42,973 bases of DNA from Candidatus Parabeggiatoa communis (GCA_035871815.2 JAYQWI020000688.1:1-42973); one strand, 5' to 3'. Positions 1 to 42,973 are shown, counted from the stretch's first letter. Translations and numbers: made by a program. Notes: generated by a model from the letters alone, not told the origin.

Positions 1-833
1 CCAGCCGTTTGCCATTGCCGTAAACAGTCTGCCAAGTCCGCTTTAAGCCCGTAACTGGATTGGTAACGATCTTCGGCGTTTTTCGCCATCAATTTCAGCA
101 CGATTTCTGAAATCGCTTGAGGCAGTTCTGATTTTAATGAATGCGGTGGTACGGGTGGTTTGGCAATATGACAATGCACTACTTCCAGCGCATCTGGCAT
201 CGAAAAGGGTAATTGACCGGTCAGTAATTGATAGAAGGTGACACCAAGGGAATAAAAATCGGTTCGGTAATCTATGGCCCGATTCATGCGGCCCGTTTGT
301 TCTGGGGAAAGATAGGCTAATGTGCCTTCTAACAAGTTCGGATTGCTAAAGGTTGTATTTTCGCGAGACAACACCGTTGAAATGCCAAAGTCAATCAGTT
401 TCAGTTGCTTGGTGGTGGTATTGAGGATAATGTTTGACGGATTGATATCCTTATGAATCAGATAGCGTTGATGCAGTTGGCCTAAAATATCTGTCACAGA
501 AATAGCCAACGTCAAAAAGTCAGTCAACGGCATTTGCCCCGCCAATTTTAAGCGATCAACAGAAGTCGCCCCAAAATATTCTAGGACAATGAAAAAGCGA
601 TTTTGGTCGCTTTCTAGGCCGTAGACGGCCACCACACCTTTAATATCGTTCAAGTTGTGGGTGGTTTCGTATTCCCGTTTAAACCAAGCGATTTTTTCCG
701 GGGGCGGATAGTCTTGTTTCAGAATTTTAAGAACAACTGCTTGATTATCGGTGAGCCGATGTGCGCGATAAATAGACGAATTAGCACTTTCATGCAATTG
801 TTCGGTTATTTGGTAACCAGAAAGAGTTAACAT
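1..833 (-). CDS. Ser/Thr protein kinase N-terminal domain of a probable kinase-AAA ATPase multisensor protein; truncated by the window start and absent from the ORF track
   Basis: Manual translation from ATG at 833: MLTLSGYQITEQLHESANSSIYRA...VVLKIL...LIHKDINPSNI...KLIDFGIS...EGTLAYLSPEQTGRMNRAIDYRTDFYSLGVTFY...KLMAKNAEDRYQS. HKDINPSN and SPEQTGRMNR are typical of cyanobacterial-type kinase/AAA/His-kinase hybrids. Confidence 0.9.
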   Translation of the reverse strand, partial: MLTLSGYQITEQLHESANSSIYRAHRLTDNQAVVLKILKQDYPPPEKIAWFKREYETTHNLNDIKGVVAVYGLESDQNRFFIVLEYFGATSVDRLKLAGQMPLTDFLTLAISVTDILGQLHQRYLIHKDINPSNIILNTTTKQLKLIDFGISTVLSRENTTFSNPNLLEGTLAYLSPEQTGRMNRAIDYRTDFYSLGVTFYQLLTGQLPFSMPDALEVVHCHIAKPPVPPHSLKSELPQAISEIVLKLMAKNAEDRYQSSYGLKADLADCLRQWQTA

Positions 834-1263
834 ATATTGTCTTAACCTATTTTTTCATGAGTCCATTTGAGTTTGCTGTTTTGATTGACTGTGCTTAAAT
901 GTTTTATAAATCCAGGTCAAGTTCAAAAAATAGGATTTCAGCACTTCTACTGCAAACGGTTATAATTTAAACTTTTTACACACCCACTACCCCCTATTCA
1001 ATCCTTATACATAAGTTTTTAACTAATTGATTTTATATATATTAGCATTTTATAAACAGCTACTGTGCGAATAGTAAAATCATTCTCGAAAAAGTATCCC
1101 TGATACTTGTGTATAACGATGATATATCGAGATGAGAATAAAACCGCAACACGTCTCATCCCCTGCCTCGGGGGATGAGCATGTGTGTTTTTAGTTCCGT
1201 TTTCAACCGTGCAAAGTATCTCCGATGTTTTCCCCGATAGAAACCCAAAAAAACTATCAACAT

Positions 1264-2346
1264 TCAGCTCAATCCATAAAAACGGATAGGATTGTCCCAA
1301 AGAATCTTTTGGACCGTCTTTTTGGAAAGCCTATCCTCTAGCTTGACCGCTTCGTTTATGATCTGCTGATCATGGTCTATGTGAGGATAGTCAGAACCTA
1401 AGATTAAGTTATCGGTACCAACATAATTGATGATTTCAGGAAGATAAGGTTCCGCAGGTTCAATGCCAATAAAACATTGACGACGAAAATAGTCAGAGGG
1501 TTTCATCTTCACGTTTTCTTTGACTTCCCAACCCAGTTCTTGATATTCCCTATCTAACCGCCACAACCAGTATGGTAGCCACCCACACCCCGCTTCAAGA
1601 AAGGCCACCCGAAGTTTGGGGTGACGTTCTAGCACACCTCCTTCAATCAAGGCTAACATCGCCATCATTTGTTCCATCGGGTGAGAACACGCATGCATCC
1701 CAAACCGGGTATTGAAGCGATCCGCACCAGTCGTGGGTAAACGCCCATGCGTCGCTTCATGAATACCAATGGCAATTCCCAGCCGCTCGCATTCGTTCCA
1801 AAATGGCTCATAAGCCGGATCACTGAGCAAGCGTCCTTTGAGTGGGTTGGGACGCATAAAGACGGCTTTCCAACCCCATTCTGTTATCCGATGCAATTCC
1901 GGCACCATGTCATTGGGATCGTGAAGATTAATGGCACCAACACCTCTCAAAACTTGTGTGTCATAGCTACAAAAGTCTCGCAACCAATTGTTGTAGGCGC
2001 GGGTTAGGGCCCCGGCTAGTTGTGTGTCCATACCGTCTATGGCTAACACAAATAGACCATCTGTGGGATAAAGAAACGCAATATCAACGCCCAGTTTCTT
2101 GATTGCAGTGACTTGAGAATCCGCGTTAAAACCTCTCATGGCCGCCATCAGGTGATGTCGCTTAATTTTTTCAACACCTTGGGCTTGAACTTGATCGGAT
2201 AATTTGTTCGTCATTTTTTCGCCGTTAATAGTTTGATCTATGGAAGGCGCACGATCCTTAAACGCTGGATCAACATATTTTTTCCACATATCAAAAGGTT
2301 CTAATACATGGCAATCGGCATCTATTATTTGGTAGTTATTCAACAT
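1264..2346 (-). CDS. Amidohydrolase family protein (Amidohydro_2 / LigW-ACMSD-like TIM barrel)
   Basis: IIDADCHVLEP metal motif, GIHE, HPKLRVAFLEAGCGW, GSDYPH, ILWDNPIRFY. Confidence 0.9.
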   Translation of the reverse strand: MLNNYQIIDADCHVLEPFDMWKKYVDPAFKDRAPSIDQTINGEKMTNKLSDQVQAQGVEKIKRHHLMAAMRGFNADSQVTAIKKLGVDIAFLYPTDGLFVLAIDGMDTQLAGALTRAYNNWLRDFCSYDTQVLRGVGAINLHDPNDMVPELHRITEWGWKAVFMRPNPLKGRLLSDPAYEPFWNECERLGIAIGIHEATHGRLPTTGADRFNTRFGMHACSHPMEQMMAMLALIEGGVLERHPKLRVAFLEAGCGWLPYWLWRLDREYQELGWEVKENVKMKPSDYFRRQCFIGIEPAEPYLPEIINYVGTDNLILGSDYPHIDHDQQIINEAVKLEDRLSKKTVQKILWDNPIRFYGLS

Positions 2347-2660
2347 AGTTTGTTATTTAAGTTTGGGAGCCGAGAATCCAAATGTGGGTACTCTCGCCAA
2401 AATAGATTGTTCGCTTTTGGGTGTTCGTTTTAGTATGTATCTCGATGGGTAGTGGTGGAAAAGGTCAATTATCCTGAACACCTTAATAGCCTTTTGTCAT
2501 TTAACTCAAAGACTGAGCTTTTGATCAGGGCGATAAATCTCCCATCACTTGTTAAGATTCCTGTTTGACATGACAAAAGCAATACAAGGTGTAAAGTCTA
2601 TCCACCGAATTGGCGAAAGTAAAACAATGCTCACTACTGTAGATTACCCAAAAATGTTAA

Positions 2661-2694
2661 AGAAATCCGAGTTTTTGAAAAAAATCGGATTTCT
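2661..2694. repeat. Palindromic intergenic repeat AGAAATCCGA-TTTTT-GAAAAAAATCGGATTTCT
   Basis: Near-perfect inverted repeat; degenerate copies at about 5652-5685 and about 37262-37282. Confidence 0.6.
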
Positions 2695-3131
2695 AAAAAA
2701 TAATACCTTCATCAAAAGTTGAATATTAAACGGGGTTATTCTGAAAAATGCTTGAAATTCAATGAAATTAAAAATCAGTTCGACTGGGTTCAAAAATACG
2801 ATAAGTTTTTGAAATTGAAGCAATATCACATAATAACTATTTTATTTTTATAACAATTGGCGAAGGTATTACAGAAAATAAACTTGGTTTTTATGCAATG
2901 AGGGCACCAAAAAAGGCGATAAATCGTTTACTACAAACACTTGGTGATTGCCAAGAAATGACTTGTTTTTGTGAAAGTCCAAAGCTTAGTTCCGTTGCAC
3001 TTTTAACTCAGCTAAACCCAAGTTATTTTTTGACAAAAGCACCACTTCAATTCAATGCCATTTTCATAGCGAGATATCTTTTCATTACCTTGATAAACAA
3101 GGCTGAATACTGAGTTTGGACGGATAAATAA

Positions 3132-3204
3132 TAGAGTTGTCCGAAAATAAGGGGTTTATGAATTGTGTTTTTATTAGCCAAAAATTTATTGACGGACAAG
3201 TCTA
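3132..3204. mobile_element. MITE-like element, TAGA(G/C)TTGT...ACAA(G/C)TCTA terminal-repeat family
   Basis: Ends TAGAGTTGTCCG and CGGACAAGTCTA; no ORF. Confidence 0.55.
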
Positions 3205-3291
3205 ATTAATTATTTTATTTTTATCAATTTGACCTGAAATTGAATCAGTGCCTTGACAGGTACTTAATGGCATAGAGTTTTTGGAGGGTTG

Positions 3292-5514
3292 TTAAAAAAC
3301 CGGCATCGGATTGAGTTGCTTTTCTGTCAAAGGCACTGATAACCAACCCAATTTGACCGGTACGTCATACAGTCGTCCCGGCCCTAATCTTCTCCAAAAG
3401 TGACGCATGCCAGGGATAATCACTTTAACCACATTCAGTCCGATATCGGGCCGCGTCTGATCCAAAACAAGAACTTCTAACCCTTGTTTTTTAGCGATTG
3501 CCACACAGTTCATCACATCGTCTCGCAGATCATCACTCCACAATTGGGGATAATCTGAACTGACTTTAGGAGCCTGATTATCATCAGCGACTAAATAAGG
3601 CTGATTTTCCAGTGTTGCCGTTTCCCATTGTTCTTGCGTTATTTTATCATAAACTTCAAGCATTTGGTTGAGTTCAGTTAGGGCCCGAAGAATACCTATT
3701 TTCGGATCGAAATGGGCACCAAAGGCACAGAGAATCTTTTCATTGCTTTGATCAATTCTCCTAGAAATCGCCACAAAAGCAGGAATATTCAGATCGCTGG
3801 TAATATCCAATACCCATAATTCACGTTGGCGCATTTGATAGTATTCCTGCAAGGCTTGAAAATAGGGTTCATCAAAACGGTCTAAATGGACTCTTGGTTT
3901 TTTCACGTCATTAAACCACCATAGAGCTACACTATCACGTTCCACCAGTTCCATAAATCCTTGTAAAATAGCCTCTTCTTTGCTATTACCGGCCGCTGCA
4001 CCATTGGAATCTGCCCAACAATCCGGTTTTTCCGGTCTGGGATAGCCATAATAACAGTAGGCTGTTGGTAAATATTTAAATACGTTATGAGTTAAAGACC
4101 ACACGGGTGTCCACTCAATTTCTCTTTCTTCATCAAACGGTTCTGGCACTTTTTCAAAATAATTATCGGTATTAGCATTCCAGTGATGACGGTTTTGATA
4201 TTGGGCTTGACTAAAATTCATACAGGCATTGGGATGAATTGCACGTCCTCCCCAATCTCGATAACGGCCTTTTTGTCGAATTTCATCGCCTTGAAAAACC
4301 CCAGAATATCTTTCAATCGCTTCGCAAATAGCGCTGGCTTTGGCTTGACTATCCGTTTTGCCTTTGCCAGCACTTCTACCCCGCACATTTTCGCGTAAAA
4401 AGTATAAATCATCAAACATAGTCGCAAAATTATGACCAGCAACATAAGTATGGGTCAAATGATAGTGATGCGAAATGGGATTAAGTTCTCGGATAACGCC
4501 CGTAATCGGGCTAATATGAGAACTGTATTTATTGATCGTTTCTTCAGGACGCATACAACGGTGCCCACCATCTGCGATGAATATTTTGGGTTGAGTTTCT
4601 AGTACAATGGGTTTAGGTGATTGCTTATGCTTATTAGTGAGTGTTCCGCAACTGGGGCATTGTGGTCGATGAACCAAAAAGTGATTTTGTGTTTTCAGCG
4701 ATAACGTATCCAGCGTGACTAAAATGCCTTCTAAATTTTTATTTTCACCTTGAATAATCCATTTAAGGAGTTCAGTGGAGGTTAAATTCAGAGCCATTTG
4801 TAGCGTAGAAGGCAGGAGAGTCAGAGAGGTTGGAAAAGGGGTTGAAGTCTTTTTGCGTGTTTGGATAAAGGTTTCAATCGGGCGGTTAGCGCGTAGACGC
4901 TGTGCAAGACATTCCCAACAACCGGTTTTGCCTTTATGAAAAAGGGGGCCAATCCAAACGAGGGTACCGACCGGTTTAACTAACAGCCAAGGGGTTTGCG
5001 ATTGTAATGCTTTTTGGTTAAAAGCGACTAAATTGTTTTGGAGATAATCATCCGTCAAAACAATATCAATGTCTCCTTCCGTGTCTCCTTCCGTTTGGAC
5101 TTGAATTTGTAACGATTCCAACGCCGAAATCAAAGGCTCAGCATTGACAGCCCCTATAGTATGAACAACCACTTGAGTTGTTTGTAATCGGTGGATGGCT
5201 TCTTTGAATTCAACATTTAAAATATCGCAGAATGCGGCCAGATTATTATTAGGTGAGAATTGATCGTCATTTTCAATAATATAGCCTTTTTTTTCCAACA
5301 ACATTAACGCATAGTAAATTTCTGCAACCTGTGCTTGCTGTTGCATCAATTGAATAATGTCGTTAACGGTATGTTGACCATCGAGTAATGGGACTAATTT
5401 CTGGTAAATATGGCCTTTGAGTAAAAAATACTGATTTTCGGAGAGTAAAAATACGCCTTCTGGTTCACAAGTCTCGACATGGAAATGACGTTTAAACTTA
5501 GGCTTCTTGAACAT
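3292..5514 (-). CDS. TOMM fused RRE / C-protein / YcaO cyclodehydratase (TIGR03882-like)
   Basis: N-terminal RRE-like region (LLDGQHT), E1-like domain with GP..TGCWECL and RPQCPSCG, YcaO motifs SAGKG, EAIERYS, SNGAAAG..EEAILQGFMELVERD, and a Pro-rich C-terminus NPMPVF. Confidence 0.93.
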   Translation of the reverse strand: MFKKPKFKRHFHVETCEPEGVFLLSENQYFLLKGHIYQKLVPLLDGQHTVNDIIQLMQQQAQVAEIYYALMLLEKKGYIIENDDQFSPNNNLAAFCDILNVEFKEAIHRLQTTQVVVHTIGAVNAEPLISALESLQIQVQTEGDTEGDIDIVLTDDYLQNNLVAFNQKALQSQTPWLLVKPVGTLVWIGPLFHKGKTGCWECLAQRLRANRPIETFIQTRKKTSTPFPTSLTLLPSTLQMALNLTSTELLKWIIQGENKNLEGILVTLDTLSLKTQNHFLVHRPQCPSCGTLTNKHKQSPKPIVLETQPKIFIADGGHRCMRPEETINKYSSHISPITGVIRELNPISHHYHLTHTYVAGHNFATMFDDLYFLRENVRGRSAGKGKTDSQAKASAICEAIERYSGVFQGDEIRQKGRYRDWGGRAIHPNACMNFSQAQYQNRHHWNANTDNYFEKVPEPFDEEREIEWTPVWSLTHNVFKYLPTAYCYYGYPRPEKPDCWADSNGAAAGNSKEEAILQGFMELVERDSVALWWFNDVKKPRVHLDRFDEPYFQALQEYYQMRQRELWVLDITSDLNIPAFVAISRRIDQSNEKILCAFGAHFDPKIGILRALTELNQMLEVYDKITQEQWETATLENQPYLVADDNQAPKVSSDYPQLWSDDLRDDVMNCVAIAKKQGLEVLVLDQTRPDIGLNVVKVIIPGMRHFWRRLGPGRLYDVPVKLGWLSVPLTEKQLNPMPVF

Positions 5515-5608
5515 TTATAAATCAGGGCTGTAAAATAGTAAAAGGGCGTATTTCTATTTTCCCGCTATTAAAACGTCAATACCTAAAAAATGGGCTAGGG
5601 GAAAGGGG

Positions 5609-5719
5609 CTAGTGCAGGATGGCGGAAGTTCCCATACCAGCCATCTAAAAAAGAAATTCGATTTTTTGAAAAAATAGAATTATCGAACCGGCATGGTTAT
5701 TTCTGCCCTCCTGTACTAG
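5609..5719. mobile_element. MITE-like element with CTAG ends
   Basis: Inverted ends CTAGTGCAGGATGGCGGAA and TTCTGCCCTCCTGTACTAG; contains a nested copy of the 2661 palindrome. Confidence 0.6.
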
Positions 5720-5968
5720 GAAAAAGGGATTGGTTCAAGGTGAAAAGTATAAATGTCTTTAGTTTAATGAGTTAATGTCACTTAAGGCGCTTTAAAATGG
5801 CTTTTTTATTTAATAAAGTGATTGAAAAATAAACTATTTATAGTTTTTTACGGTCCGATGGAAGTATGAACAGAACCCATTTACCCTTGCTCCTCAACCA
5901 AATAACCTTTCCCCTTTGGGGAAAGTATGACCGGGAAAATAGCAATGCACCCTAGTAAAGGGTAATTG

Positions 5969-6024
5969 GTGCTTTAGCAAAGGGGAATCGGTAAAGCCGT
6001 CTTTTTATCCCTTTGGTAAAGCAC
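5969..6024. terminator. Long stem-loop 3' of the precursor gene (attenuator, mRNA stabiliser or REP-like)
   Basis: GTGCTTTAGCAAAGGG pairs with CCCTTTGGTAAAGCAC, about 50 nt past the precursor stop. Confidence 0.45.
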
Positions 6025-6073
6025 GAGACAGTAATAAGCTTGTATCTCGACTAATTATAGGAACGGAAAGACA

Positions 6074-6418
6074 CTAACAACAACTTGCTTTAAAGCGACG
6101 AGATAATTCCCCACTGTCTTCTTTTGCCCATTGTTTTAATTCTTCAGCAGTCACATCAGCAGGTTTTGGAGGCACTGGTATAACAGTTACCGCTTCCAGC
6201 GGGTTATCCGGGGCCTGTACTATCCGCCAAGAAAAAGTTGTCGCATCGATCTCGACTCTTTCCCCTTTTGCAAAAACAACTTCGCCGTTGGTAAACTCAG
6301 TGATGGTCGTTTTCGGTTCCTTCTTCAGTTTCTCTGCAAAGTCTGGTTCCAACCATGCTTGAGCGATCACTCGATGCAACTCACTACTCATTTTTTGCCA
6401 ATTTTCATGTAGTGGCAT
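6074..6418 (-). CDS. Putative RiPP precursor with nitrile-hydratase-like leader (NHLP / BMA_0021-like), C-terminus ...FKASCC
   Basis: RVIAQAWLEPDFAEKLKKEPK matches the NHLP pattern (iiakAW.DpeFk..L..dP); IPVPPKP and VTAEEL motifs; GGAG RBS upstream; co-oriented directly upstream of the YcaO gene. Confidence 0.8.
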   Translation of the reverse strand: MPLHENWQKMSSELHRVIAQAWLEPDFAEKLKKEPKTTITEFTNGEVVFAKGERVEIDATTFSWRIVQAPDNPLEAVTVIPVPPKPADVTAEELKQWAKEDSGELSRRFKASCC

Positions 6419-6465
6419 AATTATACTCCAGTGTTGTAGTTAATGGTTAAATGAACAAAAGTTAT

Positions 6466-6606
6466 TAGAGTTTATACCGATTTAACGTAACTCATTGATT
6501 TATATCAAATTATCATTTTCAGAAAACTAATAAAATCAATTCGCGCCAAAAGTTTTACGCGCAAAACTTTTGGCGCGAAACTTAAATTAAATCAGTATAA
6601 TGTCTA
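6466..6606. mobile_element. MITE-like element with an internal perfect 17-bp hairpin (6540-6579)
   Basis: Ends TAGAGTTTATACCGATTTAA and TTAAATCAGTATAATGTCTA; core TTCGCGCCAAAAGTTTT-acgcgc-AAAACTTTTGGCGCGAA. Confidence 0.55.
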
Positions 6607-7645
6607 TTAATATCAGTAAAACTCAAAATGGGTATGAACAGTGACTGTTCAATATTTCAGGCAAAATTTTTGCCGCGAACCGAAGGGAAGCTACGCTAAA
6701 TCCGTTCAGAATTTGATAGGTTTTCTGGCCTTGGACAACTTGGGTAACATGGGCAACTTAGACTGGGCATGGCACGATTTTCAAAGCCGCCTTCAGAAAA
6801 ATTTGTGCATAAACCTCCGAGATTTGGCAAACCTCGGAATGTGAATCTCAATCTAAAAAATGAAAAATGAACAACAATTTTTCAATCTGTTATATAGTTT
6901 TATAACTTTTTGATTTTACATCATTCAATTCAACCCTTAATTCGCATTTATACCGCATTTATACTTCTGCTAAGAATTGCGCTTTTGTTCGAGTTTTGCA
7001 AAACATCGCGATACAAAACCACAAAATTTATGCTCTTTATTCCAACAAATACTTAATTTATGATGGTGTTGAGTATAATGAGATTAATTGATGTAAATCC
7101 CTCTTGCGATTAGAGGCAAGCACTGTATCATCTTGCCACAAGACAGTCAATACACCACAGAGCCTTTTTTCGGAGCCTGGCGTTTATCTACTTAAAAATT
7201 AACAGAAAAATTTTTATGACTATGGAAATAAAGATAGCCTCCTGATTGACGAACAAAAATAGAAAATACTCTTTAATATCAAGTACTTAATTAAAAAAGC
7301 CTCAATTTATAACTCATTGATTTTAAAAATATTTCAAGTGATATGTCAATCCGCGAACCCTCCCCAAATGCGCCGTATTAAGAAACCCCGTTTTTCCAAA
7401 TAACAAAACTTTTTTCTATCTGATTGAACAACTTGGACAAAGCGATACTTAGCACCAAAAAAAATTACGTTTTTATCATTTCAAGCCCAGCTAGAAATGA
7501 CAAAATGCGGCGTTTATGACGGTGTTCAGGATAATAAGATTTTGATGTAAGCAGGTGTCAGGAGTTCAGATGTTCAGGATTTCATAATTATTCTTTTAAA
7601 AATCCTTTTTTATAATCAAATCAAACAAACCAAACGGAGAGCTTA

Positions 7646-9112
7646 ATGGAATTGACTGATGAACAATGGGCTATTATTAATGCGCCTGAACACATTTTGA
7701 AAGTGAATGCTGTTGCGGGTAGTGGTAAAACAACAACGTTATTGGAATATGCCAAACGTAGGCCGAAACAACGGTTTTTGTATTTGACGTTCAATAAATC
7801 GGCTTCCGATGAAATGAAGAAAAAGTGTTTTGTTGCAAACCTTGACAATATCACTGTCCAAACTTTTCATGCTTTAGCCTATTACCATGCCAATGGCAGG
7901 CATTATGATCTGATTAATGACTTGAGTGAATGGACTATTTTTGATGGTTACGTCAAAGGAGAACTAGAAGATAAAAGAGACAATCTGTTGCTCATTTCAT
8001 GGCTTATAAAAGATATGATGGTTTTTTACCTTAATTCTTCTCTGTTCTATATAGATGAAGCGCTTCTTGCGTCTTATCGGAATGAAACTCGGCCGCAAAA
8101 TAAAGTGGACATGCTGTTATCTTGTTATGCTGATTTCATTCTGAAAACGATTAAAACTATTTTGACAAAAATGAAGCAATGCGAAATACCGGCCATTCAT
8201 GACTTTTATCTGAAAATGTTTCATTTATCAAAGCCTACCTTGTTTTACGATATTATCTTGATTGACGAAGCGCAAGACTTGTCGGGCGTTATGCTAGAGG
8301 TGCTTAAAATACAAGAGGCTTCAAGGATTTTTGTGGGCGATACCTTTCAGCAAATTTACGCTTTCCGATATGCTATCAATGCTTTAGATAAAATAGATTG
8401 CCTTGAATATTCATTGACGCAGACTTTTCGTTTTGATGACGCTTTGGCGCAACAAATCTCGAAAATTGTTAATCGTGGATACAGTATCTTGAATGATAGG
8501 GCGCATTTCCTAAAAATAAAAGGAAAGCAGGAGAGGATTGAGTGTTTGGAAGGCGAGAGAGAACAAATTGCGGTTATTTCAAGAAGTGTTTTGAAACTGT
8601 TTAAAGAAATCGCACATTATTTAGGGGGTGATCTCAAATTTTACTTTGAAGGGGGATATGAGAGTTATGGCTTTATGAACGCTCGCGTTTTGAGTGTTTT
8701 ATATTTGTATCAGGAGAGTTTTGATAAGATCAGTGATCAATTTATCAGGCGATTCAGTCGTTTTAGGGCCTTAAGGGATTTTGCTAAGGCCTCACAAAAT
8801 CGTCAGCTATTAAACACTTGTGATCTTGTTCAGACATACAGAGAAGATTTGTTTGATATCAATCAGAAAATCAAGCGACGCATTGTGTCTAAGGAAGAAG
8901 CAGATGTGATTTTTACAACAACCCACAAAGCGAAGGGGCAAGAATATCAAAATGTTCAGATGGTTAAAGAAGATTTCATCACTCGCGAACAACTGGAAAA
9001 TGCGGTTAAAAAACCGGATGAATATCATTTTGAGAAGCTTAGAGAAGAAATCAATATTTTTTACGTTGCTGCAACGAGAGCGATGGATAATATAAGCTTA
9101 CACAAATTTTGA
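7646..9112 (+). CDS. Compact UvrD/Rep-like superfamily 1 helicase
   Basis: AGSGKTT, TFH, DEAQD, GD..QQIYAFR, TFRF, TTHKAKGQEY, YVAATRA; GGAG RBS. Confidence 0.9.
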   Translation: MELTDEQWAIINAPEHILKVNAVAGSGKTTTLLEYAKRRPKQRFLYLTFNKSASDEMKKKCFVANLDNITVQTFHALAYYHANGRHYDLINDLSEWTIFDGYVKGELEDKRDNLLLISWLIKDMMVFYLNSSLFYIDEALLASYRNETRPQNKVDMLLSCYADFILKTIKTILTKMKQCEIPAIHDFYLKMFHLSKPTLFYDIILIDEAQDLSGVMLEVLKIQEASRIFVGDTFQQIYAFRYAINALDKIDCLEYSLTQTFRFDDALAQQISKIVNRGYSILNDRAHFLKIKGKQERIECLEGEREQIAVISRSVLKLFKEIAHYLGGDLKFYFEGGYESYGFMNARVLSVLYLYQESFDKISDQFIRRFSRFRALRDFAKASQNRQLLNTCDLVQTYREDLFDINQKIKRRIVSKEEADVIFTTTHKAKGQEYQNVQMVKEDFITREQLENAVKKPDEYHFEKLREEINIFYVAATRAMDNISLHKF

Positions 9113-9141
9113 AATGTTGCTCTTAATCAGGGTCGTAAAAA

Positions 9142-9206
9142 GGGGCAACCACAAGGGATTGCCCCTACAATATTGTTTTTGTAGGGGAAATCCGTATGGT
9201 TGCCCT
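9142..9206. repeat. Inverted pair of GTAG-family REP sequences between the convergent helicase and rpoC genes
   Basis: GGGGCAACCACAAGGGATTGCCCCTAC...GTAGGGGAAATCCGTATGGTTGCCC. Confidence 0.7.
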
Positions 9207-9294
9207 TGAGGGTATGGAAACTTATCGTCGCTTTGCATAGGAACGAAGTTTCCGCTTTCTCGCATTCGGAAATTCCTTTTTCCTCCCTTCCTTT

Positions 9295-12200
9295 TTAAGA
9301 AATATTTTCAATCATCATAGGAGCGCCACGGTTGATGGATTTGACTTCCTTATAATGTTGATGATGTCTCCGCCGCCTTTCTTCATGATAGGCTAGTCCA
9401 GTGCCTGCTGGGATAAGTCGCCCTACAATCACATTTTCCTTAAGGCCGCGTAAATCATCACATCGACTATTGACGGATGCTTCTGTCAGTACCCGCGTTG
9501 TCTCTTGGAAAGAAGCGGCTGAAATAAAAGAATCCGTTGCGAGTGAAGCCTTCGTAATGCCTAACAACCGAGGTTCGTAAGTGGCCGGTATTTTTCCGTC
9601 CTGCATCACACGCTCGTTTTCTTCTAATAACCTTGAGCGTTCTACTTGTTCCCCTGGCAATAATAGCGTTTCTCCAGGTTCTAAGACGGCCACTTTGCGT
9701 AGCATTTGCCGAACGATGACTTCAATGTGTTTATCATTGATCTTGACACCTTGAAGTCGATAAACGTCTTGAACTTCATTAATAATATAATTAGCCAATG
9801 CCGTCATACCCAAAAGCCGCAATATATCATGAGGATTAGGAGCGCCATCGACGATTTCCTCGCCTCTCTCCACATGTTGTCCCTCAAATACATTGATATG
9901 TCGCCACTTAGGTATCGAGATTTCGTCATCTCCCCCATCTTTGCTTGTAATTATCAATCTTTGCTTCGTTTTTGTATCTTTCCCAAAACTGACTGTGCCA
10001 CTGCGTTCTGCCAAAATAGAGGGTTCCTTAGGTGTACGCGCTTCAAATAAATCAGCGACACGAGGTAACCCACCAGTAATGTCGCGGGTTTTAGAGGATT
10101 CTTGTGGTAATCGAGCCATGATATCGCCCACTTTAACCTGAATACCCTCTTCCACATTAATAATCGCGCGTGGTGGCAAAAAATAACTGGCTGGGATTTC
10201 CGTGCCAGGAATATTTAAATCCTGAGCATTTTCATCCACCAACTTCACCATCGGACGCATATCCTTAGCATGATTGGGTCGCAATTTAGGGTCGGTGATC
10301 ACCATATTGCTCAGTCCGGTCATTTCATCCTGTTCACGATTAACGGTTATGCCTTCTACAATATCAGCGTAATTCACAATACCAGCGACTTCTGTAATAA
10401 CCGGATAGGTATGTGGATCCCAGTTCGCAATAAACTGTCCTGCTTCAACATGTTCTCCCTCATTGAGACTTAACACAGCGCCATAAGGCACCTTATAGCG
10501 TTCTCGTTCCAAACCAAATTCATCTAAAATACTTAACTCTCCAGAACGCGAGACTGCAATGAACTTAATACGATTTTCGTCACTTTGCTGTGGTATCAAC
10601 TTAAGATTATCAAATTTAAGAGTCCCTTTGGACTTAGCCTCAATATGGTTGATAGCCGCCGCTCTGGAAGCCGCACCACCAATATGAAAAGTTCGCATGG
10701 TTAATTGCGTTCCAGGTTCACCGATAGACTGAGCAGCAACAACGCCCACAGCCTCTCCCATATTGACCAAGTGTCCACGTCCTAAATCACGTCCATAGCA
10801 CTTAGCACAAATGCCGTAGCGAGATTCACAATTGATAGCCGAACGTACTTTAATCCGGTCAACATTTTCCTGTTCAAGTAGTTCTACCCATTGTTCATCC
10901 AATAATATGCCTGCTTTAACCACAGGTTCTGCTATCCCTGGCTTAAAAACATCTTCTGCAACGACCCTACCTAATACTCGATCTCGTAAAGTTTCTACTA
11001 CATCACCGCCTTCAATCAAGGGGATCATTTCCAAGCCTTGCTCTGTACCACAGTCAAGTTCTAAAACAACCATATCCTGAGCCACATCCACCAAGCGGCG
11101 TGTTAAATAGCCCGAATTAGCTGTCTTTAAAGCCGTATCCGCTAAACCTTTACGCGCACCATGTGTAGAAATAAAATACTGCAAGACATCTAACCCCTCA
11201 CGAAAATTCGCTGTGATAGGTGTTTCGATAATAGAACCATCCGGTTTAGCCATCAGTCCACGCATACCGGCTAATTGGCGTATTTGAGCCGCTGAGCCAC
11301 GCGCACCTGAATCAGCCATCATGTAGATGGAATTAAAAGAAGGCTGCTGACTTTCATTACCATGACTATCAATGACAGTCTCTACGCCTAACTGAGTCAT
11401 CATCGCTTTAGCCAACTTATCATTCGTATGTGACCAAATATCAACTACTTTATTGTAACGCTCGCCATTGGTAATCAGTCCAGAGGCATATTGTTCTTCT
11501 ATCTCTTTAACTTCCATTTTAGCCGCTTCAATGATTTGAAATTTGTTATCAGGGATAATCATATCCTCAATACCAATGGAAATACCAGCGCGTGTTGCAA
11601 AAGAAAAGCCCATATACATCAATTTATCCGCAAAAATAACGGTTTCTTTCAAACCTAAGCGCCGATAACAAGCATTGATCAATTTAGAGATCGTCTTTTT
11701 GGTCATATCTTGATTGACCAACTCAAAAGGCAATCGAGGTGGCAAAATTTCAAATAGCAAAGCTCGCCCGACTGTCGTATTCATCTTTGGGTATGTTTCT
11801 GTCTGACTCCCTTTTTCAACATCCTCTTTCAAGCGTACCGTGATAGACGCATTGAGTTCCACAATACGGTTTTCATAAGCACGATGCACTTCATTAAGGT
11901 TAGCAAACACCATTCCCTCACCCCGTGCGCCATTGCGTTTTCGACTCATAAAATAGAGTCCTAACACCACATCCTGTGAAGGCACAATAATAGGCTCACC
12001 ATTCGCAGGTGAAAGAATGTTATTAGTAGACATCATCAGAGCGCGTGCTTCCATTTGTGCCTCAATTGACAAAGGAACATGCACAGCCATTTGATCGCCA
12101 TCAAAGTCTGCATTAAAAGCTGTACAGACTAAAGGATGCAATTGAATTGCCTTCCCCTCAACTAAAATCGGTTCAAAAGCTTGAATGCCCAAGCGGTGCA

Positions 12201-13485
12201 AAGTTGGGGCACGATTCAATAACACCGGATGCTCCCGAATCACTTCTTCTAAGACATCCCAAACCTCCGCCACCTGACGTTCTACCAATTTCTTGGCTGC
12301 CTTGATAGTTGTCGCGATACCCTTAATTTCTATCCTGCCAAAAATAAAAGGTTTAAATAACTCCAAAGCCATCTTCTTCGGCAATCCACACTGATGTAAC
12401 CTTAATGTGGGACCCACGACAATCACCGAACGGCCCGAATAATCCACTCGTTTACCTAACAAATTCTGGCGAAAACGCCCTTGCTTACCTTTAATCATAT
12501 CAGCAAGTGATTTTAAAGGTAGTTTATTAGAGCCGGTAATCGCTCGTCCTCTGCGCCCATTATCTAATAAAGCATCAACGGCTTCTTGCAACATTCGCTT
12601 CTCATTACGCACAATGATTTCAGGCGCATTGAGATCAAGTAACCGCTTAAGACGGTTATTGCGATTAATGACACGTCGATAAAGATCATTTAAATCTGAA
12701 GTGGCAAAGCGCCCCCCATCCAAAGGCACTAATGGACGTAACTCAGGCGGTAAGACAGGCAAAACCTTCAATACCATCCATTCAGCTCGATTGCCAGAAT
12801 GCAAAAAAGATTCTAACAATTTCAAACGCTTGCTTAATTTTTTAATCTTAGCATCTGAACTACTGGCATTGATCTCCTCACGAAGATTATTCACGATAGC
12901 CGCCAAATCCATAGTTCGCAACAAATCAAATACCGCCTCAGCTCCCATTTGTACATCAAATTCATCACCATATTCTTCCAGCGCATCCAGATAGGTTTCT
13001 TCATTTAACAACTGGCCTCGGTCTAAGGCAGTCAAACCTGGGTCAATGACCACATAAGCCTCAAAGTAAAGAATGCGTTCAATATCCCGCAAAGACATAT
13101 CTAACATAAGCCCCATGCGAGAAGGTAGAGATTTGAGATACCAAATATGAGCAACTGGGGAAGCTAATTCAATATGTCCCATTCGTTCCCGGCGCACCTT
13201 AGCTTGAGTCACCTCAACGCCACATTTTTCACAGACAACGCCTCGATGTTTGAGACGCTTGTATTTGCCACATAAACACTCGTAGTCCTTAGTGGGCCCA
13301 AAAATCTTGGCACAAAAAAGACCATCACGTTCTGGTTTAAAGGTACGATAATTAATGGTTTCAGGCTTTTTAACTTCACCATAAGACCAAGAACGAATTT
13401 TCTCAGGAGAAGCTAAGCCAATACAAATCCTATCAAAGTCTTCTATTTGTCCTTGGCTATTTAACAGATTCAGTAAATCTTTCAT
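9295..13485 (-). CDS. rpoC: RNA polymerase beta' subunit
   Basis: NADFDGD catalytic motif and Zn-finger CLCGK..CEKC; start moved to MKDLL at 13485. Confidence 0.99.
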
Positions 13486-14556
13486 AAGTTGATAATTGGA
13501 AACGGGGAATGGGGAATGGTAAACCAAAACAATGAATTAATTATAATGACATCATTTTGGCACAGGGCGTGTTGAATAGGAGCGTTGGTAACAACGGCGT
13601 TTAGGATCACAAAATAGTTCGTTTTGGTGAGGATAATGGCTCCTTACGCCCTGGTGGGCTAATCCAGCTTACATCGACTTTGTTAATTTTTTAGGCATAA
13701 CGACAAGGATTGTATCTAATAAAAGATTTAACTGAGACATGACTACGATCTTATTCTTTAAAAGCTTAACTTTTAAATTAAAAGCTTAACGACAAGGATT
13801 GTCTATTTTATACGGATTTAATTAACCGAAACATTATCACGAACTCATCCCTTCATATACAATCTAGTTCAAAAGCGGGAAAGTCGATAGCAATGCACCC
13901 ATCTAAAGGTAGCTGAGAATTTCATTCTTTTCAAATATATTTTGATATCCGTGTGTCAAACCTATTTAAGTTTGTTACATAAGATAGAACGCTGATAAAA
14001 CTGATTGTCATGATTGAGGCTGATAAATTGAGAAGTCAAAATTCATTTTATCATGACAATCTGCTTCTATTAGTGAAAGGCGTGAAAAAATAATTGCCAA
14101 AATGCTTCAACAGACACACCCTAGTCTATAGGACTAAGCGATTATCGAACAAACTATAGAATGGGTAGGGTATTTTACAAAAAGGATAGGAAACTCAGGT
14201 GTGTGATCTCAATCTGATATATATAAATAATTTTTAGTAATTAGCTTTGCGAACCTTAGCGTAGTACACCGAAGGTTCGCAACAAAATTTTTTTTGAGCC
14301 TCAAGTTTGTCGCGAAAGGCGTTTCATCACGAATGATTTACTTTCCCTTGGAGGTCACATTCAAACTCAGAGTCTTTGATGCTTGACTTATTAACTTTAA
14401 AATAATTTATGAGAAGGTATAATCTCAAATGTGCCTCTTGCAAAACTCAACTCATCATTTGGTAGGCTCATCAAAACAAAAAGAAATCAGTGCTACATTA
14501 CCTCATTCAACGTTCTGTGAAGCTATCAAAAAACGGCTTGTTATTTCGTCAGTTAC

Positions 14557-17500
14557 TTAAACTTGTTCAAGTTCAATATCAATTCCCAAAGAGCGAATTT
14601 CTTTCACCAAGACGTTGAACGATTCGGGCATCCCGGCTTCCATACGATGATCACCATCGACAATGTTTTTATACATCTTAGTTCGACCATTCACGTCATC
14701 CGATTTGACTGTCAGCATTTCTTGTAAAGTGTACGATGCCCCATAAGCTTCCAACGCCCACACTTCCATTTCACCAAAACGCTGTCCACCAAATTGAGCT
14801 TTACCCCCTAAGGGCTGCTGAGTGACCAAGCTATAAGGCCCTGTGGAACGAGCATGCATTTTGTCATCAACTAAGTGATTCAATTTGAGCATATACATGT
14901 AGCCTACCGTTACTGAACGTTCAAATGCTTCTCCTGTTCGACCATCATATAAAGTCGCCTGACCCGTTTTAGGCAAAGCTGCCAACTCTAGCATAAATTT
15001 AATTTCTTGTTCACTCGCACCATCAAAAACGGGGGTAGCCATCGGTACGCCATGACTTAGATTCTTTGCTAATTCCAATATTTCTGAGTCAGTCAAAGAA
15101 TTTAAATCTTCTTGCTTTCCACTAGAGTTGTAAATTTTGTCCAAAAACGCCCGTAAATTGCCAACAGAGTTATCCCCATCAAAGCTGTACTGTTTTTTGA
15201 TGATCTGTAATTGCAAAGCAATCTGTTCCCCCAGTTTTTTTGCAGCCCAACCTAAGTGCGTTTCTAATACTTGTCCAATGTTCATCCGAGATGGCACCCC
15301 AAGTGGGTTTAACACGATGTCTACTGGCACACCCTTTTCGGTATAAGGCATGTCTTCAACAGGTACAATCATAGAGACTACACCTTTATTACCGTGTCGT
15401 CCTGCCATTTTGTCTCCAGGTTGTATTCGCCTTTTTACCGCGAGGTAAACTTTAACCATTTTGAGTACGCCAGGTGCCAAATCATCACCGGTCATCAATT
15501 TATGCCGTTTTTCTTCATAAAGTTCATCTGAACGCTGCCGCTGTTCTTTTAATTGCAGAGCAAAGTTTTCAAATTGAGCTTGAATTTCAGGATTGTCTAA
15601 CTGAATTTCAAACCACTGATGGCGCGTTAAATTAGAGAGGTAATTTTCATCTATCGTTGTTTCGCCTAGCAATCCTGGGCCACTTTTAGCCGTTTGCCCT
15701 AAGAGTAATTTTTCTATACGAGCGTAGGTATCATCTTCTAAAATACGGAGTGTATCTCGTAGATCTTTTTTGACTTTATTCAGTTCAGTCTGTTCAATGT
15801 GTAAAGCACGAGCATCTTTTTCAATGCCATCACGAGTAAACACTTGGACATCAATGACAGTCCCCATTGTACCACTGGGTACTCGTAAGGAGGTGTCTTT
15901 TACTTCTGAGGCTTTTTCACCAAAAATTGCCCGTAGTAGTTTTTCTTCAGGTGTCAGTTGGGTTTCCCCCTTAGGGGTGACTTTGCCTACTAAGATGTCT
16001 CCCGGTTTGACTTGGGCACCAATAGAAACAATGCCAGATTCATCTAAATTTAAAAGCGCGGCTTCACTGAGATTGGGAATATCAGCCGTAATTTCTTCAG
16101 GGCCGAGTTTTGTATCCCGCGCCATACAGCTTAGTTCAACAATATGAATGGAAGTGAAGCGGTCCTCTTCAACAACCCGTTCTGAAATCAGTATCGAATC
16201 TTCAAAATTATAACCATTCCAAGGCATAAATGCGACCAGCACATTTTGTCCAAGTGCAAGTTCACCTAAGTCAGTGGAAGGCCCATCCGCCAGAACATCA
16301 CCCTGATGAATTATATTCCCTGGGCTAACCAAGGGCTTTTGGTTGATACAAGTATTTTGATTAGATCTCACATATTTAGTCAGATTGTAGATATCGACAC
16401 CCGAAGAAAGTGAGCTATAAAGTGTGAGAGTCTCTTTCTCAGATTTGTCCTGAGAGTCTTCATTTTTAAAGACTTCATTATCATTGACACGCACGACAAT
16501 ACGAGCGGCATCTACAGAGTCGACGATACCGCCTCGTTCTGCAACGACAGTGACACCCGAATCGACGGCGACTTTTCGTTCCATTCCTGTACCAACAAGC
16601 GGTTTTTCAACTCGCAAAGTCGGCACGGCTTGTCGTTGCATATTAGAACCCATTAAAGCGCGATTCGCATCATCATGTTCCAAAAAAGGAATCATCGACG
16701 CGGCCACTGAAACAATTTGTTTAGGTGAAACATCCATGTAATTAATTTTATCTGATGGGGCTAGAGTAAATTCATTTTCATGTCTAGCCGTAATCAGCTT
16801 ATCTTTAAAAAAGTTGTTTTCGTCTAAGTTAGCATTGGCTTGGGCAATCACATAGCTGCCCTCCTCGATAGCTGATAAATAATCGACTTGATCAGTGACT
16901 TGTCCTCCCTCTACCCGACGATAAGGCGTTTCCAAAAAACCATACTGATTGGTTTTAGCGTAAACGGCCAAAGAATTAATCAATCCAATATTAGGGCCTT
17001 CTGGTGTTTCAATAGGACACACGCGACCATAATGGGTAGGATGCACATCTCGCACTTCAAACCCTGCCCGTTCTCGCGTCAATCCTCCCGGCCCCAATGC
17101 AGAAATGCGGCGTTTATGAGTCACTTCAGATAAAGGATTATTCTGATCCATAAATTGAGACAATTGACTAGAACCAAAAAACTCCCGAATTGCCGCTGTC
17201 ACAGGTTTAGCATTAATCAACTCTTGCGGCATCATATTTTCAGATTCCGCCAAAGTTAAACGCTCTTTCACCGCTCGCTCAACCCGTACCAAACCAATAC
17301 GAAACTGATTTTCCGTCATTTCCCCCACACTGCGAATTCGCCGATTTCCTAAATGATCAATATCATCAACGGTACCAGAACCATTTCGGATACTTATAAG
17401 AGTGCGTAACACATCAAGAATATCTTCAGTCGATAAAACGCTAGGCCCAGAAATATCAGAACGACCCACACGGCGATTAAATTTCATCCTACCGACAGTG

Positions 17501-18732
17501 GATAAATCATATCGATCTTCAGAGAAAAATAAGCTCTGAAATAAGCTTTCAGCGGCTTCTGGAGTAGGCGGTTCCCCAGGACGCATCATACGATAGATTT
17601 CCACACAGGCTTCCAAAGGTGTTGCCGTCTGATCAATACGTAAAGTATCAGAAATATAAGGGCCACGGTCTAAATCATTTGTATAAAGCGTTTCAAAGGA
17701 TTCAACATGATGTTCCAACAAAGCATTGAGTAGTTCTTCATTCGCAATATCATTAGCTTTAGCAATCGTTTCACCCGTATCAGGAGAAATCACGTCATGA
17801 GCAAACACCGAACCTAACAAAAAAGAGTCTAAGTGCCCATTTTCATATTCCAATGGCACTTTGACTGTTGTTATACCCGCATTTTCCAATTCTCGAATAT
17901 GTTTAGAAGTCAAACGCCGGCCTGCCTCAACAATAAGTTTTCCCTGAACATCTTTAATATCAAAGCTTGCTAATTCACCGCGTAAATGTTCAAAATTAAG
18001 AAGAATATGAAAATCATTCTCCATACGGAAAAAGCGATGCGTATCGAAAAAAAGTTCTAACATCTGCTCATTACTATAACCCAACGCTCGCAACAAAATA
18101 GTCGCGGGCAACTTACGCCTGCGGTCAATCCGTATAAAAAGACAATCCTTATGATCAAATTCAAAGTCTAGCCAAGAACCGCGATAAGGAATAATTCTGG
18201 CTGAGAATAACAACTTACCAGAAGTATGCGTTTTCCCCTTATCATGGTCAAAGAAAACACCAGGAGAACGATGGAGTTGGGAAACAATAACACGCTCTGT
18301 GCCATTAATAACGAAAGTACCATTTCGAGTCATAAGTGGGATTTCACCCATATAGACTTCCTGCTCTTTAATATCCTTGACCGACTTATTTTTAGAATCC
18401 TTATCATAAAGAATTAAACGCACTGATACCCGTAGCGAAGCGCAATAAGTCATACCCCGTAGCTGACATTCTTTAACATCAAAGGTTGGTTTACCAAGAC
18501 GGTAGCTAACATATTCAAGGGCAGCATTACCAGAAAAACTGAATATTGGAAATACCGACTTAAAGGCAGCGTGTAAACCCACATTTAAACGTTGTTCGGG
18601 TAGCGTATCTTTTTGCAGAAAGGTTCGGTAGGAGTCAAGTTGAATAGCCAATAAATAAGGTACTTCAAGAATGCTCGGACGTTTACCAAAGTTTTTGCGT
18701 AAGCGTTTTTTTTCGGTGAAAGAATAGGGCAT
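14557..18732 (-). CDS. rpoB: RNA polymerase beta subunit
   Basis: [46 protein letters not shown]. Confidence 0.99.
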
Positions 18733-19271
18733 ATTTTTTTAAAGGGGGAATTGAGGTATTAAAGAGGTTTTAATAGTTAAATATTTTTCGTAGTTCTTAA
18801 AAAGTCGTGATAAATTGTGAAAAATATAGGTGTGGTTCAAAAAATGATTTATTGGCCACTACGAATTTTTTGAGTCTATTTTATGACGATAAATTTTGAA
18901 ATCAAGTTTGTAATTACGAAGATAAATTTATCGTAGGTATCAGAATTAAAAAAAACTAATATCATTTATAAAATAAATGCATAGATGACTTTTTGACTGA
19001 AACCTCAATACGGAAAATTTTAATATAATCCATTGAAATCTTAATCTTATTAAGATTAATTTTTAATCATTAGGTATATAATTTTAGAGACAGGTATCAA
19101 AGAACTCAAACAAGATATTATGTAACGTATTGAATTGGCGAGGTTCCCGTTTTGATTTTCTAGCCCAATTTATTCTGGTTCTAACGGAGTCAAGGGGAGG
19201 TACGAAAATTTTAGGAGTCATTCGTGATGAGTCATTCGTGATGATAAAATAGTGTTTAATAAAATCATTAA

Positions 19272-19364
19272 TAGACTTTTGTCCATAGCAATAAACATAA
19301 TCCATTGGCGTACGAGAGACAACTATAATGAATATCAAGGACTTAGCGTCCTGGACAAGGTATA
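19272..19364. mobile_element. MITE-like element, same family as 34345-34430
   Basis: Shares the internal TAAAC.TAATCCATTG...ATCAAGGACTTAGC and has degenerate TAGACTT / ACAAGGTATA ends. Confidence 0.55.
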
Positions 19365-20029
19365 ATTAATAGCATAACAATTATTAATATATTTATATCT
19401 GACAAATCATCTGCCTGAAAAGGCCGCCTCGAAATACAATCATCAGAATTTATTTCTGCATTTTAGTTCTGACCGTGAATTTGGCTGTGTGCTACCGGCA
19501 TTGAAGGACACACGCTCTGGTGATTTTCCATTAAAATCGTTTACAATGGTTCGAGAGAGGATTTGAACTCAATTTAGCTTGGTTACGCCTATCTATCACA
19601 ACATTTTCATAAATAGGTGCTTGTTAGTCATGATTGTGTGTACGCCATAAATGGGAAAAGAGTGGTTAGTTTTATTTGAATAAACTGTCTACAATAGATC
19701 GCTTGTCGTTCTCGTTGTATCATTCTTTAACTCAAAGCAATAGGTTTTTATTTTGGTTAGTTGATCCAATAGTTCGTACTGACCCTAAAAATAATATCCA
19801 CCGTTTGCACATCAACAAAAATTTATTCCACAAAGAGCGTTTTATTTTGAGTATTGATCTTCCACGCTAATCTATTTGCATAATCTCATTCTCCCAGCAA
19901 ACTCGGGTTGAAGATTGTTAATGCTAGTGCATCGGTTTTTATTTCAGTTGAGGGCACTGCATGTTCTTGCCCTATATATTCTATTAGCAATTTGAGTCGT
20001 TTCCCTTGCATTCATTAATTGAAATCGTG

Positions 20030-20567
20030 AGATGTCAAACCTGAAGCGCGATGTGGAAGTGGCAATTGCTCAAAAAATGGCTTGGTTACTGTTACTGGGT
20101 TTGTTGGCAGAAAAAGATAGGCTCTCTCTGTTCTCAGAGCTAGAACACTACCGTTAATACTAAGCAGTCTACCTGATTCTTACATAGATACAATCAACTC
20201 TGCCCCATATACTGGAATGTTGTTGTATTTCTGTTTAAGTTTAACCAGATAGCCGCCCATTGGATACGGTCTTATGCCGGAAATGAAAACGGTCCCCGTA
20301 TAAAAGTCCCCTTCTTCTTTTGGAAAGAAGATACACTTTGATATAATCACAATGCCGCTTTTGCCGGATTATCCAGTGTTATATTTGAAGAAACATACAA
20401 CTATTCAGTCGGCTTTAAAAAATAATGGGGTCCTATTTTGATAAGTGCTGTTTATCAGTCCGCATTCGAGGTGACCGGCATAATTTTATTGACCTTCTCA
20501 TCTATCTTTCAGAAAAAAGGTGAATTTGCAGCAGGCAATAAGTTGATTTATTCAACATCATTGTAAT
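20030..20567 (+). pseudogene. Possible decayed gene of unknown function
   Basis: Locally higher GC. One frame reads about 115 codons with two internal stops (..AAHWIRSYAGNENGPRIKVPFFFWKEDTL*YNHNAAFAGL..KK*WGPILISAVYQ..). No recognisable family. Confidence 0.25.
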
Positions 20568-22167
20568 TTGTTTTAATTTCTTTTATAAGAGAGAGTTCAC
20601 AAGTAGTGAGTTCACTTGACATGAGCAGCAATTTTTGACGGTTATGGAAGGAAAGCCAACAATATTTAAATATCTTTTTCAGTATTCAGAATGAAGCATT
20701 TATTTTCTTTGATTAAGATGATTAAGCGTTTTGCAAGTTTCTCAAAACACAATCAAGAACTTATATTTTTGAAGGAAGCCTCTTTATTTATAAATAATTA
20801 AAATAAAATTGATTACATTTTGATCAAAAAAAAATATCTAAATAGACGCCCAATGTCTAGCGTTTTTTGCCAAATATTATCACTTATCAAGTGTTAATTA
20901 GTATCGGAAAAAAAGTGGTCAGTTATTTATAACGCTTCTCTATAACGCCATCAATAAAAACGAAAACTAAGAAACTGAGATAAATTTATATTTTTTTCCT
21001 TTAGAACTAAAACAATAATGTTATTGGCTATAATATGGTGACAAACTTGATTATAATGACGCATTTCCATTTTTCCGGGTTTCTAATTTTTTGTTTTTGA
21101 CAAAAAATTTGATTAGGGCAGTTCAATTGAATCAAAACAGTATTTCAATTTTATTAATTGAAATGAACTCAAACTTGGAAGATAGAAAAGGCTTATATCA
21201 TGTCATATTCCAAAAATGACTGAGGTTAGTTAGGTAATACAAAAAAAATTAATATACCACCAATGGGCAAGCACATAGCCCCTACATGCCATTGAGGAAA
21301 TCCCCCCCCCGCGCAAGTCCATTTTCTGGATAATTGAAGGGTAGCAAACGGGTATATTATTAATTATTTGGGAGTTACCTTTGTCGCGATTTTTACGTCC
21401 AACAATTGATTTTATGAAAAACTTATTGATTTTATGAAAGACTTGAACAGAATTTTGACTAAGAATTAGTCCCGGAAGCTAAATAAATGATTGAGTGATT
21501 TTGTGTGTGTATTGCACACCAATTAGTTTTCGAGGCTGAAGTTTTTGTTTTTAAAAACTTGAACATCGAAGTGATTTAGGAAACCGTTTAATTAATAATT
21601 GCAATGAATTAGATTAATTACCCATTATATCAATAAATTATAAAATTACCCGTGGTAATGCGCCCAGATGAGGTTAAAATATTGAAGAGTCTTTTTTTCA
21701 ATGCCTCATAATGCAAATGTTTGAAACGGTTTAAAACATTGTGTGTTATGAGCCGCTTTGAAAATCGTTCTTTGCATTTTTGAGTTTTGGGTTTAGTTAT
21801 TTATTGTTATAGAGGTTATTTAGTGGTGGAATAGTAAGTTGTGTATAATGCACCCTGTACCCTTTTGCCATTCGTTTTCTTTAGTTAACTTTATTTATAG
21901 AAAAATGATAATGAGAGGTGGGCTTAAACAATGATGCTAGTAAACGCAACAAATAGTAGAAAGCGTGAACAGCTACTCTGGTTAGATTAATAATGGTTAG
22001 ATTAAAAAACGGTTTGTATTTATTATTTATAAATTATTGAAATTCGTTTATTAATTAAGAACTGATATAAATGAAGTCAGTCCTTAAAAAGGTTGCAGGT
22101 TAGAATGAGGGTTACAATCCAGAAATCCAGATCAATTTCTGAACTTCTGAATAGCTGACTCAATTCC

Positions 22168-22545
22168 TTACTTTATTTCGGCACTACCACCTGCTTCTTC
22201 TAGGTCTTTTTTGATTTTCTCTGCCTCATCCTTCGGAATAGCTTCCTTGACCGTAGAAGGTATTCCTTCTACTAGCTCCTTAGCCTCTTTTAAACCTAAA
22301 CCAGTGATAGTCCGAATAGTCTTAATCACTTGAACTTTCTTCTCACCAAAACTAGTCAGTGTAACAGTAAATTCGGTTTGTTCTGGAGCGGCCGAAGCCT
22401 CTTGTGCAGTAGGTGCTGCCATGGGAGCGGCAAAAGCAGCCGCGGAAACCCCAAATTTATCCTCCATCGCCTTAATGAGTTCAACCACATCCATCACTGT
22501 CATATTAGCAATGGATTCTAAAATATCTTCTTTGGTGACTGCCAT
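22168..22545 (-). CDS. rplL: 50S ribosomal protein L7/L12
   Basis: [31 protein letters not shown]; GAGGAG RBS supports the start at 22545. Confidence 0.98.
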
Positions 22546-22581
22546 AATAAACTCCTCTGACCTATTACCCAAAATAAAAAA

Positions 22582-23118
22582 TTATGTTGATTGTTTTTCT
22601 TGCTTGCTATCACGCACAGCAGCAAAAGTGCGTACCAATTTAGCAGAAGGCTCTTTGAGAGTACGTACCAGTTGAGTGAGCGGTGCTTGTATAACAGACA
22701 TCAATTGACTTATTGCTTCATTTTTCGTTGGCAATGTCGCAACAAAATCAATCTCGTTTGCGGACAATCGTTGGCCGCCAAGAGCAATGCCTTTGACAAC
22801 TAACTTATTGTTACTTTTGGCAAAATGACCAATTAGACGCGCAGCCGCACTTGGTTCCTCAACCGAAAAAGCCAGCACAACTGGCCCAACTAAAATCTCT
22901 TGCAAACACTCAAAATGAGTATTTAAAATCGCACGCCGTGCCAAAGTGTTTCTAACTACCCGTAAATAGACTCCGGTTCCACGCGCATTTTGACGTAGTT
23001 GGGTCATTTCCGCACACGTCATGCCGCGGTATTCAGCAACAACAGCCGAGTGTGCTGTATTTGCTACATCATTAACGCTAGCAACAATTGCTCGTTTATC
23101 TTCAAGCTTGTGCGGCAT
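22582..23118 (-). CDS. rplJ: 50S ribosomal protein L10
   Basis: AEYRG, VVRNTLARRA, ATLPT; synteny with rplA and rplL. Confidence 0.98.
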   Translation of the reverse strand: MPHKLEDKRAIVASVNDVANTAHSAVVAEYRGMTCAEMTQLRQNARGTGVYLRVVRNTLARRAILNTHFECLQEILVGPVVLAFSVEEPSAAARLIGHFAKSNNKLVVKGIALGGQRLSANEIDFVATLPTKNEAISQLMSVIQAPLTQLVRTLKEPSAKLVRTFAAVRDSKQEKQST

Positions 23119-23172
23119 GATAAATTCTCCTTCATAAATCCCATATTAAAGCAAAACCGGTAATAGGTCTTG

Positions 23173-23583
23173 CCATCTGCGTAGGCTGATAACAAAATCA
23201 ATTAAATCCTCTAACACGTACATAAATGTACAAAAAGGAGTCAAGCTCACGTTTAGGTTCTTTAACATAACCTACTGATTTCTAGTAGTAAGTAACAATA
23301 TAAAAAACAGGCACAAGCTGATTGACTTGACAACAACATACTTTGCTAAAAAAACAGCTTCTTTCAATGATTTTATTGATACTGCTTACAAATAAAATTG
23401 CTGACAGATCAAATCTGGGTAAATCAAAGAGTGATGTTATAAAAATGATTTGTCAACAGAAATCACTTCCTGTTCATTATTAACATTACAAACCCGAAGT
23501 TATGTTAATATTCGCCCTAAATATGTGAGATAAAAATGAAAACGCTTTAACAAAAAAATAATAAGATACCTACGGTCTTTGAC
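23173..23583 (-). promoter_or_regulatory. L10 (rplJ) leader autoregulatory RNA, expanded by an internal insertion
   Basis: Minus-strand halves GTCAAAGACCGTAGGT (23568-23583) and CCTACGCAGATGG (23173-23185) match the proteobacterial L10 leader, and CGTAGG pairs with CCTACG. Confidence 0.7.
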
Positions 23584-23719
23584 GACTACTTTTAAATTTC
23601 AAAATAGCACAAAGTCACATTATCATAATTGATTTAGATTTGTTAATATTCTTTTTTTTTTAGTTCTAATGATTTTCAATATTTAGTGAAAACATGTCTT
23701 ATCACAAAAAACAAAATAA

Positions 23720-24409
23720 CTAAAAACTGGCATGGTCCACTGCAACCCCTGATCCCATAGTGGTTGAAACAGTCACTTTCTTCATGTAAATGCCTTTCGA
23801 GGTACTTGGTTTTGCTTTTTGTAAATCCGCCATCAAGGCTTGCAAATTTTGTCGTAAAGCTTGGCTGCTAAACGAAACATTGCCTAAGGGACAATGAATA
23901 ATACCCCCCTTATCAGTCCGATAACGTACTTGGCCTGCCTTAGCATTTTTGACTGCTGTAGCAATATCGGGTGTTACAGTACCCACTTTAGGATTAGGCA
24001 TCAAACCACGCGGCCCCAGAATTTTGCCCAAAGGCCCCACTACTCGCATGGCATCAGGAGAAGCAATCACAACATCAAAATCCAAAAAGCCCCCTTTGAT
24101 TTTATCAGCCAAATCTTCCAAACCCACAACATCAGCTCCCGCTTCAACGGCAGCCGTCGCATTCGCACCTTGAGTAAAGACAGCAACTCGCACTGTTTTA
24201 CCCGTGCCATGAGGCAACACAGTAGAACCACGTACAATCTGGTCAGATTTACGCACATCAACACCTAAGTTAATACTGACATCGACAGATTCTGTGAATT
24301 TAGCCGGCGGGAAAGATTTCAATAATTCAAACGCTTCATCGACAGGATAATATTTCCCAGCCTGCAACTTTTCCTTAATCGCCCTTATGCGTTTTGATCG
24401 TTTTGCCAT
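23720..24409 (-). CDS. rplA: 50S ribosomal protein L1
   Basis: [30 protein letters not shown]. Confidence 0.99.
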
Positions 24410-24841
24410 TTAAAGCCCCTCCACCTCAAGTCCCATACTCCGCGCACTGCCTGCAATTGTACGCACTGCTGATTCTTGATTTGATGCCGTTAAATCAGGC
24501 ATTTTTAGATTCGCAATTTCCTCTAACTGCGCTCGTGTCACCCTCCCAACTTTATGAGTATTTGGTGTTTTACTACCACTTTCAATCCCGGCTGCCTTTT
24601 TCAATAGAATTGAAGCTGGTGGTGTTTTAAGAACAAAAGTAAAACTACGATCTTGATAAGCCGTGATAACGACAGGTGTCGGCATACCTGCCTCAAGGTG
24701 TTGGCTTTGTGCATTAAAAGCCTTACAAAACTCCATGATATTGAGCCCATGTTGACCTAATGCAGGACCCACAGGAGGGCTCGGATTGGCTTGTCCAGCT
24801 TTAACTTGCAACTTAATATAGGCAGCTACTTTTTTTGCCAT
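24410..24841 (-). CDS. rplK: 50S ribosomal protein L11
   Basis: [22 protein letters not shown]. Confidence 0.99.
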
Positions 24842-25140
24842 GATAAAAAAATCCTTATATAAACGCCCTAAGCTTTCTTTGATGAAAGAAAAGCCTCAAA
24901 CGGAAAATTCGTTCCTTTTTGTTAATTAAATTTATTAAAATTTATTAATGATAAAGGCGATTTTTGAAAAACATATATACCAGTCGCTGCTAGACGAATC
25001 AGAACCCAGGCTATTTATAAATATAAATAAGCCGGTAATTTCTTGTATCGGAAATCGCCTAAATTCAATTGATGGAAAATTTGCACAGGGAATGAATATG
25101 TGGGAAAGAATAGCCCTCCTCTTTCTTCCATAATCAATCA

Positions 25141-25704
25141 TTATTCTTTTTCAACCTGTCCAAATTCTAACTCTACAGGTGTCGAACGCCCAAAAATCAA
25201 AACAGCAACACGCAAGCGGTTTTTTTCATAATTAACTTCTTCAACCACCCCATTAAAGTCGGCAAAAGGGCCCGAAGTGACACGGACAACCTCTCCCACT
25301 TCAAACAAAACTTTAGGACGAGGTTTAGTAGCCCCCTCTTGAACACGTTGTAAAATGGCTTGAGCTTCCTTATCGGAAAGAGGTGTAGGTGGAACAAACT
25401 GACCGCTTTTACCCTTTTGATTTTGGGTAGTGGTACCGATGAAGCACAAAACTTTAGGCACATTCTTAACAACATGCCACGTTTCATCATTCATTTCCAT
25501 TTCTACCAACACATACCCCGGATAAAGTTTACGGTCACTTTTACGTTTAACACCATCACGCATTTCAACCACTTCTTCCGTAGGGACTAAAATCTGGCCA
25601 AAACGGTCTTCCAAGCCACGGAGTTTGATTCGTTCTTCAAGAGATAACTTGACACTTTTTTCAAAATTTGAATATGTATGTACGACATACCACCGCAAGG
25701 CCAC
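25141..25704 (-). CDS. nusG: Transcription termination/antitermination factor NusG
   Basis: [21 protein letters not shown] motif [18 protein letters not shown]; likely GTG start at 25704. Confidence 0.97.
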
Positions 25705-25705
25705 A

Positions 25706-26086
25706 TTAACCCCCTTGCCCAGTGAATAAGCGTACAAGCCACAGTAAAATGCTGTCGACTGTCCAAATAATTAAGGCCAACAGCACAACCATAAGTAAAA
25801 CAACACCAGTCATTTGGACGGTTTCTTGCCGTGTGGGCCAGACTACTCTCCGAACCTCAAGATGCGATTCTTTGAGAAAATATAATGTAGAACGGCCTTT
25901 TTCGGTGGTCGAAGCAACCCAGGCTGCAATGCCAATAACTAGCAATAAACTGATAACACGTAATAGTAGCGAATGTTCTTCAAAATAATGGAAACTGACA
26001 ATGCTGCCTCCAAGTAACAGAATAACGAGCAACCATTTCAAAGTGTCCAGTTTGTTTGAGGCATGAGCGTCTGTTTTAGTACTCAT
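25706..26086 (-). CDS. secE: Preprotein translocase SecE (3-TM type)
   Basis: [13 protein letters not shown]; start trimmed to MSTKT because the longer ORF overlaps tRNA-Trp. Confidence 0.96.
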
Positions 26087-26122
26087 TAGAGAAAGGTGTT
26101 TGATTACTTCTAATAGAAAAAA

Positions 26123-26198
26123 TGGCAGGGCAGGAGAGACTCGAACTCCCAATTTTGCGTTTGGAGCGCAACGTTTTGCCAATTAAAACTACTGCCCC
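26123..26198 (-). tRNA. tRNA-Trp (CCA)
   Basis: GGGGCAG..TTGCG-CTCCAAA-CGCAA..GGGAG-TTCGAGT-CTCTC-CTGCCCT-GCCA; cloverleaf folds, canonical position between tuf and secE. Confidence 0.92.
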
Positions 26199-26759
26199 AT
26201 GGGATTTTGATTTAAATATATTAATATTCTACTTAGTAGTCATAAAAAAATACTTTATTAACTACTGAATCTTAAAAGATTTGGGTATTTTTTATGCTTT
26301 TTGTTGCTGTTGTTTTTATAGAGTCAATTAACTAATACTAGTTAATATGAATAATAACCTATTAATTATCAAGTACTCATTTTCAAAAATTCCCAGAAAT
26401 AAGAACTCTTCTTGTCAAACCTCATTTCTTATCAGAATGCTTTGATTGACTCAATAACGAATGAAATTTAGTATAGAAGGTAATTGTTCGTCAAGGTTAA
26501 AGAAAATGAAAATTAAACTCGTTTTAGCTTTAATAACAAACTATCCATTATTCAGCAAATCTAAATACCCTCTATCTAAATAAGGTAAATACGCAAAACT
26601 GAAAGCGCGAATGACATTTATGTCGCAATAATTACTTACTTTTTTATTAAATAACTTTTTTATTAAATAATCAGTAAGGGAGCTTGGCTCATATACTACA
26701 TGGTCATAAACAGATCAATTCGCGATTGCGAATCATTAATTCCTTATGATATAAAATTG

Positions 26760-27950
26760 TTATTCAATAATTTTAGAGACAACACCAGCACCAACAGTAC
26801 GTCCACCCTCACGAATAGCAAAACGTAAGCCATCTTCCATTGCAATCGGTACAATCAGTTTGACTATCATTTTGACATTATCACCTGGCATAACCATTTC
26901 TATTCCTTCAGGCAGATCACACGCACCGGTCACATCTGTGGTACGGAAATAAAATTGTGGACGATAGCCGTTGAAGAAAGGGGTATGTCGTCCTCCTTCA
27001 TCTTTACCTAAGACATACACTTCGCATTCAAAGTGTGTATGGGGTGTAATCGTTTTGGGCTTAGCTAACACCTGACCACGTTCAACCTCATCGCGTTTTG
27101 TACCTCGCAATAAAACACCCACATTATCACCCGCAACCCCTTCATCAAGTAGTTTGCGGAACATTTCAACCCCAGTACAGATCGTTTTGATCGTATCACG
27201 AATGCCTACAATTTCAACTTCCTCACCAACTTTAACTTTGCCGCGTTCAACACGTCCTGTTACCACTGTACCCCGTCCTGAGATACTGAACACATCTTCA
27301 ATCGGCATCAGGAAGCTTTGATCAATATCGCGCTCTGGCTCTGGAATGTAGTCATCCATAGCTTCAATCAATTTAAAAATTGATGGAATACCAATATCAC
27401 TGGTGTCACCCTCTAAGGCTTTCAAGGCAGAACCGGTTACTATGGGCGTGTCATCCCCTGGAAATTGATAGAGATCTAATAGTTCACGAACTTCCATTTC
27501 CACCAATTCTAGCAATTCCTCATCATCTACCATGTCGGCCTTATTTAAATACACGACAATATAAGGCACACCAACTTGACGGGCTAATAAAATATGCTCA
27601 CGAGTTTGGGGCATTGGCCCATCGGCAGCCGACACAACAAGTATGGCACCATCCATCTGCGCCGCACCGGTAATCATATTCTTAATGTAGTCAGCATGTC
27701 CTGGACAATCTACATGGGCGTAATGACGTTTCTCCGATTGATACTCAACATGCGCCGTGGCAATCGTTATACCGCGTGCTTTTTCTTCAGGCGCATTGTC
27801 AATTTGGTCATAAGCTTTGAACTCGCCGCCATACTTCTCCGCCAAGGTTTTTGTCATTGCCGCCGTTAAAGTCGTTTTGCCATGATCCACATGGCCTATT
27901 GTACCCACATTGAGATGCGGCTTGCTGCGATCAAATTTTGCCTTAGACAT
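26760..27950 (-). CDS. tuf: Elongation factor Tu
   Basis: [28 protein letters not shown]. Confidence 0.99.
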
Positions 27951-28000
27951 ATTTATTAAGCCTTTATAAACTAAATGTATAGTTTTTTATGTTGTTATTA

Positions 28001-28076
28001 TGGAGCCCATAACCGGATTTGAACCGGTGACCTCACCCTTACCAAGGGTGTGCTCTACCAACTGAGCTATATGGGC
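28001..28076 (-). tRNA. tRNA-Thr (GGT)
   Basis: GCCCATATAGCTCAG..CACCC-TTGGTAA-GGGTG..GGTTCAAATCC..GGGCTCCA. Confidence 0.97.
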
Positions 28077-28119
28077 ATAAAATCATTTAACAATTTGAAA
28101 ATAATTGTTTAATTCTGAT

Positions 28120-28193
28120 TGGAGCGGGTGATGGGAATCGAACCCACGCTATCAGCTTGGAAGGCTGAAGTTCTACCATTGAACTACACCCGC
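28120..28193 (-). tRNA. tRNA-Gly (TCC)
   Basis: GCGGGTGTAGTTCAATGGTAGAAC..TCAGC-CTTCCAA-GCTGA..GGTTCGATTCC..CCGCTCCA. Confidence 0.97.
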
Positions 28194-28367
28194 TTACAGC
28201 TAGGATTGACGCATTGACAAATTCAACTGATTTCAATTACAAGTCTTTAAATAACTCATTTCTTAAGCAGACGCAAAAGAGATTTAAATAGACTAATTTA
28301 AAAAAATTAAATAGTGACTTATAGGGGGGCGTCAATTTTCAAAGTTTGAATGATGGGTTTTGAGTTT

Positions 28368-28455
28368 TAGTGGAGGGGAGGATTTGAACCTTTGTAGGCC
28401 GTTAAGCTTACAGCATTTACAGTTTGCCCTTAGCAAACCACTCGGGCACCCCTCC
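28368..28455 (-). pseudogene. Degenerate tRNA-Tyr copy
   Basis: GGAGGGGTGCCCGAGTGGTT..CAAACTGTAAATGCTG..AGGTTCAAATCCTCCCCTCCACTA aligns to the intact tRNA-Tyr but has a broken anticodon stem, a deletion in the T/acceptor arm and CTA in place of CCA. Confidence 0.75.
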
Positions 28456-28911
28456 CTAAATCTCTGTCAAAAAATATGGGTTAAAATTATAAGTATGTTT
28501 TATAAATAAAAAATGGCTTTATAACACTACAATTTTTCACCTATTGATTTTATATTCAATTCAATTACCCTGTTTTTTTAAATTAAACTAAACTTGTTGC
28601 GAAATTAAATAATTTTTGAATATGAAATCCGTTTTTACGGATTAGCATTTGACAATCAAATATTTGATATTAATCTGTCAAATTGATTTTCACTACTGCA
28701 TTATTTTGCAAGACTTCTATCGGTTAGCGTTTTTTGGCTACAACTATTTATTACACTTTTATTTGTAATAATCTATTTCTTAGTAATTATGTATTTCTTA
28801 GTGTAGTGAGTAGATTATTGGTGATGCAACCAAATTAAATTCTAATCATGTCAAATCTAATAAGTGATTAAGAATCTGAACTGAACAATCATTTTTTTAA
28901 TTTGCTTAGAT

Positions 28912-28996
28912 TGGTGGAGGGGGGAGGATTCGAACCTCCGAAGGCTATGCCAGCAGATTTACAGTCTGACCCCTTTGACCGCTCGGGAACCCCTCC
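28912..28996 (-). tRNA. tRNA-Tyr (GTA)
   Basis: GGAGGGGTTCCCGAGCGGTCAAAGGGG-TCAGA-CTGTAAA-TCTG..long variable arm..GGTTCGAATCC..CCTCCACCA. Confidence 0.97.
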
Positions 28997-29003
28997 AAAT
29001 TAA

Positions 29004-29041
29004 GAGGCGCGCATTATGAAGACTTTTATTAAAAATGTCAA
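29004..29041 (-). promoter_or_regulatory. Sigma70 promoter with GC-rich discriminator for the tRNA-tuf operon
   Basis: TTGACA-17 nt-CATAAT-GCGCGCC immediately upstream of tRNA-Tyr. Confidence 0.8.
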
Positions 29042-29357
29042 CTCTATTAGATATATTTTTTTTCTCTTCATTTATATTGTCTCTGTAAAATAGCCAATTA
29101 AATTATAAATGATTGATTTTATTATCATTAAAATAATCATAGTTATTATTATTTTGTGCTGACTTAAATAGGGTAATTGGAGATTAATGATTAAATAATG
29201 AATAGGTAGTCAGTTGGATAGAAAATGATTGATAAAGCGAAGACAGCAATAGGTAAGTAAATTAGTGTATTTTCTTGGGGTTAAAAACAGTTCGTCATTA
29301 GTATGAACAAATGTTGACAAATATTTATTTTTATTGACATCGAACATGGCTTGACAA

Positions 29358-29592
29358 CCGTTCTTCTATATTTTTACATAATATATGTAACATTAATATG
29401 TACGGTGAGTTCCGCCGAAACTAACGTCTGTCAAATATGAGAACGTGAGTCCTGTGGGAATATGGGCCTCCGTACCTACCTCTGTAAAATCCCCTCTAGG
29501 GGAGCATAGAGCAAGAACCAAGCCTTTCCTCATGGGCAATCTCAGGGCATAAACAGAAAAGTGAACACTTGTCTGCCCAAATCGGAAAACGG
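29358..29592 (+). mobile_element. Non-autonomous miniature IS607-like element retaining the tnpB 3' end / omegaRNA-like region
   Basis: Left end CCGTTCTTCTATATTTTTACATAA and right end GGAAAACGG; internal TGTACGGTGAGTTCCGCCGAAACTAACGTCTG..CCTGTGG..AGCAAGAACCAAGC resembles tnpB 3' tails as I recall them; no ORF. Confidence 0.55.
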
Positions 29593-29713
29593 TAATCGCT
29601 GTTGTCTCTTCAACAATGGGTTATGAAATGTTTTCAAGTTTGGTTAATAGTATTTATTCAATTTATAAATACGAACAATTCAATTGATGAACGTTTGAGC
29701 AAGTTGAAATCAT

Positions 29714-29843
29714 TAGACTTGTTGCGAAATAAAAACGCGAAATTATAAAAATTGATTGATAAATCAAAGACTTAAATATTTAAACGCCGTATCTTAAAAT
29801 TCATTTAATTTCAAACACTTAAAGTTATTTAGCAACAAGTCTA
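29714..29843. mobile_element. MITE-like element, TAGACTTGT family
   Basis: Perfect 12-bp inverted ends TAGACTTGTTGC and GCAACAAGTCTA. Confidence 0.65.
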
Positions 29844-30122
29844 TTTAGTCATGAAAAGCTTTTTTTACTCCCGTTGAAAGCGATAGATTGCAAAGCGAGT
29901 TATTTGTGTTGCGTACTCAAGTTTTAACGAATTGGAAATGAAGGTAAAGAAAAATTCACAATTACTGAAGATGTCCAAAAAGTTTGTCAATCATTGATTT
30001 TTATTTGCCTATCCACGTCTTTGAAAAGACGCTATGCAAAAAATACTCTTTATTTTTTCAGTAATATGCTAATAAATGTCAATAGTTTTTTTTGTTACTA
30101 CAAAAATATAAAAAATGGGTCA

Positions 30123-30839
30123 TTAGGTCATAAAATTTTGCCACAAACATTTCCCACCACTGGCTTTTTCAATCGCGATTAAACATTGTTCATGTGCCCG
30201 CAATTCTTCTTCAGAGGGGGTAATTCTAACCAAAATCGCTCTTTGTGATGGAATAGGTTTAAGTTGTTTCATTATATTGGCGTTGTTCGATTCATTTGTG
30301 TTTCTTTGAACTAACAAACTGACTTGTCCACCTGTCATTGCTAAATACACTTCAGCAAGAATTTTTGCATCAAGTAATGCGCCATGCCTTTGACGAGTGG
30401 AATTATCGACGTGATAGCGTTTACATAAAGCATCAAGAGTGTTTTTTTGGCCTGGGTGACGTTTTCTTGCTAAGGCTAAGGTATCTGTAATTTTTTGACA
30501 ATAATGAGTAACGGCTTGCCTGTTAAGTAATCCCAGTTCATAGTTGATAAAACCGACATCAAATTCCGCATTGTGGATAATCAGTTCCGCTCCTTTGATA
30601 AAGTCTATAAATTTATCGACTATCTCTGCAAAACGGGGTTTATCTTGGAGAAATTCATCAGTGATGTTGTGAACAGTGCGAGCTTCTGCATCAATTTTGC
30701 GGTTAGGTTGTAGGTATTGATGATAACGCTCGTCAGTGATGTGTCGGTTTGATATTTCTACGCAGCCTATTTCAATAATGCGGTGGCCTTGAGATGTCTC
30801 AAGGCCGGTGGTTTCTGTGTCTAGGACAATTTGACGCAT
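30123..30839 (-). CDS. dnaQ: DNA polymerase III epsilon subunit
   Basis: LDTETTG, HNAEFD, HGALLDA exonuclease motifs; AMTGGQVSL clamp-binding motif. Confidence 0.97.
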   Translation of the reverse strand: MRQIVLDTETTGLETSQGHRIIEIGCVEISNRHITDERYHQYLQPNRKIDAEARTVHNITDEFLQDKPRFAEIVDKFIDFIKGAELIIHNAEFDVGFINYELGLLNRQAVTHYCQKITDTLALARKRHPGQKNTLDALCKRYHVDNSTRQRHGALLDAKILAEVYLAMTGGQVSLLVQRNTNESNNANIMKQLKPIPSQRAILVRITPSEEELRAHEQCLIAIEKASGGKCLWQNFMT

Positions 30840-31101
30840 AGTTCATAAAGTACTTTCTTCTTGGGAAAGACTGGGTGAAGGATAATTTACAAAACAAAAT
30901 CAACCATTTAACTCTACAAGTCAGTGATGTGTTGCTTTGGGATTTCTACGTAGCCTATTTCAATAATACGGTGGCTTTGAGATGTCTCAATGCATCTGGT
31001 TTCTGTGTCTAGAACTAATTTGAGGCATAGTTCATAAAGTACTTTATTCTGGGGAAAAACGGGGTAAAGGGGGATTTACAAAACGAAGTTAACCCGTTAA
31101 C
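30732..31101 (-). repeat. Diverged tandem duplication (about 189-bp period) of the dnaQ 5' end and upstream region
   Basis: 30732-30912 aligns with 30920-31101, with shared blocks GTCAGTGATGTGT, AGCCTATTTCAATAAT, TGAGATGTCTCAA, GGTTTCTGTGTCTAG and GCATAGTTCATAAAGTACTTT. Confidence 0.9.
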
Positions 31102-31262
31102 CGTTTGATTCCAATATAACATTTTTAAAAAAAGTTCTTATAGACTCCAGTAAGTTATTCTATAATCAAAATGGCTGCGGCTTAGCAGTTCCACCCAACT
31201 TATCGCAAAATTATCAACTTCTATTTCTTACTTGCATGATTTTGTAGGGATTGCTCACGACT

Positions 31263-32075
31263 TTAATTTTCCTTAAAATGTGTTGTACCAACCGCTCCTG
31301 CAACTAAAGCTGGTTGAGTCAGCCATTTAGACTTAATAGGGGTTAAGGTAGTAACTCGTTTTTTGGCAACCAGCAGATACACAGCCCCAAAATTGCCTGT
31401 CCAATGTGAGCCTATTTTTTCCAAAAATGTCGTGTAATTCCTAAAGCGTTCATTCTGAAAAGGCAGGGCAAAAAAGAATGTTTGTTGTTTTTTCAATTCA
31501 AAGCCTAACAAGGTTAACCAATCTTTAATGCGTAATAACGATAGGAATCTACCACACCACGGGGCTGTTTCGCGCCCGGCAAAAAACCAGTGCCAAATCC
31601 CCCATAAACTCACGGGGTTAAAGCCCAATATGACGATATGACCTTCTGGGATTAAGATTCGTTCCACTTCGCGCAAAATTTCATCTGGATTGTCTTCAAA
31701 TTCCAAAATATGCGGCAACACGACAACATCAAGGCTGTCTTGGGCAAAAGGCAAGGCATCGGCTTTTGCAAAAATACTTGAGTAAGGTTTATAAATGGTA
31801 TCGGTAGGCGGATTTATGAATTTATGAATTTCAGAATGTCTAAAAGCATTATTTTTGAAACTTCTCAACTCATCAACTTCTAAACTTAACACGCAACGAT
31901 GCATAATGCGACTGCTTTCTAGCAATCTGCCATCCCATAAGCTGCCTATTTGCAACAAATGATAGCCAAATAAATGGGGTATAATTTGTTGCAAGACACT
32001 AAGTTCTTCGCTCAATAAGCGCCCTCCCAGTGGGGTTTCAAACCACCTATTAAGCTGTGTAGAGCGAATACCCAT
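31263..32075 (-). CDS. YafS-like class I SAM-dependent methyltransferase
   Basis: WFETPLG, LFGYHLLQIG, LPFAQDSLDVVVLPHILEF, GFNPVSLWG; adjacent to dnaQ. Confidence 0.9.
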   Translation of the reverse strand: MGIRSTQLNRWFETPLGGRLLSEELSVLQQIIPHLFGYHLLQIGSLWDGRLLESSRIMHRCVLSLEVDELRSFKNNAFRHSEIHKFINPPTDTIYKPYSSIFAKADALPFAQDSLDVVVLPHILEFEDNPDEILREVERILIPEGHIVILGFNPVSLWGIWHWFFAGRETAPWCGRFLSLLRIKDWLTLLGFELKKQQTFFFALPFQNERFRNYTTFLEKIGSHWTGNFGAVYLLVAKKRVTTLTPIKSKWLTQPALVAGAVGTTHFKEN

Positions 32076-32136
32076 TAGGATTGATGGCTTTATGGGTGAT
32101 AAAAGCAGTTTAAATGGGTATCAAGAATAGCTCGAT

Positions 32137-32460
32137 CTAAAACGGTATTTTCATGCCTTCGGGCAATGTCAATCCGCCTGTTAAACCGGCTAATTTTTCT
32201 TGACTGGTTTTTTCGACTTTGCGTACAGCATCATTGATGGCAGCAGCTACCAAGTCTTCTAGCATTTCTTTGTCTTCGCCCATCAGGGTAGGATCGATTT
32301 CGACACGGCGCACATCATGCCGCCCCGTCATAGACACTCTAACCATGCCACCACCTGATTCGCCAATAATTTCTAGGTGGGCTAATTCTTTTTGGGCATC
32401 TTGAAAGTCTGTTTTCATTTTTTGGGCTTGTTTCATTAAGCTGCCAAGTCCGCTTTTCAT
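32137..32460 (-). CDS. ybaB: YbaB/EbfC nucleoid-associated protein
   Basis: [29 protein letters not shown]. Confidence 0.96.
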
Positions 32461-33016
32461 TGTTTGTCCTCTATCATCAAATCAATTAGTGTGTTTTATG
32501 AGGCCCTTATGTGAATTTTGTTAGCGTTTTGAAAACATTCCCCCAACATTGAATGATAATGGGGGCAAAAGTTCTATTTTTTCCTGTATGAGTAGATACT
32601 AGCTAAAAAACGCTAAATTTTGTTCAGTTTATAACTGAATAAAGGGATGGTCAAGCCATTTAGTTCTATATAAATTTTCCGTTTTCAATAATCAAAATAT
32701 TCTATCTATTTTTATCCAAGGTCCAATAGATTATCGAACAAACTATAGTTGTTCATAACTTCAAAAACTCAATAGTAGTCGTTATCAGTTAATAAAAGAG
32801 CTATCTAATGAGGATTCCCATAAATCAATTAGCCTCAACGACAATATGAAACCATTTTTTAATCACAGGTATTTTACCCGGCCATAAGTCGTCGCACACA
32901 GCCTCCTATTCTAGCTTGATTGTTAAGCTGTTTTTTGAATAGACAATCCGTTTTTTTAATACCTAAATTTATCAAGTTTATTCTGTAAAAAGAGATACGC
33001 TTATTAAACACATATT

Positions 33017-34291
33017 TTATTCAGCTAGTTTTTGGGTGAGAATAGCAAATTCTTGTTTCATTTGCAGATTTTCAAATACTAGCAACTCTGGTACTTGAAT
33101 ATTGAGCAACGCATCAAAAAATTTTTGGCTGGTACGTAATAAGTTAATTAACTCTCCACTGACTCTGACTGTTTTGTAAGTGTTTTGTGCTATTTGTAAA
33201 TCACTGGCCGTTTTGTCTCTTGCGATAATTATCTTGCGACGTTGCTTAATTAAATGCTGTTTGTACAACATGGCAGTCTTGAAAGTCAAATTTTGGGCTT
33301 CAAGGTTAGCCAACAAATGTTGACGGCGATTTCCATCCAGATTGCCACGCAAAAAATTTTGGGTGGTGGCAGTCAGATCTTGAACATTCGCAGTAATCTG
33401 ATCTATTTTAGGCAAATATTTTTCATCAATATTGTTGATGAATGTGTGTTGCATATATCGTAACGTTTTTAATAATACCGTGTACATCCCATAGTAACGT
33501 TGGCTAGTTTCTATATCTTCGCCACTCTTGACAGTCAAATCCATCAGTTGTTGGCTAATTTGTTTAACATTATCGTAGACAATACTGCTTTGAATAATAT
33601 CGTCTCCTACAACACTTGATAATAGCACGTCTAGCTGTTCTTGTGTTATAGATAAGCCTTTGTTAGAGAGTTCTTGGGCAAACTGAGTTTTAAGTTGAGC
33701 AATTATTGTATTACTTTGCTTAATAAGCTTTGTCAGTTGTTGAATTTTTTCTTCATAATCCGCTACAGTCATTTTCCAGGTTGATCGGATAGGGGCACTG
33801 ACTTGATCTTGGCGATATTGAGAAATCTTTTGTTTCATTTCCCTAATTTCTTGTTCAAGGGCATGTATACGTTCTCTCGTATGGGCAGTGTGAGAAATAC
33901 TTAGAATTGTTACAGCCTCATCAAGCAAGTTATTGATTTCACTTTTATTTTCTTGTTGATCTCGACCAAACCAAGTAGACTCAGGTAGTGTTTCCTGTTC
34001 TTTTTCAAGGAGTAACACCTTATTAAGTGTTGGAGTGACTTTGTTCCAAACTTGTGCAAATAGAGCATCTTTTTCTTCAGGAAATACCGTTTCAGTTGAC
34101 TGTTTAATTAAACTTTCAACAGTTTCCGTGGAGTCATCCCACATATTCACTATCGCTTGTTTTGTTTTTTCCCACCAAGAGGTTTGGTTTTCGTTGGTGT
34201 TTTCAACGGCATTGGCACAGTTCACCATCATAAGCAACAGCAAAATGGCTAATGGCATTTTTAAAGGGTATGTACTCATATTAATATCCAC
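33017..34291 (-). CDS. Hypothetical exported coiled-coil protein
   Basis: 424-aa ORF with a signal-peptide-like N-terminus (KMPLAILLLLMMVNCANA-VE) and Q/L/E/K-rich heptads; the start may be the ATG at 34279. Confidence 0.8.
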   Translation of the reverse strand: MDINMSTYPLKMPLAILLLLMMVNCANAVENTNENQTSWWEKTKQAIVNMWDDSTETVESLIKQSTETVFPEEKDALFAQVWNKVTPTLNKVLLLEKEQETLPESTWFGRDQQENKSEINNLLDEAVTILSISHTAHTRERIHALEQEIREMKQKISQYRQDQVSAPIRSTWKMTVADYEEKIQQLTKLIKQSNTIIAQLKTQFAQELSNKGLSITQEQLDVLLSSVVGDDIIQSSIVYDNVKQISQQLMDLTVKSGEDIETSQRYYGMYTVLLKTLRYMQHTFINNIDEKYLPKIDQITANVQDLTATTQNFLRGNLDGNRRQHLLANLEAQNLTFKTAMLYKQHLIKQRRKIIIARDKTASDLQIAQNTYKTVRVSGELINLLRTSQKFFDALLNIQVPELLVFENLQMKQEFAILTQKLAE

Positions 34292-34344
34292 CTTTTCAGT
34301 TATTTGTTTTCAGTTCCCTATAAATAAATAAATTAAATGATCAT

Positions 34345-34430
34345 TAGAGTTGTCTCTAAATAAACGTAATCCATTGAAAATACGAAATACAATAATAAAA
34401 ATCAAGGACTTAGCTTCAAAAACAACTCTA
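34345..34430. mobile_element. MITE-like element whose end overlaps the dnaX stop codon
   Basis: Ends TAGAGTTGT and ACAACTCTA; internal similarity to 19272-19364. Confidence 0.65.
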
Positions 34431-36077
34431 TTGTTCACTAATCACTATTGGTTGTTCACTGTTCACTGATAAAGGTTCTATAGGCGTTATATTACTGACT
34501 TGTGCATCACAGTGTTCTTTTAGATAGATAACAAACAGGTCATTTTCAATTGCTTTCACAGCATATTCCTCAGGTGTTTCTTGAATATGTTGCTGCTGCT
34601 GGACAGACGTTTCTTTTTTAGGATTTTCTATGATAATACTGTACGTTTGTCCGTAGTGTTTTCGCACTACCTCTTCTAATTCTTTTTCTGCGCTGAGTAA
34701 AATTTTAGAGTTAGAGGGTAACGTCAAATACCAAATATTTCCATCACGTTTTTGAAATTGACAGTTGAGCGCAAGTTGTTTCACAAGGCGGCTCTTGAAC
34801 GCTAATGATTGTATGGCACTTCCCCATTCGTCATGACTATTTAATGATTGTGGTGGTTCGTCTGGTTTGACAGCTTCAGTTGCTACACTGACGGCCGCTC
34901 CAGTAATGGAGGATGGGTGTGCCGTTGTTGTGATGGGGGAGTGAGGCATCGTAGAGGTTGCTTTAGCAGGTTGTGGCTGCATACCTGTCATGTTCTTCGG
35001 GCGAAACGCTAACATACGCAGCATCACCATTTCAAAACCACCACGCGGTTCGGGAGCAAGTGGCAAATCGCGCCGCCCTAACAATCCAATTTGATAAAAT
35101 AATTGTACATCTTCAGGTGAAATTTGTTGAGCAAGTTGCGAAATGGCCTCACCGTCAGATTGATTAACTTCAACGGTGGTAGGCATGACTTGTGCCAAAG
35201 CGATTTGTTGTAGTAAAGAGAGTATATCGCCTAAGACAGTGACGAAATCTGGATTTTGTTCTGCAAGCCTAGCAATATTTTGCAATAAGCCGGGGGCATC
35301 AAAAGCAGCCAACACCTTAATTAATTCTACTACTGTTGACTTCTCAACTGTGCCCAGCATATTACCCACGTCTGCACTAGACAATTGACCCGCACCGTAA
35401 GCAATAGCTTGATCTAATAAACTTAACGCATCACGTAAACTCCCATCTGCCGCTTGTGCTAATAAGCGTAATGCTTGGAATTCATAGCCAATACTTTCTT
35501 CTTCAACAATTTGAGTCAAATGTTGAGCGATATGTTCTTGAGTTATGCGTTTGAGATTAAATTGTAAACAGCGCGATAAGATGGTTGGGGGTAATTTTTG
35601 AGGATCGGTTGTGGCAAGTAAGAATTTAACGTGTGGAGGGGGTTCTTCCAAAGTTTTCAATAAAGCGTTGAAACTGTGAGTAGAAAGCATGTGTACCTCG
35701 TCAATGAGGTAGACTTTATAACGCCCCCGTGTTGGCGCATATTGGACATTGTCCAATAAATCACGGGTATCTTCAACTTTGGTACGCGAAGCAGCATCAA
35801 CTTCAATTAAATCAACAAACCGCCCTTCATCAATTTCGCGACAGGAGAGGCATTTCCCACATGGATAAGCGGTAACCCCTTTTTCACAATTAAGGGATTT
35901 AGCCAAAATTCGCGCTATCGTTGTTTTTCCCACTCCCCGTGTGCCAGTAAATAAATAAGCATGATGGAGACGATTTGAGTCAAGTGCATTTGTCAACGCT
36001 TGTAAAACATGAGATTGCCCCACCATTTCAGGAAAATTACGTGGTCGCCATTTGCGGGCTAAAACTTGATAGGCCAT
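34428..36077 (-). CDS. dnaX: DNA polymerase III gamma/tau subunit
   Basis: MAYQVLARKWRP, GTRGVGKT, DEVHML, SRC; start trimmed to 36077. Confidence 0.98.
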   Translation of the reverse strand: MAYQVLARKWRPRNFPEMVGQSHVLQALTNALDSNRLHHAYLFTGTRGVGKTTIARILAKSLNCEKGVTAYPCGKCLSCREIDEGRFVDLIEVDAASRTKVEDTRDLLDNVQYAPTRGRYKVYLIDEVHMLSTHSFNALLKTLEEPPPHVKFLLATTDPQKLPPTILSRCLQFNLKRITQEHIAQHLTQIVEEESIGYEFQALRLLAQAADGSLRDALSLLDQAIAYGAGQLSSADVGNMLGTVEKSTVVELIKVLAAFDAPGLLQNIARLAEQNPDFVTVLGDILSLLQQIALAQVMPTTVEVNQSDGEAISQLAQQISPEDVQLFYQIGLLGRRDLPLAPEPRGGFEMVMLRMLAFRPKNMTGMQPQPAKATSTMPHSPITTTAHPSSITGAAVSVATEAVKPDEPPQSLNSHDEWGSAIQSLAFKSRLVKQLALNCQFQKRDGNIWYLTLPSNSKILLSAEKELEEVVRKHYGQTYSIIIENPKKETSVQQQQHIQETPEEYAVKAIENDLFVIYLKEHCDAQVSNITPIEPLSVNSEQPIVISEQ

Positions 36078-36190
36078 GAAAATGAAATATTTGCTAAGCA
36101 ATAAAAAACGATCCGTTATTAACATAACGGATGATAAGGAAGGCAATCTTAAAGGATAAATCTAATTTAATAGAGAAATAGAGAATAAGA

Positions 36191-36307
36191 GGGTGGTAGT
36201 CAGCGCCAGCCACACCCCGGCACACACATTCGCTGCTGCCGCTGCTTCCTTCCGGATCTGACGGGGTTCACAACGAAAGCGTTGCGAGGGAACCGACACC
36301 AACCACC
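36191..36307 (-). ncRNA. ffs: Signal recognition particle 4.5S RNA
   Basis: Conserved TCAGATCCGGAAGGAAGCAGC core, complementary ends GGTGGT/ACCACC, and position upstream of dnaX. Confidence 0.93.
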
Positions 36308-36324
36308 ATAACAATGTTTTAAAA

Positions 36325-36417
36325 TGGCGGAGAGAGAGGGATTCGAACCCTCGGTACGTTTTTTAAACGTACACACGATTTCCAATCGTGCTCCTTCGAC
36401 CACTCGGACACCTCTCC
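36325..36417 (-). tRNA. tRNA-Ser (GGA)
   Basis: GGAGAGGTGTCCGAGTGG..CACGA-TTGGAAA-TCGTG, long variable arm, GGTTCGAATCC..CCGCCA. Confidence 0.96.
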
Positions 36418-36579
36418 ATTTTGTCAGTTATCAGCTATACAAGGACATTGAATTCGATTTATATACCAAAACGAAATAATCTAAAACAAACCCTAATTTA
36501 TTAAACTAAAATAAATTAAAAAATAAGTTTTTGTTAGTTTTCGCTTTTAAAATTTTTCAATGTTTAATATTGTATAACA

Positions 36580-36610
36580 ATTGTTCAATTGTTCAATTGT
36601 TCAATTGTTA
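36580..36610. repeat. Tandem octamer (ATTGTTCA) x about 3.5
   Basis: attgttcaattgttcaattgttcaattgtta. Confidence 0.7.
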
Positions 36611-36838
36611 TTCAACACAATATGACATTCTACACGATGAAAAACAAAAGTCAAGCGTTTTCAAAAACACTTTATTTATTAACCCTTTTGCATATAATGG
36701 TTTGTTTACATAAATAGGCTCATTATTTAATTAATGATGCCAGCATCCTAACAAAAAGTAGCTAGTCATGTCTAGTACACCATTAAACTAAATTAACTGA
36801 CAACCACCTATCCGTTTTTTATAATTCATTGTCGTTAT

Positions 36839-37026
36839 TAACTGATGTTACGCACTCAACTTCTGTTCCAGAAAGAACACAAACGATAATTGGTGTTGGA
36901 TTCGTTTGGTTCACTTCAATCATTCGATAATCCGCCCCCTCATTTTTTCAGAGTATCTGCATCAATACGTGAGGTTTCGTGCGCTTGTATAACCTTGAGA
37001 AGAATCTGGGTGCGTAACATCAGTTA
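36839..37026. mobile_element. MITE-like element with 17-bp perfect terminal inverted repeats
   Basis: TAACTGATGTTACGCAC...GTGCGTAACATCAGTTA. Confidence 0.7.
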
Positions 37027-37124
37027 TTAAGTACAGCGACACTTGGGATAAACGAATCAATCTTGGGAAAATGATGAATAGGTAACTTGATTTTAATTTA
37101 ACTCAAAGTCGAGACAAAATACGA

Positions 37125-37159
37125 TTTTCCGCTCAAGTCTTTCGCACTTGAGCGGAAAA
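37125..37159. terminator. Perfect 14-bp hairpin downstream of htpG
   Basis: TTTTCCGCTCAAGT-ctttcgc-ACTTGAGCGGAAAA; no clear U-tract, so it may be a repeat core rather than a terminator. Confidence 0.35.
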
Positions 37160-37415
37160 TGGATTTTTATCTACTTCGGGTAGATATTCGTTTATCGGCC
37201 AGTAATTCGTTGTACTACTTGATGTGGTGCCATCAAGTCAAACTGATAAGGAGATCGATATCCCGATTTAAAAAATCGGTTTAGACTTTCAAAACACCAT
37301 AACCACAAGAATAGTGATAACAATTATTGTCTAAAATTTTAAATCGAATTAAGGATTAACACATTTCAATAAATTAAATTATTTTTGTATTAAGACTTCC
37401 TTATCAAGTAATACT

Positions 37416-37536
37416 TAGATTTGTTCCCAAATAACTCTATTGTTCAATTTATATATATTATTTAAAAAATGAACAACGAAAAATTATTGAAATGCAATAC
37501 GCATAAATCAATAGCTTAGCTTCCGGGACAAGTTCA
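37416..37536. mobile_element. Degenerate MITE of the TAGA.TTGT family
   Basis: TAGATTTGTTCC...AATCAATAGCTTAGCTTCCGGGACAAGT; the 3' part resembles the 19272 and 34345 copies. Confidence 0.45.
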
Positions 37537-37691
37537 TTAATAGTGCTTTTATTGTTTATGGAATTTTCACCCAATGACCCAATTACCAATCAGCTAAGTC
37601 ATTGATTTTTAATTCTTATGCACCTAGCACCTTGCTTGTACGCCAATGAATTACGTTTATTGAAGGAACAAGTCTATTATTTTATAACTAA

Positions 37692-39623
37692 CTAATTATT
37701 GAGGGTTATGATTCGAGGTGAAGATAAGTTACCCATTGATATAAACATTTCATTCATACGCTTGACAAACGTTGCCGGATCGTCTAACTGTCCACCTTCA
37801 CTAAGCAAGGCTTGCTCAAACAAAAGAAACACCCAATCCTTGAAACGTTTTTCATCCGTTTCATCCGATAAACCCTCTACAAGCGGATGTTGTGGATTGA
37901 TCTCCATGATAGGCTGGTTACCGACAATATCTTGACCAGCGGATTTAAGCAAACGTTCTAAACTGGCATCCATCGCCTGTTCATCTGCCACAAGACACGC
38001 TGGTGATGTGGTCAAACGGTGTGTCATCCGCACTTCTTTTACCTTTTCGCCTAAGGCATTTTTGATGCGCTCCAGCATTGATTTTAAGGTATCTGAGGCT
38101 TTTTCTGCCTCCTTTTTTTCCTCTTCAGTTTCCAAATCGCCCAAATTCAATTCACCTTTCGTGACAGATTGCAACGACTTGCCATCAAACTCATGTAAAT
38201 GTGTACCCAACCATTCATCAATTTGCTCAGATAACAACAACACTTCAATGCCCTTCTTGCGAAAAATCTCTAAGTGCGGACTATTTTTCACCGCAGAGAA
38301 ACTATCTGCCGTGATGAAGTAAATTTTTTCTTGCCCCTCCTTCATGCGTTCAACATAATCTGAAAGCGAGATGGCCGGTGTGGGATTATCATCATAAGTC
38401 GTTGAAAAACGCAATAACTTAGCAATACGTTCTTTATTGCTATAGTCATCAACAACACCTTCTTTGAGTACCGACCCAAATTCTTTCCAGAAATTCGCGT
38501 ATTGCTCAGGCTCATTTTTGGCTATATTCTCCAGTGCGCTGAGAACTTTTTTCACCGTACCAGAGCGGATCGCCTCGATTTGTTTATTGTGCTGTAATAT
38601 TTCCCGCGAAATATTCAGCGGTAAATCGTTGCTATCAATGATGCCGCGAATGAAGCGCAAATAAGGTGGCAAGAGTTTTTCATTATCATCCATGATAAAG
38701 ACGCGCCGCACGTACAGTTTTACCCCTCGTCGATTATTGCGATCCCACAAGTCAAAGGGGGCCTTGGCAGGAATAAACAACAGCGTGGTATATTCATTGC
38801 TGCCTTCGACTTTGTTGTGAATACGGGCTAATGGTGCTTGTCCGTCATGAGCGACGTGTTTGTAAAATTCGTTATACTCATCTTCAGTGATTTCCGTTTT
38901 GGAGCGTGTCCACAATGCCTTTGCCGTATTAACGACTTCCTCTTCGATGATCGTCTCATCTTTTTCTTCAGAGGTAGTGACTTTTGGCATAACGATAGGC
39001 AAAGTGATATGATCGGAATACTTTTTGATGATGCTATGCAAGCGATAATCTGATAAAAATTCATCCTCATCAGGCAGCAAGTGCAAAATCACTTCAGTGC
39101 CATGCTGTTTACGTTCAATCGTTTCAACGCTATACTCCCCCTCTCCAGCGGATTCCCATCTCACGCCATGTGATGCCTCTAATCCCGCACGACGAGTGAG
39201 TAAAGTCACTTTATCAGCAACAATAAACGAAGAATAAAACCCAACTCCAAACTGTCCAATTAACTGGGTATCCTTAGCGTTATCGCCTGTCAGAGATTTG
39301 AAAAATTCTTGGGTGCCCGACTTAGCAATTGTACCAATGTTATCTATGACTTCTTCACGCGACATCCCAATCCCATTATCGCGCACTGTGATAGTACGAG
39401 CATCTTTGTCAAACTGAATCCAAATTTTCAGATCCGCATCGCCTTCATACAGCGCATCATCCGATAAGGCCTCAAAACGCAATTTATCGGCCGCATCAGA
39501 GCTATTGGAAATTAACTCGCGCAGAAAAATTTCCTTGTTGCTATACAAGGAATGTATCATTAAATTAAGTATTTGCTTTACTTCAGTCTGAAAACCAAGT
39601 GTTTCTTTGTGTGTCTCTGTCAT
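37692..39623 (-). CDS. htpG: Chaperone HtpG (Hsp90)
   Basis: [39 protein letters not shown]; GGAG RBS before MTETHKE. Confidence 0.98.
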
Positions 39624-39952
39624 ATAACTCTCCATTGGGCTAAAAATTGGCAGGCTCAAATATAGGGGTATCGTAGGCAGTTTCAATGCTTGAAGAAATA
39701 AAGGATAATCATCTTCTGCAAAAACACGGGATACTTTAAACTCAAGCCATTAAGGTTATTTATCTATGGTTATATTAAATATAAATGATACAATGCTAAA
39801 ATTATTTAATTAGGTTGTAGCTCATTTACCCATTACATTATTGTGGTTTAAATAATTTAAATGATCTTTTGATTTAAAGATCGCGCTGAGAATGTTAGTC
39901 AATTTGAAACCTTTATCGCGTCATCCAGCACTTTAATGATGGACTAGAAAAC

Positions 39953-40732
39953 ATGTTGCCCTTATCTGTCGATACTTTTTTTTCAACACATCAAGATTTA
40001 TTGTGGTTATTAACCGTTGCGATTGATTTATCCCTCACGCTGCTGCTTTACCGCTTGTTTGGTAAAATGGGGTTGTATACCATTGTTATACTCAATATTA
40101 TGTTGAGTAATTTTCAAGGCCCTAAACTCACCATTATTTTTGGTATGGAAACAAGCTTAGGTGTCATACTGTATTCCGGCATTTATTTTGCCACAGATTT
40201 ATTGAGCGAAAAATACGGCAAAAGAGAAGGCCAACGTGCTGTATTGTTGGGCTTTGTGGCCAGTCTGATTCTGGTCATTATGATTTATATTAGCTTACGC
40301 TTTTTGCCGTCGGATGTACCAGGACATGTTGAATTTGCTCAAAAGATACATTGGGCTATTGCCACCATATTTAATTTTACGCCACTTTTTGTCTTTGGCT
40401 CCCTCCTTGCCTATCTAATTACTCAAAGCTTTGACGTTTGGATATTTCACTACATCAAAGAAAAAACCCAAGGCAGACATCTTTGGCTTAGAAATAATGT
40501 CTCAACTATCAGTTCTCAAGCACTTGACACTATCTTATATGCCGGAATTGTTTGGGGCCCAGTCCTCGGTTTTAGGGAAGCAATTCATTTAGCTTTTGCC
40601 AAGTATATTATTAAAGTCATCATCGCAATCATTGACACTTTTTTTATTTACTGGGCTCGAAACTGGGATGTGGATGATAAAGATTGGAATGAACCCGCAC
40701 AACAGTCTTTTAAGAACGACAAACAAGAGTAA
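39953..40732 (+). CDS. yhhQ: Queuosine precursor transporter (YhhQ/Vut_1 family)
   Basis: Multi-TM protein with TDLLSEKYGK, SQ/TQSFDV and LWLRNNVSTISSQALDT. Confidence 0.88.
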   Translation: MLPLSVDTFFSTHQDLLWLLTVAIDLSLTLLLYRLFGKMGLYTIVILNIMLSNFQGPKLTIIFGMETSLGVILYSGIYFATDLLSEKYGKREGQRAVLLGFVASLILVIMIYISLRFLPSDVPGHVEFAQKIHWAIATIFNFTPLFVFGSLLAYLITQSFDVWIFHYIKEKTQGRHLWLRNNVSTISSQALDTILYAGIVWGPVLGFREAIHLAFAKYIIKVIIAIIDTFFIYWARNWDVDDKDWNEPAQQSFKNDKQE

Positions 40733-41238
40733 ATAACGCGACTAAAATCACATTTGTAGTGAGTAAATTCAGTTATTGCTAAAAAGTTTTGTTCGTCATT
40801 TTTGATTAATTGAGAATGACGTAATGGGTAATGAGTAATAGAAAATCATTTCATGACATTTATTTATAAATAAGTGGTTTGTTTAAATTGAACTCATTTA
40901 GAGCGTGTTGTGTTTGAAAAGAATAGTTATGATGTAAAGTGGGCAACGTATTTTTGTTGCCCACCTTTGGAATTTTTGTTGCCCACCATCTCGCTAAAGA
41001 CACCCTTTTTGGGCTTTACGAAGCCAGAAGCTGTGAGAATGATTATGAAAATATCAAAATCTAAACGATTGATTTTTAATACATCGCTTAGTAAAAATTA
41101 ACCACATTTATCAAACTATCAATTAATTATTATTAATATTGCCAATCGTAGAGAGGCACAGCCGTGCGTCTCAACTCTGGTTTTCGCACAGTTCGATAAT
41201 TTTGTTGGCCTTCAAGATAACCCATATCAAAATTTTGA

Positions 41239-41273
41239 GAACTGAACATTGAACGCTGATAACTGATAAATGA
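41239..41273 (+). repeat. TAACTGA-type heptamer run abutting a start codon
   Basis: GAACTGA ACATTGA ACGCTGA TAACTGA TAAATGA; the ATG at 41270 lies in the last unit. Confidence 0.7.
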
Positions 41274-41863
41274 AAGAAGTCACCTCTACAAAATGGAATA
41301 GCCGTTATCAAGCGGCAACTGACATGCCCCCGGCCTGTCAAGTACTCACCGCTTACACACATTTACTTCCCATACAAGGTAACGCTTTAGATTTAGCCTG
41401 TGGTTTAGGGGCTAATGCCCTACTACTTGCTCGTCATGGTTTAGAAACTAACGCTTGGGATTCTGCTGAAGTCGCGCTTGAACGTTTACAGGCATTCGCA
41501 CACACTGAAGAGCTACACATTGATACCCAAGTGCGCGATGTTGTGTTTTCACCTCCGGAGCCTGCTACCTTTGATGTCATTGTGGTTTGTCAGTTTTTGG
41601 AGAGAAGTTTAACACCTGCTTTGACGCAAGCACTTAAACCCAATGGATTACTGTTTTATCAAACGTTTACGCGCACAAGTGTCAACAACACAGGCCCTAA
41701 AAATCCTGATTATCGCTTGGCCGATAATGAATTATTGCGCTTATTTGCCAACTTGCAGATAGTCGTTTATCGTGAAGAAGGTGATATTGGAAATACAACG
41801 CAAGGTTTTCGTAATCAAGCGCTGCTGATTGCAAGAAAACAGCCCTTGTTTATCAGTAGTTGA
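41270..41863 (+). CDS. TehB-like class I SAM-dependent methyltransferase
   Basis: ALDLACGLGANAL motif I, FDVIVV, LKPNGLLFYQTF. Confidence 0.88.
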   Translation: MKEVTSTKWNSRYQAATDMPPACQVLTAYTHLLPIQGNALDLACGLGANALLLARHGLETNAWDSAEVALERLQAFAHTEELHIDTQVRDVVFSPPEPATFDVIVVCQFLERSLTPALTQALKPNGLLFYQTFTRTSVNNTGPKNPDYRLADNELLRLFANLQIVVYREEGDIGNTTQGFRNQALLIARKQPLFISS

Positions 41864-41910
41864 TAAACAACAGCGGATTATTGACCTACCGATGACTGGG
41901 AATAAGACAC

Positions 41911-42444
41911 TCAACGATTGATTTCGCTGACATGCACAGGAAATTGCCCTGTAACCCGATCTTGAAAATAATAAGTTAACGTTTGATGTATCACAGGAAA
42001 CGCGATTTCTTCCCAAGGGATTTCATCTTGAGTAAAAAGACGCACTTCAAGACTTTCAGGGCCAGGTGCAAACGTTAAATCACACAATTGGGCACGAAAC
42101 ATCGTATACACCTGACTAATATAAGGCAAACTGATCATCACATATAAACTGAGTTGTTCAAGATTAGCCCTCGCCTCTTCCCAACTTTCTCGGACGGCTC
42201 CCTGTGAAACCGTTTCATTATTTTCCATAAATCCCGCCGGCAACGTCCACAAACCATAGCGCGGTTCAATGGCGCGTTTACACAAGAGAATTTTGTCTTC
42301 CCATTCTGGCAAGCAACCGGTAACGACTTTGGGATTTTGATAATGGATGGTATGACACTCGGAGCACACACAGCGGGGGGTAGTATCTCCCTCTGGTACT
42401 GTCAATATCAACCGTGCAGAACCACAATGGCTACAATAATTCAT
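41911..42444 (-). CDS. Nudix hydrolase with N-terminal zinc ribbon
   Basis: YCSHCG..CSEC..HYQNPK; Nudix box LPAGFMENNETVSQGAVRESWEEA. Confidence 0.92.
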   Translation of the reverse strand: MNYCSHCGSARLILTVPEGDTTPRCVCSECHTIHYQNPKVVTGCLPEWEDKILLCKRAIEPRYGLWTLPAGFMENNETVSQGAVRESWEEARANLEQLSLYVMISLPYISQVYTMFRAQLCDLTFAPGPESLEVRLFTQDEIPWEEIAFPVIHQTLTYYFQDRVTGQFPVHVSEINR

Positions 42445-42487
42445 AATTGAGGGAGAAATCTAATAAATTGAACAATAATAAATAAGA

Positions 42488-42563
42488 TGGCGCTCCCTAG
42501 GGGACTCGAACCCCTGTTTACGCCGTGAGAGGGCGGTGTCCTAGGCCGCTAGACGAAGGGAGC
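42488..42563 (-). tRNA. tRNA-Glu (CTC)
   Basis: GCTCCCTTCGTCTAGCGGCCTAGGACA-CCGCC-CTCTCAC-GGCGT..GGTTCGAGTCC..GAGCGCCA. Confidence 0.93.
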
Positions 42564-42667
42564 TAAAAACCAGATAATCAAGTGAGGTGCGTATTAAAAC
42601 ATATTTTGACGCAAGGCTCAACTCTTTTTTGATTCACAATTCACTCATTAAAAACCATTCTTATTAA

Positions 42668-42893
42668 CGTGAGTTCGACTTTAAATATCAAGTCGTTATA
42701 AAAATTTTAAGTCTATATTAAAAACCATGCTGAAATAGTGTCCCCTTGATTTTTGGTAATTAATAATTTGCAAAATAAATAGGCCATTGCCATTATTAAT
42801 AGGGTATTAATATTTTTATAAATATTTATAATCAATAACTTACCACTAACTCGATGATTGAACACTATTTTTATTATTAAGTAGAACTCATAT
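42668..42893. mobile_element. Degenerate MITE-like element
   Basis: Imperfect inverted ends CGTGAGTTCGACTT and AAGTAGAACTCATA. Confidence 0.4.
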
Positions 42894-42973
42894 TATTAAT
42901 TTAATCTTAAATTGATTTGCTGAATAAAAGGCATCAAAAAATTATTTTTTTTTTAATAAACATTTGTGTTTAT

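Follow-up and report, generated by a model that had tools for sequence, protein, structure and literature searches.

A possible pathway to an azole cap at the end of a ribosomally made scaffold protein in Candidatus Parabeggiatoa communis

A locus of Candidatus Parabeggiatoa communis (GCA_035871815.2 JAYQWI020000688.1:1-42973) raises the question of what a YcaO cyclodehydratase and an amidohydrolase-fold enzyme might do to a small scaffold protein ending in Ser-Cys-Cys, and what a large sensor kinase might have to do with the outcome. The window, that is the whole stretch of DNA analysed (42,973 nt), is an entire contig. As the original prediction had it, ORF calls revealed four co-oriented minus-strand genes in the order precursor, YcaO, amidohydrolase-fold gene and kinase, with the following features:

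6074..6418, minus strand: nitrile-hydratase-leader-like scaffold, 114 aa, ending ...ASCC (ORF, profiles, AlphaFold2, fold matches)
6077..6085, minus strand: Ser112-Cys113-Cys114, predicted modification site (sequence; tail bias in related scaffolds)
3292..5514, minus strand: fused RRE/E1-like/YcaO cyclodehydratase, 740 aa, relative of MusD, LynD and TruD (profiles, structure relatives)
1264..2346, minus strand: predicted BarH/LynB7-like amidohydrolase-related dinuclear oxygenase, 360 aa (PF04909, ligands, clusters)
1..833, minus strand: N-terminal Ser/Thr kinase domain of a large STAND-type sensor, 277 aa, no stop (PF00069, L001 orthologue)

The kinase gene runs off the contig end, and the intergenic gaps are wide (559, 945 and 430 bp), so that the four genes may not share a single transcript. 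The arrangement is not due to chance, since locus L001 has the identical four-gene order with 91-96% protein identity. The remaining large ORFs of the window, outside the profile scan, presumably lie in the rpoBC-ribosomal protein-tuf block. A cyanobacterial contig contaminating the assembly was considered and rejected on two grounds: tuf, nusG, rplL and tRNAs are found on this contig, and the locus is seen again within the genus. Promoter and terminator counts were in line with those in shuffles (22 vs. 18.6 and 7 vs. 5.8). Contigs from RNA libraries of two studies span the whole scaffold gene, ending near 6485-6505, with level and strand not readable; YcaO was partly spanned in one sample and the oxygenase and kinase genes were unspanned, and these contigs were not counted as evidence of expression.

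Regarding the scaffold, the precursor had been described as an NHLP protein with a minimal C-terminal core. The minimal core and the NHLP-like character held, while scoring placed the protein under every NHLP cut-off (13.4 vs. 50.9 bits for TIGR03793; 13.9 vs. 41 bits for TIGR03795). NHLP kinship is supported by profile, atlas and fold evidence, including an atlas top match to the NHLP-Burk family (TIGR03795; 0.89), taken as a lead only, and weak fold matches with nitrile hydratase alpha and a proteusin precursor. Foldseek gave no match at E 0.001 or better, a word-based search with the scaffold alone found no relatives, profiles being required, and an atlas search with a long scaffold of 363 aa found nothing. 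The AlphaFold2 model has a mean pLDDT of 83, with residues 104-114 below 50, and the protein features a helix ending at W22, a PxxP (P83-P86), V89-x4-L94, W97, no Gly-Gly and a flexible tail. Related scaffolds have conserved bodies, with lengths between about 70 and 397 aa; one scaffold is present in the window, and tandem copies are found in other loci.

The 740-aa protein combines RRE, E1-like and YcaO domains in one chain, with an N-terminal winged helix (PF21084) and a Pro-rich end. Scores above the cut-offs for TIGR03882 (174.7 bits; cut-off 36.9) and TIGR03604 (274.9; cut-off 219.25), together with PF02624 at E 5e-104, support the fused azoline-forming YcaO originally proposed. Its best solved relatives are the cyanobactin enzymes MusD, LynD and TruD, matched over the full length (E ~1e-222 to 1e-229), and relatives of this group form azolines. 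On FastTree, midpoint-rooted trees, which for this and the other proteins carry no clade test and from which no direction of transfer is claimed, window-type YcaO proteins and cyanobactin heterocyclases are on separate branches. Unlike the cyanobactin systems, the locus has a long scaffold predicted to be folded, and lacks PatA/PatG, a PatE-type precursor, repeated cores and an AYD follower. When related heterocyclases were assayed leader-free, an AYD follower at the C-terminus was used, so cyclisation of the last residue is a prediction only.

The C-terminal Cys-Cys had been expected to be conserved, which was not the case, CC ending 15 of 77 short representatives. What is conserved is a cyclisable last residue: 64 of 73 related scaffolds end in C, S or T, compared with 14% of 678 other long ORFs, and in one subfamily (L091, L092, L097, L112) the last residue is the sole cyclisable one among the final five. 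Oxygenase-linked scaffolds (n=46) end in Cys (19), in Ser/Thr (21) or in Leu, Phe or His (6), and a strict rule that an oxygenase implies a terminal Cys was rejected, as only 19/46 fit. The Ser/Thr ends would call for decarboxylation of an oxazoline. The last six stop one or two residues past a cyclisable residue and would need trimming or another substrate. A related subfamily (P0194-P0240) has internal Cys and mostly hydrophobic ends. In the window, Cys114 carries a free carboxylate.

Regarding the amidohydrolase-fold protein, membership in PF04909, an earlier suggested check, was recovered at E 9e-34. Its candidate metal ligands (D11, H13, H196, E251, D319, H322, D324) correspond in near-identical numbering to all seven of LynB7 (D11, H13, H197, E252, D320, H323, D325; PMC10127204), a likeness drawn from published positions rather than whole-sequence alignment, and are conserved in 178-184 of 184 aligned homologues. 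The ARO motifs DxH (D11-C-H13) and DxPHxD (D319-Y-P-H322-I-D324) are both present, and the available text of PMC13154177 describes them as absent from characterised PF04909 hydrolases and decarboxylases. These motifs and ligands, a length of about 360 aa and a thiazoline-synthase neighbour are shared with BarH, LynB7, DolJ and E0U9F9. The best solved relative is the diiron oxygenase PtmU3 (E 2e-38, vs. 6e-12 for ACMSD), which has Glu where the window enzyme and BarH, LynB7 and E0U9F9 have Asp. Relatives of 68-71% identity sit in clusters named 'BarH protein', these being cluster names and not assayed sequences, and Gloeothece E0ULZ8, not the assayed protein, is 61% identical. The window enzyme is likely a BarH/LynB7-like diiron oxidative decarboxylase, neither a peptidase nor a plain decarboxylase, as judged from its sequence. 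The original prediction had instead favoured release of the heterocyclic tail by a PurAH-like peptidase, or its decarboxylation by an ACMSD-like non-redox decarboxylase. PF04909 does include hydrolases and decarboxylases, and the six scaffolds with one or two extra residues would suit a thiazoline-specific peptidase; given both oxygenase motifs, the PtmU3 top match and the fact that LynB7 is only 14% identical to PurAH (PMC10127204), this is very improbable, and a MusD-type YcaO offers another route to trimming, MusD being able to cleave terminal residues according to the available text. The predicted mass shift accordingly changes from -44 Da to the -46 Da of oxidative decarboxylation.

LynB7/BarH diiron oxygenases turn a terminal thiazoline-carboxylate into a thiazole by oxidative decarboxylation (-46 Da), and LynB7 requires the free 4-carboxylate, the amide not being a substrate (PMC10127204), which fits a last residue as substrate. 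Activity of LynB7 and E0U9F9 was shown only on small 2-substituted thiazolines (PMC10127204, PMC13154177), and BarH, LynB7 and DolJ are described in the available texts as acting on small molecules, finishing NRPS products (PMC10127204, PMC13154177), whereas the candidate substrate here is a ribosomal protein tail; no NRPS-linked BarH locus was found when nine fetched loci were screened with two motifs. For the E0U9F9 clade, the available text of PMC13154177 places about 69% of members beside a thiazoline synthase, shows activity for one member, names no natural substrate and lists only cyanobacteria and myxococcota, while the window host is a gammaproteobacterium. We regard the scaffold tail as the probable substrate of the oxygenase. 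The oxygenase and a flavin amino-acid oxidase occur together in 0/75 loci; the oxidase is found where the diiron enzyme is absent and may provide an independent route to a similar cap.

In the reading that we prefer, tentatively and at just short of an even chance when taken as a whole, ring closure by YcaO and capping by the diiron oxygenase yield a protein that is kept in the cell and may serve the kinase. The fused YcaO would likely bind the 114-residue scaffold, predicted to be folded, and cyclise Cys114 (likely), Cys113 (probably) and Ser112 (perhaps) to azolines, upon which the BarH-like diiron enzyme would use oxygen to strip the terminal carboxylate, leaving a thiazole at the protein end. 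As no dehydrogenase is present in the locus, the inner ring would not pass beyond the thiazoline stage without a ThcOx paralogue acting in trans. The capped protein would likely stay whole in the cell, where the adjacent STAND-type kinase may have it as its ligand or partner.

The window holds the first 277 aa of this kinase (PF00069, E 1e-34) and stops after the kinase domain; the STAND-type (HstK-like) architecture is read from the L001 orthologue (93% identical, 2140 aa), in which AAA_16 NTPase, TPR-like, GAF, His kinase, receiver and SpoIIE phosphatase domains follow. No near-identical continuation of the cut gene was found in the assembly. The proposed linkage of kinase and locus recurs in a sample of 401 cyanobacterial genomes, where a STAND-type Ser/Thr kinase is near 26 of 27 oxygenase places (24 of 25 carrier genomes) and at 28 of 32 YcaO places in scaffold clades, compared with 0/16 outside. 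In L148, oxygenase, scaffolds and kinase are found together with no YcaO within the fetched 20 kb. Linked kinases are interspersed with unlinked ones in several lineages (7 changes on the tree), and on this sequence evidence kinases of several lineages were recruited beside oxygenase loci. Residues or regions that set YcaO-linked kinases apart, or that are more conserved in them than in unlinked ones, were not clearly found, the unlinked set being dominated by one clade. The kinase could nevertheless have just a general regulatory role, or be carried along in a mobile region rich in signalling genes, and never meet the product of an otherwise real pathway: the family is large (2-17 full copies in five genomes, at least 21 in this one), orientation relative to YcaO varies between loci, the gene gaps are wide, and three loci with long flanks (L029, L034, L065) have no STAND kinase, two of them adjoining another sensor kinase type. 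This is improbable, however, as the copy counts from the five genomes give a chance of only ~1-7% for such a kinase in a 20-kb stretch, against 24/25 oxygenase-carrying genomes, and the association turns up again with other kinase lineages and, in Burkholderia, with another kinase fusion. That the kinase reads the tail is a plausible but doubtful proposal.

As to whether the tail leaves the scaffold, the original prediction had allowed for either a tiny released heterocycle or a modified protein ligand; the latter fits better, while release would need a protease that is absent from the locus. Profiles confirmed that the 16 window ORFs scanned include no flavin dehydrogenase, exporter or protease, and no dehydrogenase or protease remnants were found in the gaps. 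Elsewhere in the genome there are genes for two ThcOx-type dehydrogenases, two subtilases and one RiPP radical SAM enzyme, such as occur in paralogous loci. A protease located there, or optional in the locus, might follow the same chemistry by freeing a thiazole-ended peptide, a metabolite, metal ligand or autoinducer, with the kinase sensing the product or regulating its synthesis. In favour of release, sister loci within the genus have, beside the oxygenase, a subtilase whose triad looks intact (L109, L111 and own contig C1315; weak S8 matches, signal-like N-termini); moreover, in L002 and L003, where Arg precedes the last three tail residues, scaffold and YcaO are separated by a trypsin-like gene, and a caspase-like gene is present in L037. 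Related loci also show traits typical of RiPPs, namely tails that vary, scaffolds in tandem and additional tailoring genes (radical SAM methylase, GNAT, methyltransferases). The window tail is predicted to be flexible, and the known oxygenases work on small molecules. We nonetheless consider release rather unlikely, as a scan of 73 of the 117 neighbour clusters showed such proteases in just 5/75 loci, drawn from three unrelated families and with start segments that by eye resemble export signals, and TldD/E accepts only unfolded peptides. Gly-Gly is absent from the window tail and found in the last 30 residues of 12/73 scaffolds, no conserved exporter was seen across related loci, and no NHLP-type transporter exceeded the cut-off in this genome; the missing Gly-Gly site and exporter favour an intracellular capped protein. 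On balance, we lean slightly towards a tail that is not cut off.

Among known systems, the NHLP-Burk TOMM loci, described from genomes in 2010, are closest in layout, with TIGR03795 precursors, a TIGR03882/TIGR03604 cyclodehydratase and a TIGR03903 kinase/cyclase (available text of PMC2887384). The suggested kinship with these Burkholderia loci was upheld: common to both are an NHLP-derived precursor with PxxP, no standard leader cleavage region, a C-terminal Cys or Cys-Cys without Gly-Gly, a fused cyclodehydratase, a large Ser/Thr kinase neighbour, no NHLP transporter and the lack of a described product. In contrast, the window has a single precursor, far below TIGR03795, instead of a tandem or fused pair, the hosts differ, and the L001 kinase orthologue is far below TIGR03903 (156 vs. 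706 bits), having GAF/His-kinase/phosphatase outputs and no cyclase domain. An amidohydrolase is unmentioned for NHLP-Burk in the available text of PMC2887384. With canonical NHLP precursors and proteusins such as MprE/MprC, the scaffold shares a helical N-terminal bundle, a conserved Trp and an L(x)4L-like motif, which in MprE/MprC engage the YcaO RRE (PMC12455567). Canonical NHLP RiPPs (TIGR03793), however, have a Gly-Gly site, a long hypervariable core and a peptidase-containing exporter, all three missing from the locus. Bottromycin likewise gains a C-terminal thiazole by oxidative decarboxylation, but via a P450 plus a true amidohydrolase (PurAH), and pearlins are built at a scaffold end, as predicted here, but their loci encode their own carboxypeptidase. 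To our knowledge, neither bottromycin nor pearlin loci are tied to a STAND kinase.

A literature search did not find the joined pathway of NHLP-like scaffold, YcaO, oxygenase and kinase, nor, as previously stated, a characterised product for this architecture; the parts are in print from 2010 and 2026. The individual parts are thus already known and the joined pathway is predicted; this copy is a minimal gammaproteobacterial version of it, and is new here. The pathway joins two open ends, the NHLP-Burk-like loci of 2010 without a product and the active BarH-like clade of 2026 without a natural substrate. With one scaffold, two enzymes and no dehydrogenase, the window copy is a compact test case, and the predicted mass shifts (-36 or -54 Da, then -46 Da) are exact and cheaply testable. 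If true, enzymes could be used to make proteins that end in a decarboxylated azole. Should the kinase also read the cap, a ligand would be at hand for the STAND-type kinases, which form a large family of orphan receptors with many copies in filamentous bacteria. It is an unlikely but conceivable extension that RiPP machinery is used here for signalling and not secretion, an irreversible C-terminal azole cap switching a STAND-type kinase in filamentous bacteria, in which case the cap might let the C-terminus sense oxygen or iron.

The four genes expected to be co-oriented in the order precursor, YcaO, amidohydrolase and kinase were confirmed, all as ORFs on the minus strand of the window, which is a complete contig from an 8.6 Mb assembly of 41% GC:

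6074-6418, minus strand, scaffold, 114 aa
3292-5514, minus strand, YcaO, 740 aa
1264-2346, minus strand, oxygenase, 360 aa
3-833, minus strand, kinase, 277 aa up to the contig edge, open-ended

The 740-aa protein scores above TIGR03882, TIGR03604 and PF02624 and the 360-aa protein matches PF04909 as its sole family, while the 114-aa protein, which had been taken for an NHLP precursor, is under every NHLP cut-off. The closest named locus (L001, Candidatus Parabeggiatoa sp. nov. 3) has an identical gene order with 91-96% identity to the window, and its 2140-aa kinase contains Pkinase, AAA_16 NTPase, TPR-like, GAF, His kinase, receiver and SpoIIE domains, an architecture labelled here 'STAND' or 'HstK-like'. 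The kinase domain at 3-833 of the window has the catalytic loop HKDINPSN and lacks a glycine-rich loop; this N-for-K form is found in many unlinked kinases as well as in the majority of the linked ones that do not belong to the Microcoleus branch. The window also holds an element at 6460-6612, just upstream of the scaffold gene, with 60 matches on 44 contigs of its own genome and a near-perfect 40-nt palindrome (6540-6579) inside it, a second repeat (3123-3210; 18 matches), a UvrD-like helicase gene (7646-9112; 37% GC, below neighbouring genes) separating the cassette from the end of rpoC, and a 424-aa ORF adjoining dnaX (33017-34291) that had no Pfam match at E 1e-5.

The earlier interpretation of the cluster was partly supported, and the 360-aa enzyme is reassigned from a PurAH-like or ACMSD-like amidohydrolase to a probable BarH/LynB7-like oxygenase. 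Among solved structures the diiron oxygenase PtmU3 is the closest to this enzyme, and clusters named 'BarH protein' include homologues that share 68-71% identity with it. According to the accessible parts of PMC10127204, LynB7 uses Fe(II) and O2 to turn 2-substituted thiazoline-4-carboxylates into thiazoles, acts only when the carboxylate is free, and shares 14% identity with PurAH; set against its published ligands (D11, H13, H197, E252, D320, H323 and D325), the window oxygenase has D11, H13, H196, E251, D319, H322 and D324. The available text of PMC13154177 gives the motifs DxH and DxPHx[D/E] as marks of these oxygenases, reports that E0U9F9 is active, and describes a dominant BarH-like clade without known product in which about 69% have a thiazoline synthase neighbour. 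The main text contains neither 'YcaO' nor 'RiPP', and the text of the supplement none of 'YcaO', 'precursor' and 'kinase'; the gene-map images of figure S15 may show more.

For the scaffold, an AlphaFold2 model built from a 72-row alignment has a confident body (mean pLDDT 83) of three helices, three strands and a further helix, followed by a low-confidence tail from residue 104 on. Foldseek searches with this model gave nothing significant, the top rows being nitrile hydratase alpha chains and a proteusin precursor. Residues W22, P83 and P86 are invariant across both scaffold alignments. In MprE/MprC an L(x)4L motif and helix 1 engage the YcaO RRE (PMC12455567, in part); V89-x4-L94 of the window scaffold is similar to this motif, and no Gly-Gly follows it. 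Iterated profiles over the fetched loci gave three more scaffold forms: a cyanobacterial form of about 110 aa, one of 130-397 aa ending in a PYIP-like motif and a few residues, and one ending in R-x-C/S/T, upstream of which four loci (L091, L092, L097 and L112) have a divergent DyP-type peroxidase-like gene.

With 15 loci set aside as duplicates and 4 sequences as fragments or read-throughs, the last residue was C/S/T in 64 of 73 scaffolds, many of them close kin (Cys 31, Ser 19, Thr 14), compared with 14% of 678 other long ORFs. Since C/S/T ends also occurred in 49 of 77 short representatives from a 50%-cluster library and CC ends in only 15, the predicted conserved C-terminal CC was not borne out, and the common trait, as judged from these sequences, is a cyclisable last residue. 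One related subfamily has internal Cys and mostly hydrophobic ends.

In 401 cyanobacterial genomes, YcaO matches were found at no fewer than 48 places in 42 genomes, a lower bound because scoring was limited to two candidates per genome; stretches of up to 20 kb were fetched around 46 of them, the other two being already in the locus set. In a FastTree phylogeny of 87 YcaO rows (ten duplicate loci omitted), 32 places fell in scaffold-bearing clades of 66 and 5 rows and 16 outside, and a STAND kinase lay within the fetched stretch at 28/32 of the former versus 0/16 of the latter. The four exceptions comprise two at a contig edge, one with a different sensor kinase, and L153, where oxygenase, scaffold and kinase are on a separate contig from YcaO. 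An oxygenase-based search of the same genomes gave 27 places in 25 genomes, with a kinase nearby at 26 places (24 genomes). Five genomes had 2-17 full kinases each, and therefore the chance of a kinase in such a stretch is about 1-7%. Linked copies require 7 label changes in a 91-row kinase tree: the pathway has been paired with several kinase lineages. Locus L148 (6601-18732) has an oxygenase, two scaffolds, a second oxygenase and a STAND kinase (2280-aa frame) and no YcaO in 20 kb, the YcaO genes of that genome being on other contigs. In L029 (14481-18494) and L065, whose scaffolds end in Leu or Phe, ThcOx is present without the oxygenase, and the place of the STAND kinase is taken by a propeller-PAS-HisKA_2 sensor.

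Among 75 non-duplicate loci, found partly via the oxygenase and thus biased towards it, the oxygenase is present in 48, a ThcOx dehydrogenase in 29, and a flavin amino-acid-oxidase-like gene in 14, never together with the oxygenase. This gene (L008 13735-15372 and 13 other loci; best NCBIfam match VioA, under cut-off) is possibly a functional substitute for the diiron enzyme; the exclusion amounts to about two events, because the flavin-gene loci make only two branches. An AAA_35 NTPase gene, fused once to a CHAT domain, often flanks long-scaffold loci (L025, L042, L046, L060, L062, L072, L079, L087, L088). Further optional tailoring genes encode a leucine carboxyl methyltransferase and a SPASM radical SAM protein (L072 13228-16895), an O-methyltransferase (L069 12251-13294), and TfuA with a second YcaO (L101 11054-14662).

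The window's own genome has three further YcaO genes, oxygenase paralogues followed by ThcOx genes, a subtilase gene that precedes one of the oxygenases, a homologue of RiPP radical SAM methylases, and C39-ABC transporters, none above the NHLP exporter cut-off. Its contig C733 (331-2344) has a second, multi-substrate locus, in which the 3' end of an oxygenase is directly followed by three short scaffolds of NHLP-like type with the tails CVC, CAC and CAC. In a larger Parabeggiatoa-type locus (L109 637-14000; L111 1973-11764; own contigs C1315, C865 and C1098), one or two YcaO genes are accompanied by a TIGR03975 radical SAM methylase and by a subtilase whose N-terminus resembles a signal sequence. 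The oxygenase was detected in 4/40 relatives, three of the four in the genus and one in another genus of the family, and in none of the 16 other families among them. Parabeggiatoa-like YcaO rows form one branch, as do the oxygenase rows, in mostly cyanobacterial surroundings, which fits exchange with cyanobacteria in either direction.

In Burkholderia, paired NHLP precursors with a final Cys or Cys-Cys are encoded next to a fused cyclodehydratase and a large Ser/Thr kinase, and no transporter is present (PMC2887384, in part), and an NHLP-Burk-like precursor is among the up-regulated entries in the available part of PMC12322963. PatA/G proteases are absent from NHLP loci according to PMC4603692, in whose accessible text neither 'amidohydrolase' nor 'kinase' occurs. 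The window system works like NHLP-Burk and is not classed as a member, because it is under the TIGR03795 and TIGR03903 cut-offs and has a single precursor, whereas NHLP-Burk precursors are paired. Full-text searches, mostly of non-subscription papers, gave no product and no description of an oxygenase-scaffold-kinase link.

From family knowledge, YcaO (best solved relatives MusD, LynD and TruD) would cyclise the scaffold tail, and the oxygenase, by analogy with LynB7 and E0U9F9, would convert a terminal thiazoline-carboxylate to a thiazole (-46.005 Da). Against this pathway, only 19/46 oxygenase-linked scaffolds end in Cys and 6/46 have a non-cyclisable end, and MicD needs an AYD follower in leader-free assays (PMC9052802, in part). 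MusD uses ATP to hydrolyse off terminal residues (PMC10885120, in part); similar trimming could explain the six non-cyclisable ends, but could also affect the window scaffold tail, which counts against the pathway. Proteases also occur in five loci, two in the window's genus (73/117 neighbour clusters scanned), although they look exported. In the proposed pathway, the capped scaffold would remain whole and may act on the kinase, given the kinase linkage, the fact that neither a protease nor an exporter is conserved, and the scaffold size; a stronger reading, in which the cap itself is the signal that switches the kinase, is tentative and rather unlikely.
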